Shown: positions 1-64,000 of the stretch, one piece after another
Layout: the number at the start of each line of letters is the position of its first letter
How positions within the stretch are numbered: the stretch's first letter is position 1
Position numbers and translations under genes: made by a program
Notes under the pieces: generated by a model
Database searches by the model: none
Told to the model about the DNA's origin: nothing
What the model saw: only the letters and a program-made list of their open reading frames with translations
Assembly (NCBI RefSeq): GCF_988242995.1
Contig: NZ_OZ547043.1
DNA length: 64,000 bases
Strand: one strand, 5' to 3'

Positions 1-230
1 AAGATCCGGTCGGTTCCACCATTGAGGCGATCAAAGAGGCGAAAGCGATCGCCGCTGCCGAAGGACGTGAGTTGATCATTCTCGCCTATGTGCTGGGTAC
101 CGATCTTGATACGCCATCATTAGAACAACAAAGCCAGATGTTGCTTGATGCCGGAGTGATTCTGGCCAGCAGCAGCACCAATACCGGATTGCTGGCGCGT
201 GAATTTATCTGCAAAGGGGAGGAAGCCTGA
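1..230 (+). CDS. yahF: C-terminal fragment of FdrA-like (acyl-CoA synthetase / succinyl-CoA ligase alpha-like) protein; 5' end lies outside the window
   Basis: Open frame from the window edge (codons in phase from nt 3) ending at TGA 228-230, overlapping the ATG of the next gene; lies upstream of yahG as in K-12 gene order. Confidence 0.55.
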   Translation, partial: DPVGSTIEAIKEAKAIAAAEGRELIILAYVLGTDLDTPSLEQQSQMLLDAGVILASSSTNTGLLAREFICKGEEA

Positions 231-1648
231 TGAGCCCGTCACTGTTTAGCCAACCGTTGAACGTTATTAACGTCGGTATCGCCATGTTTAGCGATGATCT
301 GAAAAAGCAGCATGTAGAAGTGACCCAACTCGACTGGACGCCGCCGGGGCAGGGCAATATGCAGGTGGTGCAGGCGCTGGATAACATTGCCGATTCGCCG
401 CTGGCAGACAAAATCGCCGCCGCTAACCAGCAGGCGCTGGAGCGCATTATCCAGTCGCATCCGGTGCTGATTGGTTTTGATCAGGCGATAAACGTGGTGC
501 CGGGCATGACGCCGAAAACCATTCTTCACGCCGGGCCGCCGATCACCTGGGAAAAAATGTGCGGCGCGATGAAAGGCGCGGTCACCGGGGCGCTGGTGTT
601 CGAAGGGCTGGCGAAAGATCTCGACGAGGCGGCTGAACTGGCGGCCTCCGGGGAGATCTCCTTCTCGCCGTGCCACGAACATGACTGCGTGGGATCGATG
701 GCGGGTGTTACCTCGGCCTCGATGTTTATGCACATCGTAAAAAACAAAACCTACGGCAACATCGCTTACACCAATATGAGTGAGCAGATGGCGAAGATTT
801 TGCGTATGGGCGCTAACGACCAGAGCGTGATTGACCGCCTCAACTGGATGCGCGATGTGCAGGGGCCAATGCTGCGCGACGCGATGAAAATTATCGGCGA
901 AATCGATCTGCGCTTAATGCTGGCGCAAGCGCTGCATATGGGCGATGAATGCCATAACCGCAATAACGCCGGGACGACGCTGCTGATTCAGGCGCTGACG
1001 CCGGGGATTATTCAGGCGGGTTATTCCGTCGAGCAACAGCGCGAAGTGTTTGAGTTTGTCGCCAGCAGCGACTACTTCTCCGGCCCGACGTGGATGGCGA
1101 TGTGTAAAGCGGCGATGGATGCGGCGCACGGCATCGAATACAGCACCGTGGTCACCACCATGGCGCGTAACGGCGTCGAGTTCGGCCTGCGGGTCAGCGG
1201 CCTGCCGGGGCAATGGTTTACCGGCCCGGCGCAGCAGGTGATCGGCCCGATGTTTGCCGGTTATAAGCCGGAAGATTCGGGGCTGGATATCGGCGACAGC
1301 GCCATCACTGAAACCTACGGCATTGGCGGATTTGCCATGGCGACCGCGCCTGCTATCGTCGCGCTGGTGGGCGGTACGGTGGAAGAGGCTATCGATTTCT
1401 CCCGCCAGATGCGTGAAATCACTCTCGGTGAAAACCCCAACGTCACCATTCCGCTGCTCGGTTTTATGGGCGTGCCGTCGGCAATCGACATCACCCGCGT
1501 GGGCAGCAGCGGCATTCTGCCGGTGATCAACACCGCCATCGCCCATAAAGATGCGGGCGTCGGCATGATTGGTGCGGGCATTGTGCATCCACCATTCGCC
1601 TGCTTCGAGAAAGCCATTCTCGGCTGGTGCGAACGTTACGGCGTCTGA
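230..1648 (+). CDS. yahG: DUF1116-family protein
   Basis: 472-aa ORF; length and sequence recognised as E. coli YahG; coupled to upstream gene. Confidence 0.85.
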   Translation: MSPSLFSQPLNVINVGIAMFSDDLKKQHVEVTQLDWTPPGQGNMQVVQALDNIADSPLADKIAAANQQALERIIQSHPVLIGFDQAINVVPGMTPKTILHAGPPITWEKMCGAMKGAVTGALVFEGLAKDLDEAAELAASGEISFSPCHEHDCVGSMAGVTSASMFMHIVKNKTYGNIAYTNMSEQMAKILRMGANDQSVIDRLNWMRDVQGPMLRDAMKIIGEIDLRLMLAQALHMGDECHNRNNAGTTLLIQALTPGIIQAGYSVEQQREVFEFVASSDYFSGPTWMAMCKAAMDAAHGIEYSTVVTTMARNGVEFGLRVSGLPGQWFTGPAQQVIGPMFAGYKPEDSGLDIGDSAITETYGIGGFAMATAPAIVALVGGTVEEAIDFSRQMREITLGENPNVTIPLLGFMGVPSAIDITRVGSSGILPVINTAIAHKDAGVGMIGAGIVHPPFACFEKAILGWCERYGV

Positions 1649-1742
1649 CCTGCAAACGCACCTTACGATCCCTTCTCCCTTCTGGGGAGAGGGGCAACCT
1701 CACTCTCATAACCCCATCACCCACTGTAGCGGACATAACAAC

Positions 1743-2693
1743 ATGAAAGAACTTGTGGTCGTTGCCATTGGTGGCAACAGCATTATCAAAGATAACGCCA
1801 GCCAGTCGATTGAGCATCAGGCGGAGGCGGTGAAAGCCGTCGCCGATACGGTGCTGGAAATGCTGGCTTCCGATTACGACATTGTGCTGACCCACGGCAA
1901 CGGACCGCAGGTCGGTTTGGATTTACGCCGCGCGGAGATTGCCCACGAGCGCGAAGGGCTGCCCTTAACGCCGCTGGCGAACTGTGTGGCGGATACGCAA
2001 GGCGGCATTGGCTACTTGATCCAACAGGCGCTGAATAACCGACTGGCGCGTCACGGTGAGAAAAAAGCCGTCACCGTGGTGACTCAGGTGGAAGTGGATA
2101 AAAACGATCCGGGTTTTGCTCATCCCACCAAGCCCATCGGCGCATTCTTCAGTGAAAGCCAGCGTGACGAATTACAAAAGGCAAACCCTGACTGGCGTTT
2201 TGTTGAAGATGCCGGACGGGGCTATCGCCGCGTGGTCGCCTCGCCGGAACCGAAACGTATTGTCGAAGCACCTGCCATTAAGGCGCTGATCCAACAAGGT
2301 TTTGTGGTGATTGGCGCGGGCGGCGGTGGAATTCCGGTGGTGTGCAGTGAAGCGGGGGATTACCAAAGCGTGGACGCGGTTATCGACAAAGATCTCTCTA
2401 CCGCGCTATTGGCCCGTGAAATTCACGCCGACATTCTGGTGATCACCACCGGCGTCGAAAAAGTGTGTATTCACTTTGGCAAGCCGCAGCAGCAGGCGCT
2501 GGATCGGGTGGATATTGCCACCATGACCCGCTATATGCAGGAAGGGCATTTCCCGCCTGGCAGCATGTTGCCAAAAATCATCGCCAGCCTGACGTTCCTG
2601 GAGCAGGGCGGCAAAGAAGTGATTATCACCACGCCGGAATGCCTGCCTGCGGCGCTGCGCGGTGAAACAGGCACACATATTATTAAAACGTAA
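1743..2693 (+). CDS. yahI: carbamate kinase-like protein
   Basis: 316 aa from ATG 1743 (MKELVVVAIGGNS...), typical carbamate kinase N-terminus; the ORF-track start at 1569 is an upstream extension. Confidence 0.85.
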   Translation: MKELVVVAIGGNSIIKDNASQSIEHQAEAVKAVADTVLEMLASDYDIVLTHGNGPQVGLDLRRAEIAHEREGLPLTPLANCVADTQGGIGYLIQQALNNRLARHGEKKAVTVVTQVEVDKNDPGFAHPTKPIGAFFSESQRDELQKANPDWRFVEDAGRGYRRVVASPEPKRIVEAPAIKALIQQGFVVIGAGGGGIPVVCSEAGDYQSVDAVIDKDLSTALLAREIHADILVITTGVEKVCIHFGKPQQQALDRVDIATMTRYMQEGHFPPGSMLPKIIASLTFLEQGGKEVIITTPECLPAALRGETGTHIIKT

Positions 2694-2702
2694 GGACGTA
2701 AG

Positions 2703-4085
2703 ATGAAAAAAAACAATAGCCGCCGTGAGTTTCTGAGCCAGAGCTGTAAGATGGTCACCGCCGCCGCGCTGTTTGGTACCTCTGTGCCGCTCGCCCATGC
2801 GGCAGTCTCTGGCACCCTAAACTGCGACGCGAATAACACCATGAAAATCACTGACCCGCACTACTATCTCGACAACGTGCTGCTGGAAACCGGTTTTGAC
2901 TACGAAAACGGTGTGGCGGTACAGACCCGCACGGCGCACCAGACCGTAGAGATTCAGAACGGCAAAATTGTTGCCCTGCGCGAGAACAAGCAGCATCCGG
3001 ACGCCACGCTGCCGCACTATGACGCTGGCGGTAAGCTGATGCTGCCCACCACCCGCGACATGCATATTCATCTCGACAAAACCTTTTACGGCGGGCCGTG
3101 GCGCTCGCTCAATCGCCCGGCAGGCACCACCATCCAGGACATGATCAAACTCGAGCAGAAAATGCTGCCGGAGCTGCAACCGTACACTCAGGAACGAGCG
3201 GAAAAACTGATCGATTTATTGCAGTCGAAAGGCACTACCATTGCCCGCAGCCACTGCAATATCGAACCGGTTTCCGGCCTGAAAAATCTGCAAAATTTGC
3301 AGGCGGTGCTGGCGCGACGTCAGGCGGGCTTCGAGTGTGAAATTGTCGCCTTCCCGCAGCACGGTTTGCTGCTGTCGAAATCGGAACCCTTAATGCGTGA
3401 AGCGATGCAGGCGGGGGCGCATTACGTCGGCGGTCTGGATCCGACCAGTGTTGATGGCGCGATGGAAAAATCCCTCGATACCATGTTCCAGATTGCGCTG
3501 GACTACGACAAAGGCGTTGATATTCACCTGCACGAAACCACTCCGGCAGGCGTGGCAGCCATCAATTATATGGTTGAAACGGTGGAGAAAACGCCGCAAC
3601 TGAAGGGCAAGCTGACCATCAGCCACGCCTTTGCGCTGGCAACGCTCAATGAGCAACAGGTAGATGAACTGGCGCACCGGATGGCGGCGCAGCAAATTTC
3701 TATCGCCTCGACGGTGCCGATTGGCACGCTGCATATGCCGCTCAAACAGTTGCACGACAAAGGCGTAAAAGTGATGACCGGCACCGACAGCGTTATCGAC
3801 CACTGGTCGCCTTACGGCCTGGGCGACATGCTGGAAAAAGCCAATCTGTACGCGCAGCTCTATATTCGTCCTAACGAACAGAACCTCTCCCGCTCGCTGT
3901 TTTTAGCCACTGGCGATGTATTGCCGCTCAACGAAAAAGGCGAGCGCGTGTGGCCCAAAGCGCAGGATGATGCCAGCTTTGTGCTGGTGGACGCCTCCTG
4001 TTCCGCCGAGGCGGTGGCGCGTATCTCGCCGAGAACGGCGACGTTCCATAAAGGGCAACTGGTGTGGGGGAGTGTGGCAGGTTGA
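2703..4085 (+). CDS. yahJ: amidohydrolase-family deaminase with Tat signal peptide
   Basis: 460 aa; N-terminal SRREFLSQ twin-arginine motif; metal-dependent hydrolase His motifs (HIHLD). Confidence 0.85.
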   Translation: MKKNNSRREFLSQSCKMVTAAALFGTSVPLAHAAVSGTLNCDANNTMKITDPHYYLDNVLLETGFDYENGVAVQTRTAHQTVEIQNGKIVALRENKQHPDATLPHYDAGGKLMLPTTRDMHIHLDKTFYGGPWRSLNRPAGTTIQDMIKLEQKMLPELQPYTQERAEKLIDLLQSKGTTIARSHCNIEPVSGLKNLQNLQAVLARRQAGFECEIVAFPQHGLLLSKSEPLMREAMQAGAHYVGGLDPTSVDGAMEKSLDTMFQIALDYDKGVDIHLHETTPAGVAAINYMVETVEKTPQLKGKLTISHAFALATLNEQQVDELAHRMAAQQISIASTVPIGTLHMPLKQLHDKGVKVMTGTDSVIDHWSPYGLGDMLEKANLYAQLYIRPNEQNLSRSLFLATGDVLPLNEKGERVWPKAQDDASFVLVDASCSAEAVARISPRTATFHKGQLVWGSVAG

Positions 4086-4379
4086 TACGCATTTGAAACG
4101 CCTGCAATGGTGAATCGTAAGAGATTTAAAGCCCCAGGGAGTGGGGCGGGAATGGTTTGTTAATGAATGATCCTGAACTTTATAATCTCCCGGCATAATT
4201 TCCAGGGGATTATTTGAGAGAAATACACAAAAGTGAGTTTTAACAATATTTATCAAGCCATAAATGTGACCTGCTTCGGATAAAAAAGATTAAAAATAGA
4301 AAAACCAATGATACTCTTGCTGATGGTTATCAACAGTAATTAAGATGTGATTTTTTTCCGTAATCGCGAAAATATTCTC

Positions 4380-4790
4380 ATGACCATAAAAGAAAAAATC
4401 TCACAAAAATATCCCCATGCTTCCTTTTGTACTTTTGGCGATTCAGCAGCGTTGGCCGATCACCTCGCAACGTTGATTGCGACAGGTGTTAAAACAGCTT
4501 CCTGTGGTTCGCTGGCGGGATGTATTGAAGACAACGCATTTCCGATGATTGGTGAGTATAAGATTGTAGAAAATAGCCGTGGTGAGCCTGTCTGTGTTAT
4601 CAGAGTGATTGGCCTGCATTTACTGCGCTTTTCTGATGTCACCGCGGAGCTTGCCCGTAAGGAAGGTGAAGGTGACCTCAGTCTTGAATATTGGCGTAAT
4701 GAACACCGTCGTTTTTTCCAGGCAGAAGGATGCTATTCACCCGAAATGGACGTTATCTTTGAAGAATATGCCCTTATTGACGTTGTGTAG
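4380..4790 (+). CDS. ASCH-domain protein (YqfB-like fold); not present at this locus in K-12
   Basis: 136 aa from ATG 4380 (MTIKEK...); ASCH-like sequence; an alternative GTG start at 4347 is possible; flanked by AT-rich non-coding DNA. Confidence 0.55.
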   Translation: MTIKEKISQKYPHASFCTFGDSAALADHLATLIATGVKTASCGSLAGCIEDNAFPMIGEYKIVENSRGEPVCVIRVIGLHLLRFSDVTAELARKEGEGDLSLEYWRNEHRRFFQAEGCYSPEMDVIFEEYALIDVV

Positions 4791-5040
4791 ATAACTATTT
4801 TTCTACGCGAAATAAGCTCACAAACATAAAGTATCGCTAATTTTGTTTATTTTGCTGTTTTTTACGTGATGATTGTCACACTTATTGTTACTGCCCGTTT
4901 TGTCCATATTTATAACCAAATTTTTAATAGCTGCCTGAAATAGGGCTGTTTATTCTGCATAAAAATATTCGAAAATTCTTATTCTCTCCAGCGCGCTAAT
5001 TTGGGCGAACACTTCCTGACTACCCTGCAATGAGGCTGAA

Positions 5041-6027
5041 ATGATGAATAAACGTTTTGTTATCAATATGGTGTCTTCGCTGTTATTAGGCGCTGCGCTA
5101 ATTTCTGCGCCGCTCCAGGCAGCGGAAAAAGTCGTGGTGAATATCTCTAAAGTCGATGGTATGCCGTGGTTTAATCGCATGGGCGAAGGTGTGGTCGAGG
5201 CGGGTAAAGCCTTTGGTGTTAATGCGTCACAGGTGGGGCCTTCAAGTACTGATGCTCCGCAACAGGTTAAAATCATTGAGGATTTAATCGCCCGTAAGGT
5301 TAATGCAATTACAATTGTGCCAAACGATGCCAACGTGCTGGAACCGGTATTCAAAAAAGCGCGAGATGCCGGAATTGTGGTTCTGACCAACGAATCCCCC
5401 GGTCAGCCAAGTGCTAACTGGGATATCGAAATCATTGATAACGAAAAATTTGCCGCTGAATATGTTGAGCATATGGCGAAACGCATGGGTGGCAAGGGCG
5501 GCTATGTGATTTACGTGGGTAGTTTGACCGTGCCGCAGCATAACTTATGGGCTGACTTGCTGGTGAAATACCAGAAAGAGCATTACCCGGATATGCATGA
5601 AGTTACCCGCCGCATGCCGGTTGCCGAGAGTGTGGATGACTCACGTCGTACCACACTGGACCTCATGAAAACCTATCCTGACTTGAAAGCGGTTGTCTCC
5701 TTTGGTTCAAACGGTCCGATTGGCGCGGGACGTGCAGTGAAAGAGAAACGGGCGAAAAATAAAGTCGCAGTCTATGGCATGATGATCCCTTCACAGGCGG
5801 CATCACTGATTAAAAGTGGTGATATCACCGAAGGGATTACTTACGATCCGGCCTCTGCAGGTTACGCACTCGCGGCCGTCGCCAGCACGTTGCTGAAGGG
5901 TGAAGAGATCAAACCTGGATTAGAAATGGAGAATCTCGGTAAGGCCGACGTAGATATGGATAAGCGAATTATCCGTTTCCATAAGGTATTACTGGTCAAC
6001 AAAGACAATATCGACTCACTTTATTAA
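5041..6027 (+). CDS. periplasmic monosaccharide-binding protein of a CUT2 ABC transporter (LsrB/YtfQ-like)
   Basis: 328 aa; signal peptide (LLGAALISAPLQAAEK); C-terminal ...VNKDNIDSLY resembles the LsrB family; first gene of a PBP-ATPase-permease-permease block. Confidence 0.8.
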   Translation: MMNKRFVINMVSSLLLGAALISAPLQAAEKVVVNISKVDGMPWFNRMGEGVVEAGKAFGVNASQVGPSSTDAPQQVKIIEDLIARKVNAITIVPNDANVLEPVFKKARDAGIVVLTNESPGQPSANWDIEIIDNEKFAAEYVEHMAKRMGGKGGYVIYVGSLTVPQHNLWADLLVKYQKEHYPDMHEVTRRMPVAESVDDSRRTTLDLMKTYPDLKAVVSFGSNGPIGAGRAVKEKRAKNKVAVYGMMIPSQAASLIKSGDITEGITYDPASAGYALAAVASTLLKGEEIKPGLEMENLGKADVDMDKRIIRFHKVLLVNKDNIDSLY

Positions 6028-6075
6028 TCCATTTCTTCGGGGCGAAAGCCCCGATTCTTATTGCCAGGGGATGCT

Positions 6076-7560
6076 ATGGAAACCTTCCTTTCCCTTCGTC
6101 ATATCAACAAAACGTTTCATGCCACGCGAGCGCTGCGCGATGTTTCTCTCGACTTTATGTCGGGTGAGGTGCACTGCCTTGCCGGGCAAAACGGCTGTGG
6201 TAAATCGACGTTGATTAAAATTATGTCCGGTGTTTATCGCCCGGATGAGGGGGCGGAAATTACGCTTGGTGGGAAAAACTGGTCAAAGCTGACACCCGCC
6301 GCTTCGGTGGCGCAGGGGATTCAGGTGATTTATCAGGACCTCTCTTTATTTCCTAACCTGAGTGTCTGGGAGAATATCGCCGTGAATCACTATCACCACG
6401 GTCTGTTTGTTAACCGCCGTCGTCTGCGTGAGGTGGCGCAGGCGGCAATGACCAGTATTAACGTCACATTGCCACTGGATACGCTCGTTTCTGAGCTTTC
6501 AATTGCCCGCTGTCAGCTGGTGGCAATTTGCCGTGCACTGGCGCAGGACGCACGGTTGATCGTGATGGATGAACCAACCGCTTCGCTGACCCATCAGGAA
6601 GTGCAAGGGTTATTACAGGTGGTGCATCAATTGCGGGAACGCGGGATCTGCGTGGTCTTCGTCAGTCATCGTCTGGAAGAAGTGATGGAAGTTTCCGACC
6701 GTATTTCAGTGCTGAAAGATGGTGAGCTGGTCGGGACCTTTCCGGCCGCAGAGATGACCACAAAACAACTCAGTTTTCTGATGACCGGCCAGGAGTTCGA
6801 ATATCAGGTACGAGAGTTGTGGCAGGGAAAATCCAGCACCCCGGTGCTGGAGGTGCGTAATTTAAGTCGTCATGGGGAATATCAAAATATTAACTTGCGG
6901 GTGGAAGCGGGCGAAGTGGTGTCGATTGTTGGCCTGCTTGGTGCGGGGCGCACGGAATTATGTCTGAGTCTGTTTGGTATGACCCGACCGGATGCTGGTG
7001 AGATCCTCATCAACGGTCAGCCGGTTACACTGCATAGTAACCAGGACGCCATCCGCCACGGTATTGGTTATGTTTCGGAAGATCGCATGTCGCGCGGTTT
7101 GGTGATGGCGCAATCTATTGAAGACAACATCATTAGCACTGTTTTTCACAAGGTAAAAGATCGCTTCGGCTTTCTGAGTGAAGCTAAAGTGCGTGACCTG
7201 GTGGACAGGCTAATCAAGGCATTGACCATCAAAGTCTCTGACCCACATCTCCCGGTGAATACGCTTTCCGGGGGTAACGCGCAGCGAGTATCGATCGCCA
7301 AATGGCTGGCGATTGGGCCACGACTGTTGATTCTCGATAGCCCGACAGTCGGTGTTGATATCGCCAACAAAGCAGGAATATACGGCATTATCAGCGATCT
7401 GGCGGCTCATGGCATTGCGGTATTGATGATCTGCGATGAAATTGAAGAAGCGTGGTATCAAAGCCACCGGATTTTGGTAATGCAGAAAGGTCAGATCACC
7501 CATAGCTTCCTGCCTGACAGCAGTTCTCAGGCCAGGATTGCGGAGGTGGTAAATGGCTGA
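6076..7560 (+). CDS. sugar ABC transporter ATP-binding protein with two nucleotide-binding domains
   Basis: Walker A GQNGCGKST and a second NBD (GLLGAGRTEL), LSGG signature motifs; ATG 6076 preceded by GGGGA Shine-Dalgarno; the track start at 6061 is TTG. Confidence 0.85.
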   Translation: METFLSLRHINKTFHATRALRDVSLDFMSGEVHCLAGQNGCGKSTLIKIMSGVYRPDEGAEITLGGKNWSKLTPAASVAQGIQVIYQDLSLFPNLSVWENIAVNHYHHGLFVNRRRLREVAQAAMTSINVTLPLDTLVSELSIARCQLVAICRALAQDARLIVMDEPTASLTHQEVQGLLQVVHQLRERGICVVFVSHRLEEVMEVSDRISVLKDGELVGTFPAAEMTTKQLSFLMTGQEFEYQVRELWQGKSSTPVLEVRNLSRHGEYQNINLRVEAGEVVSIVGLLGAGRTELCLSLFGMTRPDAGEILINGQPVTLHSNQDAIRHGIGYVSEDRMSRGLVMAQSIEDNIISTVFHKVKDRFGFLSEAKVRDLVDRLIKALTIKVSDPHLPVNTLSGGNAQRVSIAKWLAIGPRLLILDSPTVGVDIANKAGIYGIISDLAAHGIAVLMICDEIEEAWYQSHRILVMQKGQITHSFLPDSSSQARIAEVVNG

Positions 7561-8524
7561 ACTGAAAAAACGTCATGAATTCTGGCTGGCATTACTGATT
7601 GTGGGGCTGTTTGTTGGCCTTGCCTGGCGCAGCGACGAGTTTCTGACATTCGGTAATTTGTACGATCTCGCCAATAACTATGCCATGTTGACTATTCTCG
7701 CCTGTGGTTTGTTTGTGGTGTTAATTTCCGGTGGGATTGATATTTCGTTTCCGGCAATGACCATCATTGCGCAATACGGCATGGTGCTGTTGCTGCAAAA
7801 AATTGGTGGCAACTTTGCTGTCGCGTTTGCACTGGCGGGCGGCATCGGCATTTTACTTGGCTTAATAAACGCCTTACTGGTTAATCGCCTACGGGTGCCG
7901 TCTATCATCATCACCATTTCGACGCTGAATATTTTCTATGGCCTGCTGTTATGGTTGAGTAAAGGTGTGTGGCTGTACGACTTTCCGCCGTGGTTTGAGC
8001 AGGGGGTAATGTTGTTCAAGTACACCGATGCTGACGGCTATGACTATGGCCTTGGTCTGCCGCTGATCGCCATGATTACGGTGGTGCTGCTAACAGCGTT
8101 TATCATGAATTTCACCAGTGTAGGGCGCAAAATTTATGCCCTTGGCGGGAACCGTGAATCAGCCAGTCGCATCGGCTTTAGCGTGCTGAAACTGCAACTT
8201 TTCGTTTACGGCTATATGGGATTGATGTCTGGTGCTGCGGGTGTAGTGCAGTCGTGGACGGTGATGACTGTCGCCCCCGATTCTCTTCTGGGTTATGAGC
8301 TGACAGTACTGGCTGCGGTGGTGCTTGGCGGCACTAGTTTGCTCGGCGGGCGCGGCACGTTAACCGGTACTTTGCTCGGCGTGGTGTTGTTGGCAGTGAT
8401 GCAAAACGGGCTAAATTTATTGGGAGTCTCGTCTTACTGGCAAACATTGATCACCGGCATCATCATCGTTGCCAGCATTAGTGCCACGGCGTGGAGTCAG
8501 CATCAGAACCGGAGTCTGCTATGA
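7553..8524 (+). CDS. sugar ABC transporter permease
   Basis: 323 aa, multi-pass hydrophobic; start overlaps the ATPase stop. Confidence 0.8.
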   Translation: MAELKKRHEFWLALLIVGLFVGLAWRSDEFLTFGNLYDLANNYAMLTILACGLFVVLISGGIDISFPAMTIIAQYGMVLLLQKIGGNFAVAFALAGGIGILLGLINALLVNRLRVPSIIITISTLNIFYGLLLWLSKGVWLYDFPPWFEQGVMLFKYTDADGYDYGLGLPLIAMITVVLLTAFIMNFTSVGRKIYALGGNRESASRIGFSVLKLQLFVYGYMGLMSGAAGVVQSWTVMTVAPDSLLGYELTVLAAVVLGGTSLLGGRGTLTGTLLGVVLLAVMQNGLNLLGVSSYWQTLITGIIIVASISATAWSQHQNRSLL

Positions 8525-9477
8525 AAAAATCGTGGCGTAACAACGTTGAGTTTTACTTGATCGGCCTGCTGGTGCTAACTGTTGCAGCCTTCAGCATTAC
8601 TATGCCGGAGATTTTCTGGTCGATAAGTAATTTCCAGTCCGTCGCTTCGCAAATGCCCGTGCTGGGCATTCTGGCGTTGGCTATGGCGGTGACCATGCTT
8701 TGCGGTGGCATTAACTTGTCAATTATTGCCACTGCTAACGCCTGTTCACTGGTAATGGCGTGGGTGGCGACTCAGTATCCACCGGGTATTGCTACGGTTG
8801 TCGCTACGCTGCTGGCGGGCGCTGGCGCGGCGGTGATAATCGGTTTATGTAACGGCGTATTGATTGCTGGTATTCGAGTGTCGCCAATTCTTGCAACGCT
8901 TGGGATGATGACGTTGCTCAAAGGGGTAAATATTCTGGTGACAGGCGGTAGCGCCATTGCCAATTATCCCTCATGGGTGCTGTGGTTGAATCATGCGCAA
9001 TGGTTCGGTATTCCGCTACCGATGTGGTTGTTTGCCGCAGTGGCACTGGGGCTGTGGATATTGCTGGAGAAAACGCCGCTCGGTAAAGCCATTTATCTGA
9101 TTGGTTCTAACGAACGAGCAACACTTTACTCCGGTATTAACACTCGTCGGGTGCTGATATGGGTGTATGTCATTTCCGCCTTACTTTGTGCGGTAGCGGC
9201 ATTTTTGATGATGTCGAAACTCAACTCGGCTAAGGCCTCTTATGGCGAATCGTACTTGCTGGTGTCAATCCTCGCGGCAGTACTCGGCGGGGTTAATCCG
9301 GACGGCGGCAGCGGGCGGATAATTGGTATGGTGCTGGCGCTGTTTCTTCTGCAAATTATTGAAAGCGGCTTCAATATTCTCGGTATAAGCCCCTACCTGA
9401 CGATGGCCTTATGGGGAACGTTGCTGCTCTGTTTCATTCAGGCTCGCGGCATGTTGGGGCTGGATCGGGTGGTTTAA
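8521..9477 (+). CDS. sugar ABC transporter permease (second subunit)
   Basis: ATG 8521 overlaps the upstream stop (ATGA); hydrophobic 318-aa product. Confidence 0.8.
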   Translation: MKKSWRNNVEFYLIGLLVLTVAAFSITMPEIFWSISNFQSVASQMPVLGILALAMAVTMLCGGINLSIIATANACSLVMAWVATQYPPGIATVVATLLAGAGAAVIIGLCNGVLIAGIRVSPILATLGMMTLLKGVNILVTGGSAIANYPSWVLWLNHAQWFGIPLPMWLFAAVALGLWILLEKTPLGKAIYLIGSNERATLYSGINTRRVLIWVYVISALLCAVAAFLMMSKLNSAKASYGESYLLVSILAAVLGGVNPDGGSGRIIGMVLALFLLQIIESGFNILGISPYLTMALWGTLLLCFIQARGMLGLDRVV

Positions 9478-9563
9478 ATATTGGCTATATTCAATGGACG
9501 CGTTTTGCCGCGATGACATATCAGGCATCGCCAAATACACATAGCTAATCAGGAGTAAACACA

Positions 9564-10613
9564 ATGAAGATCAAAGCTGTTGGTGCATATTCCGCTAAAC
9601 AACCGCTGGAACCGATGGATATTACCAGGCGTGAACCGGGACCGCATGATGTCAAAATTGAAATCGCTTACTGTGGCGTCTGCCATTCCGATCTCCACCA
9701 GGTCCGTTCCGAGTGGGCGGGGACGGTTTACCCCTGCGTGCCGGGTCATGAAATTGTGGGGCGTGTGGTAGCCGTTGGTGATCAGGTAGAAAAACATGCG
9801 CCGGGCGATCTGGTTGGTGTCGGCTGTATTGTCGACAGTTGTAAACATTGCGAAGAGTGTGAAGACGGGCTGGAAAACTACTGTGATCACATGACCGGCA
9901 CCTATAACTCGCCGACGCCGGACGAACCGGGCCATACTCTGGGCGGCTACTCACAACAGATCGTCGTTCATGAGCGATATGTTCTGCGTATTCGTCACCC
10001 GCAAGAGCAGCTGGCGGCGGTGGCACCTTTGTTGTGTGCAGGGATCACCACGTATTCGCCGCTACGTCACTGGCAGGTCGGTCCGGGTAAAAAAGTGGGC
10101 GTGGTCGGCATCGGCGGTCTGGGACATATGGGGATTAAGCTGGCCCACGCGATGGGGGCGCATGTGGTGGCATTTACCACTTCTGAGTCAAAACGCGAAG
10201 CGGCAAAAGCCCTGGGGGCCGATGAAGTTGTTAACTCACGCAATGCCGATGAGATGGCGGCTCATGTGAAGAGTTTCGATTTCATTTTGAATACAGTAGC
10301 TGCGCCACATAATCTCGACGATTTTACCACCTTGCTGAAGCGTGATGGCACCATGACGCTGGTTGGTGCGCCTGCGACACCGCATAAATCACCGGAAGTT
10401 TTCAACCTGATCATGAAACGCCGTGCGATAGCCGGTTCTATGATTGGCGGCATTCCAGAAACACAGGAGATGCTCGATTTTTGCGCCGAACATGGCATCG
10501 TGGCTGATATAGAGATGATTCGGGCCGATCAAATTAATGAAGCCTATGAGCGAATGCTGCGTGGTGATGTGAAATATCGTTTTGTTATCGATAATCGCAC
10601 ACTAACAGACTGA
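9564..10613 (+). CDS. yahK: zinc-dependent NADPH aldehyde reductase
   Basis: 349 aa; GVCHSDLH zinc-ADH motif and GxGxxG fold; SD AGGAG upstream. Confidence 0.9.
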   Translation: MKIKAVGAYSAKQPLEPMDITRREPGPHDVKIEIAYCGVCHSDLHQVRSEWAGTVYPCVPGHEIVGRVVAVGDQVEKHAPGDLVGVGCIVDSCKHCEECEDGLENYCDHMTGTYNSPTPDEPGHTLGGYSQQIVVHERYVLRIRHPQEQLAAVAPLLCAGITTYSPLRHWQVGPGKKVGVVGIGGLGHMGIKLAHAMGAHVVAFTTSESKREAAKALGADEVVNSRNADEMAAHVKSFDFILNTVAAPHNLDDFTTLLKRDGTMTLVGAPATPHKSPEVFNLIMKRRAIAGSMIGGIPETQEMLDFCAEHGIVADIEMIRADQINEAYERMLRGDVKYRFVIDNRTLTD

Positions 10614-10650
10614 AAAAATTAATAAATATCCTGTGGTTTAACATATTAAT

Positions 10651-10688
10651 TTCGCTCTCCACTTAACTTTTTAGTTAAGGAGAGCGAA
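10651..10688. terminator. long hairpin downstream of yahK (putative terminator)
   Basis: 10-bp stem TTCGCTCTCC/GGAGAGCGAA enclosing a second 6-bp stem TTAACT/AGTTAA; weak U-tract. Confidence 0.4.
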
Positions 10689-10855
10689 ATAATATCAAAG
10701 TAGCAGTAAAACCTATAACGTAAATTCAAATTGTTAAATTAACTCCCTCCAGGACACAATACTTCACACGTTAGTTATGAGCGATTTCTGATAGTGCATG
10801 GTTTAATCAGGGCTTTATTATCTGCGACGTTTATTTTTATTTAAGAGAGATCGCG

Positions 10856-11671
10856 ATGATATCATTAAAAGCTCCGCACAATAATTTGATGCCATATACG
10901 CAACAAAGCATACTTAATACAGTAAAAAACAATCAGTTACCAGAGGATATCAAAAGCTCCCTGGTTTCCTGTGTCGATATATTCAAGGTTTTGATTAAAC
11001 AATATTATGATTATCCTTATGATTGTCGTGATGATTTAGTCGATGACGACAAACTCATTCATCTCATGGCTGCCGTACGAGACTGTGAGTGGTCAGACGA
11101 TAACGCACTCACCATAAATGTGCAGTTTAATGATTTCCCAGGATTTTATGACTGGATGGATTACCCTGATCACCCGGTTAAGTTTGTTTTTCGCATACTT
11201 GAAAATCAAAAAGGGACAGTTTGGGTATATGACCAGGATGATGCGTTTCTTGATATTAAAGCAAATGTGCAGGCTGGACGCTTTACCGGGCTTAAGAAAT
11301 TAGTGCAGTTTATCGATTCAGTGCGAACAGATTGCAAATGTATTCTTCTTGAACACCATATGCCTTTGCTGAGACTTTTCCCTAAAGGGAAAGAGTGTAT
11401 GCATGTGGAAAAATGGCTTCGCGAAATGTCGTCTATTCCGGAGACCGACGCACCCATTAAGCAGGCGCTTGCGCATGGATTATTATTACACTTAAAAAAT
11501 ATCTACCCTGTTTTTCCTGAATCACTGGTGATGTTATTGCTCTCTGTTCTGGACGTAAAAACATACAGAGATGATGCGCGATTAAATCAATGGATATCTA
11601 ATAGAGTGCAGGAATTAGGTGACAGATATTATCCTGTAAATAAGCACGTTAAAATCCGCTACACTCTTTAG
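10856..11671 (+). CDS. yahL: protein of unknown function, AT-rich gene
   Basis: 271-aa ORF matching YahL in length and position; low-GC coding sequence. Confidence 0.7.
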   Translation: MISLKAPHNNLMPYTQQSILNTVKNNQLPEDIKSSLVSCVDIFKVLIKQYYDYPYDCRDDLVDDDKLIHLMAAVRDCEWSDDNALTINVQFNDFPGFYDWMDYPDHPVKFVFRILENQKGTVWVYDQDDAFLDIKANVQAGRFTGLKKLVQFIDSVRTDCKCILLEHHMPLLRLFPKGKECMHVEKWLREMSSIPETDAPIKQALAHGLLLHLKNIYPVFPESLVMLLLSVLDVKTYRDDARLNQWISNRVQELGDRYYPVNKHVKIRYTL

Positions 11672-12083
11672 TTCAGAAAGGGTTCCACCTGCGAGTTGTT
11701 ATTCCACCAGAGAGTGAATCGCAAAGCAGGTGATCATTTCATCTGTATATCCGTATGCCAAATGGCATTCCACCGCCTTTTTCGCCGATATTTTGTTGTG
11801 ATCGGCGACACTTCGCTTAAAAAAGCATCAGCAGTGGTTTCGCAGCTATACGGTGTATAAAAAATGATCTCATGCAGATGTTTTGTGAATGTGTGGGTTG
11901 ACATTCATATGAAAAAAATCATAATTCCATCATGTTTGTGTGGGGTCTTTTCTGTATCTTACGCATCGCACTCAAGCCTGACAGAAAATATGCTGTAAGG
12001 CTCATATCAAAAACCGCCATTAGCTCATCAGGAAGAGCAGACGACAACCAGGATTGTTGTATGGTACGGGGTTCGAGGCCTCG

Positions 12084-12329
12084 ATGGCGGTCCAACTTTT
12101 CATAACTCTTCTGAATCAGATCCCCTTATTATCATCCCTGCAAAGTGGAACATTGCCATTGTTTGGCTATTCAGGACGGGTCAGAGCAATGAAAAAAGCC
12201 CACACAGGGGAGAGTGGGCTGAAATGGGAAGCTAAAGACTCAAGTAAACTTATCGGAAATAAGGACCACGCATTACGGGGGCTATCATCGCCGATGGTCG
12301 GGATTCGGCAAATCAGGTTGATTACGTAG
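12084..12329 (+). CDS. yahM: small protein of unknown function
   Basis: 81 aa from ATG 12084; position between yahL and yahN as in K-12. Confidence 0.45.
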   Translation: MAVQLFITLLNQIPLLSSLQSGTLPLFGYSGRVRAMKKAHTGESGLKWEAKDSSKLIGNKDHALRGLSSPMVGIRQIRLIT

Positions 12330-12336
12330 AGAGTAA

Positions 12337-13017
12337 ATTATCTGCTCACCGCTGTGTCACCCCTTCGTAAATCAGGCGTAGCGCGAATACACCAATAATT
12401 GCACCAATAACCCGACTGGCAACGCGTTGCATACGCCCATAAGCACGACGCACAGCGGGCAAAGAAAACGCCTGACTAAGAAAAACGCGCCAGATAATTG
12501 ATGCGAGCACAATCCCCGCTCAGGCCATTAAACGTGCCCATGTTGGTGTTTCGGCATTTAATGTTACTGAGAAAATACTGATAAAAAATAAAACGGTTTG
12601 CGGGTTAGAGAGATCGGTAATTAATCCACGGCGAAAAAAGACATACCAGGGGGCGTTAATCGGTTGTTGTAGTGTGCTCATTTGCGGTGTTGACTGGCGG
12701 CGCATGCTGCACCACGCAAACCATAAGAGATAAGCGCCGCCGACGATTCTGATAAGCGAAAAAATCTCCTCACACTGCGTAATTAGCGTTGCAAGACCAA
12801 ACAAACCCAACCCGGAATAAAATGCATCGCCCAGCGCCACGCCCAGCCCGGTCAGCACCCCTGCGCGTCGACCGGAAGCCAGGCTGGTTTGTACTACCAC
12901 AAAGAGATTGGCTCCCGGATTAAAAAAAGTAATCACGAACAGTCCTACGGTCAGATAAACGGCGTGCAAAGGATCCATAGTGATTTCATCCATAAATAAG
13001 TGAAGTAACTTCATCAT
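12337..13017 (-). pseudogene. yahN: LysE/RhtB-family amino-acid exporter interrupted by an in-frame TGA
   Basis: ORF stops after 165 aa at TGA (12520..12522); the same frame continues past the stop with LysE-like hydrophobic sequence (AGIVLASIIWRVF...RLIYEG); LysE-family proteins are usually about 200-225 aa. Confidence 0.55.
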
Positions 13018-13163
13018 ATTTCTACCAAAAATAATCGGGTGCGAGAGAGATCACAAAGTGTCTTATTTCCGGTTACTGGCGTTTATGCCCTGACTGAACT
13101 AATTATTAATCAACCCAATAATGTGGGTGGGTGATAGTGTGATAACAACTCTGGAGCCGTAAT

Positions 13164-13439
13164 ATGAAAATAATCTCTAAAATGTTAGTCGGTGCGTTAG
13201 CGTTTGCCGTTACCAATGTCTATGCCGCAGAATTAATGACCAAAGCGGAATTTGAAAAGGTTGAATCGCAATATGAAAAAATAGGTGATATTTCAACCAG
13301 TAATGAAATGTCGACTGCAGATGCAAAAGAAGATTTAATCAAAAAAGCCGATGAAAAAGGGGCTGATGTGTTGGTACTGACCTCCGGTCAAACTGACAAT
13401 AAGATCCACGGCACGGCAAATATTTATAAGAAGAAGTAA
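13164..13439 (+). CDS. yahO: periplasmic DUF1471 (YhcN-family) protein
   Basis: 91 aa with signal peptide; recognised YahO sequence. Confidence 0.85.
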
Positions 13440-13506
13440 TTCTGAATCCTATGTAAACATCCCCGATGCGTAAGTTTATCGGTGATCATCATCTATTGAA
13501 ATTTAT

Positions 13507-13537
13507 GCCGGATAAAGCGTTCGCGCTGCATTCGGCA
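13507..13537. repeat. REP element
   Basis: GCCGGATAAAGCGTTCGCGCTGCATTCGGC palindromic unit between yahO and prpR. Confidence 0.7.
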
Positions 13538-13539
13538 GT

Positions 13540-15126
13540 TCAGTTTTTCAGCCGCCGCCAGAACGTCGTCCGGCTTATGCCTAAATAATTCGCCGCTGCT
13601 GTTTTATCGCCTTTAAATTTCTCCAGTGCCTGTTGTGGTGTCAGTAAGCGTGGAGCGGGAATTTTCGCCGACTCGCGCGCCAGTTCCGGCAGTAGCAGCT
13701 GCAAAAATTGCGGCGTTAAATCCGGCGTCGGTTCCACACTTAAAAACAGCGCCAGTCGCTCCATCATATTGCGCAGTTCACGAATATTGCCCGGCCAGTC
13801 GTAGTGCACCAGCACGGTTTCGCTTGCCTGTAACCCCTGGCGTAATGCGGCAGAAAACGGGGCGGAGAGCGCCGCCAGAGACACTTTCAAAAAGCTTTCC
13901 GCCAGCGGCAGAATATCCGCCACCCGCTCGCGCAGTGGTGGCAATTGCAGACGCAAAATACTCAGCCGATAAAACAGATCACGGCGAAAACGTCCTTGCT
14001 GCATATCTTCTTCCAGATTGCAGTGAGTGGCGCTAATGACCCGCACATCTAACGGAACAGGCTGATGCCCGCCGACGCGGGTGACCTCTTTTTCTTCCAG
14101 CACCCGTAACAGGCGAGTCTGCAAAGGTAGCGGCATTTCGCCAATCTCATCCAGAAACAGCGTACCGCCGTGGGCAATTTCGAACAGCCCGGCGCGACCT
14201 CCACGTCGCGAGCCGGTGAACGCCCCTTCCTCATAGCCAAACAGCTCTGCTTCCAGCAGCGATTCGGCAATCGCCCCGCAGTTGACGGCAACAAACGGAT
14301 GCGACTTTTTGCCCTGTCGCGCATCGTGGCGGGCAAAATATTCCCGATGAATCGCCTGGGCCGCCAGCTCTTTGCCCGTCCCCGTTTCCCCTTCAATCAA
14401 CACCGCTGCACTGGAGCGGGCATACAGCAAAATAGTCTGCCGTACCTGTTCCATCTGTGGTGATTGACCGAGCATATCGCCCAGCACGTAACGAGTACGC
14501 AGGGCGTTGCGGGTGGCATCGTGAGTGTTATGGCGTAACGACATGCGCGTCATATCCAGCGCATCGCTGAATGCCTGGCGCACGGTGGCGGCGGAATAGA
14601 TAAAAATTCCGGTCATTCCGGCTTCTTCTGCCAAATCGGTAATCAGCCCCGCGCCGACCACCGCTTCGGTGCCGTTAGCTTTCAGCTCGTTAATCTGCCC
14701 GCGCGCGTCTTCTTCGGTAATGTAGCTACGTTGGTCGAGGCGCAAATTAAAGGTTTTTTGAAACGCCACCAGCGCTGGAATGGTTTCCTGATAAGTGACA
14801 ACGCCGATAGAAGAGGTGAGTTTTCCGGCTTTTGCCAGTGCCTGTAACACATCGTAGCCGCTCGGTTTAATCAAAATAACTGGCACTGACAGGCGGCTTT
14901 TCAGGTACGCGCCGTTAGAGCCAGCAGCGATGATGGCGTCACAGCGTTCGCTTGCCAGTTTCTTGCGGATGTAGGTCACCGCTTTTTCAAAGCCAAGCTG
15001 GATAGGGGTAATGTTCGCCAGATGATCAAACTCGAGGCTGATATCGCGAAACAGCTCGAACAGGCGCGTCACCGATACCGTCCAGATAACCGGTTTGTCG
15101 TCATTCAGCCGTGGTGGATGTGCCAT
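13540..15126 (-). CDS. prpR: sigma-54-dependent propionate catabolism activator
   Basis: 528 aa from MAHPP...; AAA+ Walker A GETGTGKE and GAFTGS sigma-54 contact motif; C-terminal HTH. Confidence 0.9.
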
Positions 15127-15302
15127 AGCGCACCGCAAAATTAAGAAACCGAATATTGGGTTTAGCCTTGTTTCATAATTGTTGCAATGAAACGCGGTGA
15201 AACATTGCCTGAAACGTTAACTGAAACGCATATTTGCGGATTACTTCATGACTTTATTTATAACAAATTGAAATTAAACATTTAATTTTATTCAGTCAAT
15301 TG

Positions 15303-15318
15303 TGGCACACCCCTTGCT
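15303..15318 (+). promoter_or_regulatory. sigma-54 promoter of prpBCDE
   Basis: TGGCAC-N5-TTGCT (-24/-12 consensus) about 45 bp upstream of the prpB ATG. Confidence 0.8.
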
Positions 15319-15364
15319 TTGTCTTTATTAACGCAAATAACAAGTTGATAACAAAGGATGGGCT

Positions 15365-16255
15365 ATGTCTCTACACTCTCCAGGTAAAGCGTTTCGCGCT
15401 GCACTGTCTAAAGAAAATCCATTGCAGATTGTCGGCACCATCAACGCTAACCATGCGCTGCTGGCGCAGCGTGCCGGATATCAGGCAATTTATCTCTCCG
15501 GCGGTGGCGTGGCGGCAGGGTCGCTGGGGCTGCCCGATCTCGGTATTTCTACTCTTGATGACGTGCTGACAGATATTCGCCGTATCACCGACGTTTGTTC
15601 GCTGCCGCTGCTGGTGGATGCGGATATCGGTTTTGGTTCTTCTGCTTTTAACGTGGCGCGCACCGTGAAATCGATGATTAAAGCCGGTGCGGCAGGATTG
15701 CATATTGAAGATCAGGTTGGTGCGAAACGCTGCGGTCATCGTCCGAATAAAGCGATCGTCTCGAAAGAGGAGATGGTGGATCGGATCCGCGCGGCGGTGG
15801 ATGCGAAAACCGATCCTGATTTTGTGATCATGGCGCGCACCGATGCGCTGGCGGTTGAAGGGCTGGACGCCGCGATCGAGCGTGCGCAGGCCTACGTTGA
15901 AGCGGGTGCCGAGATGTTGTTCCCGGAGGCGATTACCGAACTCGCCATGTACCGCCAGTTTGCCGATGCGGTGCAGGTGCCGATCCTCGCCAACATCACC
16001 GAATTTGGCGCAACACCGCTGTTTACCACCGACGAATTACGCAGCGCCCATGTTGCAATGGCGCTGTACCCGCTTTCAGCGTTTCGCGCCATGAACCGCG
16101 CCGCCGAACATGTCTACAACGTCCTGCGTCAGGAAGGCACGCAGAAAAGCGTCATCGACACCATGCAAACCCGCAACGAGCTGTACGAAAGCATCAATTA
16201 CTACCAGTACGAAGAGAAGCTCGACGACCTGTTTGCCCGTAGCCAGGTGAAATAA
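15365..16255 (+). CDS. prpB: 2-methylisocitrate lyase
   Basis: 296 aa, recognised PrpB sequence. Confidence 0.95.
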
Positions 16256-16299
16256 AACACAACGAAAAATATCTCGACCCTACAAATGACGAGGACAAT

Positions 16300-17469
16300 A
16301 TGAGCGACACAACGATCCTGCAAAACAGTACCCATGTCATTAAACCGAAAAAATCGGTGGCACTTTCTGGCGTTCCGGCGGGCAATACGGCGCTCTGCAC
16401 CGTGGGTAAAAGTGGCAATGATTTGCATTACCGAGGCTACGACATTCTTGATCTGGCGGAACATTGCGAATTTGAAGAAGTGGCGCATCTGCTGATCCAC
16501 GGCAAACTGCCGACCCGTGACGAACTCGCCGCCTACAAAACGAAACTGAAAGCCCTGCGCGGTTTACCGGCTAACGTGCGTACCGTGCTGGAAGCCTTAC
16601 CGGCGGCGTCACACCCGATGGATGTTATGCGCACCGGCGTTTCCGCGCTCGGCTGCACGCTGCCAGAAAAAGAGGGGCATACCGTCTCTGGCGCGCGGGA
16701 TATTGCCGACAAACTGCTGGCGTCACTTAGCTCGATTCTTCTCTACTGGTATCACTACAGCCACAACGGCGAACGCATTCAGCCGGAAACCGATGACGAC
16801 TCCATCGGCGGTCACTTCCTGCATCTGCTGCATGGCGAAAAGCCGTCGCAAAGCTGGGAAAAGGCGATGCATATTTCGCTGGTGCTGTACGCCGAACACG
16901 AGTTTAACGCCTCCACCTTTACCAGCCGGGTGATTGCGGGCACCGGCTCTGATATGTATTCCGCGATTATTGGCGCGATTGGTGCACTGCGCGGGCCGAA
17001 GCACGGCGGGGCGAATGAAGTGTCGCTGGAGATCCAGCAACGCTACGAAACGCCGGACGAAGCCGAAGCCGATATCCGCAAGCGGGTGGAAAACAAAGAA
17101 GTGGTCATTGGTTTTGGTCATCCGGTTTATACCATCGCCGACCCGCGTCATCAGGTGATCAAACGCGTGGCGAAGCAGCTCTCGCAGGAAGGCGGTTCGC
17201 TGAAGATGTATAACATCGCCGATCGCCTGGAAACAGTGATGTGGGAGAGCAAAAAGATGTTCCCCAATCTCGACTGGTTCTCCGCTGTTTCCTACAACAT
17301 GATGGGCGTTCCCACCGAGATGTTCACCCCACTGTTTGTTATCGCCCGCGTCACCGGCTGGGCGGCGCACATTATCGAACAACGTCAGGACAACAAAATT
17401 ATCCGTCCTTCCGCCAATTATGTTGGACCGGAAGACCGCCAGTTTGTCGCGCTGGATAAGCGCCAGTAA
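16300..17469 (+). CDS. prpC: 2-methylcitrate synthase
   Basis: 389 aa, citrate synthase family. Confidence 0.95.
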
Positions 17470-17502
17470 ACCTCTACGAATAACAATAAGGAAACGTACC
17501 CA

Positions 17503-18954
17503 ATGTCAGCTCAAATCAACAACATCCGCCCGGAATTTGATCGTGAAATCGTTGATATCGTCGATTACGTGATGAACTACGAAATCAGCTCCAGAGTGGC
17601 CTACGAGACCGCACATTACTGCCTGCTCGACACGCTCGGCTGCGGTCTGGAAGCTCTCGAATACCCGGCCTGTAAAAAACTGCTGGGGCCAATTGTCCCT
17701 GGCACCGTCGTACCCAACGGCGTGCGCGTCCCCGGAACTCAGTTCCAGCTCGACCCCGTCCAGGCGGCATTTAACATCGGCGCGATGATCCGTTGGCTCG
17801 ATTTCAACGATACCTGGCTGGCGGCGGAGTGGGGCCATCCTTCCGACAACCTCGGCGGCATTCTGGCAACGGCGGACTGGCTTTCGCGCAACGCGGTCGC
17901 TAGCGGCAAAGCGCCGTTGACCATGAAGCAGGTGCTGACCGGAATGATCAAAGCCCATGAAATTCAGGGCTGCATCGCGCTGGAAAACTCCTTTAACCGC
18001 GTCGGCCTCGACCACGTTCTGTTAGTGAAAGTGGCTTCCACCGCCGTGGTCGCCGAAATGCTCGGCCTGACCCGCGAGGAAATTCTCAACGCCGTTTCGC
18101 TGGCGTGGGTGGACGGTCAGTCGCTGCGCACCTATCGCCATGCGCCGAACACCGGCACGCGTAAATCCTGGGCGGCGGGCGATGCCACTTCCCGCGCGGT
18201 ACGTCTGGCACTGATGGCGAAAACGGGCGAAATGGGTTACCCGTCAGCCCTGACTGCGCCGGTATGGGGCTTCTACGACGTCTCCTTCAAAGGTGAATCG
18301 TTCCGCTTCCAGCGCCCGTACGGTTCTTACGTCATGGAAAATGTGCTGTTCAAAATCTCCTTCCCGGCGGAGTTCCACTCCCAGACGGCAGTTGAAGCAG
18401 CGATGACGCTCTATGAACAGATGCAGGCAGCAGGCAAAACGGCGGCAGATATCGAAAAAGTGACCATTCGCACCCACGAAGCCTGTATTCGCATCATCGA
18501 CAAAAAAGGACCGCTCAATAACCCGGCAGACCGCGACCACTGCATTCAGTACATGGTGGCGATCCCGCTGCTGTTCGGACGCTTAACGGCGGCAGATTAC
18601 GAGGACAACGTTGCGCAAGATAAACGCATCGACGCCCTGCGCGAGAAGATCAATTGCTTTGAAGATCCGGCATTTACCGCTGACTACCACGACCCGGAAA
18701 AACGTGCCATCGCCAATGCCATAACCCTTGAGTTCACCGACGGTACGCGATTTGAAGAAGTGGTGGTGGAGTACCCAATTGGTCATGCTCGCCGCCGTCA
18801 GGATGGCATTCCGAAGCTGGTCGATAAATTCAAAATCAATCTCGCGCGCCAGTTCCCGACTCGCCAACAGCAGCGCATTCTGGAGGTTTCTCTCGACAGA
18901 GCTCGCCTGGAACAGATGCCGGTTAATGAGTATCTCGACCTGTACGTCATTTAA
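17503..18954 (+). CDS. prpD: 2-methylcitrate dehydratase
   Basis: 483 aa, MmgE/PrpD family. Confidence 0.95.
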
Positions 18955-18993
18955 GCAAACAGCGGTAAGGCGTAAGTTCAACAGGAGAGCATT

Positions 18994-20880
18994 ATGTCTT
19001 TTAGCGAATTTTATCAGCGTTCGATTAACGAACCGGAGCAGTTCTGGGCCGAGCAGGCCCGGCGTATTGACTGGCAGACGCCCTTTACGCAAACGCTCGA
19101 TCACAGCAATCCGCCGTTTGTCCGTTGGTTTTGTGAAGGCCGAACCAACTTGTGTCACAACGCTATCGACCGCTGGCTGGAGAAACAGCCAGAGGCGCTG
19201 GCGCTGATTGCCGTCTCTTCGGAAACAGAAGAAGAGTGCACCTTTACCTTCCGCCAGTTACATGACGAAGTGAATGCGGTGGCCTCAATGCTGCGCTCGC
19301 TGGGTGTGCAGCGCGGCGATCGGGTGCTGGTGTATATGCCGATGATTGCCGAAGCGCATATTACTCTGCTGGCTTGCGCGCGCATTGGCGCTATTCACTC
19401 GGTGGTGTTTGGGGGATTTGCCTCGCACAGCGTGGCGGCGCGAATTGATGATGCTAAACCGGTGCTGATTGTCTCGGCTGATGCCGGAGCGCGCGGTGGC
19501 AAAATCATTCCCTATAAAAAATTGCTCGACGATGCGATAAGTCAGGCGCAGCACCAGCCACGCCATGTTTTGCTGGTGGATCGCGGGCTGGCGAAAATGG
19601 CACGCGTCAGCGGGCGGGATGTCGATTTCGCGTCGTTGCGCCATCAACACATCGGCGCACGGGTACCGGTGGCGTGGCTGGAATCCAACGAAACCTCCTG
19701 CATTCTCTACACCTCCGGCACGACCGGCAAACCTAAAGGCGTGCAGCGTGACGTTGGCGGATATGCGGTGGCGCTGGCGACCTCGATGGACACCATTTTT
19801 GGCGGCAAAGCGGGCGGTGTGTTCTTTTGTGCTTCGGATATCGGCTGGGTGGTGGGGCATTCGTATATCGTCTACGCGCCGCTGCTGGCGGGGATGGCGA
19901 CTATCGTTTACGAAGGATTACCGACCTGGCCGGACTGCGGCGTGTGGTGGAAAATCGTCGAGAAATATCAGGTTAGCCGCATGTTCTCAGCGCCGACCGC
20001 CATTCGCGTGCTGAAAAAATTCCCTACCGCTGAAATTCGCAAACACGATCTCTCGTCGCTGGAAGTGCTCTATCTGGCTGGAGAACCGCTGGACGAGCCG
20101 ACCGCCAGTTGGGTGAGCAATACGCTGGATGTGCCGGTCATCGACAACTACTGGCAGACCGAATCCGGCTGGCCGATTATGGCGATTGCTCGCGGTCTGG
20201 ACGACAGGCCGACGCGTCTGGGAAGCCCCGGCGTGCCGATGTATGGCTATAACGTGCAGTTGCTTAATGAAGTCACCGGCGAACCGTGTGGCGTCAACGA
20301 GAAAGGGATGCTGGTGGTGGAAGGGCCATTGCCGCCGGGGTGTATTCAGACCATTTGGGGCGACGACGACCGCTTTGTGAAGACGTACTGGTCGCTGTTT
20401 TCCCGCCCGGTGTACGCCACCTTTGACTGGGGCATCCGTGACGCTGACGGTTATCACTTTATTCTCGGGCGCACTGACGATGTAATTAACGTTGCCGGGC
20501 ATCGGCTGGGGACGCGCGAGATTGAAGAGAGTATCTCCAGTCATCCGGGCGTTGCCGAAGTGGCGGTGGTTGGGGTGAAAGATGCGCTGAAAGGGCAGGT
20601 GGCGGTGGCGTTTGTTATTCCGAAAGAGAGCGACAGTCTGGAAGATCGTGATGTGGCGCATTCGCAAGAGAAGGCGATTATGGCGCTGGTGGACAGCCAG
20701 ATTGGCAACTTTGGCCGCCCGGCGCACGTCTGGTTTGTCTCGCAATTGCCAAAAACGCGATCCGGAAAAATGCTGCGCCGCACGATCCAGGCGATTTGCG
20801 AAGGACGCGATCCTGGGGATCTGACGACCATTGATGATCCTGCGTCGTTGGATCAGATCCGCCAGGCGATGGAAGAGTAG
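18994..20880 (+). CDS. prpE: propionyl-CoA synthetase
   Basis: 628 aa, AMP-forming acyl-CoA synthetase motifs (YTSGTTGKPKG). Confidence 0.95.
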   Translation: MSFSEFYQRSINEPEQFWAEQARRIDWQTPFTQTLDHSNPPFVRWFCEGRTNLCHNAIDRWLEKQPEALALIAVSSETEEECTFTFRQLHDEVNAVASMLRSLGVQRGDRVLVYMPMIAEAHITLLACARIGAIHSVVFGGFASHSVAARIDDAKPVLIVSADAGARGGKIIPYKKLLDDAISQAQHQPRHVLLVDRGLAKMARVSGRDVDFASLRHQHIGARVPVAWLESNETSCILYTSGTTGKPKGVQRDVGGYAVALATSMDTIFGGKAGGVFFCASDIGWVVGHSYIVYAPLLAGMATIVYEGLPTWPDCGVWWKIVEKYQVSRMFSAPTAIRVLKKFPTAEIRKHDLSSLEVLYLAGEPLDEPTASWVSNTLDVPVIDNYWQTESGWPIMAIARGLDDRPTRLGSPGVPMYGYNVQLLNEVTGEPCGVNEKGMLVVEGPLPPGCIQTIWGDDDRFVKTYWSLFSRPVYATFDWGIRDADGYHFILGRTDDVINVAGHRLGTREIEESISSHPGVAEVAVVGVKDALKGQVAVAFVIPKESDSLEDRDVAHSQEKAIMALVDSQIGNFGRPAHVWFVSQLPKTRSGKMLRRTIQAICEGRDPGDLTTIDDPASLDQIRQAMEE

Positions 20881-20885
20881 GTTAT

Positions 20886-20964
20886 TGTCGGATGCGTCGC
20901 CTGGCGTATCCGACACCATGCGCCGATGCCTGATGCGACGCTTACCGCGTCTTATTATGGCTAC
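20886..20964. repeat. BIME: two REP units
   Basis: TGTCGGATGCGTCGCCTGGCGTATCCGACA followed by GATGCCTGATGCGACGCTTACCGCGTCTTATTATGGCTAC. Confidence 0.7.
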
Positions 20965-21116
20965 CCACTGTTTTTACACCGATAATTTTTCCCCCACCTT
21001 TTTGCACTCATTCATATAAAAAATATATTTCCCCACGAAAACGATTGCTTTTTATCTTCAGATGAATAGAATGCGGCGGATTTTTTGGGTTTCAAACAGC
21101 AAAAAGGGGGAATTTC

Positions 21117-22376
21117 GTGTCGCAAGATAACAACTTTAGCCAGGGGCCAGTCCCGCAGTCGGCGCGGAAAGGGGTATTGGCATTGACGTTCGTCATGCTG
21201 GGATTAACCTTCTTTTCCGCCAGTATGTGGACCGGCGGCACTCTCGGAACCGGTCTTAGCTATCATGATTTCTTCCTCGCAGTTCTCATCGGTAATCTTC
21301 TCCTCGGTATTTACACTTCATTTCTCGGTTACATTGGCGCAAAAACCGGCCTGACCACTCATCTTCTTGCTCGCTTCTCGTTTGGTGTTAAAGGCTCATG
21401 GCTGCCTTCACTGCTACTGGGCGGCACCCAGGTTGGCTGGTTTGGCGTTGGCGTGGCGATGTTTGCCATTCCGGTGGGCAAGGCAACTGGGCTGGATATT
21501 AATTTGCTGATTGCCGTCTCCGGTGTACTGATGACCGTCACCGTCTTCTTTGGTATTTCGGCGCTGACGGTTCTTTCGGTGATTGCAGTTCCGGCTATCG
21601 CCTGCCTGGGCGGTTATTCCGTGTGGTTGGCCGTTAACGGCATGGGCGGCCTGGACGCATTAAAAGCGGTCGTTCCCGCACAACCGTTAGATTTCAATGT
21701 CGCGCTGGCGCTGGTTGTGGGGTCATTTATCAGTGCGGGCACGCTCACCGCTGACTTTGTCCGGTTTGGTCGTAATGCCAAACTGGCGGTGCTGGTGGCG
21801 ATGGTGGCCTTTTTCCTCGGCAACTCGTTGATGTTTATTTTCGGTGCAGCGGGCGCGGCGGCACTGGGGATGGCGGATATCTCTGATGTGATGATTGCTC
21901 AGGGTCTGCTGCTGCCTGCGATTGTGGTGCTGGGGCTGAATATCTGGACCACCAACGATAACGCGCTCTATGCGTCGGGCTTAGGTTTCGCCAACATTAC
22001 CGGGATGTCGAGCAAAACCCTTTCGGTAATCAACGGTATTATCGGTACGGTCTGCGCACTATGGCTGTATAACAATTTTGTCGGCTGGCTGACCTTCCTT
22101 TCGGCAGCTATTCCTCCGGTAGGGGGCGTGATCATCGCTGACTATCTGATGAACCGTCGCCGCTATGAGCACTTTGCGTCCACGCGTATGATGAGTGTCA
22201 ATTGGGTGGCGATTCTGGCGGTCGCCTTGGGGATTGCCGCAGGCCACTGGTTACCGGGAATTGTTCCGGTCAACGCGGTATTAGGTGGCGCGCTGAGCTA
22301 TCTGATCCTTAACCCGATTTTGAATCGTAAAACGACAGCAGCAATGACGCATGTGGAGGCTAACAGTGTCGAATAA
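21117..22376 (+). CDS. codB: cytosine permease (GTG start)
   Basis: 419 aa, NCS1 transporter, recognised CodB. Confidence 0.9.
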
Positions 22377-23649
22377 CGCTTTACAGACAATTATTAACGC
22401 CCGGTTACCCGGCAAAGAGGGGCTGTGGCAGATTCATCTGCTGGACGGAAAAATCAGCGCCATTGATGCGCAATCCGGGGTGATGCCCGTAACTGAAAAC
22501 AGCCTGGATGCCGAACAAGGTTTAGTTATACCGCCGTTTGTGGAGCCACATATTCACCTGGACACCACGCAAACCGCCGGACAACCGAACTGGAATCAGT
22601 CTGGCACGCTGTTTGAAGGCATTGAACGCTGGGCCGAGCGCAAAGCGTTATTAACCCATGACGATGTGAAACAACGCGCCTGGCAAACGCTGAAATGGCA
22701 GATTGCCAACGGCATTCAGCATGTGCGTACCCATGTCGATGTTTCGGATGCAACGCTGACCGCGCTGAAAGCAATGCTGGAAGTGAAGCAGGAAGTCGCG
22801 CCGTGGATTGATCTGCAAATCGTCGCCTTCCCGCAGGAAGGGATTTTGTCGTATCCCAACGGTGAAGCGTTGCTGGAAGAGGCGTTACGCTTAGGGGCAG
22901 ACGTAGTGGGGGCGATTCCGCATTTTGAATTTACCCGTGAATATGGCGTGGAGTCGCTGCATAAAACCTTCGCCCTGGCGCAAAAATACGACCGTCTCAT
23001 CGATGTTCACTGTGATGAGATTGATGACGAACAGTCGCGCTTTGTTGAAACCGTTGCTGCCCTGGCGCACCGTGAAGGCATGGGCGCGCGAGTCACCGCC
23101 AGCCACACTACGGCAATGCACTCCTATAACGGGGCGTATACCTCGCGCCTGTTCCGCTTGCTGAAAATGTCCGGTATTAACTTTGTCGCCAACCCGCTGG
23201 TCAATATTCATCTGCAAGGACGTTTCGATACGTATCCAAAACGTCGCGGCATCACGCGCGTTAAAGAGATGCTGGAGTCCGGCATTAACGTCTGCTTTGG
23301 TCACGATGATGTCTTCGATCCGTGGTATCCACTGGGAACGGCGAATATGCTGCAAGTGCTGCATATGGGGCTGCATGTTTGTCAGTTGATGGGCTACGGG
23401 CAGATTAACGACGGCCTGAATTTAATCACCCACCATAGCGCCAGGACGTTGAATTTGCAGGATTACGGCATTGCCGCCGGAAACAGCGCCAACCTGATTA
23501 TCCTGCCTGCAGAAAATGGGTTTGATGCGCTGCGCCGTCAGGTTCCTGTACGTTATTCGGTACGTGGCGGTAAGGTGATTGCCAGCACACAACCGGCACA
23601 AACCACCGTATATCTGGATCAGCCAGAAGCCATCGATTACAAACGGTAA
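22366..23649 (+). CDS. codA: cytosine deaminase (GTG start)
   Basis: 427 aa from GTG 22366 ([16 protein letters not shown]...); overlaps the codB 3' end; the track start at 22351 is an upstream extension. Confidence 0.9.
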
Positions 23650-23667
23650 TTTCCTCTGTGTTGAAGA

Positions 23668-23689
23668 GCCACTGACCTGTGTCAGTGGC
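23668..23689. terminator. bidirectional hairpin between convergent codA and cynR
   Basis: GCCACTGAC-CTGT-GTCAGTGGC, 9-bp perfect stem. Confidence 0.6.
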
Positions 23690-24588
23690 TACCGTGATTC
23701 ATTCCCGCCAACAACCGCGCATTCCTCCAACGCCATGTGCAAAAATGCCTTCGCGGCGGCTGTCTGCCAGCTATTTTTCCGCCGCAATAAAACCGCCGTT
23801 CTCTCCAGTAACGGTGGGGCAAGGGATATAGCTTTAAGCCCGTCATGTTGTGTGGCAATCGCTGCTGGCAACAATGTGGAAAGGGAAGTGCGGCGAATCA
23901 GCTCCAGAACCGCGCTAATTGAGTTCGCCTCAATGACCACCTGTGGATGTAGCCCCGCTTTCTCGCAGTAGTGGTCAATTTGCTCTCTGGTGGCAAATTC
24001 CGCGCTGAGCAGGACCAGTTTTTCATCATGCAAGCGACTCAACGCCACCTGTTCACAGGCAGCCAGCGGATGATGTTGCGCCACGACTAACGCTAAACTT
24101 TCTGTCAGTAAAGGAATTGCCTCCAGCTCCGGCGAATGCACAGGCGCGAAGGCAATCCCAACGTCCAACTCGTCGCGACAAAGCAGATCTTCGATTTTCT
24201 CCTGCGACATTTCCTGTAGCTGGAGCGTGATGCCGGGGTAGCGCGCATAGAAATCCGCCATTAAAGGGCCGATAAAGTAGCTTGTAAAGGTGGGAGTGAC
24301 GGCGATACGCAGCGATCCTCGCGTCAGATCGGCAACATCATGAATCGCCCGTTTACCCGCCCCCAGTTCCTGTAACGCCCGGCTGGCGTACTGTCGCCAG
24401 ACTTCTCCTGCATCAGTGAGACGAATCGTTCGCCCGCTACGGTCAAACAGCGGCACGCCTAAACTCTCCTCTAACTGGCGAATCTGCTGGGAAAGCGCAG
24501 GCTGGGAGACGTGCAACGCACTGGCGGCACGGGTAAAGCTGCCATGTTCAGCCACGGCAAGAAAATAATTGATATGTCGAGAGAGCAT
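23689..24588 (-). CDS. cynR: LysR-family regulator of the cyn operon
   Basis: 299 aa from [18 protein letters not shown]... (LysR HTH). Confidence 0.9.
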
Positions 24589-24697
24589 TCGCCAACCTAT
24601 AAGTAAATCCAATAGAACTCATCATAAATGAGACTTTTACCTTATGACAATCGGCGAGTAGTCTGCCTCTCATTCCAGAGACAGACAGAGGTTAACG

Positions 24698-25357
24698 GTG
24701 AAAGAGATTATTGATGGATTCCTTAAATTCCAGCGCGAGGCATTTCCGAAGCGGGAAGCCTTGTTTAAACAGCTGGCGACACAGCAAAGCCCGCGCACAC
24801 TTTTTATCTCCTGCTCCGACAGCCGTCTGGTCCCTGAGCTGGTGACGCAACGTGAGCCTGGCGATCTGTTCGTTATTCGCAACGCGGGCAATATTGTCCC
24901 TTCCTACGGGCCGGAACCCGGTGGCGTTTCTGCTTCGGTGGAGTATGCCGTCGCTGCGCTTCGGGTATCTGACATTGTGATTTGCGGTCATTCCAACTGT
25001 GGCGCGATGACCGCCATTGCCAGCTGTCAGTGCATGGACCATATGCCTGCCGTCTCCCACTGGCTGCGTTATGCCGATTCAGCCCGCGTCGTTAATGAGG
25101 CGCGCCCGCATCCCGATTTACCGTCAAAAGCTGCGGCGATGGTACGTGAAAACGTCATTGCTCAGTTGGCTAATTTGCAAACTCATCCATCGGTGCGCCT
25201 GGCGCTCGAAGAGGGGCGGATCGCCCTGCACGGCTGGGTCTACGACATTGAAAGCGGCAGCATCGCAGCTTTTGACGGCGCAACCCGCCAGTTTGTGCCA
25301 CTGGCAGCTAATCCTCGCGTTTGTGCCATACCGCTACGCCAACCGACCGCAGCGTAA
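24698..25357 (+). CDS. cynT: beta-carbonic anhydrase
   Basis: 219 aa; CSDSR and HxxCG zinc-ligand motifs. Confidence 0.9.
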
Positions 25358-25369
25358 CCTTATTTTTAA

Positions 25370-25858
<489 letters not shown>

Positions 25859-26181
25859 CAGCCATGCGCAACCATCAAAAGACGTTCACGATGCTGCTGG
25901 TTCTGGTGCTGATTGGTCTTAATATGCGACCACTGCTCACCTCCGTCGGGCCACTGCTACCGCAATTGCGCCAGGCAAGCGGAATGAGCTTTAGCGTGGC
26001 TGCCCTGTTGACCGCTCTGCCGGTGGTTACCATGGGCGGGCTGGCGCTGGCCGGAAGCTGGCTTCATCAGCATGTCAGCGAACGTCGCAGCGTCGCCATC
26101 AGTTTGTTACTGATTGCCGTCGGTGCATTGATGCGTGAGCTTTACCCCCAAAGTGCGCTGCTGCTTAGCAGCGCACTGCTT

Positions 26182-26893
26182 GTGCACAGAAAACCCCCAG
26201 CTAGGCTGGGGGTTCCGGAAAGCTTTCAGCTTTGAGCCAGTTATTAAAACCCCTTTTGATTTGTTAAAACACCTTGCGGTCTGGCAACTGCAAGTGTCAA
26301 ACAAGAAATCAAAAGGGGGTCCCAATGGGGAACGAAAAGAGCTTAGCGCACACCCGATGGAACTGTAAATATCACATAGTTTTTGCGCCAAAATACCGAA
26401 GACAGGTGTTCTACAGAGAGAAGCGTAGAGCAATAGGCAGTATTTTGAGAAAGCTGTGTGAGTGGAAAAGCGTACGGATTCTGGAAGCTGAATGCTGTGC
26501 AGATCATATCCATATGCTTGTGGAGATCCCGCCCAAAATGAGCGTATCCGGGTTTATGGGATATCTGAAAGGGAAAAGCAGTCTGATGCTTTACGAGCAG
26601 TTTGGTGATTTGAAATTCAAATACAGGAACAGGGAGTTCTGGTGCAGAGGGTACTACGTCGATACAGTGGGTAAGAACACGGCGAAGATACAGGATTACA
26701 TAAAGCACCAGCTTGAAGAGGATAAAATGGGAGAGCAGTTATCGATTCCCTATCCGGGCAGCCCGTTTACGGGCCGTAAGTAACGAAGTTGGATGCAAAT
26801 GTCAGATCGTGTGCGCCTGTTAGGGCGCGGCTGGTAAGAGAGCCTTATAGGCGCATTTGAAAAACCTCCGGCTATGCCGGAGGATATTTATTT
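26182..26893 (+). mobile_element. IS200 (IS200/IS605 family) insertion, about 712 bp
   Basis: Interrupts the cynX reading frame; 5' terminal hairpin CCCCCAGC-TAG-GCTGGGGG (26194..26212); Y1 transposase gene; 3' hairpin CCTCCGGC-TAT-GCCGGAGG (26865..26883) followed by a T-rich tract; boundaries accurate to a few bp. Confidence 0.85.
26325..26783 (+). CDS. tnpA: IS200 TnpA (HUH / Y1 transposase)
   Basis: 152 aa from MGNEKSLAHTRWNCKYHIVFAPKYRR...; HUH motif (DHIHMLVEI) and catalytic Tyr region (RGYYVDTVG). Confidence 0.9.
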   Translation: MGNEKSLAHTRWNCKYHIVFAPKYRRQVFYREKRRAIGSILRKLCEWKSVRILEAECCADHIHMLVEIPPKMSVSGFMGYLKGKSSLMLYEQFGDLKFKYRNREFWCRGYYVDTVGKNTAKIQDYIKHQLEEDKMGEQLSIPYPGSPFTGRK

Positions 26894-27796
26894 GGTGGAG
26901 TGGGGATCGGCATCATTCAGGCAGTGATGCCTTCGGTAATTAAGCGGCGGTTTCAGCACCGTACGCCACTGGTGATGGGGCTGTGGTCCGCGGCTCTGAT
27001 GGGCGGCGGTGGACTTGGTGCCGCCATTACGCCCTGGTTAGTTCAACATAGCGAAACCTGGTATCAAACACTCGCCTGGTGGGCGCTGCCTGCCGTTGTT
27101 GCGCTCTTTGCCTGGTGGTGGCAAAGCGCCCGCGAGGTCGCCTCTTCTCACAAGACAACAACCACTCCGGTTCGCGTGGTATTTACTCCCCGCGCGTGGA
27201 CGCTGGGTGTTTACTTCGGTCTGATTAACGGTGGTTACGCCAGCCTGATTGCCTGGTTACCCGCTTTCTATATTGAGATTGGTGCCAGCGCGCAGTACAG
27301 CGGTTCCTTGCTGGCATTGATGACGCTTGGGCAAGCAGCAGGGGCATTGCTGATGCCTGCTATGGCTCGCCATCAGGATCGGCGCAAACTTTTGATGCTG
27401 GCGCTGGCGTTACAACTGGTGGGGTTCTGCGGCTTTATCTGGCTGCCGCTGCAATTGCCGGTATTGTGGGCAATGGTGTGTGGGTTAGGTCTGGGCGGCG
27501 CATTTCCGCTCTGTTTGCTGCTGGCGCTCGATCACTCTGCGCAACCCGCTATTGCTGGCAAACTGGTGGCGTTTATGCAGGGGATCGGTTTTATCATCGC
27601 CGGGCTTGCCCCGTGGTTTTCTGGTGTGCTGCGTAGTATCAGTGGCAATTACTTGATGGACTGGGCGTTTCATGCGCTGTGCGTCGTTGGGCTGATGATC
27701 ATAACCCTGCGTTTTGCACCAGCACGTTTTCCGCAGCTGTGGGTCAAAGAGGCATGATGCGACGCTTGTTTCGCCAGATAATGGAAGAGTGAATTA

Positions 27797-27827
27797 TTGT
27801 CGGATGTGCCCAATGGCGCATCCGACA
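27797..27827. repeat. REP element
   Basis: TGTCGGATGTGCCCAATGGCGCATCCGACA palindrome between cynX and lacA. Confidence 0.6.
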
Positions 27828-27844
27828 TTTATTTCAGTGCTTAT

Positions 27845-28456
27845 TTAAACTGAAGGTTCAACTTTATAATCTTTGTAATAATAGTGCTTATCCCGGTCGT
27901 TTATTTCGCGAATAACCCGGCAAGGAACGCCAGCAGCCACGACGTTTGGTGGAATGTCTTTTATGACGACACTACCCGCGCCAATAACAGAATTATCCCC
28001 GATGGTGACGCCTGGATTAATGACCACATGACTTCCGATCCAGACGTTATTGCCAATCGTTATCGGAAAAGAGTACATCTCACCGTTTTTTCTCAATTCA
28101 TGGTGTACAGGGTGTCCCGTAACGGAAAGAGTAACATTGGGAGCAATCAGTACGTTATCACCGATTGTTACCGTGTAGTCATCGACAATGGTTAAATTAA
28201 AATTTGCATAAAAATTGCGGCCTATATGGATGTTGGAACCGTAAGAGAAATAGACGGGTGGTTCTACCCAGGCGTTTTCCCCTACCGTGGCAAACATTTC
28301 TTTAATCAGGCTTTCTCTTTTTTCAACTTCTGATGGATGCGAGTGATTAAACTCATACATTAACGTTTTCCCACGAAGTCTTTTTTCCGGTAAGCCTTCG
28401 CACATATCGGTAAATAGCTTGCCTGCTTTTATTCTTTCGGTCATCGACATGTTCAT
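27845..28456 (-). CDS. lacA: galactoside O-acetyltransferase
   Basis: 203 aa from MNMSMTERI...; hexapeptide-repeat acetyltransferase. Confidence 0.95.
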   Translation of the reverse strand: MNMSMTERIKAGKLFTDMCEGLPEKRLRGKTLMYEFNHSHPSEVEKRESLIKEMFATVGENAWVEPPVYFSYGSNIHIGRNFYANFNLTIVDDYTVTIGDNVLIAPNVTLSVTGHPVHHELRKNGEMYSFPITIGNNVWIGSHVVINPGVTIGDNSVIGAGSVVIKDIPPNVVAAGVPCRVIREINDRDKHYYYKDYKVEPSV

Positions 28457-28480
28457 TGCGATCATTCCGTCCTGATATGT

Positions 28481-28516
28481 TGGTCGGATAAGGCGCTCGC
28501 GCCGCATCCGACATTG
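28481..28516. repeat. REP element between lacY and lacA
   Basis: TGGTCGGATAAGGCGCTCGCGCCGCATCCGACATTG. Confidence 0.7.
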
Positions 28517-28521
28517 ATTGC

Positions 28522-29820
<1,299 letters not shown>

Positions 29821-29826
29821 TTATTA

Positions 29827-32939
<3,113 letters not shown>

Positions 32940-32945
32940 CCACAC

Positions 32946-33011
32946 AACATACGAGCCGGACGCATAAAGTGTAAAGCCAGGGGTGCCTAATGAGTGAGCT
33001 GACTCACATTA
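32946..33011 (-). promoter_or_regulatory. lac promoter (-10 TATGTT, -35 TTTACA) with CAP site
   Basis: -10 at 32946..32951 and -35 at 32970..32975 on the minus strand; CAP site TAATGTGAGTCAGCTCACTCATTA at 32988..33011; two spacer substitutions relative to the K-12 sequence as I remember it. Confidence 0.85.
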
Positions 33012-33031
33012 ATTGCGTTGCGCTCACTGCC
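33011..33031. promoter_or_regulatory. lac operator O3
   Basis: AATTGCGTTGCGCTCACTGCC (reverse complement of GGCAGTGAGCGCAACGCAATT) at the lacI 3' end. Confidence 0.85.
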
Positions 33032-34106
33032 CGCTTTCGAGTCGGGAAATTTGTCGCGCCAGCTGCATTAAAGAATCTGCCAACGCCTGGGGAGAAGCGG
33101 TTTGCGTATTGGGCGGAAGGGTGGTTTTTCTTTTCACCAGTGAGACGGGCAACAGCTGATTGCCCTTCACCGCCTGGCCTTGAGAGAGTTGCAACAAGCG
33201 GTCCACGCTGGTTTGCCCCAGCAGGCGAAAATCCTGTTTGATGGTGGTTAACGGCGGGATATAACACGAGCTGTCTTCGGTATCGTCGTATCCCACTACC
33301 GAGATATCCGCACCAACGCGCAGCCCGGACTCGGTAATGGCGCGCATTGCGCCCAGCGCCATCTGATCGTTGGCAACCAGCATCGCAGTGGGAACGATGC
33401 CCTCATTCAGCATTTGCATGGTTTGTTGAAAACCGGACATGGCACTCCAGTCGCCTTCCCGTTCCGCTATCGGCTGAATTTGATTGCGAGTGAGATATTT
33501 ATGCCAGCCCGCCAGGCGCAGACGTGCCGAGACAGAACTTAATGGACCTGCTAACAGCGCGATTTGCTGGTGACCCAATGCGACCAGATGCTCCACGCCC
33601 AGTCGCGTACCGTCTTCATGGGAGAAAATAATACTGTTGATGGGTGTCTGGTCAGAGACATCAAGAAATAACGCCGGAACATTAGCGCAGGCAGCTTCCA
33701 CAGCAATGGCATCCTGGTCATCCAGCGGATAGTTAATGATCAGCCCACTGACGCGTTGCGCGAGAAGATTGTGCACCGCCGCTTTACAGGCTTCGACGCC
33801 GCTTCGTTCTACCATCGACACCACCACGCTGGCACCCAGTTGATCGGCGCGAGATTTAATCGCCGCGACAATTTGCGACGGCGCGTGCAGGGCCAGACTG
33901 GAGGTGGCAACGCCAATCAGCAACGACTGTTTGCCCGCCAGTTGTTGTGCCACGCGGTTGGGAATGTAATTCAGCTCCGCCATCGCCGCTTCCACTTTTT
34001 CCCGCGTTTTCGCAGAAACGTGGCTGGCCTGGTTCACCACGCGGGAAACGGTCTGATAAGAGACACCGGCATACTCTGCGACATCGTATAGCGTTACTGG
34101 TTTCAC
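33024..34106 (-). CDS. lacI: lactose repressor (GTG start)
   Basis: 360 aa from GTG 34106 (VKPVTLYDVAEYAGVSYQTVSRVVN...). Confidence 0.97.
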   Translation of the reverse strand: MKPVTLYDVAEYAGVSYQTVSRVVNQASHVSAKTREKVEAAMAELNYIPNRVAQQLAGKQSLLIGVATSSLALHAPSQIVAAIKSRADQLGASVVVSMVERSGVEACKAAVHNLLAQRVSGLIINYPLDDQDAIAVEAACANVPALFLDVSDQTPINSIIFSHEDGTRLGVEHLVALGHQQIALLAGPLSSVSARLRLAGWHKYLTRNQIQPIAEREGDWSAMSGFQQTMQMLNEGIVPTAMLVANDQMALGAMRAITESGLRVGADISVVGYDDTEDSSCYIPPLTTIKQDFRLLGQTSVDRLLQLSQGQAVKGNQLLPVSLVKRKTTLPPNTQTASPQALADSLMQLARQISRLESGQ

Positions 34107-34182
34107 ATTCACCACCCTGAATTGACTTTCTTCCGGGCGCTATCATGCCATACCACGAAAGGTTTTGCGCCATTCGATGGTG

Positions 34183-35016
34183 TCAACGTAAATGCACGCC
34201 GCTTCGCCGTCCGGCCACCAGAATAGCCTGCGATTCAACCCCTTCTTCGATCTGTTTTGCCACCCGTTGCAGCGCCGGAAGATGCTTTTCCGCTGCCTGT
34301 TCAATGGTCATTGCGCTCGCCATATACACCAGATTCAGACAGCCAATCACCCGTTGTTCACTGCGCAGCGGTACGGCAATGGAGGCGATCTTTTCTTCTT
34401 GATCCCAGCCGCGGTAGTTCTGTCCGTACCCCTCTTTGCGCGCCCGCGCCAGAATGGCTTCCAGTTTTAACGGTTCCCGTGCCAGTTGATAGTCATCACC
34501 GGGACGGGTGGCTAACATTTCGATTAATTCCTTGCGTTCTTGTTCCGGGCAAAAGGCCAGCCAGGTCAGGCCCGAGGCGGTTTTCAGGAGCGGTAAACGT
34601 CGCCCGACCATTGCCCGGTGAAAGGATAAGCGGCTGAAACGGTGAGTGGTTTCGCGTACCACCATTGCATCAACATCCAGCGTGGACACATCTGTCGGCC
34701 ATACCACTTCGCGCAACAGATCGCCCAGCAGTGGGGCCGCCAGTGCAGAAATCCACTGTTCGTCACGAAATCCTTCGCTTAATTGCCGCACTTTGATGGT
34801 CAGACGAAAACTGTCATCGGAGGGACTACGCCGGACATATCCCTCTTCCTGCAGCGTCTCCAGCAGTCGCCGCACAGTGGTGCGATGCAGGCCGCTGAGT
34901 TCCGCCAGCAGCCCGACGCTGGCACCGCCGTCAAGTTTATTTAACATATTTAATAACATTAGACCGCGGGTTAAGCCGCGTACGGTTTTGTATTCCGTCT
35001 GCTCATTGTTTTGCAT
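34183..35016 (-). CDS. mhpR: IclR-family activator of the mhp operon
   Basis: 277 aa from MQNNEQTEYKTVRGLTRGL...; the track start at 35130 is an upstream extension. Confidence 0.9.
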   Translation of the reverse strand: MQNNEQTEYKTVRGLTRGLMLLNMLNKLDGGASVGLLAELSGLHRTTVRRLLETLQEEGYVRRSPSDDSFRLTIKVRQLSEGFRDEQWISALAAPLLGDLLREVVWPTDVSTLDVDAMVVRETTHRFSRLSFHRAMVGRRLPLLKTASGLTWLAFCPEQERKELIEMLATRPGDDYQLAREPLKLEAILARARKEGYGQNYRGWDQEEKIASIAVPLRSEQRVIGCLNLVYMASAMTIEQAAEKHLPALQRVAKQIEEGVESQAILVAGRRSGVHLR

Positions 35017-35049
35017 ATTAATTGACATTTCTATAGTTAAAACAACGTT

Positions 35050-35064
35050 GTGCACCTGGTGCAC
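35050..35064. promoter_or_regulatory. palindromic operator in the mhpR-mhpA intergenic region (probable MhpR site)
   Basis: GTGCACC-T-GGTGCAC perfect inverted repeat. Confidence 0.6.
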
Positions 35065-35206
35065 ATTCGGGCATGTTTTGATTGTAGCCGAAAACACCCT
35101 TCCTATACTGAGCGCACAATAAAAAATCATTTACATGTTTTTAACAAAATAAGTTGCGCTGTACTGTGCGCGCAACGGCATTTTGTCCGAGTCGTGAGGT
35201 ACTGAA

Positions 35207-36871
35207 ATGGCAATACAACACCCTGACATCCAGCCTGCTGTTAACCATAGCGTTCAGGTGGCGATCGCTGGTGCCGGTCCGGTCGGGCTGATGATGGCGA
35301 ACTATCTCGGCCAGATGGGCATTGACGTGCTGGTGGTGGAGAAACTCGATAAGTTGATCGACTACCCGCGTGCGATTGGTATTGATGACGAGGCGCTGCG
35401 CACCATGCAGTCGGTTGGCCTGGTCGATAATGTTCTGCCGCACACTACGCCGTGGCACGCGATGCGTTTTCTCACCCCAAAAGGTCGCTGTTTTGCTGAT
35501 ATTCAGCCAATGACCGATGAATTTGGCTGGCCGCGCCGTAACGCCTTTATTCAGCCGCAGGTCGATGCGGTGATGCTGGAAGGATTGTCGCGTTTTCCGA
35601 ATGTGCGCTGCTTGTTTTCCCGCGAGCTGGAGGCCTTCAGCCAGCAAGATGACGAAGTGACCGTGCACCTGAAAACGGCAGAAGGGCAGCGGGAAACGGT
35701 CAAAGCCCAGTGGCTGGTGGCCTGTGATGGTGGGGCAAGTTTTGTCCGTCGCACTCTGAATGTGCCGTTTGAAGGTAAAACTGCGCCAAATCAGTGGATT
35801 GTGGTAGATATCGCCAACGATCCGTTAAGTACGCCGCATATCTATTTGTGTTGTGATCCGGTGCGCCCGTATGTTTCTGCCGCGCTGCCTCATGCGGTAC
35901 GTCGCTTTGAATTTATGGTGATGCCGGGAGAAACCGAAGAACAGCTGCGTGAGCCGCAAAATATGCGCAAGCTGTTAAGCAAAGTGCTGCCTAATCCGGA
36001 CAATGTTGAATTGATTCGCCAGCGTGTCTACACCCATAACGCGCGACTGGCGCAACGTTTCCGTATTGATCGCGTACTGCTGGCGGGCGATGCCGCGCAC
36101 ATCATGCCGGTATGGCAGGGGCAGGGCTATAACAGTGGCATGCGCGACGCCTTTAACCTTGCCTGGAAACTGGCGTTGGTTATCCAGGGGAAAGCCCGTG
36201 ATGCGCTACTCGATACCTATCAACAAGAACGTCGCGATCACGCCAAAGCGATGATTGACCTGTCCGTGACGGCGGGCAACGTGCTGGCTCCGCCGAAACG
36301 CTGGCAGGGTACGTTACGTGACGGCGTTTCCTGGCTGTTGAATTATCTGCCGCCAGTAAAACGCTACTTCCTCGAAATGCGCTTCAAGCCGATGCCGCAA
36401 TATTACGGCGGTGCGCTGGTGCGTGAGGGCGAAGCGAAGCACTCTCCGGTCGGCAAGATGTTTATTCAGCCGAAAGTCACGCTGGAAAACGGCGACGTGA
36501 CGCTGCTCGATAACGCGATCGGCGCGAACTTCGCGGTAATTGGCTGGGGATGCAATCCACTGTGGGGGATGAGCGACGAGCAAATCCAGCAGTGGCGCGC
36601 GTTGGGCACACGCTTCATTCAGGTGGTGCCGGAAGTGCAAATTCATACCGCACAGGATAACCACGACGGCGTACTACGCGTGGGCGATACGCAAGGTTGC
36701 CTGCGTAGCTGGTTCGCGCAACACAATGCTTCGCTGGTGGTGATGCGCCCGGATCGCTTTGTTGCCGCCACCGCCATTCCGCAAACCCTGGGCAAGACCC
36801 TGAATAAACTGGCGTCGGTGATGACGCTGATCCGCCCTGATGCCGACGTTTCTGTCGAAAAGGTAGCCTGA
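35207..36871 (+). CDS. mhpA: 3-(3-hydroxyphenyl)propionate hydroxylase (FAD monooxygenase)
   Basis: 554 aa; FAD-binding GAGPVG motif. Confidence 0.95.
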
Positions 36872-36872
36872 T

Positions 36873-37817
36873 ATGCACGCTTATCTTCACTGTCTTTCCC
36901 ACTCGCCGCTGGTGGGGTATGTCGACCCGGCACAAGAGGTACTCGATGAGGTCAATGGCGTGATTGCCAGCGCCCGCGAGCGTATTGCGGCTTTCTCCCC
37001 TGAACTGGTGGTGCTGTTTGCGCCAGATCATTACAACGGCTTTTTCTATGACGTGATGCCACCGTTCTGTTTAGGCGTTGGAGCGACGGCAATTGGTGAT
37101 TTCGGCAGTGCGGCAGGTGAGCTGCCCGTGCCTGTGGAGCTGGCGGAGGCCTGTGCGCATGCCGTCATGAAGAGCGGAATCGATCTTGCCGTTTCTTACT
37201 GTATGCAGGTGGACCACGGGTTCGCCCAGCCGCTGGAGTTCCTGCTCGGCGGGCTGGATAAGGTGCCAGTACTGCCGGTGTTCATCAACGGTGTCGCCAC
37301 GCCGCTGCCCGGTTTCCAGCGTACCCGCATGTTGGGGGAAGCCATTGGACGTTTCACCAGCACTCTCAATAAACGCGTGCTGTTCCTTGGGTCCGGTGGG
37401 CTTTCCCATCAGCCGCCGGTGCCAGAACTGGCGAAAGCCGATGCCCATATGCGCGACCGTCTATTGGGGAGCGGGAAAGATTTACCCGCCAGTGAGCGCG
37501 AATTACGTCAGCAACGGGTGATTAGCGCCGCTGAGAAGTTTGTTGAGGATCAGAGAACGCTGCATCCGCTCAACCCGATTTGGGATAACCAGTTCATGAC
37601 TTTGCTGGAGCAGGGACGCATACAGGAACTGGATGCCGTCAGTAACGAAGAGCTTTCCGCCATTGCCGGAAAGTCGACACATGAAATCAAAACCTGGGTC
37701 GCCGCTTTTGCCGCTATTTCTGCGTTTGGCAACTGGCGTAGCGAAGGGCGTTATTACCGACCAATCCCGGAGTGGATTGCCGGATTTGGCTCGTTAAGCG
37801 CCAGAACAGAGAACTGA
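36873..37817 (+). CDS. mhpB: extradiol dioxygenase
   Basis: 314 aa. Confidence 0.95.
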
Positions 37818-37834
37818 ATATGCAGGAGAAGATG

Positions 37835-38701
37835 ATGAGTTATCAGCCACAAACCGAAGCCGCCACCAGCCGTTTTCTGAATGTAGAAGAAGCGGGTAAA
37901 ACGCTGCGCATCCATTTTAATGACTGCGGACAAGGCGACGAAACTGTTGTCCTGCTGCATGGTTCCGGCCCGGGTGCTACTGGCTGGGCGAACTTCAGCC
38001 GCAATATCGATCCGCTGGTAGAGGCGGGCTATCGGGTGATCCTGCTGGATTGCCCGGGTTGGGGTAAGAGCGATTCGATCGTTAATAGTGGTTCGCGATC
38101 GGATCTTAATGCGCGAATCCTGAAAAGCGTGGTGGATCAACTGGATATCGCCAAAATCCACCTGCTGGGCAACTCGATGGGCGGCCACAGTTCTGTGGCG
38201 TTCACTCTTAACTGGCCGGAGCGCGTCGGCAAACTGGTGCTGATGGGCGGCGGTACGGGCGGCATGAGTTTGTTTACGCCGATGCCAACCGAAGGTATTA
38301 AGCGACTGAATCAGCTTTATCGTCAGCCGACTATCGAAAACCTGAAGCTGATGATGGATATCTTCGTTTTTGATACCAGCGATTTGACCGACGCCCTGTT
38401 TGAAGCGCGCCTGAATAATATGCTGTCGCGCCGCGTTCACCTGGAAAACTTCGTTAAGAGCCTGGAAGCCAATCCGAAACAGTTCCCGGATTTTGGCCCA
38501 CGTCTGGCGGAAATCAAAGCGCAAACCCTGATTGTCTGGGGGCGCAACGACCGCTTTGTGCCGATGGATGCGGGTCTGCGTCTGCTGTCCGGCATTGCCG
38601 GTTCTGAACTGCATATCTTCCGCGACTGTGGTCACTGGGCGCAGTGGGAACATGCCGACGCTTTCAATCAACTGGTGCTGAATTTCCTCGCACGCCCTTA
38701 A
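37835..38701 (+). CDS. mhpC: 2-hydroxy-6-ketonona-2,4-dienedioate hydrolase (alpha/beta hydrolase)
   Basis: 288 aa from [10 protein letters not shown]...; GNSMGG nucleophile elbow. Confidence 0.93.
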
Positions 38702-40463
<1,762 letters not shown>

Positions 40464-40467
<4 letters not shown>

Positions 40468-41477
40468 ACGATAAAAAACTTTATATCTCGGACGTCACGT
40501 TGCGTGATGGTATGCACGCCATTCGTCATCAGTATTCATTGGAAAACGTTCGCCAGGTTGCCAAAGCACTGGACGATGCCCGCGTGGATTCGATTGAAGT
40601 GGCCCACGGCGACGGTTTGCAAGGTTCCAGCTTTAACTATGGTTTCGGCGCACATAGCGACCTTGAATGGATTGAAGCGGCGGCGGATGTGGTGAAGCAC
40701 GCCAAAATCGCGACGTTGTTGCTGCCTGGAATCGGCACTATTCACGATCTGAAAAATGCCTGGCAGGCTGGCGCGCGGGTGGTTCGTGTGGCAACGCACT
40801 GTACCGAAGCTGATGTTTCCGCCCAGCATATTCAGTATGCCCGCGAGCTCGGAATGGACACCGTTGGTTTTCTGATGATGAGCCATATGACCACGCCGGA
40901 GAATCTCGCAAAGCAGGCAAAGCTGATGGAAGGCTACGGTGCGACCTGTATTTATGTGGTGGATTCTGGCGGTGCGATGAACATGAGCGATATCCGTGAC
41001 CGTTTCCGCGCCCTGAAAGCAGTGCTGAAACCAGAAACGCAAACCGGCATGCACGCTCACCATAACCTGAGTCTTGGCGTGGCGAACTCTATCGCGGCGG
41101 TGGAAGAGGGCTGCGACCGAATCGACGCCAGCCTCGCGGGAATGGGCGCGGGCGCAGGTAACGCGCCGCTGGAAGTTTTTATTGCCGCCGCGGATAAACT
41201 GGGTTGGCAGCATGGGACCGATCTCTATGCGTTAATGGATGCCGCTGACGACCTGGTGCGTCCGTTGCAGGATCGACCGGTACGAGTCGATCGCGAAACG
41301 TTGGCGCTGGGATACGCTGGTGTTTACTCCAGCTTCCTGCGTCACTGTGAAACGGCGGCGGCGCGTTATGGCTTAAGCGCGGTGGATATTCTCGTTGAGC
41401 TGGGCAAACGCCGGATGGTTGGCGGCCAGGAGGATATGATCGTCGACGTGGCGCTGGATCTGCGCAACAACAAATAA
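40464..41477 (+). CDS. mhpE: 4-hydroxy-2-oxovalerate aldolase
   Basis: 337 aa. Confidence 0.95.
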
Positions 41478-41525
41478 TGATGACTGCCGAGAACGTGCAT
41501 TTTGTATGCCCATCCCAGCACGACT

Positions 41526-41559
41526 GCCGGATGCGGCGTAAACGCCTTGTTCGGCCTAC
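41526..41559. repeat. REP element
   Basis: GCCGGATGCGGCGTAAACGCCTTGTTCGGCCTAC. Confidence 0.7.
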
Positions 41560-41656
41560 ATTTTCTTCGCCCGTAGGCAGTCATTAAATGGTTCTGATTA
41601 CGCGGCTGGCAATGTATCAGCCGCGATTCACCTGCACTCGCAACGAGGTTCATCTT

Positions 41657-42868
41657 ATGTCGGCTCGTATCCCTTCATCATCTTCATCCCGCCTGATGCT
41701 GACCATCGGGCTTTGTTTTTTGGTCGCTCTGATGGAAGGACTGGATCTTCAGGCGGCTGGCATTGCGGCGGGTGGCATCGCCCAGGCTTTCGCACTCGAT
41801 AAAATGCAAATGGGCTGGATATTCAGCGCCGGAATACTCGGTTTGCTACCCGGCGCGCTGGTTGGCGGAATGCTGGCGGACCGTTATGGTCGTAAGCGTA
41901 TTTTAATTAGCTCAGTTGCGCTGTTTGGTTTGTTCTCACTGGCAACGGCGATTGCCTGGGATTTCCCCTCACTGGTCTTTGCGCGGCTGATGACCGGTGT
42001 CGGGCTGGGGGCGGCGTTGCCGAATCTTATCGCCCTGACGTCTGAAGCCGCGGGTCCACGTTTTCGTGGGACGGCAGTGAGCCTGATGTATTGCGGTGTT
42101 CCTATTGGCGCGGCGCTGGCGGCGACACTGGGTTTCGCGGGGGCAAACTTAGCATGGCAAACGGTGTTTTGGGTCGGTGGTGTGGTGCCGTTGATTCTGG
42201 TGCCGCTATTAATGCGCTGGCTGCCGGAGTCGGCGGTATTCGCTGGCGAAAAACAGGCCGCGCCTCCACTGCGTGCGTTATTTGCGCCAGAAACGGCAAC
42301 CGCGACGCTGCTGCTGTGGTTGTGTTATTTCTTCACTCTGCTGGTGGTCTACATGTTGATCAACTGGCTGCCGCTGCTTTTGGTGGAGCAAGGATTCCAG
42401 CCATCGCAGGCGGCAGGGGTGATGTTTGCACTGCAAATGGGGGCGGCAAGCGGGACGTTAATGTTGGGCGCATTGATGGATAAGCTGCGTCCAGTAACCA
42501 TGTCGCTACTGATTTATAGCGGCATGTTAGCTTCGCTGCTGGCGCTGGGAACAGTGTCGTCATTTAACGGTATGCTGCTGGCGGGATTCGTCGCGGGGTT
42601 GTTTGCGACAGGTGGGCAAAGCGTTTTGTATGCCCTGGCACCGTTGTTTTACAGTTCGCAGATCCGCGCAACAGGTGTGGGAACAGCCGTGGCGGTAGGG
42701 CGTCTGGGGGCTATGAGCGGTCCGTTACTGGCCGGGAAAATGCTGGCATTAGGTACTGGTACAGTTGGCGTAATGGCCGCTTCTGCGCCGGGTATTCTTG
42801 TTGCGGGGTTGGCGGTGTTTATTTTGATGAGCCGGAGATCACGAATACAGCCGTGCGCCGATGCCTGA
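41657..42868 (+). CDS. mhpT: 3-hydroxyphenylpropionate MFS transporter
   Basis: 403 aa from ATG 41657 (MSARIPSSSSSRLMLTIG...). Confidence 0.9.
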   Translation: MSARIPSSSSSRLMLTIGLCFLVALMEGLDLQAAGIAAGGIAQAFALDKMQMGWIFSAGILGLLPGALVGGMLADRYGRKRILISSVALFGLFSLATAIAWDFPSLVFARLMTGVGLGAALPNLIALTSEAAGPRFRGTAVSLMYCGVPIGAALAATLGFAGANLAWQTVFWVGGVVPLILVPLLMRWLPESAVFAGEKQAAPPLRALFAPETATATLLLWLCYFFTLLVVYMLINWLPLLLVEQGFQPSQAAGVMFALQMGAASGTLMLGALMDKLRPVTMSLLIYSGMLASLLALGTVSSFNGMLLAGFVAGLFATGGQSVLYALAPLFYSSQIRATGVGTAVAVGRLGAMSGPLLAGKMLALGTGTVGVMAASAPGILVAGLAVFILMSRRSRIQPCADA

Positions 42869-42969
42869 CGCGCCTTATTAAGTAGGGGCGAAAGGGACTT
42901 GCCCCCAATACACCTACGGCGTTTACAGGTATACTCGCTAAAAATTATTCAGCGGGTTTGGAAACAAAG

Positions 42970-43509
42970 ATGGCAAAACTTACCTTACAAGAGCAGTTGC
43001 TCAAAGCAGGATTAGTCACCAGCAAAAAAGCGGCGAAGGTGGAGAGAACGGCGAAAAAATCGCGCGTTCAGGCGCGTGAAGCTCGGGCGGCGGTAGAAGA
43101 AAATAAAAAGGCACAGCTTGAACGTGATAAACAGCTTAGCGAGCAGCAAAAACAAGCGGCGTTGGCGAAAGAATATAAAGCTCAGGTGAAGCAGCTTATC
43201 GAAATGAACCGAATCACCATTGCCAATGGCGATATTGGTTTTAACTTCACTGACGGTAATCTGATTAAGAAAATCTTTGTCGATAAGCTCACGCAAGCGC
43301 AGTTGATTAATGGTCGTCTGGCGATTGCCCGCTTGTTGCTCGATAACAATAGCGAAGGTGAATACGCCATTATTCCCGCCAGCGTTGCCGATAAAATTGC
43401 TCAGCGTGATGCCAGCAGTATTGTGTTGCACAGCGCGCTCAGTGCCGAAGAGCAGGATGAAGACGATCCGTATGCCGACTTCAAAGTGCCTGATGATTTG
43501 ATGTGGTAA
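42970..43509 (+). CDS. yaiL: DUF2058 protein
   Basis: 179 aa from MAKLTLQEQLLKAGL... Confidence 0.85.
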   Translation: MAKLTLQEQLLKAGLVTSKKAAKVERTAKKSRVQAREARAAVEENKKAQLERDKQLSEQQKQAALAKEYKAQVKQLIEMNRITIANGDIGFNFTDGNLIKKIFVDKLTQAQLINGRLAIARLLLDNNSEGEYAIIPASVADKIAQRDASSIVLHSALSAEEQDEDDPYADFKVPDDLMW

Positions 43510-43530
43510 ACATAGATAAGTCGTGCGCAG

Positions 43531-44740
<1,210 letters not shown>

Positions 44741-44810
44741 AAATCGCGGAAGGGATGAAACAACAGCGCCTGACGGCGCTGTGTCTGGCATGCCTGCAAT
44801 CCGGGAGACT

Positions 44811-44848
<38 letters not shown>

Positions 44849-44864
44849 GGCCTGCGGGCGAAAT

Positions 44865-44898
44865 GTAGGCGGATAAGGCGTTCACGCCGCATCCGGCA
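44865..44898. repeat. REP element
   Basis: GTAGGCGGATAAGGCGTTCACGCCGCATCCGGCA. Confidence 0.7.
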
Positions 44899-44912
44899 GT
44901 CGTGCACTATTA

Positions 44913-45746
44913 TTAACGCATATTCAGTTTATTGGCGTGGTAGGCAATATGCTCGCCAATAAAACTGGAGACAAAATAATAGCTGTGATCATAACCCTCG
45001 TGATAACGGATTAACGTTTTGATATTCATCTCCTGGCAGATCTTTTCAAGATTTGGAGTCCGCAGCTGTTCTGCGTAAAAATCATCACTCAACCCCTGAT
45101 CAACCATTATTTCCGCAATGCGTTGACCTTGTGAAATAAGACTCACCGGATCGTAATCCAACCAGGCTTCTTTATTTTCACCAAGATATGCGGTAAAGGC
45201 TTGCTGTCCCCACGGTACTTGCGATGGGGAGACAATGGGCGAAAACGCCGAGACGCTGACATATTCATCTGGATTACGTAACGCCAGCACCAGTGCGCCC
45301 AGCCCGCCCATAGAATGACCTGAGATAGACTTTCTGGCCGTTGCCGGAAAATGTTGCATCACTAAATCCGGCAGTTCGTTGCGGATATAGTCATACATTT
45401 TGTAATGTTCATTCCACGGCGCTTGCGTTGCGTTCAGGTAAAACCCGGCACCTTGCCCGAGATCGTAACGGTCGGCATCTGCGACATGACTGCCTCGCGG
45501 ACTGGTGTCTGGCGCAACAACAATAATGTTGTGCTCCGCCGCGTAACGTTGCATCCCTGATTTAGTAATGAAATTCTGCTCGTTGCAGGTCAGGCCCGAA
45601 AGCCAGTACAACACCGGCAATTTTTCACTTGCGGCTTTTGGTGGGAGATAGACGCCGACATTCATTTCACATTTCAGTGATTGGGAATAATGCCGATACA
45701 CATTTTGCCAGCCGCCAAAGCTGGCATGTTTTTCAATGAGTTCCAT
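44913..45746 (-). CDS. frmB: S-formylglutathione hydrolase
   Basis: 277 aa; esterase GHSMGG motif. Confidence 0.95.
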   Translation of the reverse strand: MELIEKHASFGGWQNVYRHYSQSLKCEMNVGVYLPPKAASEKLPVLYWLSGLTCNEQNFITKSGMQRYAAEHNIIVVAPDTSPRGSHVADADRYDLGQGAGFYLNATQAPWNEHYKMYDYIRNELPDLVMQHFPATARKSISGHSMGGLGALVLALRNPDEYVSVSAFSPIVSPSQVPWGQQAFTAYLGENKEAWLDYDPVSLISQGQRIAEIMVDQGLSDDFYAEQLRTPNLEKICQEMNIKTLIRYHEGYDHSYYFVSSFIGEHIAYHANKLNMR

Positions 45747-45839
45747 CAGTCATTATCTCACGGTTAATCCCCCGGACGGCTGCCCGGGGAGAGTATTAAG
45801 AACCCCGCCTGAACTGGACGGGGTAAAACCTGCGGGAAA

Positions 45840-46979
<1,140 letters not shown>

Positions 46980-46983
46980 TCAG

Positions 46984-47259
46984 CTATTTAAGATAGGCAC
47001 GAACCAGTTCAATAGTGTCGTCAACGGATTGGCTGACTTCGCGGCTGTAGCAGTCATTTCGGTCAAACGTTTCCCGGATATGGCTTTCAAGCACTTCTGC
47101 CATCAGCCCGTTAGCCGCGCCCCGAACGGCAGCGATCTGTTGGAGTATGGCACGGCATTCGGCATCACCCTCCAGCGACCGTTCCAGAGCATCAATCTGC
47201 CCCCGAATACGACGAACTCGAGTAAGGACCTTTTTCTTCTCTTCCGGAGTACTGGGCAT
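46984..47259 (-). CDS. frmR: formaldehyde-responsive repressor (CsoR/RcnR family)
   Basis: 91 aa from [21 protein letters not shown]... Confidence 0.9.
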
Positions 47260-47285
47260 TTCGCACCTCATCATCTGCACGCAAT

Positions 47286-47334
47286 ATACTATAGGGGGGT
47301 ATGCTATATGTCAATGCATACCCCCCTATAGTAT
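47286..47334. promoter_or_regulatory. frmRAB operator: 19-bp perfect inverted repeat with G6/C6 tracts
   Basis: ATACTATAGGGGGGTATGC ... GCATACCCCCCTATAGTAT just upstream of the frmR start. Confidence 0.8.
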
Positions 47335-47443
47335 ATAACACTGGAGAATAAAATTTATCCGGTGAATGTAGTCGGATAACAAAAAGTAAAGAGGGGCCTA
47401 ATCGACAGGGAAGGCCGCCCCGGATAGCGGGCGGCAGAAGCAA

Positions 47444-48217
47444 TCAGAATTTCCAGGTCAGATGGGCTGCAAATTGCAGACCGTTATAATCATCAGTTGG
47501 GGTGTCGTACCACACTTTACCTGCCGTCAGCCCGAGATTAAGTTGCTCAGTCAGCGGTTGAATACGTTGCAAACTGACGCTCTTCATGCTGCCGTAGCGT
47601 GTTTCTGGCGTCCAGTCATAGGTGTAAGCGCCTGTTCCGCGGCTTAGCCATAGTTGCGTATAACCAGTGCCGCGCGGGTCATTCAGACGCACGGAAATCA
47701 TATTGCTGTAACTACCACCTGCATCGCTGGAGTCATAATGGGTATAGCGGTAGCTGGAGATCACCGGGCCAGTATAGAGTGATACGCCGCCTTGCCAGGC
47801 ATCGACTTCGACATCATCGTAATATTTCGTGTAGCGATAACCGGTCGTGAAAAGCGTTTTTGGCAACAGTGCCAGGTTAATATCCTGACGAAAATCCTGG
47901 CGGGCAAAGACCGGCGTATTATCCGCAAAGGCAATACCCGTTCGGGTTGTCAGCCAGTTATTCCATTTATACCAGACCGCACCCTGACCGCGAGTGGCAT
48001 TGAAATGTTCAGTTTCATAATCACGACGCCCCTGGGAAAGATTAAAAAGCAGCGTTGCGTTTTCAACTTTCGCCACCAGTTCAGCATACGCTAAATTACG
48101 GTTGCCATGATCGCCAGAATAATCGGTAAAATCGTAGCCCGCGGTAATGGAAGTTAACCCGGCATAAGCGGGCAATGCGCTAAAAATTGCTGCCGCTAAT
48201 AACGTCCGTTTTATCAT
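47444..48217 (-). CDS. yaiO: outer-membrane beta-barrel protein
   Basis: 257 aa with signal peptide; ends in ...HLTWKF aromatic terminus. Confidence 0.9.
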   Translation of the reverse strand: MIKRTLLAAAIFSALPAYAGLTSITAGYDFTDYSGDHGNRNLAYAELVAKVENATLLFNLSQGRRDYETEHFNATRGQGAVWYKWNNWLTTRTGIAFADNTPVFARQDFRQDINLALLPKTLFTTGYRYTKYYDDVEVDAWQGGVSLYTGPVISSYRYTHYDSSDAGGSYSNMISVRLNDPRGTGYTQLWLSRGTGAYTYDWTPETRYGSMKSVSLQRIQPLTEQLNLGLTAGKVWYDTPTDDYNGLQFAAHLTWKF

Positions 48218-48218
48218 T

Positions 48219-48929
48219 TTAATCTCCTGTACGGATAAGTTCTTGTCGGAGTGAATAAGTTCCGGTAGGTAAATTACGTTCTACAATCACGCGCGGGCCA
48301 AGTTGCGTGTTCGGGGAAATAATTCGCCCAGGCAAAATAATAACTTGTACGCCAAGGCGTGAACGCTGCCCGATATAACAACCTAATTTATCGCATTCGG
48401 TAGCGATAATTCCCTCTGGAGTTCGAACAGACACGGGCTGTTGATCCAGACGATGATTACTGGTACGTACTTGTGCGCCCAAATATGCCTGGTTTGCAAC
48501 TACCGAGTCGGCGATAAAGCATTGCGGACCAATCGTTGCTTCCGCTTCAATAACCGCATTTTTAATTTCGGTGGCAAAACCAATTTTTACGCCATTGCTG
48601 ATTATTGTGCCAGGACGAATAAACGCATAATTACCTATCAGGCAGTTTGCGCCAATCACTACCGGACCCTGAATAACGGCACCGTGACAAATACGGGTAT
48701 TCGCGCCGATAACAACTTCACCTGCAGTTTCATCAATAATTACCTGGTCTGCAATCTGAATATTTTTCTCTTTAACATTAAGCTTCAGAAAGTTTTTCAG
48801 TTCCTGTGACAGAAGGTTGGGAATAAGCGGTTGACGCTTCCACCAGTGCGGAATAGCGGGTGGGTTTGTCGCGCTGAGGTTCGCGTCCAGTAAAAAAGGC
48901 AATAAGTCCATAAATAATCCAGATGGCAT
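48219..48929 (-). CDS. yaiX: hexapeptide-repeat acyl/acetyltransferase; intact here (interrupted by IS2 in K-12)
   Basis: 236-aa ORF with left-handed beta-helix repeats; start uncertain (ATG 48929 or 48911); overlaps the yaiP 3' end by about 150 nt. Confidence 0.65.
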   Translation of the reverse strand: MPSGLFMDLLPFLLDANLSATNPPAIPHWWKRQPLIPNLLSQELKNFLKLNVKEKNIQIADQVIIDETAGEVVIGANTRICHGAVIQGPVVIGANCLIGNYAFIRPGTIISNGVKIGFATEIKNAVIEAEATIGPQCFIADSVVANQAYLGAQVRTSNHRLDQQPVSVRTPEGIIATECDKLGCYIGQRSRLGVQVIILPGRIISPNTQLGPRVIVERNLPTGTYSLRQELIRTGD

Positions 48930-49974
48930 AAGCTAATAATACATACACAACGGAAAGCGGCGCTAAAGGCACCAACAACCAGCAACGATGAAACCAGGCG
49001 CTAAAAGCACCAATAACACAAACTACGCCGACCCAGATAAGCGGAAACATTGCCAACACCACACCATGCGGCCCGGTGGTGATGAATTCATTAAACCAGG
49101 TAGTGAGATAAATCCCAACGCCATAAAGCACAACCAACAGCATAGGAAATATACTGAAGATACCGAAGCGGCTAAATAAAAGCCTTTTATGCAGGCGCAT
49201 ACAGACCGCGTAGCCCACAATCCAACGCCGCCAGCGACGCCATTCCTCACGCGGGCTGTTGCATTCCTGTGGGTATACGATGCAGCGATTCGCCTGCCGA
49301 ATACGATAGCCGTTTGCCACCAATGTCCAGGTGAGATCAAGGTCTTCGACTTTAGTACGATCAGAGAAACCGAACTTACGCAATACATCAGTACGGAACA
49401 TCCCGCAGGCACCGCTGATAATAAACGGTGCGCCGCCCAGGAGCTGCTGTAGCGTGCGCTTCATAACAATCATCGGCAACTTTACGGTCGCGCGGATGTG
49501 CGGTAACAGACCCGCGCCTTTCAACGCAGTAGAGGGAATGCCGCCTACGGCATCAGCACCGCGCTCTATTTCTGCAAGCATATAGCCCATTCCGTCTTGA
49601 TCGGGCGGAACATAGGTGTCGGCATCACTTAAAAAAACCTGGTCGCAGGTGGCGTAATTGAGGCCATTCATCAGCGCACCACCTTTACCGGTATTTTTTT
49701 GCGTGACGGCAACAAAGCGGTCGCCCCATTTGCGTTTGACTTCCGCCATGACCGCTTCGGTATTGTCCGTGGAGCCGTCGTTTACGCAAATTACCCGGCA
49801 AAAATAAGGATTACGCAGCAGATTATCCAGTGACTGTGCCAGACACGGGCCTTCGTTATAAGCAGGTATAATGGCGTCAATACAGCCTTTCTTTTGACTG
49901 GGTTTACGTTTTAGCGTACTTAAAAACCATAGCAACATTGCTATGGACATACAGATAAATATCCAGGTTTTCAT
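48778..49974 (-). CDS. yaiP: family-2 glycosyltransferase with C-terminal membrane domain
   Basis: 398 aa; GT2 motifs (VNDGSTDNT, SDADT). Confidence 0.9.
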   Translation of the reverse strand: MKTWIFICMSIAMLLWFLSTLKRKPSQKKGCIDAIIPAYNEGPCLAQSLDNLLRNPYFCRVICVNDGSTDNTEAVMAEVKRKWGDRFVAVTQKNTGKGGALMNGLNYATCDQVFLSDADTYVPPDQDGMGYMLAEIERGADAVGGIPSTALKGAGLLPHIRATVKLPMIVMKRTLQQLLGGAPFIISGACGMFRTDVLRKFGFSDRTKVEDLDLTWTLVANGYRIRQANRCIVYPQECNSPREEWRRWRRWIVGYAVCMRLHKRLLFSRFGIFSIFPMLLVVLYGVGIYLTTWFNEFITTGPHGVVLAMFPLIWVGVVCVIGAFSAWFHRCWLLVPLAPLSVVYVLLAYAIWIIYGLIAFFTGREPQRDKPTRYSALVEASTAYSQPSVTGTEKLSEA

Positions 49975-49983
49975 GCAATTTGC

Positions 49984-50655
49984 TCAAAGAATCATTTTAT
50001 GAATTACAAAGCCTTCACCCAGATCGCTATTGACCTGTTGCCCGCGAAATTGTGCAACTGCACGCAGGCGATCATGACGCATATAATCGCGTCGTTCCTG
50101 GCTTTTATGTTTTTTTAATGCAGCAAGTTTGACTGTGAAATATTCTTCTTTAACGGATTCAAAAACCTGAGGCATAAATGAAAGCCAGGTGCTTGGGGTT
50201 TCGTAGCCGAGAATTTGTGGAATAGTTCGGCAGGCAACCATTGAAGCTTGATAAACAGCAAGATGATCCTGATGGCGGTCGGCATCATGCATGGTATATA
50301 CCCGCATGATTTCAACATCAGAAGGAATTTGATTTTTAATGATGTCTTCCAGGGCGGAAATCATATCATTGAGCTGCAAATGCGCGCGGGTGTCAGCAAA
50401 ATTAAGATGAATAGTTTGGTGGCACCCTAATATCTTTAGGGCGTTGCGCGATTCTTCATGGCGATCGATTATTCCATCTGTGCCAGAGTTGCCGGTAGTC
50501 ATCACCACGGCTGCGATATAAATTCCTTTTTGCGCAAGACGAGCAAGCGACGCGCCACAGCCCAATTCTATATCATCAGGATGTGCGCCAATAGCAAGGA
50601 TACCCTTTCTTTTATTTGCCGAAGAAAGGATGGCTGAATCTAAAACCTTATCCAC
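49984..50655 (-). CDS. yaiS: PIG-L/LmbE-family deacetylase
   Basis: 223-aa ORF with AIGAHPDDIELGCG motif; the K-12 annotation may use a shorter start. Confidence 0.8.
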   Translation of the reverse strand: MDKVLDSAILSSANKRKGILAIGAHPDDIELGCGASLARLAQKGIYIAAVVMTTGNSGTDGIIDRHEESRNALKILGCHQTIHLNFADTRAHLQLNDMISALEDIIKNQIPSDVEIMRVYTMHDADRHQDHLAVYQASMVACRTIPQILGYETPSTWLSFMPQVFESVKEEYFTVKLAALKKHKSQERRDYMRHDRLRAVAQFRGQQVNSDLGEGFVIHKMIL

Positions 50656-51263
50656 TTAATGACACTCCATTTTATTTATTATACTACAAGCACAACGATG
50701 CCCGCAGAGACGTAATCTCTGGCACAGACAGATGCTAATTTTTAAGTGTTAAAAATTACTGATAGCTGAAAAATAAGGGGCTTTCAGGTACGGGGATACG
50801 GCTGCGTAATCTTTTATGTAGTTCATATGTTAAGTGTTTGTGTGTTTGGTTTGTATAGTTATTTTGTTTTATATATTGTATTTAGATGTGATTTAGTTTG
50901 TCAATTAATTACATATTAAAAATATGTTCTAGGCACAAATATGGATTATATACATTATGTGAATGTATTATGTGGTTGATTGAGAATGATACAGTTATAT
51001 ATGCAATGTGAATATAATGATTTCATTATATGTATTGCTGTTAATAAAATAAAAGACATTATGTTCTGCTTGTTTATGCATTAATAAAAATGAAGTGCAG
51101 TAACTTACTGAATTGTCAGAGTGGGTGTAATTGCATATTTAATCTTTCCTTTGCCGCTTTTTTGCTAAGAATAAAATCATCTGTGCGATAACGACTAATT
51201 CTTTTAATGAATGTTTTTATTCCTGAATACTGCTCCTATAACAAGACAGGGGAGCAGACAATC

Positions 51264-52226
51264 ATGGCAATTTCATCGCGTAACACACTTCTTGCCGCAC
51301 TGGCATTCATCGCTTTTCAGGCACAGGCGGTGAACGTCACCGTGGCCTATCAAACCTCCGCTGAACCGGCGAAAGTGGCTCAGGCTGATAACACCTTTGC
51401 TAAAGAGAGCGGGGCGACGGTGGACTGGCGTAAGTTTGACAGCGGAGCCAGCATCGTGCGGGCGCTGGCTTCAGGCGATGTCCAAATCGGTAACCTCGGT
51501 TCCAGCCCATTAGCGGTGGCAGCCAGCCAACAGGTGCCGATTGAAGTCTTCTTACTGGCGTCAAAACTGGGTAACTCCGAAGCGCTGGTGGTAAAGAAAA
51601 CTATCAGCAAACCGGAAGATCTCATTGGCAAACGCATCGCCGTACCGTTTATCTCCACCACCCACTACAGCCTGCTGGCGGCGCTGAAACACTGGGGTAT
51701 AAAACCCGGACAAGTGGAGATAGTGAACCTGCAGCCACCCGCGATTATCGCCGCATGGCAACGGGGAGACATTGATGGTGCTTATGTCTGGGCACCGGCG
51801 GTTAACGCCCTGGAAAAAGACGGCAAGGTGCTGACCGATTCTGAACAGGTCGGGCAGTGGGGCGCGCCGACGCTGGATGTCTGGGTAGTGCGCAAAGATT
51901 TTGCCGAGAAACATCCTGAGGTCGTGAAAGCGTTCGCTAAAAGCGCCATCGATGCTCAGCAACCGTACATTGCTAACCCAGACGCGTGGCTGAAACAGCC
52001 TGAAAACATCAGCAAACTGGCGCGGTTAAGCGGCGTGCCTGAAGGTGACGTTCCGGGGCTGGTGAAGGGGAATACCTATCTGACGCCGCAGCAGCAAACG
52101 GCAGAACTGACCGGATCGGTGAACAAAGCGATCATCGACACCGCGCAGTTTTTGAAAGAGCAGGGCAAAGTCCCGGCTGTAGCGAACGATTACAGCCAGT
52201 ACGTGACCTCGCGCTTCGTGCAATAA
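51264..52226 (+). CDS. tauA: taurine ABC transporter periplasmic binding protein
   Basis: 320 aa from MAISSRNTLLAALAFIAFQAQA... Confidence 0.93.
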   Translation: MAISSRNTLLAALAFIAFQAQAVNVTVAYQTSAEPAKVAQADNTFAKESGATVDWRKFDSGASIVRALASGDVQIGNLGSSPLAVAASQQVPIEVFLLASKLGNSEALVVKKTISKPEDLIGKRIAVPFISTTHYSLLAALKHWGIKPGQVEIVNLQPPAIIAAWQRGDIDGAYVWAPAVNALEKDGKVLTDSEQVGQWGAPTLDVWVVRKDFAEKHPEVVKAFAKSAIDAQQPYIANPDAWLKQPENISKLARLSGVPEGDVPGLVKGNTYLTPQQQTAELTGSVNKAIIDTAQFLKEQGKVPAVANDYSQYVTSRFVQ

Positions 52227-52238
52227 AAGGAGGCGCAG

Positions 52239-53006
52239 ATGCTGCAAATCTCTCATCTTTACGCCGATTATGGCGGCAAACCGGCGTTGGAAGATATCAA
52301 CCTGACGCTGGAAAGCGGCGAGCTTCTGGTGGTTCTGGGACCGTCTGGCTGCGGCAAAACCACCTTGCTGAATCTGATTGCCGGTTTTGTGCCTTATCAG
52401 CATGGCAGCATTCAACTGGCGGGTAAGTGCATTGAGGGACCGGGCGCAGAGCGGGGCGTGGTTTTTCAGAATGAAGGGCTGTTGCCGTGGCGTAATGTGG
52501 TAGACAACGTGGCGTTCGGCCTGCAACTGGCAGGTGTAGAGAAAGTACAGCGCCTGGAAATCGCGCACCAGATGCTGAAAAAAGTGGGGCTGGAAGGCGC
52601 AGAAAAACGCTATATCTGGCAGCTTTCCGGCGGTCAACGTCAGCGGGTAGGGATTGCCCGCGCGCTGGCGGCGAATCCCCAGCTGTTATTACTCGACGAA
52701 CCGTTTGGCGCGCTGGACGCCTTCACCCGCGATCAGATGCAAACTCTACTGCTGAAACTCTGGCAGGAGACGGGCAAGCAGGTGCTGTTGATTACCCACG
52801 ATATAGAAGAAGCGGTGTTTATGGCGACTGAACTGGTTCTGCTTTCACCCGGCCCTGGCCGCGTGCTGGAGCGGCTGCCGCTCAACTTTGCTCGCCGCTT
52901 TGTTGCGGGAGAGTCGAGCCGCAGCATCAAGTCCGATCCACAATTCATCGCTATGCGCGAATATGTTTTAAGCCGCGTATTTGAGCAACGGGAGGCGTTC
53001 TCATGA
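52239..53006 (+). CDS. tauB: taurine ABC transporter ATPase
   Basis: 255 aa; Walker [10 protein letters not shown]. Confidence 0.95.
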
Positions 53007-53830
53007 GTGTGCTCATTAATGAAAAACTGCATTCGCATCGGCTGAAATGGCGCTGGCCGCTCTCGCGTCAGGTGACCTTAAGCATTGGCACGTTAGCGAT
53101 TTTACTCACTGTATGGTGGGCAGTGGCGGCGCTGCACCTGATTAGCCCGCTGTTTTTGCCGCCACCGCAACAGGTACTGGCAAAACTGCTCACCATTGCC
53201 GGGCCGCAGGGATTTATGGACGCCACCCTGTGGCAGCATCTTGCAGCCAGCCTGACGCGCATTGTGCTGGCGCTACTTGCGGCGGTGTTGATCGGCATTC
53301 CGGTCGGGATCGCCATGGGACTAAGCCCGACGGTGCGCGGCATTCTGGATCCGGTAATCGAGCTTTATCGTCCGGTGCCGCCGCTGGCGTATTTGCCGCT
53401 GATGGTGATCTGGTTTGGTATTGGTGAAACCTCGAAGATCTTACTGATCTATTTAGCGATTTTTGCACCGGTGGCGATGTCGGCGCTGGCGGGGGTGAAA
53501 AGCGCGCAGCAGGTTCGCATTCGTGCCGCCCAGTCGCTGGGTGCCAGTCGTGCGCAGGTGCTGTGGTTTGTCATTTTGCCCGGCGCGCTGCCGGAAATCC
53601 TCACCGGATTACGCATTGGTCTGGGTGTGGGCTGGTCTACGCTGGTAGCGGCGGAGCTGATTGCCGCGACGCGCGGTTTAGGATTTATGGTTCAGTCAGC
53701 GGGTGAATTTCTCGCGACTGACGTGGTGCTGGCGGGGATCGCGGTGATTGCGATTATCGCTTTTCTTTTAGAACTGGGTTTGCGCGCGTTACAGCGCCGC
53801 CTGACGCCCTGGCATGGAGAAGTACAATGA
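53003..53830 (+). CDS. tauC: taurine ABC transporter permease
   Basis: 275 aa; overlaps the tauB stop. Confidence 0.95.
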
Positions 53831-54678
53831 GTGAACGTCTGAGCATTACCCCGCTGGGGCCGTATATTGGCGCACAAATTTCGGGTGCCGACCTGACGCG
53901 CCCGTTAAGCGATAATCAGTTTGAACAGCTTTACCATGCGGTGCTGCGCCATCAGGTGGTGTTTCTGCGCGATCAAGCTATTACGCCGCAGCAGCAACGC
54001 GCGCTGGCCCAGCGTTTTGGCGAACTGCATATTCACCCTGTTTACCCTCATGCCGAAGGGGTTGACGAGATCATCGTGCTGGATACTCATAACGATAATC
54101 CGCCGGATAACGACAACTGGCATACCGATGTGACATTTATTGAAACGCCACCCGCAGGGGCGATTCTGGCGGCAAAAGAGTTACCCTCGACCGGCGGCGA
54201 TACGCTCTGGAGCAGCGGTATTGCGGCCTATGAGGCGCTCTCTGTTCCCTTCCGCCAACTGCTGAGCGGGCTGCGTGCGGAGCATGATTTCCGTAAATCG
54301 TTCCCGGAATACAAATACCGCAAAACCGAGGAGGAGCATCAACGCTGGCGCGAGGCGGTCGCGAAAAACCCGCCGTTGCTACATCCGGTGGTGCGAACGC
54401 ATCCGGTGAGCGGTAAACAGGCGCTGTTTGTGAATGAAGGCTTTACTACGCGAATTGTTGATGTCAGCGAGAAAGAGAGCGAAGCCTTGTTAAGTTTTTT
54501 GTTTGCCCATATCACCAAACCGGAGTTTCAGGTGCGCTGGCGCTGGCAACCGAATGATATTGCGATTTGGGATAATCGCGTGACTCAGCACTATGCCAAT
54601 GCGGATTACCTGCCACAGCGGCGGATTATGCATCGGGCGACGATCCTTGGGGATAAACCGTTTTATCGGGCGGGGTAA
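53827..54678 (+). CDS. tauD: taurine dioxygenase (Fe/2-oxoglutarate-dependent)
   Basis: 283 aa; HxD...H motif (WHTDVTF). Confidence 0.95.
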
Positions 54679-54685
54679 GGGGGAA

Positions 54686-54709
54686 ATGCCGGGTTGGATA
54701 ACCCGGCAT
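54686..54709. terminator. bidirectional terminator hairpin between tauD and hemB
   Basis: ATGCCGGGTT-GGAT-AACCCGGCAT, 10-bp perfect stem. Confidence 0.65.
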
Positions 54710-54717
54710 AATGAACA

Positions 54718-55692
54718 TTAACGCAGAATCTTCTTCTCAGCCAAATCCAGTGCAAAGTAGCTGAAAATCAGATCCGCACCCGCACGCTTAATCGAACCTA
54801 AGCTTTCGAGCACGACTTTCTCTTCATCTATAGCACCCGCCAGCGCGGCGAACTTAATCATCGCGTACTCACCGCTCACCTGATACGCGCCAATCGGCAA
54901 TTCAGTACGTTCACGCAGCTCACGCACGATGTCGAGGTACGCTCCAGCAGGTTTAACCATCAGGCAGTCTGCGCCCTGGGCTTCATCCAGCAGTGACTCA
55001 CGAATCGCCTCACGACGGTTCATTGGGTTCATCTGATAGCTTTTGCGGTCGCCTTTTAATGCGCTGCCGGCAGCTTCACGGAACGGGCCATAAAAGGAGG
55101 AGGCGAACTTGGTCGAATACGACATAATCGCCGTGTCTTTAAAGCCCGCAGCGTCCAGCGCCTGGCGAATTGCCTGTACCTGGCCGTCCATCGCGGCGGA
55201 AGGGGCGATGAAGTCTGCACCTGCAGCAGCTGCAACCACGGCTTGCTTGCCTAAATTTTCCAGAGTCGCGTCGTTGTCGACGCCATGCTCGCACAGCACA
55301 CCGCAGTGACCGTGAGAAGTGTATTCACAGAAACAAGTGTCTGACATGACGATCATTTCTGGCACAGTCTGCTTGCAGATGCGCGACATACGCGCCACCA
55401 GTCCATCTTCCCGCCAGGCGTCGCTGCCGGTTTCATCGGTATGGTGAGAGATGCCGAAAGTCATCACGGAACGAATACCGGCGTTGGCGATGCGTTCAAT
55501 TTCGCGTGCCAGATGTTTCTCTGGAATGCGCATCACGCCTGGCATGGCTTCAACGGCTTTGTAGTCGTCAATTTCTTCTTCAACAAAGATCGGCAACACC
55601 AGGTCGTTAAGGCTAAGTGTTGTCTCTTCAAACATAGCGCGCAGCGCAGGAGATTTGCGCAGGCGACGAGGGCGTTGGATTAAGTCTGTCAT
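54718..55692 (-). CDS. hemB: porphobilinogen synthase
   Basis: 324 aa from [20 protein letters not shown]... Confidence 0.95.
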
Positions 55693-56215
55693 GGTCTGCC
55701 TGATGTTTGTGGAATCGAGGGGCATAGTATACCTGAAGCAGGGTAGGGATGTTTTACGAAAGTTGTCGCGATGTTGACAAGAAGAGAATGGAAGAGAGGC
55801 CAGGACATCTTTGTAATAGAAATAGCAATAATTTCATATTCACTGAAAATATTTTTAATCTTTATTTATAGTTATTGGTTATTATTTTTTGGAGTTTGGT
55901 TGCGCTGCTACAAATTGAATAATTAAAACTTTGTTGTATATTCATAGGATATTTATCTGGTTTGTGTTTGTGATATTTATGATGCATATGTTTCAAAAAT
56001 AACATTATCTGCAACATATTGAAATATGGTGTTTTTATCAATTCGATGCGTGTTTTTCTCCATAAATTACATATGTCCACATTCGGACTTAGGGGAAAGA
56101 ATAATTGAACCATTCCTCTATAACGCCGCATAATCGTCAACGCGAAACATAATATGTTTTCTATGCATTGATAATTGATGGATCAACTTATTACGTCCCT
56201 GAGGAGGGATGACAA

Positions 56216-59176
<2,961 letters not shown>

Positions 59177-59190
59177 TGAAGAAATAGGTT

Positions 59191-59873
<683 letters not shown>

Positions 59874-61031
59874 TCAGGACGCGGGGATGACCAACGGTTT
59901 ATTCCCGCTCAGTTCGGTCACCAGGTCATTGATGCCATCGCTCATATTTTTAAAGCGCGTCAATGGCGAACGAGTGACCACCACAAATGCGCCAATGTTC
60001 TTCTGCGGGATCATCGCCATATAGGTAATGAAACCGCCACCACCACCTGTCTTCTGAATAATCCCTGGACGACCCTCTTTCGGGGCCATATATACCCAGC
60101 CTAAACCAAGCGCATCCGCTTTGCCGGGGACATCCATGCCAATCACTTTTGTAAACTGCGCTCGCTGATAAATCAACGTCTGCATGCGATCAGCCTGGTT
60201 ACTGCGCTGATAAAAATCAGATGACAAATACTGCTGCATCCAGCGCATCATATCGCCAGGCGTGGAATAGACGCCGCCGCTGCCAATTGCCGCCAGCGTG
60301 TTATTGCATGGACTGGCACCGCGCTCTGCAACCATTAAACGGCGGCACTGGTCCGGCGAGGGGGTGTAGGTGGTGTCTTTCATCCCCAATGGACGGGTAA
60401 TCTGCTCTTCAAACAACTGGGTATAAGGCTTGCCGGACGCATTCGCCAGTGCATCTGCCAGCAGATCGAATGCGAGGTTGGAGTACGCGGCCTGGCTGCC
60501 CGGCGCGGCTTTTAGTTTGGCAGTGGAAAGGTATTTCCAGCGTTGCTCGCGCGTTGGCCAGACAAATACCGGACGATGTGCCGCGCCACCGGGCTGTTCA
60601 CGGGGCAGGGCGCTGGTATGGGTTGCCAGATTCACCAGCGTAATGGGCGTCCCATTGTAGGTTGGCACGCGTGCGCCTGGCGGAGCATATTTACTTAGCG
60701 GATCGTTTAACTTCACGGTCCCCTGGTCGAGCAATTTCACCAGCATCTCACTGGTCATTAGCTTGGTGAGGGAAGCAATACGTATGACCGAATCCAGCTG
60801 CGGGCGAACGTTATTACCAGGTCGCGTTTCGCCATAACTGCGAAAGACGCGCTGGTTACCGTCGATAACAACCAGCGCCATCCCCGTGGCACCGCTGCCG
60901 TAAAAAATATGATCGGCATAACGATCGACAATATCAGAGGCGAACTCCGGTTCAGTGATCGGCTGCGCCGCATGGACGGAGGTCAATGACGCCGCACACA
61001 GCACGGCAGAAAAAAGCAGACTACGTTTCAA
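59874..61031 (-). CDS. ampH: D-alanyl-D-alanine carboxypeptidase/endopeptidase (class C PBP)
   Basis: 385 aa; SLTK active-site motif. Confidence 0.93.
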   Translation of the reverse strand: MKRSLLFSAVLCAASLTSVHAAQPITEPEFASDIVDRYADHIFYGSGATGMALVVIDGNQRVFRSYGETRPGNNVRPQLDSVIRIASLTKLMTSEMLVKLLDQGTVKLNDPLSKYAPPGARVPTYNGTPITLVNLATHTSALPREQPGGAAHRPVFVWPTREQRWKYLSTAKLKAAPGSQAAYSNLAFDLLADALANASGKPYTQLFEEQITRPLGMKDTTYTPSPDQCRRLMVAERGASPCNNTLAAIGSGGVYSTPGDMMRWMQQYLSSDFYQRSNQADRMQTLIYQRAQFTKVIGMDVPGKADALGLGWVYMAPKEGRPGIIQKTGGGGGFITYMAMIPQKNIGAFVVVTRSPLTRFKNMSDGINDLVTELSGNKPLVIPAS

Positions 61032-61382
61032 CGGTGGTGTCCATAGATTGAATGAAGGTAACTGAGCGTATTTATACTACTCATTGATGGATTGCAAAGG
61101 GCGAATTAGTGCAATAATAGTGTTAAAAACGTAACGGCGCGTAAACACGATCTTTTTCCTGCTCACTAATGCCTGCATTTGTGATCCTGCGCGTGTTAAT
61201 CCGCTTATGTAAACAATCTTTGGTTTGTGAAATCCGTCGAAACAATTCTTATGGTCAGGCTGGCGAACTAAGCGCCTTGCTATGGGTCACAATGGGCGGT
61301 TTCATTTGGCTGACTCTTTGTAGCGGTCATGCGGTTAATACACAGCAGTTGTTAAAACGATAAGAAGTTAGCAGGAGTGCAT

Positions 61383-62603
61383 ATGTTTAAGTCTTTTTTC
61401 CCAAAGCCGGGAACGTTTTTTCTCTCGGCCTTTGTTTGGGCATTGATTGCCGTTATCTTCTGGCAAGCAGGTGGGGGTGACTGGGTGGCGCGTATCACCG
61501 GAGCTTCCGGGCAGATCCCGATTAGCGCCGCGCGTTTCTGGTCGTTGGATTTTCTGATTTTTTACGCTTACTACATTGTTTGTGTAGGACTTTTTGCATT
61601 GTTCTGGTTTATCTACAGCCCGCATCGTTGGCAATACTGGTCAATACTCGGTACTGCACTGATCATCTTCGTCACCTGGTTTTTGGTGGAAGTCGGGGTC
61701 GCCGTCAACGCCTGGTATGCGCCGTTCTATGATCTGATTCAAACTGCGCTAAGTTCGCCGCATAAAGTCACCATCGAACAATTTTACCGCGAAGTGGGCG
61801 TCTTTCTGGGGATTGCGCTGATCGCGGTGGTGATCAGTGTGCTGAACAACTTCTTTGTCAGTCACTACGTGTTCCGCTGGCGTACAGCGATGAACGAATA
61901 TTACATGGCGAACTGGCAACAACTTCGTCATATCGAAGGTGCCGCCCAGCGTGTGCAGGAAGACACCATGCGTTTTGCTTCAACGCTGGAGAATATGGGC
62001 GTCAGTTTTATCAACGCCATCATGACGTTGATCGCCTTCCTGCCGGTGCTGGTCACGCTCTCCGCGCATGTGCCGGAGCTGCCGATTGTCGGGCACATTC
62101 CGTATGGTCTGGTGATTGCCGCTATCGTCTGGTCGCTGATGGGGACCGGATTACTGGCAGTGGTAGGGATCAAACTGCCGGGGCTGGAGTTTAAAAACCA
62201 GCGTGTAGAGGCTGCCTACCGTAAAGAGCTGGTTTATGGTGAAGACGATGCCACGCGCGCGACGCCGCCTACGGTACGCGAGCTGTTTAGCGCCGTACGG
62301 AAAAACTATTTCCGCCTCTATTTTCACTATATGTATTTCAACATCGCCCGCATTCTCTATTTGCAGGTCGATAACGTTTTCGGTTTGTTCTTGCTGTTTC
62401 CGTCAATTGTTGCCGGTACGATTACGCTCGGCCTGATGACGCAGATTACCAACGTTTTTGGTCAGGTTCGCGGAGCTTTCCAGTACCTGATTAACTCATG
62501 GACCACACTGGTTGAGTTGATGTCTATCTACAAACGTCTGCGCAGCTTTGAACATGAACTGGATGGTGACAAAATTCAGGAAGTAACCCATACCTTGAGC
62601 TAA
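61383..62603 (+). CDS. sbmA: peptide antibiotic / microcin uptake transporter
   Basis: 406 aa from [19 protein letters not shown]... Confidence 0.93.
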
Positions 62604-62615
62604 AAAGGAGAAGTA

Positions 62616-63710
62616 ATGTCGCGCGTCAATCATCTATCTTCGCTGTCATTGTTGGCGGTTCTGGTTTTAGCGGGGTGTAGTAGTCAGGCTCCGCAACCGT
62701 TGAAAAAGGGCGAAAAAGCGATAGATGTGGCGAGCGTCGTGCGGCAGAAGATGCCTGCGAGCGTGAAAGACCGCGATGCCTGGGCGAAAGATCTCGCCAC
62801 CACGTTTGAAAGTCAAGGGCTGGCACCGACGCTGGAAAACGTCTGCTCGGTGCTGGCGGTGGCGCAGCAGGAGTCAAATTATCAGGCAGATCCAGCTGTT
62901 CCGAGCTTAAGCAAGATCGCCTGGCAAGAGATTGACCGTCGTGCTGAACGGATGCACATTCCTGCTTTTCTGGTGCATACCGCGCTAAAAATCAAATCGC
63001 CAAACGGCAAAAGCTATAGCGAACGGTTAGATTCGGTGCGTACAGAAAAGCAATTGAGCGCGATTTTTGACGATCTGATCAGCATGGTGCCAATGGGGCA
63101 GACGTTGTTTGGTTCGCTTAATCCGGTGCGCACCGGTGGGCCGATGCAGGTCAGCATTGCCTTTGCCGAACAGCATACCAAAGGGTATCCGTGGAAAATG
63201 GACGGTACAGTCCGTCAGGAAGTCTTCAGTCGTCGCGGCGGGTTGTGGTTTGGTACTTACCATTTACTGAATTATCCCGCCAGCTATAGTGCGCCGATAT
63301 ACCGTTTTGCTGATTTTAACGCTGGCTGGTACGCCAGCCGTAATGCCGCGTTTCAGAACGCGGTCAGTAAGGCCAGCGGCGTGAAGCTGGCACTGGACGG
63401 TGATTTAATTCGTTACGACAGTAAAGAGCCCGGGAAAACCGAACTGGCAACGCGCAAACTGGCGGGAAAACTGGGGATGAGTGACAGTGAAATTCGCCGC
63501 CAGTTAGAGAAAGGGGACGGCTTCTCTTTTGAGGAGACGGCGCTGTACAAGAAAGTTTATCAACTTGCCGAAGCGAAAACGGGTAAATCACTACCCCGCG
63601 AAATGTTGCCTGGCATTCAACTGGAAAGCCCGAAAATCACCCGCAACCTGACTACGGCCTGGTTTGCGAAGCGCGTAGACGAACGGCGGGCGCGTTGTAT
63701 GAAACAGTGA
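62616..63710 (+). CDS. yaiW: surface-exposed outer-membrane lipoprotein
   Basis: 364 aa; lipobox LAGC. Confidence 0.9.
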   Translation: MSRVNHLSSLSLLAVLVLAGCSSQAPQPLKKGEKAIDVASVVRQKMPASVKDRDAWAKDLATTFESQGLAPTLENVCSVLAVAQQESNYQADPAVPSLSKIAWQEIDRRAERMHIPAFLVHTALKIKSPNGKSYSERLDSVRTEKQLSAIFDDLISMVPMGQTLFGSLNPVRTGGPMQVSIAFAEQHTKGYPWKMDGTVRQEVFSRRGGLWFGTYHLLNYPASYSAPIYRFADFNAGWYASRNAAFQNAVSKASGVKLALDGDLIRYDSKEPGKTELATRKLAGKLGMSDSEIRRQLEKGDGFSFEETALYKKVYQLAEAKTGKSLPREMLPGIQLESPKITRNLTTAWFAKRVDERRARCMKQ

Positions 63711-63767
63711 TCAAACAGGAATGTCATGCCAGATAAAGCGTTTTAGGTCCTATCTGGCAAGTAAATC

Positions 63768-64000
63768 TTACTGGCGGCGATGTCGCCAGTGCAGCCATAG
63801 CGCCACTACTGCAAAAATGAGGCAGCCAACTAAAAACGGGATCAGCCCGAAAATGGTGCCGACACCTAAACCAATTTCCACCCGTGGGCGACCTGTTTCC
63901 TGGACCTGCATTAAACGCTCATAGACGCCGGGCGCATGCACTAGCAGGTTCAGCAATTGCGCCCCAGCCCAAAAGCAAAACAGCACAAACAACGCATAGG
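63768..64000 (-). CDS. yaiY: inner-membrane protein; 5' end probably beyond the window edge
   Basis: Open frame reaching the window end (track ORF 63768..63992); YaiY-like hydrophobic sequence. Confidence 0.6.

Follow-up and report, generated by a model that had tools for sequence, protein, structure and literature searches.

A perfect inverted repeat at the Escherichia coli frmRAB promoter, read as two inverted type I sites for FrmR

Introduction

The frm promoter (Pfrm) of Escherichia coli is the closest described system. Denby et al. (2016, Sci Rep 6:38879, PMC5146963) reported there a "large inverted repeat centred at -29" and described it as tandem type I sites for the repressor FrmR. 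EcFrmR bound MG1655 Pfrm with a Kd of ~220 nM, against 3600 nM for the control promoter PydhY, and formaldehyde dissociated the complex (PMC5146963). The FrmR structure from the same study contains methylene bridges between Pro2 and Cys35. Binding was assayed on a PCR-amplified promoter fragment, and the sites were assigned by sequence and modelling; footprints that resolve E. coli FrmR on the two sites to single nucleotides are reported by neither Denby et al. nor Osman et al. (PMC5146963, PMC4528141, PMC5016687).

Osman et al. (2015, 2016) compared the frm promoters of E. coli and Salmonella in an alignment (PMC4528141, PMC5016687). The Salmonella frmRA operator resembles that of E. coli in having a C6 tract within a T/A-rich inverted repeat, in requiring a flank for binding and in being bound more weakly in the presence of formaldehyde (PMC4528141, PMC5016687). 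Mutating one T/A-rich flank abolishes FrmR binding, and two tetramers bind per fragment (PMC5016687), with a KDNA of ~1e-7 M (PMC4528141, PMC5016687). However, in Salmonella a single tract site serves both tetramers within a distinct operator-promoter sequence, and Salmonella FrmR is only 52% identical to E. coli FrmR and is encoded at another genomic location, without frmB.

RcnR operators likewise consist of two type I sites for a CsoR/RcnR-family repressor (Iwig & Chivers 2009, cited in PMC5146963), although RcnR responds to Ni/Co and FrmR to formaldehyde. RcnR sites are arranged as direct tandem repeats with centres ~19-20 bp apart (19 bp according to Denby et al., PMC5146963), whereas the FrmR pair is inverted, with 32 bp between centres. 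Here, we compare these systems with an inverted repeat upstream of frmR in a 64,000-nt stretch of E. coli DNA (NCBI RefSeq assembly GCF_988242995.1, contig NZ_OZ547043.1), referred to below as the window.

Results

The repeat lies between yaiO and the frmRAB operon, with frmR directly downstream and frmA and then frmB behind it. FrmR, FrmA and FrmB each exceed the curated NCBIfam cut-offs; the second, weaker family match of FrmR is RcnR. The genes are as follows.

44913..45746, minus strand: frmB/fghA, S-formylglutathione hydrolase (TIGR02821, 399.5 bits; RefSeq agrees)
45840..46949, minus strand: frmA, S-(hydroxymethyl)glutathione dehydrogenase (TIGR02818, 743 bits; RefSeq agrees)
46984..47259, minus strand: frmR, formaldehyde-responsive repressor of the CsoR/RcnR family (RefSeq and NCBIfam NF008464, 189 bits with a cut-off of 133)
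47444-48217, minus strand: yaiO, upstream of the repeat and transcribed towards it

The 19-mer ATACTATAGGGGGGTATGC occupies 47286-47304, and its exact reverse complement occupies 47316-47334. A preliminary description had claimed a perfect 19-bp inverted repeat at these positions. The repeat is real but its arms were understated, as perfect pairing continues for 2 nt further out on each side and the repeat finder returned two 21-nt arms that are 100% complementary and separated by an 11-nt spacer. The distance to frmR, given earlier as 30-75 bp, was close enough: 27-75 nt by the earlier coordinates and 25-77 nt upstream of the ATG for the full arms. A scan of the window for perfect inverted repeats with spacers of up to 40 nt identified this repeat as the longest; the runners-up have arms of 13 and 12 nt, and the longest arm in 40 shuffles of the window was 9-15 nt. 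The analytic expectation for arms of at least 21 nt is 6e-7 per window.

Read in the direction of frmR, the repeat region is ...GTTATATACTATAGGGGGGTATGCATTGACATATAGCATACCCCCCTATAGTATATTGCGTGCAGATGATGAGGTGCGAAATG (minus strand). Each arm holds one 17-bp ATAC-N9-GTAT unit with the form ATAC-TATAGGGGG-GTAT, so that both combine the ATAC/GTAT flanks and the G6/C6 tract of type I operators. The two units are inverted relative to each other, with centres 32 bp apart, or about three helical turns. Beyond the two arms, the ATAC-N9-GTAT motif is absent from the window, and there are thus no further FrmR-like sites there that would mark extra regulon members. Nor does the 17-nt core recur elsewhere in the window when up to 3 mismatches are allowed. 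The elements of the repeat and of the promoter within it are listed below.

47284..47304, minus strand: promoter-proximal arm, GCATACCCCCCTATAGTATAT in the frmR direction; overlaps the -10 hexamer
47286-47302: proximal 17-bp putative FrmR type I site, ATACCCCCCTATAGTAT, within the promoter-proximal arm
47286..47291, minus strand: predicted -10 hexamer TAGTAT, 17-nt spacer from the -35 hexamer; an overlapping alternative, TATAGT, lies at 47288-47293
47305..47315, minus strand: 11-nt spacer between the arms, carrying most of the -35 hexamer
47309..47314, minus strand: predicted -35 hexamer TTGACA of the frmRAB promoter, a perfect consensus match
47316..47336, minus strand: promoter-distal arm, ATATACTATAGGGGGGTATGC in the frmR direction
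47318-47334: distal 17-bp putative FrmR type I site, ATACTATAGGGGGGTAT, directly upstream of the -35 hexamer

A consensus scan of positions 47000-47700 found a single sigma-70-like promoter, TTGACA-17-TAGTAT on the frmR strand (10/12 positions), and no divergent promoter on the plus strand. The hexamer coordinates place the -35 in the repeat spacer and the -10 inside the promoter-proximal arm. The most conserved part of the proximal site, TATAGTAT, doubles as the -10 hexamer. From this arrangement we infer a transcription start near 47279-47281, a few nucleotides downstream of the -10 hexamer, leaving the repeat essentially outside the mRNA. In a sort-seq study of Pfrm, Rohlhill et al. (2017) reportedly located two repressor sites of 19 bp, the first upstream of the -35 and the second over the -10.

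The element described in Pfrm by Denby et al. is the same one: a repeat centred near -29 with two type I sites, ATAC/GTAT flanks and 9-bp G/C-rich centres. The two differ in that their MG1655 operator carries one mismatch, at the equivalent of 47303, whereas the repeat in the window strain is perfect over all 21 nt. The site centres are 31 bp apart according to Denby et al. and 32 bp by our count.

A 261-nt stretch around the repeat matches 5415/5426 complete E. coli genomes, with the 100%-identical matches annotated as frmR / yaiO. The repeat sequence occurs once per genome in 5415 of 5426 complete E. coli genomes; in ~42% of complete genomes of the species, the 97 bp around it are the same as in the window. 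In E. coli O121:H19 strain 16-9255, TTGGCA replaces the TTGACA -35 hexamer through a change at the equivalent of 47311, which might lower frm promoter strength.

Comparison with RcnR operators had been suggested as a check. In the MG1655 rcnR-rcnA intergenic region, we read the sites TACTGGGGGGTAGTA and TACTGGGGGGGAGTA directly as direct tandem repeats. These share with FrmR operators a G6-7 tract between TACT and AGTA half-sites that are 7 nt apart. The RcnR half-site geometry, TACT-N7-AGTA, recurs in the consensus of the proximal FrmR site, ATACTCCCCTATAGTAT; the E. coli arms have one degenerate half-site, TACC in place of TACT. In RcnR sites the tract takes up the whole gap between the half-sites, whereas in FrmR sites the gap also contains TAT(A), which serves at the same time as the -10 hexamer. 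Unlike the RcnR sites, the FrmR sites bracket the -35 hexamer.

We surveyed frmR loci by searching the FrmR protein against one genome per species. The 80 loci obtained come from gamma-, beta- and alpha-proteobacteria, and frmA immediately follows frmR in 75 of these. We counted 83 ATAC-N9-GTAT motifs in the 9,600 nt preceding the 80 frmR genes, against 5 in the rest of the loci (395,301 nt), so the motif is conserved ahead of frmR-frmA in other genomes. Of the 80 loci, 65 have one or more strict sites, 11-40 nt from the start codon, and 18 have two. Several loci without a strict site carry near variants, such as GTACTCCCCCGGAGTAT. The consensus given above was derived from 33 distinct proximal variants.

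The proximal site, fused to the -10 hexamer, was found in all three proteobacterial classes. In Brucella/Ochrobactrum, this site and the -35 hexamer are fused, giving TTGACATACTCCCCCATAGTATATAG. A second site, located ahead of a TTGAC -35 and mostly inverted, was found in Escherichia, Edwardsiella, Providencia, Morganella, Serratia, Pantoea, Erwinia, Aeromonas and Deefgea, with centre-to-centre distances of 32-35 bp, and the TTGAC between the two sites is conserved in related loci. The second site upstream of the -35 is thus found mainly in Enterobacterales, Aeromonas and Deefgea. One Paraburkholderia locus (L041) has two strict sites only 23 bp apart.

Some loci depart from these layouts. In a Citrobacter metagenome-assembled genome (L007), Klebsiella grimontii (L010) and Maribrevibacterium (L012), frmR lies at 2501-2776 of the locus without an adjacent frmA. 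Their FrmR is 91% identical to that of E. coli, and the upstream sites have diverged (ATACTCCGATGCAGTAT). In K. grimontii, the next ORF of at least 80 aa begins ~690 bp downstream of frmR and encodes 383 aa; judged by eye, it presumably resembles an iron-containing alcohol dehydrogenase. That three unrelated genera have nearly the same sequence points to a mobile module. In Lysobacter/Xanthomonadaceae loci (L035, L036, L037, L054, L057 and L079), a half-site-like ATACTCCCCCCCAC abuts the ATG at the start of the tblastn match (ATACTCCCCCCCACTATG), which suggests a leaderless transcript, a mis-called start or a different operator layout. Operons of the frmRAB type with a two-site operator are also plasmid-borne, as on Edwardsiella anguillarum plasmid 1 and in 2 E. 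coli plasmid matches. A version of the repeat with a GTGGAG tract is common to the Edwardsiella plasmid, Enterobacter and Morganella loci, a distribution compatible with horizontal spread.

We compared arms within and between genomes. The inner end of the proximal arm carries a G-to-T change (plus strand; equivalent of 47303) in K-12 MG1655 and strain M15, which leaves 19 perfect nucleotides, then a mismatch and then one more pair. The distal arm of strain WG5 contains GGGAGG, and both arms of E. albertii have changes that do not compensate each other. Loci of Tatumella, Pasteurellaceae (Mesocricetibacter and Actinobacillus) and alpha- and beta-proteobacteria have a single site and no partner arm, and the two Erwinia sites are closer as direct than as inverted repeats. 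A perfect palindrome is confined to Escherichia and the Morganella/Edwardsiella-plasmid type, and is dispensable. Concerted evolution or homogenisation of the arms, hinted at by the E. coli G6 and the Edwardsiella/Morganella GTGGAG types, was considered and rejected, as the two arms of one genome differ by a mean of 2.5 positions and the same arm differs by 2.7-3.4 between genomes, which is about the same.

Between yaiO and the repeat, a poly-C tract at ~47393-47400 varies in length, being GCCCC in the window, ~10 C in K-12 and ~9 C in M15. A GC-rich hairpin at 47415-47436 on the minus strand (GCCGCCC, an 8-nt loop and GGGCGGC) starts ~8 nt past the yaiO stop codon and may be the yaiO terminator or a REP-like hairpin; the terminator scan left it unscored because no T-run follows it. 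On the other side of the operon, the yaiL-frmB intergenic region contains a ~1.28-kb element (43568-44844) in place of ~98 bp of K-12 MG1655. Its transposase ORF (43760-44740, plus strand) encodes an IS110-family 'RNA-guided transposase' (NF033542, 253 bits). Strain 7/2 has no transposase gene annotated between yaiL and fghA.

Discussion

We interpret the repeat, with high confidence, as the operator of the E. coli frmRAB promoter, made of two inverted type I sites of the CsoR/RcnR kind that are bound by FrmR. It lies in the promoter of an operon that encodes its own CsoR/RcnR (DUF156) repressor, with frmR directly downstream and both the -35 and the -10 enclosed. The preliminary description had already proposed an FrmR operator controlling formaldehyde detoxification, and the identity of the genes, the enclosed promoter, conservation at orthologous loci, the RcnR-like geometry and published binding all support that assignment. 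It had spoken of one operator, for which we substitute two sites, one per arm. Its placement of the architecture within the CsoR/RcnR family stands, while the formula TACT-N-G6 is better replaced by ATAC-N9-GTAT, or by TACT-ATA-G6-TA at this locus. The FrmR binding experiment that it suggested has in essence been published already, as specific, formaldehyde-reversed binding of EcFrmR to an frm promoter fragment (PMC5146963).

A repeat of this size could instead work as nucleic acid structure, namely as a DNA cruciform or as an RNA hairpin that acts as a read-through terminator or stabiliser for yaiO or as part of the frmR mRNA leader. The single-stranded DNA fold is indeed strong (a 21-bp stem, -21.5 kcal/mol, z = -7.1 against shuffles), and yaiO is transcribed towards the repeat from 47444. 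However, the stem lacks a following T-run on both strands, and a scan for terminators was empty. The only Rfam matches were to miRNA precursors, with 20-27 bits where the gathering scores are 73-139, and are artefacts common to hairpins in general; the repeat thus has neither the U-tract of an intrinsic terminator nor membership of a curated RNA family. The predicted promoter also lies inside the repeat, so that the frmR mRNA would begin at the repeat edge and include almost none of it. Finally, the natural variants (K-12, M15, WG5 and E. albertii) disrupt pairing in one arm without compensation, many taxa have a single site without a partner arm, and Erwinia carries its sites as direct repeats. 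These one-sided variants, the direct repeats and the divergence between arms fit two individually recognised protein sites and not a base-paired structure, and we consider an explanation by structure in place of protein sites very improbable.

It could also be argued that the palindrome arose by chance or was left behind by a mobile element, as terminal inverted repeats or a REP/MITE-like sequence, and has no regulatory role. The IS110-family element only 2.4 kb away indicates that the region has seen mobile-element activity. However, the expected number of such repeats is far below one (see above), the sequence is unique in the window and single-copy in nearly all complete E. coli genomes, and in three proteobacterial classes the core motif keeps a constant spacing to the frmR gene downstream of it. 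The window scan, the shuffles and the analytic expectation rule out a chance origin, and the single copy and conserved position rule out a relic; the probability left to either is negligible.

A separate question is whether the extra symmetry of the E. coli repeat is itself functional. Pairing is perfect beyond the 17-bp cores and the sites are about three helical turns apart, which would be compatible with the faces of an FrmR tetramer clamping both sites or with a supercoiling-dependent cruciform that tunes the promoter. Clamping of both sites by one FrmR tetramer was raised as a possibility by Denby et al. (PMC5146963). One-sided mismatches, single-site taxa and arms that are no more alike within than between genomes argue against a need for perfect symmetry, and we regard a function of this kind as improbable.

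With two FrmR sites as the preferred reading, one just upstream of the -35 and the other over the -10 hexamer, regulation would proceed as follows. Without formaldehyde, FrmR tetramers on the sites would keep RNA polymerase off the promoter; we infer both the occupancy of one tetramer per site and occlusion of the polymerase as the mode of repression. FrmR would thereby repress its own gene, the first in the operon, and we conclude from this gene order that the operon is autoregulated. Formaldehyde cross-links Pro2 of FrmR to Cys35 covalently, which alters the DNA-binding surface; FrmR dissociates, and its release would allow transcription of frmR, frmA and frmB.

The element, its regulator and the effector chemistry are already known from published work, and the preliminary reading was right apart from small details. 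The frm promoter already serves synthetic methylotrophy research as a biosensor for formaldehyde. The 80-locus survey makes a modest addition: the proximal site is broadly distributed, the second inverted site is narrower in its distribution, and perfect palindromy is dispensable.

Follow-up and report, generated by a model that had tools for sequence, protein, structure and literature searches.

Translation of the yaiX acyltransferase gene probably starts at a conserved ATG located 134 nt inside yaiP

The window here analyzed, the whole 64,000-nucleotide stretch of contig NZ_OZ547043.1, carries on its minus strand the four genes yaiS, yaiP, yaiX and yaiO, in an order conserved across Proteobacteria, from E. 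coli to Pseudomonas, Acinetobacter and Sphingomonas. The ATG of yaiO is found 1 nt past the yaiX stop, with an AGGAG inside the yaiX 3' end, while the 5' end of yaiX overlaps yaiP. The genes and the parts of the yaiX reading frame are the following:

49984-50655, minus strand: yaiS, PIG-L family de-N-acetylase, first gene of the cassette (profile matches)
48778-49974, minus strand: yaiP, membrane family 2 glycosyltransferase (GT2), 398 aa (profile matches; identical extent in RefSeq)
48219-48911, minus strand: proposed yaiX coding sequence, 230 aa, hexapeptide-repeat (left-handed beta-helix) acyltransferase (second ATG; 17/17 enteric-type loci; Pfam Hexapep; AF2)
48912-48929, minus strand: the six additional codons of the 236-codon yaiX frame, from ATG 48929 to the second ATG (reading of the open frame)
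48778-48911, minus strand: yaiP/yaiX overlap, 134 nt, yaiX being in the +1 frame of yaiP (reading of the open frame, locus comparison)
47444-48217, minus strand: yaiO, outer-membrane beta-barrel protein, last gene of the cassette (profile matches)

The maximal yaiX open reading frame (48219-48929, minus strand) comprises 236 codons from ATG 48929, and is bounded by an upstream in-frame TAG at 48935-48933 and by its terminal TAA at 48221-48219. An earlier note on this DNA had described it as continuous here and disrupted by IS2 in K-12, and both points hold, two yaiX fragments being separated by IS2 in a K-12-type chromosome; the contrast is nonetheless not new, the 236-aa form being already described in PMC13058169. 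The only Met codons in the whole frame are, as that note had also stated, those at 48929 and 48911, both within yaiP, giving overlaps with this gene of 152 and 134 nt, respectively. After ATG 48911 the next start-type codon of the frame is TTG 48902, and no ATG, GTG or TTG follows in this frame until GTG 48659, which is within the beta-helix domain. When read from ATG 48911, the N-terminus of YaiX is MDLLPFLLDANLSATNPPAIPHWWK.

yaiX is an already known E. coli gene, and an ordinary one, with a start migration of moderate interest. Considering that 526 homologues are retrieved at E <= 1e-5 and that the gene is present in most E. coli (its region is found in 4918 of 5426 complete genomes), the open frame is not a chance one. 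The assignment of yaiP to GT2 is based on a profile search (E = 5e-28), and YaiX matches Pfam Hexapep PF00132 with 64.3 bits for a cut-off of 27 (E = 5.5e-18). The AF2 model of the 230-aa YaiX displays a mean pLDDT of 86.8, with values above 95 over residues 51-150, which form a beta-helix of short and evenly spaced strands, and of 73-88 for residues 21-50, residues 21-37 being within this same range. Values drop to ~50-54 in a linker at about residues 12-22, predicted as disordered. Foldseek matches the model best to beta-helix domains, namely those of ST0452, GlmU and LpxD, the closest solved fold being the C-terminal domain of ST0452 from Sulfolobus tokodaii (33% identity over ~187 columns, Foldseek E = 6.5e-11, phmmer E = 2.8e-21). 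Profile and predicted fold together indicate that YaiX would belong to the left-handed beta-helix acyltransferase family.

This fold and the hexapeptide repeats are common to YaiX and to the C-terminal acetyltransferase domain of ST0452 and GlmU, which are amino-sugar-1-phosphate N-acetyltransferases. Unlike them, YaiX is a stand-alone domain without the nucleotidyltransferase half, and its NCBIfam GlmU-type match is confined to C-terminal profile positions 228-400. Arch_glmU-type models are its best NCBIfam matches, all of them far below their cut-offs: against the GlmU and archaeal GlmU equivalogs (TIGR03992, NF041173, TIGR01173), scores of 127.6 versus 292.1 and of 117.5 versus 600 were obtained. 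Also different from ST0452 and GlmU is the N-terminal cap, a WW-helix that is YaiX's own and whose two Trp residues, W23 and W24, reach a conservation of 90% or more among 35 homologues; enteric YaiX adds to it a 22-residue extension.

Database entries give YaiX at least six different N-termini, with lengths of 236, 230, 197, 193, 174 and 146 aa. The start was here addressed by comparing 30 loci, 17 of them enteric-type, with 12 enteric representatives chosen as lineages with silent sites diverged to near-randomness. This comparison of orthologs, suggested as a check in the earlier note, supports ATG 48911. It refers to the following features within and around the overlap:

48880-48912, minus strand: eleven yaiP codons (Y-G-L-I-A-F-F-T-G-R-E) with strong silent-site constraint, encoding in the yaiX frame the ATG and M[DE]LLPFLL[DE] (codon identity)
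48846-48879, minus strand: linker within the extension of yaiX, spanning residues ~12-22, where yaiP alone is constrained (third-position differences, pLDDT)
48856-48858, minus strand: CGC, an Arg codon of yaiP, where the ancestral ribosome-binding site has been lost (AGG/AGA in distant loci)
48840-48848, minus strand: CAC-TGG-TGG (H-W-W), in which a His codon occupies the place of the ancestral start and the two Trp codons are the conserved WW (MWW/VWW of distant homologues)
48781-48837, minus strand: yaiP tail of 19 codons, from loss of the ancestral stop, overprinting the original yaiX 5' coding region (stop positions)
48812-48810, minus strand: RefSeq alternative start CTG, 197 aa (RefSeq records)
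48798-48800, minus strand: RefSeq start CTG, 193 aa, rejected here as sole start

Distant YaiX homologues, of about 206 aa, begin with MWW or VWW, which aligns with the H-W-W of E. coli, and the WW pair is also kept in candidate-phyla-radiation (CPR) loci without the overlap with yaiP. In the distant loci yaiP ends with RYxxVV and the stop, overlapping yaiX by 14 nt, and its Arg codon at this point is the rare AGG in six of seven cases and AGA in the seventh. Within the yaiP Thr-Arg codons, AGG forms a GAGG placed ~9 nt before the ancestral yaiX ATG. On the contrary, each of the 12 enteric representatives encodes this Arg by CGN, and the ancestral ATG is absent from all enteric lineages, being CAC in E. 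coli. The yaiP stop, ancestrally at +9 to +11 from WW, is found at +17 to +83 in enterics. The resulting tail shows an amino-acid identity of 0.24, versus 0.47 for the yaiX frame in the same region, with variation highest at yaiX third codon positions. The ancestral and derived junction states both persist in living lineages.

The ancestral yaiP-yaiX junction is of the same kind as the short overlaps of ATGA or TAATG type that couple a stop to a start, with its 14 nt and its GAGG. In E. coli, in contrast, 134 nt separate the start at 48911 from the yaiP stop located downstream at 48778, a distance that reinitiation after termination cannot reach, and GAGG has become CGC, so that a coupled junction is found in the distant relatives only. 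The alternative left by the earlier note, either a long coupled overlap or a non-canonical start, is in this way partly settled: a long overlap is the better supported option, while the position of the yaiP stop 134 nt downstream makes its coupling by termination-reinitiation implausible. A TAATG at the yaiP stop was also considered as the yaiX start and rejected, its ATG 48778 being in the third frame and opening an ORF of just 12 codons.

The ATG 22 codons upstream of WW, which corresponds to 48911 in the window, is present with an open frame in 17 of 17 enteric-type loci. In a recoding simulation of yaiP silent sites, the per-lineage chance of this ATG together with an open frame was 0.06-0.62; the joint chance is ~5e-7 for the 12 representatives, as the product of their individual values, and 1.8e-10 for all 17 loci. 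In the distant clade, the upstream yaiX frame is closed in about half of the loci, as expected without constraint. Silent-site constraint in yaiP starts exactly at ATG 48911 and spans 11 codons, with a same-codon identity at 48880-48912 of 0.79 versus an expected 0.42 +/- 0.045 (P < 5e-5). This is the strongest silent-site peak of the entire yaiP (observed/expected ratio of 2.1, versus a median of 0.98), within which differences at third positions are reduced to 0.24, from 0.60, and the two Gly codons are GGA in 12/12 and 11/12 lineages against a background of 21%. Of 4854 E. coli records, 4843 have the very same 56-nt sequence at 48880-48935, versus just 7-40% for three control segments.

Such constraint does not extend into the linker, where third-position differences of yaiP are 0.52, like in single-frame coding, and the nine yaiP codons P..TRY (48853-48879) show a same-codon identity of 0.47 versus 0.42 expected (P = 0.09). 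Downstream of WW it is the yaiX frame that evolves under purifying selection, with silent sites free to vary: L42 is Leu in 12/12 lineages by means of five different codons, and P31 is encoded by CCN. Across the 12 lineages, differences at the three yaiX codon phases are 0.30/0.19/0.63. Purifying selection on the yaiX frame is still seen upstream of 48778, as is the predicted fold, contradicting a start downstream of this position, which the earlier note had named as the observation that would overturn its reading. Of the two ATG codons inside yaiP named in that note, the conserved start is 48911, with its 134-nt overlap, and not 48929.

The surroundings of ATG 48911 are the least structured of all candidate starts (-3.9 kcal/mol, 71% AU), and its ribosome-binding site consists just of GGA at -9 to -7. 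The ribosome-binding site before yaiP's own ATG is equally weak, and PMC13058169 likewise finds none for yaiX. As a side observation, some enteric lineages contain an extra ATG 2-4 codons before WW; judged from these sequences, the -22 ATG may perhaps not be the sole start in every enteric lineage.

Other causes were sought for the constraint. No sigma-70-like site was found in 48650-49100, which discards an internal promoter there; the fold of 48840-48960 gives z = +0.55, which discards a stable RNA structure; and in most lineages stops interrupt any further ORF, be it in the third sense frame or on the complementary strand. The constraint at 48880-48912 could still act on the RNA instead of on the peptide, a situation that would also point to the start at 48911. 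An apparent deep conservation of the extension, with tblastn alignments that go as far as residues 1-4 of the query even for Pseudomonas and Sphingomonas, was likewise dismissed, because it follows from the conserved yaiP motif TGREPxRDKPTRY being read in the +1 frame; in those loci the upstream yaiX frame is often closed and translation begins at MWW.

Among the conflicting annotations, two would shorten or lengthen YaiX relative to the 230-aa form. RefSeq starts the protein at CTG 48800 (193 aa) or CTG 48812 (197 aa), with an overlap of just 23-35 nt. These codons are the choice of the NCBI annotation pipeline in sampled genomes, which consistently places the start elsewhere than at 48911; AGGAA is directly upstream of CTG 48800, and several lineages have GTG, TTG or ATG at the equivalent position. 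The AGGA, however, leaves too short a spacing of just 1-2 nt before the CTG, and near-identical genes are given four NCBI starts (CTG, CTG, ATT and the extent of a pseudogene), indicating a homology-driven artefact. In addition, a start at these CTG codons requires that no conserved coding signal exists upstream, and one is found there: R26, P31 and L34 are conserved while their silent sites are free to vary, W23/W24 are conserved family-wide, and CTG 48800 itself corresponds to residue 38, within a confidently predicted helix. The RefSeq model is accordingly held as very unlikely. The use of ATG 48929 as the main E. coli start, with 236 aa as in KEGG-type annotations and an overlap of 152 nt, appears unlikely too, despite being the first ATG past the upstream in-frame stop, being included in the 56-nt segment invariant across E. 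coli, and being the start of the form used in PMC13058169. Outside Escherichia, an ATG is found here in a single Citrobacter locus, other enteric lineages being devoid of it; the yaiP codons at 48929-48912 show ordinary silent-site variation; the ribosome-binding site of this ATG is weaker (-1.7 kcal/mol); and gene callers picked the 230-aa form in 1737 ENA sequences. As an additional start in E. coli, ATG 48929 is conceivable. Cloning of the 236-aa form into an expression vector (PMC13058169) is uninformative on the native start.

Three further readings do without any ATG of this region. A near-cognate start near the ancestral site, such as ATT 48854 three codons before WW, would yield ~211 aa at low level and retain the conserved WW; the codon at this position is ATT, ATA, ATG or TTG in every enteric lineage, and the corresponding yaiP Tyr codon is TAT in 11/11. 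This last feature is, however, only weakly unusual against a Tyr background of ~77% TAT, the context is structured (-17.5 kcal/mol), rich in GC and devoid of a ribosome-binding site (-0.5 kcal/mol), and initiation at ATT or ATA in E. coli is ~1% or less of that at ATG. Since it also leaves unexplained the constraint peak at 48912-48880 and the conserved -22 ATG, such a start is considered quite unlikely. The possibility that enteric yaiX is decaying and essentially untranslated, its open upstream frame being a by-product of yaiP conservation, is consistent with loss of the ancestral ATG and ribosome-binding site, with PMC13058169 seeing no ribosome-binding site, and with the origin of the upstream-frame similarity to distant loci in TGREPxRDKPTRY. 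It is nonetheless highly improbable, given the clear purifying selection on yaiX over 12 lineages at near-random silent sites, its intactness in most E. coli, the phenotype listed for repaired K-12 yaiX in a gene-database entry (PMC3531124), and an ATG with open frame far more conserved than yaiP constraint predicts. Finally, yaiX might lack a start of its own and be produced as a YaiP-YaiX fusion by a +1 slip on a T6 run (GCC TTT TTT ACT, about 48891-48896). The run is conserved at silent sites in 9/12 lineages, is included in the constrained segment, and the yaiX frame is +1 and open across it; but the constraint begins at the ATG, upstream of the run (TAT/CAT in 12/12, GGA in 12/12), no slow or stop codon comes after the run, natural YaiP-YaiX fusions are absent among the top 120 homologues, and relatives clearly have YaiP and YaiX as separate proteins. 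A slip of this kind is barely credible.

The reading that we regard as probable, derived from the sequence comparison, is that YaiX is a functional acyltransferase of a surface-polysaccharide cassette whose initiation migrated to ATG 48911, giving 230 aa. In the ancestor, the yaiX ATG would have been located directly before Trp-Trp, served by the GAGG inside the yaiP Thr-Arg codons and overlapping yaiP by 14 nt. The enteric lineage would then have lost ATG and GAGG, with the yaiP stop shifted downstream, by 19 codons in E. coli; it would be because of this loss of the original start signal that yaiX now begins 134 nt inside yaiP. From anatomy, conservation and predicted fold we infer independent internal initiation at ATG 48911, in an AU-rich and unstructured context with almost no ribosome-binding site. 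The product would consist of the N-terminal M[DE]LLPFLL[DE], an unconstrained linker, the ancestral WW-helix cap and the beta-helix domain, as a stand-alone enzyme encoded by the third gene of yaiS-yaiP-yaiX-yaiO. The text of a preprint on retapamulin ribosome profiling (10.1101/520783) contains no mention of yaiP or yaiX.

Regarding the role of the cassette, the earlier note had suggested modification of a surface glycan, and this is plausible in view of the cassette order, of the best family match of YaiP, PgaC/IcaA, although below its cut-off (100.8 versus 422.3 bits), and of the YaiP-dependent clumping of K-12 with repaired yaiX, as given in the EcoGene 3.0 entry, which cites a meeting abstract (PMC3531124). 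The cassette probably synthesizes or modifies a polysaccharide of the cell surface with a role in aggregation. With the PgaABCD/IcaADBC systems for poly-N-acetylglucosamine, a synthase-dependent adhesin polysaccharide, it would share its membrane GT2, its de-N-acetylase, its outer-membrane beta-barrel and the reported aggregation phenotype. The YaiS deacetylase is, however, of the cytoplasmic PIG-L/BshB-like type and not of the CE4 type of PgaB/IcaB, YaiO is unrelated to PgaA, and the Pga systems are devoid of a beta-helix acyltransferase such as YaiX.

In the LpxC/LpxD pair, a de-N-acetylase is followed by a beta-helix N-acyltransferase. The yai cassette similarly pairs a deacetylase gene with a beta-helix acyltransferase gene, and LpxD is among the structural matches of YaiX. 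By analogy, this suggests that the N-acyl group of an amino sugar may be removed and then replaced; the similarity bears on the possible mechanism only, there being no membership at the sequence level.

In practice, the main result is the settling of the conflicting database annotations of yaiX, among which the evidence from sequence conservation points to the 230-aa protein. The CTG and ATT starts of RefSeq cut off a conserved and folded part of YaiX, and a correct N-terminus matters for cloning and expressing the protein and for interpreting the yaiSPXO aggregation cassette. As an example of start-codon migration, from a 14-nt junction to a 134-nt overlap, the locus is clean and well sampled, leaving the understanding of the enzyme family and of overlapping genes unchanged.

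Both frames are open in the overlap, the internal start is conserved beyond what the YaiP protein predicts, and distant-clade controls are unconstrained; suppression of silent variation in the host gene holds for the first 11 codons and not for the next 9. A bolder and rather doubtful proposal, put forward tentatively, is that M[DE]LLPFLL[DE], the first 9-10 residues of enteric YaiX, is a newly born and selectively kept peptide that overprints the conserved C-terminal juxtamembrane motif YGxIAFFTG of YaiP after loss of the ancestral ATG and ribosome-binding site. It might act as a docking or membrane-association motif tying the acyltransferase to the YaiP synthase. If true, the overlap would be a dated, two-directional case of de novo coding sequence gaining function, and not a tolerated accident. 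As in other same-strand, out-of-phase overprinted overlaps, such as rpmH in rnpA of Thermus thermophilus, a long overlapping gene example cited in 10.1101/520783, two proteins are encoded by one DNA stretch in different frames, the younger frame being laid over an older conserved one with suppressed silent variation. The yaiP/yaiX overlap differs from these in being limited to 134 nt at the 5' end of a gene that already existed and in having grown both ways from the 14-nt junction, the yaiX start moving upstream and the yaiP stop downstream, with only ~33 nt appearing constrained in both frames.

The region is E. coli DNA with 99.8% identity to strain ETEC1738 and carries, in minus-strand order, the following features:

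49984-50655, minus strand: yaiS, PIG-L deacetylase (Pfam)
48778-49974, minus strand: yaiP, family 2 glycosyltransferase (Pfam)
48219-48929, minus strand: yaiX ORF, hexapeptide repeats (Pfam, E = 5.5e-18)
47444-48217, minus strand: yaiO, YaiO-family barrel (Pfam)
after yaiO: frmR, frmA and frmB

A TAG (48935-48933) directly precedes the opening of the yaiX ORF, in which only two Met codons are found, at 48929 and 48911; after the latter the frame offers TTG 48902 and then no ATG, GTG or TTG before GTG 48659. The yaiX frame is +1 relative to yaiP, the overlap amounting to 134 nt from 48911 or 152 nt from 48929. ORF scan and Pfam confirmed the earlier note's description of this ORF, its ATG positions and its overlap with yaiP. 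At the yaiP stop, a TAATG (48776-48780, minus strand) looks like a coupling motif and could lead to annotation errors; its ATG (48778) lies in the third frame and opens a 12-codon ORF only. Antisense to yaiX there is a 122-codon ORF with a TTG start (48441-48809, plus strand), which most likely arose by chance, the sequence here being AT-rich and encoding repeats.

As judged from sequence comparison, the long yaiP/yaiX overlap is real and evolutionarily maintained, and the conserved start is probably ATG 48911 (230 aa), rather than 48929 or the CTGs of RefSeq, used by independent internal initiation. Regarding the earlier proposal of either an unusually long coupled overlap or a non-canonical start, the long overlap is therefore retained, while internal initiation is preferred to stop/start coupling.

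yaiX is an already known gene. The 2-kb region is found in 4918 of 5426 complete E. coli genomes, and on K-12-type chromosomes IS2 separates two yaiX fragments; repair of the K-12 pseudogene leads to vegetative clumping that requires YaiP, according to EcoGene 3.0 (PMC3531124). Many strains carry a "236-aa variant" with no Shine-Dalgarno sequence ahead of it, as noted in a 2026 paper (PMC13058169); this form was vector-expressed there, and so has no bearing on the native start. Annotated starts differ as follows.

Annotated lengths of yaiX
236 aa: KEGG-type annotations
230 aa: 1737 ENA sequences
197 aa: RefSeq, CTG 48812, checked at nucleotide level
193 aa: RefSeq, CTG 48800, checked at nucleotide level
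174 aa: ATT start
146 aa: GTG 48659

Annotation of the neighbouring yaiS also deserves comment. Here it is an uninterrupted 223-codon ORF with a GTG start, 100% identical in ETEC1738 (locus L001, 2446-3114), where RefSeq keeps the first 363 nt only, as a partial pseudogene 'missing C-terminus', and places an opposite-strand 39-aa hypothetical protein (YkiC in some other records) over the yaiS 3' end and the yaiS-yaiP junction. This annotation looks like an artefact.

Protein searches and alignment showed that distant YaiX homologues (~206 aa, ~50% identity) start with "MWW", which aligns with E. coli H28-W29-W30 in 236-codon numbering; the two tryptophans (W23 and W24 of the 230-aa form) reach at least 90% conservation among 35 homologues. 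A genome scan provided the corresponding DNA from Pseudomonas, Acinetobacter, Sphingomonas, other Proteobacteria and candidate-phyla-radiation (CPR) bacteria. In the distant proteobacterial loci yaiP ends in ...TGREPxRDKPTRYxxVV[DEGA]*, and yaiX starts at an ATG or GTG one codon ahead of the Trp pair, giving an overlap of 14 nt. For the Arg of the T-R-Y motif, 6 of 7 distant loci use the rare codon AGG (L010-L018; AGA in Acinetobacter), which is kept in lineages ranging from 33% to 67% GC and puts a GAGG ~9 nt upstream of the yaiX start. This GAGG inside yaiP is the yaiX ribosome-binding site, a second and older silent-site constraint at the junction. In two CPR loci yaiX directly follows yaiS, with no yaiP overlap, and MWW or VWW is still kept; the Trp pair is thus a feature of YaiX itself.

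Enteric loci were then added from Salmonella, Enterobacter, Citrobacter, Superficieibacter, an Ignatzschineria metagenome-assembled genome and divergent E. coli copies. The Arg codon that formed GAGG is CGN in all 12 enteric representatives, the ancestral yaiX ATG is lost in most enteric lineages (CAC in E. coli), and the yaiP stop has moved relative to the Trp pair from +11 nt ancestrally to +17, +29, +32, +53, +68 (E. coli), +77 or +83. Over the new yaiP tail (19 codons in E. coli), amino-acid identity is 0.24, versus 0.47 for the yaiX frame on the same nucleotides; variation by yaiX codon position is 0.35/0.35/0.61, with its maximum at the third; and YaiX L42 is Leu in 12/12 lineages through five different codons, P31 and R26 also being retained while their silent sites vary freely. 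These features indicate that the yaiX frame is the selected one downstream of the Trp pair, and therefore that translation has to start upstream of about 48836.

An ATG 22 codons ahead of the Trp pair (21 or 23 with an indel), corresponding to 48911, is present in 17 of 17 enteric-type loci. It arises where the TAT or CAT codon of the yaiP [Y/H]-G pair meets the following GGA, and from it onward the yaiX frame is open. Silent sites among the 12 lineages are near-random, with pairwise same-codon identities of 0.28-0.57. When yaiP was recoded in simulations by each locus's own codon usage, the per-lineage chance of an ATG plus open frame was 0.06-0.62, the joint chance being about 5e-7 for 12 lineages (product of per-lineage values) and 1.8e-10 for all 17 loci. 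Distant-clade controls match chance: about half of them have a closed frame, the Tyr/His codon ends in T in 3/7, and GGA encodes the Gly in 2/7.

The constraint is sharply localized. Same-codon identity is 0.79 over the 11 yaiP codons from the ATG, versus 0.42 +/- 0.045 in amino-acid-matched columns (P < 5e-5), and returns to an ordinary 0.47 versus 0.42 over the following nine; the 12 codons upstream show unremarkable silent-site variation. The two Gly codons in the constrained stretch are GGA in 12/12 and 11/12 lineages, compared with 21% in the background, and in a 9-codon scan of the whole of yaiP no peak exceeds the one at the ATG codon, where observed/expected reaches 2.05-2.10 (median 0.98, 95th percentile 1.25). 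Within E. coli, the 56 nt at 48880-48935 are identical in 4843 of 4854 records, and three 56-nt control segments in 1946/4835, 808/4831 and 341/4638. Checks for other causes of the constraint gave neither a promoter-like site nor a stable RNA structure, nor any further ORF able to account for it.

Upstream of ATG 48911 there is only a GGA at -9..-7 (-3.1 kcal/mol), so that the ribosome-binding site is almost absent, whereas the yaiO start displays a classic tight junction: within 48217-48232 (minus strand), the yaiX stop TAA (48221-48219) is separated by 1 nt from the yaiO ATG, which is preceded by an AGGAG within the yaiX 3' end (-7.4 kcal/mol). Among the candidate starts, 48911 has the surroundings with the least structure (-3.9 kcal/mol) and the highest AU content, and the ribosome-binding sequence of yaiP's own ATG is equally poor. 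A 2020 eLife study (PMC7043885) reports that E. coli can select start sites correctly without pairing to the ribosomal RNA. Initiation at 48929 would use the whole ORF and is unlikely; an ATG occurs there in Escherichia and one Citrobacter locus only. A near-cognate start close to the Trp pair would lie near the ancestral position and keep the conserved residues, and appears slightly less likely again, given the constraint that begins at 48911.

AlphaFold2 modelling of the 230-aa form (mean pLDDT 86.8) predicts disorder for residues 1-20 (pLDDT about 50), a folded cap beginning at residues 21-30 (73), residues 31-50 at 86-88 with a helix at 36-41, and, from residue 51, a beta-helix most of which scores above 95. 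A RefSeq CTG as start, despite its place in current annotation, is improbable; CTG 48800 is residue 38, and starting there would lose W23/W24 and cut the predicted helix. That yaiX is an untranslated relic would suit its poor ribosome-binding site and is very improbable in view of the selection on its frame, and a +1 frameshift fusion, for which the relative frame is the appropriate one, is hardly credible beside the conserved ATG. Initiation at 48911 would bring a modest gain, namely a useful re-annotation of yaiX and a tidy case of start migration and overprinting.

The closest counterpart of the YaiX beta-helix is the amino-sugar-1-phosphate acetyltransferase domain at the C-terminus of ST0452 (33% identity), followed by GlmU and LpxD, every NCBIfam profile score for YaiX being well under cut-off; the best match of YaiP is PgaC/IcaA, under cut-off, and YaiS is similar to BshB1-type deacetylases. 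Together with the yaiS-P-X-O order kept across Proteobacteria and the clumping report, these matches suggest that the cassette most likely makes a surface polysaccharide containing amino sugars, or remodels its N-acyl groups. Fimbrial chaperone-usher genes (PapD, Fimbrial, MrpH/PapG, PapB) adjoin it in Salmonella, Enterobacter and an ENA contig (loci L020-L023, L028, the ENA contig, and L030), a neighbourhood that fits an adhesion or aggregation role.

The cassette seems mobile, since it occurs at up to 7-8 places in some genomes and at 26-30 places on plasmids, a 95% identical copy in E. coli Z135-1 (L003) lies in another context (ParB, PAPS reductase, a transposase fragment, PfkB kinase), and Citrobacter braakii ATCC 51113 holds two divergent copies (L005, L008). 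In Enterobacter sp. PGRG2 (L025, 3641-3726), the annotated YaiX has 241 aa, its extended C-terminus making the gene overlap yaiO by 86 nt; the cassette thus has a second long overlap, at the opposite end of yaiX.

What the first reader, a model, noticed from the sequence alone, without database searches (positions are those of the whole stretch)
50656..51263. 600-bp AT-rich control region between divergent yaiS and tauA
The intergenic region is unusually long and AT-rich, with repeated TGTGAAT-like motifs. The sulphate-starvation regulators Cbl and CysB are known to act at the tau promoter. Such tracts are also typical H-NS targets.
Basis: inference. Interest (0 to 1): 0.25.

Follow-up and report, generated by a model that had tools for sequence, protein, structure and literature searches.

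The report
AT-rich yaiS–tauA spacer, already described
The long AT-rich gap between yaiS and tauA in E. coli is two things side by side: a short, conserved sulphur-starvation promoter for tauA, and a previously published H-NS-bound "promoter island" that belongs to the accessory yaiS gene cassette. It is real but ordinary.

Summary
The gap (50656-51263, 608 bp, 30% GC) is real. Its core holds the lowest-GC 300 bp of the 64-kb window.

The "repeated TGTGAAT motif" is only two copies. The second copy is lost in K-12, and the motif is absent upstream of tauA in 66 of 69 other loci.

The gap is composite:
- **tauA promoter (about 51126-51263).** This is 98% identical to the K-12 promoter where Cbl/CysB control was established. 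It keeps 30 of the 43 columns that are conserved across about 70 enterobacterial species.
- **AT-rich core (50812-51106).** This is the published promoter island "383994_309 yaiS/tauA". It is reported H-NS-bound in vivo and in vitro, and bound by sigma70 and sigmaS RNA polymerase in vitro.
- **yaiS promoter.** The best-conserved block of the core (50818-50932) surrounds a near-consensus yaiS promoter.

The tract travels with the yaiS-P-X-O cassette. It is missing from E. coli genomes where frmR or other genes abut tauA, and from all other genera. An equivalent AT-rich trough precedes yaiS where the cassette sits elsewhere.

So Cbl/CysB and H-NS are both relevant, but at different parts of the gap, and all of this is already known.

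The one mildly new point is that the K-12/window tau promoter is a divergent haplotype of the family-wide promoter. Interest is low.

The parts
50656..51263 (.). Whole yaiS-tauA intergenic gap (608 bp, GC 30.2%)
   Evidence: RefSeq annotation of near-identical genomes
50656..50817 (-). yaiS-proximal leader region. It holds the yaiS SD (GGAG, 50665-50668 on the minus strand), a conserved small hairpin CAGAGA-CGTAA-TCTCTG (50705-50721) and the palindrome TAATTTTTAA-GTG-TTAAAAATTA (50736-50758). The segment 50701-50817 is otherwise variable (34.5% variable columns).
50812..51106 (.). AT-rich core (GC about 0.23). It is the published promoter island 383994_309 yaiS(-)/tauA(+) of K-12, mapped onto the window. 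For K-12 it is reported as H-NS-bound and as a sigma70/sigmaS holoenzyme-binding spacer.
   Evidence: mapping; PMC3661553 Table 1; PMC3946193; PMC5493296; composition
50818..50932 (-). Best-conserved block of the tract (12% variable columns, against 26-45% in the flanks). It spans about -64 to +50 around the predicted yaiS promoter. The initial transcribed part is C/A-rich on the yaiS strand.
   Evidence: kept in E. fergusonii while the flanks are barely alignable
50875..50904 (-). Predicted sigma70 promoter of yaiS: -35 TTGACA (50904-50899), 18-nt spacer, -10 TACAAT (50880-50875), 11 of 12 matches. Inferred TSS is near 50868. The one H-NS-motif-like site, TCAATTAATT (50901-50910), overlaps the -35.
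   Evidence: the same promoter was predicted for K-12 in PMC3946193
50946..51016 (+).
50980..51007 (+). Rightward 'constitutive' promoter predicted for K-12 (TTGAGA-16-TACAAT). In the window allele the -10 reads TGCAAT, losing the key A at position 2.
   Evidence: PMC3946193; sequence
51037..51125 (.). Most variable segment between alleles (45% variable columns; 9-bp indel relative to K-12). It acts as a spacer between the island and the tau promoter.
51126..51263 (+). tauA promoter module and leader, with only 3 differences from K-12. Elements: upstream T-rich box TTGCCGCTTTTTTGCTAAGAA (51151-51171); dyad ATC-N8-GAT (51176-51189); TAATTCTTTTA (51196-51206); weak -35 TTTAAT (51203-51208); 17-nt spacer; -10 AATACT (51226-51231); inferred TSS about 51238; SD GGGGAG (51249-51254); ATG at 51264.
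   Evidence: The assignment of regulator sites is an inference from conservation plus recalled footprint coordinates.
51230..51257 (+). Inverted repeat CTGCTCCT / GGGAGCAG. The 3' arm covers the SD. The 5' arm lies upstream of the inferred TSS, so the hairpin could form only in transcripts arriving from upstream.
47363..51225 (.). 3,863-bp segment (GC 45%) containing yaiO-yaiX-yaiP-yaiS, the AT-rich tract and the divergent tau upstream region. It replaces about 165 bp (a REP-like palindrome plus the consensus tau promoter) found at the 'empty' frmR|tauA site of other E. coli.

Best explanation
The gap is a composite of two independent regulatory units that happen to lie back to back.

**(1) The tauA promoter: the rightmost ~140 bp (51126-51263).** It is a weak sigma70 promoter (-35 TTTAAT, -10 AATACT, inferred TSS about 51238, 26-nt unstructured leader). 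It depends on the LysR-type activators Cbl and CysB, which bind just upstream (about -35 to -110) and switch on taurine uptake and desulfonation under sulphate starvation.

**(2) The rest of the gap belongs to the accessory yaiS-yaiP-yaiX-yaiO cassette.** The cassette encodes a PIG-L deacetylase, a GT2 glycosyltransferase, an acetyltransferase and an outer-membrane barrel. The 300-bp core at about 23% GC contains a near-consensus yaiS promoter (TTGACA-18-TACAAT) followed by a roughly 210-nt leader. Because it is so AT-rich it is coated by H-NS, which keeps yaiS and the many fortuitous promoter-like sites in the tract silent. This is the 'promoter island' behaviour described for K-12.

The TGTGAAT copies are incidental AT-rich sequence, not regulator sites.

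**Shown here:** the anatomy, the conservation pattern, the linkage of the tract to the cassette, and its absence from other tau promoters.

**Taken from the literature for K-12:** H-NS and RNA polymerase binding, and the Cbl/CysB dependence of tauABCD.

**Inferred:** the exact TSSs, which bases Cbl and CysB contact, and that H-NS behaves the same way on this allele.
For: **Composition and position**
- The core is the GC minimum of the window.
- It maps exactly onto K-12 promoter island 383994_309. That island is listed as H-NS-bound in all the ChIP studies compiled and as flagged foreign by three predictors (PMC3661553).
- H-NS also binds the spacer in vitro by genomic SELEX, and RpoD holoenzyme binds there (PMC3946193). 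RpoS holoenzyme also binds this spacer by SELEX (PMC5493296).

**Conservation among six yaiS-type alleles, including E. whittamii**
- There are two low-variability blocks. One is 50818-50932, around TTGACA-18-TACAAT. The other is 51126-51263. They are separated by a 45%-variable spacer.
- E. fergusonii keeps the yaiS promoter block although its flanks are barely alignable.

**Cross-species comparison**
- In about 70 species the tau promoter is a tightly conserved block of 130 bp or less. GC upstream of it returns to 0.45-0.7 by -200.
- The window keeps 30 of the 43 most conserved columns.

**Linkage to the cassette**
- The tract and cassette are present in 4,240 of 5,426 E. coli genomes. They are absent from 594 'empty-site' genomes and 451 O157/O145-type genomes.
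- In C. braakii and another record the cassette sits away from tauA, yet it still has a GC 0.19-0.21 trough 200-300 bp upstream of yaiS.

**tauA leader**
- An mRNA starting at the inferred TSS is unusually unstructured (MFE -0.2 kcal/mol, z = +2.05), as expected for a genuine translation start region.
Against: - No experiment on this allele is available. The gap is only 85% identical to K-12 overall.
- The primary footprint paper could not be read. The Cbl site coordinates (-112 to -68) and the reported multiple upstream CysB sites are recalled from memory, and some CysB accessory sites might extend into the tract.
- A simple sigma70 scan finds no excess of promoter-like sites over composition-matched shuffles: 2 found against 4.1 expected.
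- The H-NS high-affinity motif is not enriched: 1 found against 1.5 expected.
- So both the 'island' and the H-NS properties rest on base composition plus the K-12 literature.
- The window-type promoter lacks, in register, the T-N11-A dyad seen in 40 of 47 other promoters.
Confidence: 0.8

Rival explanations
1. One reading: the whole 600 bp is the control region of tauABCD, and the repeated TGTGAAT-like motifs are Cbl/CysB (or other regulator) binding sites.
For: - Cbl and CysB do regulate tauABCD.
- CysB is known to protect extended regions and to use accessory sites with a very weak consensus (PMC11329422).
- The first TGTGAAT copy is invariant in the six yaiS-type alleles.
Against: - There are only two copies, which is not significant once the choice of motif is accounted for.
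- The second copy is mutated in K-12, 55989 and E. whittamii.
- The motif is absent upstream of tauA in 66 of 69 loci.
- 1,045 E. coli genomes and all other genera keep the operon with a promoter of about 140 bp or less and no such tract.
Confidence: 0.04
2. The AT-rich tract also matters for tauA. H-NS nucleated in the tract spreads over the adjacent tau promoter, so in yaiS-type strains Cbl/CysB act partly as anti-silencers. The tract would then tighten repression of tauABCD in sulphate-replete cells. This is compatible with the main explanation.
For: - H-NS is bound in the spacer.
- Shimada et al. argue that H-NS bound in a divergent spacer affects both promoters.
- The yaiS-type tau promoter has diverged strongly from the family consensus and lost the canonical dyad. 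This could reflect a changed regulatory setting.
- The ssuE/elfA spacer, next to the other Cbl-dependent operon, is also in the promoter-island list.
Against: - There are no data on tau expression in hns mutants or across haplotypes.
- A 45%-variable spacer of about 90 bp separates the island from the promoter.
- Strains and genera without the tract regulate the same operon.
Confidence: 0.25
3. The conserved 115-bp block (50818-50932) encodes an unannotated product: a small hydrophobic protein (ORF 50827-50919, 30 aa) or a G/U-rich small RNA on the plus strand.
For: - The block is as conserved as the tauA leader.
- An ATG-initiated 30-codon ORF lies in it.
- The plus strand is strikingly G/T-rich (GC skew +0.56).
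Against: - Substitutions in the ORF across alleles are almost all non-synonymous (about 8 to 1). The stop codon is not conserved and there is no SD.
- There is no Rfam hit at E-value up to 1, and no terminator-like site.
- K-12 RefSeq annotates nothing there, although it does carry ribosome-profiling small proteins such as ykiC nearby.
- The block is fully explained by a promoter plus its initial transcribed region.
Confidence: 0.05
4. The tract is the scar of a mobile element or a decayed gene.
For: - It lies at a variable junction where IS1 and IS5 insertions are seen in some genomes.
- The cassette occurs at different loci in different genera.
Against: - It is single-copy in E. coli genomes.
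- The only matches in the plasmid collection are 1.2-4.9 Mb E. coli records.
- There are no terminal repeats beyond chance.
- No ORF of 41 aa or more lies wholly within the gap.
Confidence: 0.03

Closest known systems
Promoter islands of E. coli K-12 (Panyukov & Ozoline 2013, PMC3661553), entry 383994_309 yaiS(-)/tauA(+)
   Same: Window 50812-51106 is the orthologous sequence. It is AT-rich, linked to an accessory gene cassette, and lies in a divergent spacer.
   Different: The window carries a minority allele: at least 99% identity in only about 450 of 5,426 genomes, and about 86% identity to K-12 over the gap. One of the K-12 predicted promoters has a damaged -10 here (TGCAAT). A plain consensus scan shows no promoter excess over shuffles.
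H-NS xenogeneic silencing of AT-rich, horizontally acquired DNA
   Same: The GC is about 29 points below the window mean. The tract is tied to a cassette with presence/absence polymorphism and alternative chromosomal contexts. H-NS binding is reported for K-12 in vivo and in vitro.
   Different: The genes of the cassette are only mildly AT-rich (GC 44-50%); the extreme composition is confined to about 300 bp of promoter region. H-NS occupancy was not measured for this allele.
Cbl/CysB-activated sulphate-starvation promoters (tauA, ssuE; van der Ploeg 1997, 1999)
   Same: The proximal 138 bp are 98% identical to the K-12 tauA promoter. They show a weak -35, conserved T-rich and TAATTC boxes upstream, and the same leader and SD.
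   Different: The K-12/window version is itself atypical. It is about 50% identical to the family-wide promoter over the 95 nt upstream of the -10 (other species average 69% among themselves). It also lacks the in-register T-N11-A dyad.

Membership tests
Promoter island (Panyukov & Ozoline) | Orthology to one of the 78 listed K-12 regions | tested here: met
   PI 383994_309 maps to window 50812-51106
Promoter island (Panyukov & Ozoline) | Extremely high density of predicted transcription start points (PlatProm) | tested here: inconclusive
   PlatProm is not available here. A simple sigma70 consensus scan gives 2 sites against 4.1 in composition-matched shuffles.
Promoter island (Panyukov & Ozoline) | RNA polymerase binding with little productive transcription | not testable with these tools
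   K-12 literature only: RpoD and RpoS holoenzyme SELEX peaks in the spacer
H-NS-silenced xenogeneic DNA | GC content far below the genome average | tested here: met
   GC 0.23 against a mean of 0.52; lowest 300-bp window in the 64 kb
H-NS-silenced xenogeneic DNA | Association with accessory or horizontally moved genes | tested here: met
   The cassette and tract are absent from 594 + 451 E. coli genomes. The cassette sits at other loci in Citrobacter and another record, with the same AT-rich trough.
H-NS-silenced xenogeneic DNA | H-NS occupancy | not testable with these tools
   Reported for K-12 in all compiled ChIP studies and by in vitro SELEX. Not measured for this allele.
H-NS-silenced xenogeneic DNA | High-affinity nucleation motif (TCGATAAATT-like) | tested here: inconclusive
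   One match with 2 mismatches at 50901, over the yaiS -35. Not enriched (1 against 1.5 expected).
Cbl/CysB-dependent tau promoter | Sequence identity with the experimentally characterised K-12 tauA promoter | tested here: met
   3 differences in 51126-51263
Cbl/CysB-dependent tau promoter | Published Cbl footprint and CysB sites overlap the assigned boxes | not testable with these tools
   The primary paper is not held. The coordinates -112 to -68 are recalled from memory. They would correspond to about 51126-51170, which coincides with the conserved box.
Cbl/CysB-dependent tau promoter | Conservation of the promoter architecture across Enterobacteriaceae | tested here: met
   30 of 43 highly conserved columns are kept, and the -10 and leader are near-invariant
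Cbl/CysB-dependent tau promoter | LysR-type T-N11-A dyad upstream of the -35 | tested here: not met
   Present in register in 40 of 47 distinct promoters, but not in the window/K-12 type, which has only ATC-N8-GAT at 51176-51189
Repeated regulator-binding motif (TGTGAAT) | Over-representation and conservation across tau promoters | tested here: not met
CRP site (TGTGA-N6-TCACA) | Match to both half-sites | tested here: not met
   Best match is 7 of 10, equal to the null mode

The most novel reading that the evidence does not exclude
E. coli carries two old, deeply diverged haplotypes of the tauA promoter.

- **The K-12/window type.** It is the type used for all the biochemistry, it is linked to the yaiS cassette and its H-NS-bound tract, and it is also present in E. 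fergusonii and E. whittamii. Over -107 to -13 it is only about 50% identical to the promoter that B2/ST131, O157/O145, E. albertii and about 68 other enterobacterial species share. It has also lost the canonical T-N11-A dyad.
- **A sharp boundary.** The switch between haplotypes lies at the -10 hexamer (51226/51227).

If the haplotypes differ functionally, sulphonate-sulphur regulation would differ between major E. coli lineages. The differences could be in Cbl versus CysB dependence or in H-NS counter-silencing.

A second possible difference concerns the conserved inverted repeat over the SD. It could form only in read-through transcripts, and so might keep tauA translation insulated from transcription leaking out of the promoter island.
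Probability: 0.3. Interest if true: 0.4.

Novelty: already known. Interest (0 to 1): 0.15.

Why it matters
For the finding as stated, very little. Both the Cbl/CysB control of tauABCD and the AT-rich, H-NS-bound 'promoter island' in this spacer are published for K-12.

The useful outcome is a clean partition of the gap. About 140 bp belong to tauA and the rest to the yaiS cassette. This prevents the AT-rich tract from being mis-annotated as tau regulatory DNA.

The side result may interest people working on promoter evolution or sulphur regulation. The textbook K-12 tau promoter is the atypical haplotype, and about 19% of E. coli genomes carry the family-consensus promoter instead.

Tried and rejected
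- **Rfam.** A search of 49500-52500 at E-value up to 1 gave nothing.
- **Terminator scan.** None found.
- **sORF 50827-50919.** Rejected: non-synonymous changes dominate, there is no SD, and the stop is not conserved.
- **CRP reading of TGTGA.** Rejected.
- **k-mer enrichment in the gap.** None beyond a Markov-1 null.
- **H-NS motif enrichment.** None.
- **Mobile-element origin.** The tract is single-copy, and the only matches in the plasmid collection are 1.2-4.9 Mb E. coli records.
- **Covariation test of the SD hairpin across 54 species.** 86% of cells pair, but there is no compensatory change and the central pair is kept in only 8 of 54. The result is inconclusive.
- **A recent foreign donor for the divergent tau promoter.** None of 68 other species exceeds 56% identity. 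E. fergusonii carries the same type at 71% identity, so it is an old Escherichia haplotype rather than a recent import.
- **Primary literature.** Attempts to open van der Ploeg 1997 and a related paper failed. Searches for 'tau promoter' and 'tauAp' gave nothing usable. The Kahramanoglou ChIP supplements are not held.

Full report
**1. The observation**

The window is E. coli. yaiS (PIG-L deacetylase, 49984-50655, minus strand) and tauA (ATG at 51264) are divergent and separated by exactly 50656-51263, 608 bp. The GC content is 30.2%, against 52.1% for the window. The 300 bp starting at 50807 (GC 0.23) are the GC minimum of the whole 64 kb, about 4.7 sd below the mean. The gap is long but not unique in the window.

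The 'repeated TGTGAAT-like motif' is weak:
- There are two exact copies (50958 and 51007), inside one imperfect 22-nt direct repeat.
- This is nominally 2 against 0.24 expected (P = 0.017). The 7-mer was chosen after looking, and no k-mer in the gap exceeds a composition-matched null.
- TGTGA is not enriched and there is no CRP-like site.

**2. Anatomy**

I aligned six alleles that carry the yaiS-linked gap: the window, two intermediate alleles, K-12, 55989 and E. whittamii. The gap divides into blocks:

| Segment | Variable columns | Content |
|---|---|---|
| 50656-50700 | 13% | yaiS SD and start |
| 50701-50817 | 34.5% | yaiS leader, with a conserved small hairpin at 50705-50721 |
| 50818-50932 | 12% | conserved block around the yaiS promoter |
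| 50933-51036 | 26% | holds both TGTGAAT copies |
| 51037-51125 | 45% | includes a 9-bp indel relative to K-12 |
| 51126-51225 | 20% | tau promoter upstream region |
| 51226-51263 | 10.5% | tau -10 and leader |

- **The conserved block 50818-50932** spans about -64 to +50 around a near-consensus minus-strand promoter: TTGACA (50904-50899), 18 nt, TACAAT (50880-50875). Shimada et al. predicted the same promoter for yaiS in K-12. E. fergusonii keeps this block almost intact while its flanks are barely alignable.
- **The 30-codon ORF in the block** shows almost only non-synonymous changes and has no SD, so I reject it.
- **Other scans** found no Rfam match and no terminator.

**3. The tauA promoter**

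I fetched tauA loci from 80 species-level genomes. They show a strikingly conserved promoter:

CTAaCnaTTGCCGnTTTTTTTCTAAAAACG - TnG-N7-CnA dyad - TTTTAATTCCTTTATCAAA - 14 nt - GAAATACTGCnCCCATAACAAGACAGGGGAGCAGACAATCATG

- Upstream of about -140 the GC returns to 0.45-0.7, and a neighbouring gene soon follows.
- In the window the corresponding elements are -10 AATACT (51226-31), -35 TTTAAT (51203-08, spacer 17), TAATTCTTTTA (51196-206), ATC-N8-GAT (51176-89) and TTGCCGCTTTTTTGCTAAGAA (51151-71).
- The promoter geometry puts the TSS near 51238. This is an inference.
- An mRNA starting there is almost structure-free: MFE -0.2 kcal/mol, and all 200 shuffles fold at least as well.
- The window differs from K-12 at only 3 positions in 51126-51263, so the K-12 genetics should transfer. 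tauABCD needs both Cbl and CysB (cited in PMC11495319).
- I could not open the primary footprint paper. My recollection of a Cbl footprint at -112 to -68 would place it at about 51126-51170, on the conserved T-rich box. This remains unverified.
- CysB sites have a very weak consensus, and activation sites are centred 50-60 bp upstream of the TSS (PMC11329422). A CysB motif search is therefore not meaningful.

**4. The AT-rich core is a published feature**

- Panyukov & Ozoline list 'promoter island' 383994_309 yaiS(-)/tauA(+) among 78 such regions of K-12. It is marked as H-NS-bound in all the ChIP studies they compiled and as foreign by three predictors.
- Converted and aligned, that island is window 50812-51106.
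- Shimada et al. found an RpoD holoenzyme SELEX site and an in vitro H-NS SELEX site in the same spacer. A later paper found an RpoS holoenzyme site there.
- Caveats: a plain sigma70 scan shows no excess of promoter-like sites over shuffles, and the H-NS motif is not enriched. The property is essentially compositional.

**5. The tract belongs to the yaiS cassette, not to tauA**

| Configuration upstream of tauA | Genomes (of 5,426) |
|---|---|
| yaiS-linked gap | 4,240 |
| 'Empty site': frmR directly abuts tauA across 305 bp | 594 |
| Response regulator / MASE1 kinase / UhpC-like set (O157/O145 type) | 451 |

- Among genomes with the yaiS-linked gap, at least 99% identity to the window is seen in only 450. 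The K-12-like allele, at about 86% identity, is the commonest.
- Some genomes have IS1 or IS5 inserted in the gap.
- Against the empty site, the window is identical up to 47362 and again from 51226/7. In between, 3,863 bp replace about 165 bp. The 3,863 bp hold yaiO-X-P-S, the tract and a tau upstream region. The 165 bp hold a REP-like palindrome and the consensus tau promoter.
- Outside E. coli the tract occurs only with the cassette. E. whittamii and E. fergusonii have it.
- In Citrobacter braakii and a record labelled Yersinia the same four-gene cassette lies at unrelated loci. It still has a GC 0.19-0.21 trough 200-300 bp upstream of yaiS.
- TGTGAAT is absent from the 608 bp upstream of tauA in 66 of 69 loci.

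**6. A modestly new point**

- Over the 95 nt upstream of the -10, the window/K-12 type is on average 50% (maximum 56%) identical to 68 other species. Those species average 69% among themselves, and the EC958 type averages 72% to them.
- The window type still keeps 30 of the 43 most conserved columns.
- It lacks, in register, the T-N11-A dyad present in 40 of 47 distinct promoters. The central pair of that dyad changes symmetrically between genera: TA 11, CG 16, GC 1.
- E. fergusonii carries the same divergent type: 71% identical to the window and 46% to EC958. It is therefore an old Escherichia haplotype linked to the cassette, not a recent import.
- The boundary between haplotypes in E. coli is sharp, at the -10.

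**7. A side observation**

- CTGCTCCT (51230-37) pairs with GGGAGCAG (51250-57), which covers the SD.
- The hairpin (-14.7 kcal/mol, z = -2.2) can form only in RNAs that start upstream of the inferred TSS.
- Pairing potential is kept in 86% of cells across 54 species, but without covariation. Both arms are constrained for other reasons.
- It might insulate tauA translation from read-through transcription. This is speculative.

**8. Verdict**

Cbl/CysB act on the proximal ~140 bp, and H-NS acts on the AT-rich core. The core is the promoter and silencing region of the yaiS cassette, not tau control DNA.
- Everything central is already published for K-12. Interest is low at 0.15, and novelty is 'already known'.
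- The most novel reading not excluded is a functional difference between the two tau promoter haplotypes, or read-through insulation by the SD hairpin. I put its probability at about 0.3, with interest 0.4 if true.

Noticed in passing
window 51230-51257: An inverted repeat has a 3' arm that covers the tauA Shine-Dalgarno and a 5' arm that lies upstream of the inferred TSS. The hairpin (-14.7 kcal/mol) would form only in read-through transcripts, while the native leader is structure-free. Pairing potential is kept across 54 species, but without covariation.
   Followed up: partly
window 47363-51225; L004:4834-5138; L002:3737-4038: The frmR-tauA junction is a variable hot spot with at least three occupants in E. 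coli: the yaiO-X-P-S cassette (4,240 genomes), nothing (594 genomes, with a REP-like palindrome GTAGGCATGATAAGAGGCGTGAGCGTCACATCAGGC), or a response regulator / MASE1 kinase / UhpC-like set (451 genomes). The right-hand boundary falls exactly at the tauA -10 hexamer.
   Followed up: yes
window 47444-50655 (yaiO, yaiX, yaiP, yaiS); L090, L092, L093: The four genes (outer-membrane barrel, hexapeptide acetyltransferase, GT2 glycosyltransferase, PIG-L deacetylase) move as one cassette between unrelated loci in Escherichia, Citrobacter and a 'Yersinia' record. By gene content they look like an uncharacterised PNAG-like exopolysaccharide module. All four are intact in the window.
   Followed up: partly
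L001:3060-3617 (K-12 yaiS), L001:1-1873 (yaiX); L087, L088, L089: The cassette is decaying in many strains. K-12 yaiS is annotated at 185 aa against 223 aa here, and K-12 yaiX is split by IS2. yaiS is annotated as a partial pseudogene in 55989, GPEC1035 and MS20655.
   Followed up: partly
L003:4578-6681; L005:3259-3956; hit H60: IS1 and IS5-family elements are inserted within the yaiS-tauA gap in several E. coli genomes (PSS-04, EC931, B20127). In EC931 an IS1 has deleted the cassette up to about 200 bp from tauA.
   Followed up: partly
tauA promoters of about 70 species (e.g. L004:5070-5085), about -62 to -50 from the inferred TSS: A LysR-type T-N11-A dyad (TnG-N7-CnA) has a central pair that changes symmetrically between genera: TTG/CAA in Escherichia, TCG/CGA in Enterobacter, TGG/CCA in Raoultella. 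The K-12/window promoter lacks it in register.
   Followed up: partly
window about 55726-56215: This is the second-lowest GC trough of the window (GC 0.257 at about 55810), in another divergent gap downstream of hemB. It is not in the published promoter-island list.
   Followed up: no
K-12 ssuE/elfA spacer (L086:1514-1868) and cysB/ymiA spacer: The spacers next to ssuE (the other Cbl-dependent operon) and next to cysB are also among the 78 published promoter islands (PMC3661553 Table 1). That is three sulphur-regulon neighbours in a short list.
   Followed up: no
L009-L013 (Citrobacter) against window 51264-52226: TauA is 97% identical between this E. coli and several Citrobacter species, as close as to E. 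albertii. This is unusually high for these genera and may point to exchange of tau genes.
   Followed up: no
L064: A contig labelled Chryseobacterium sp. 18061 carries a typical enterobacterial tauA (85% identity) and tau promoter. Contamination or mislabelling of the assembly is likely.
   Followed up: no
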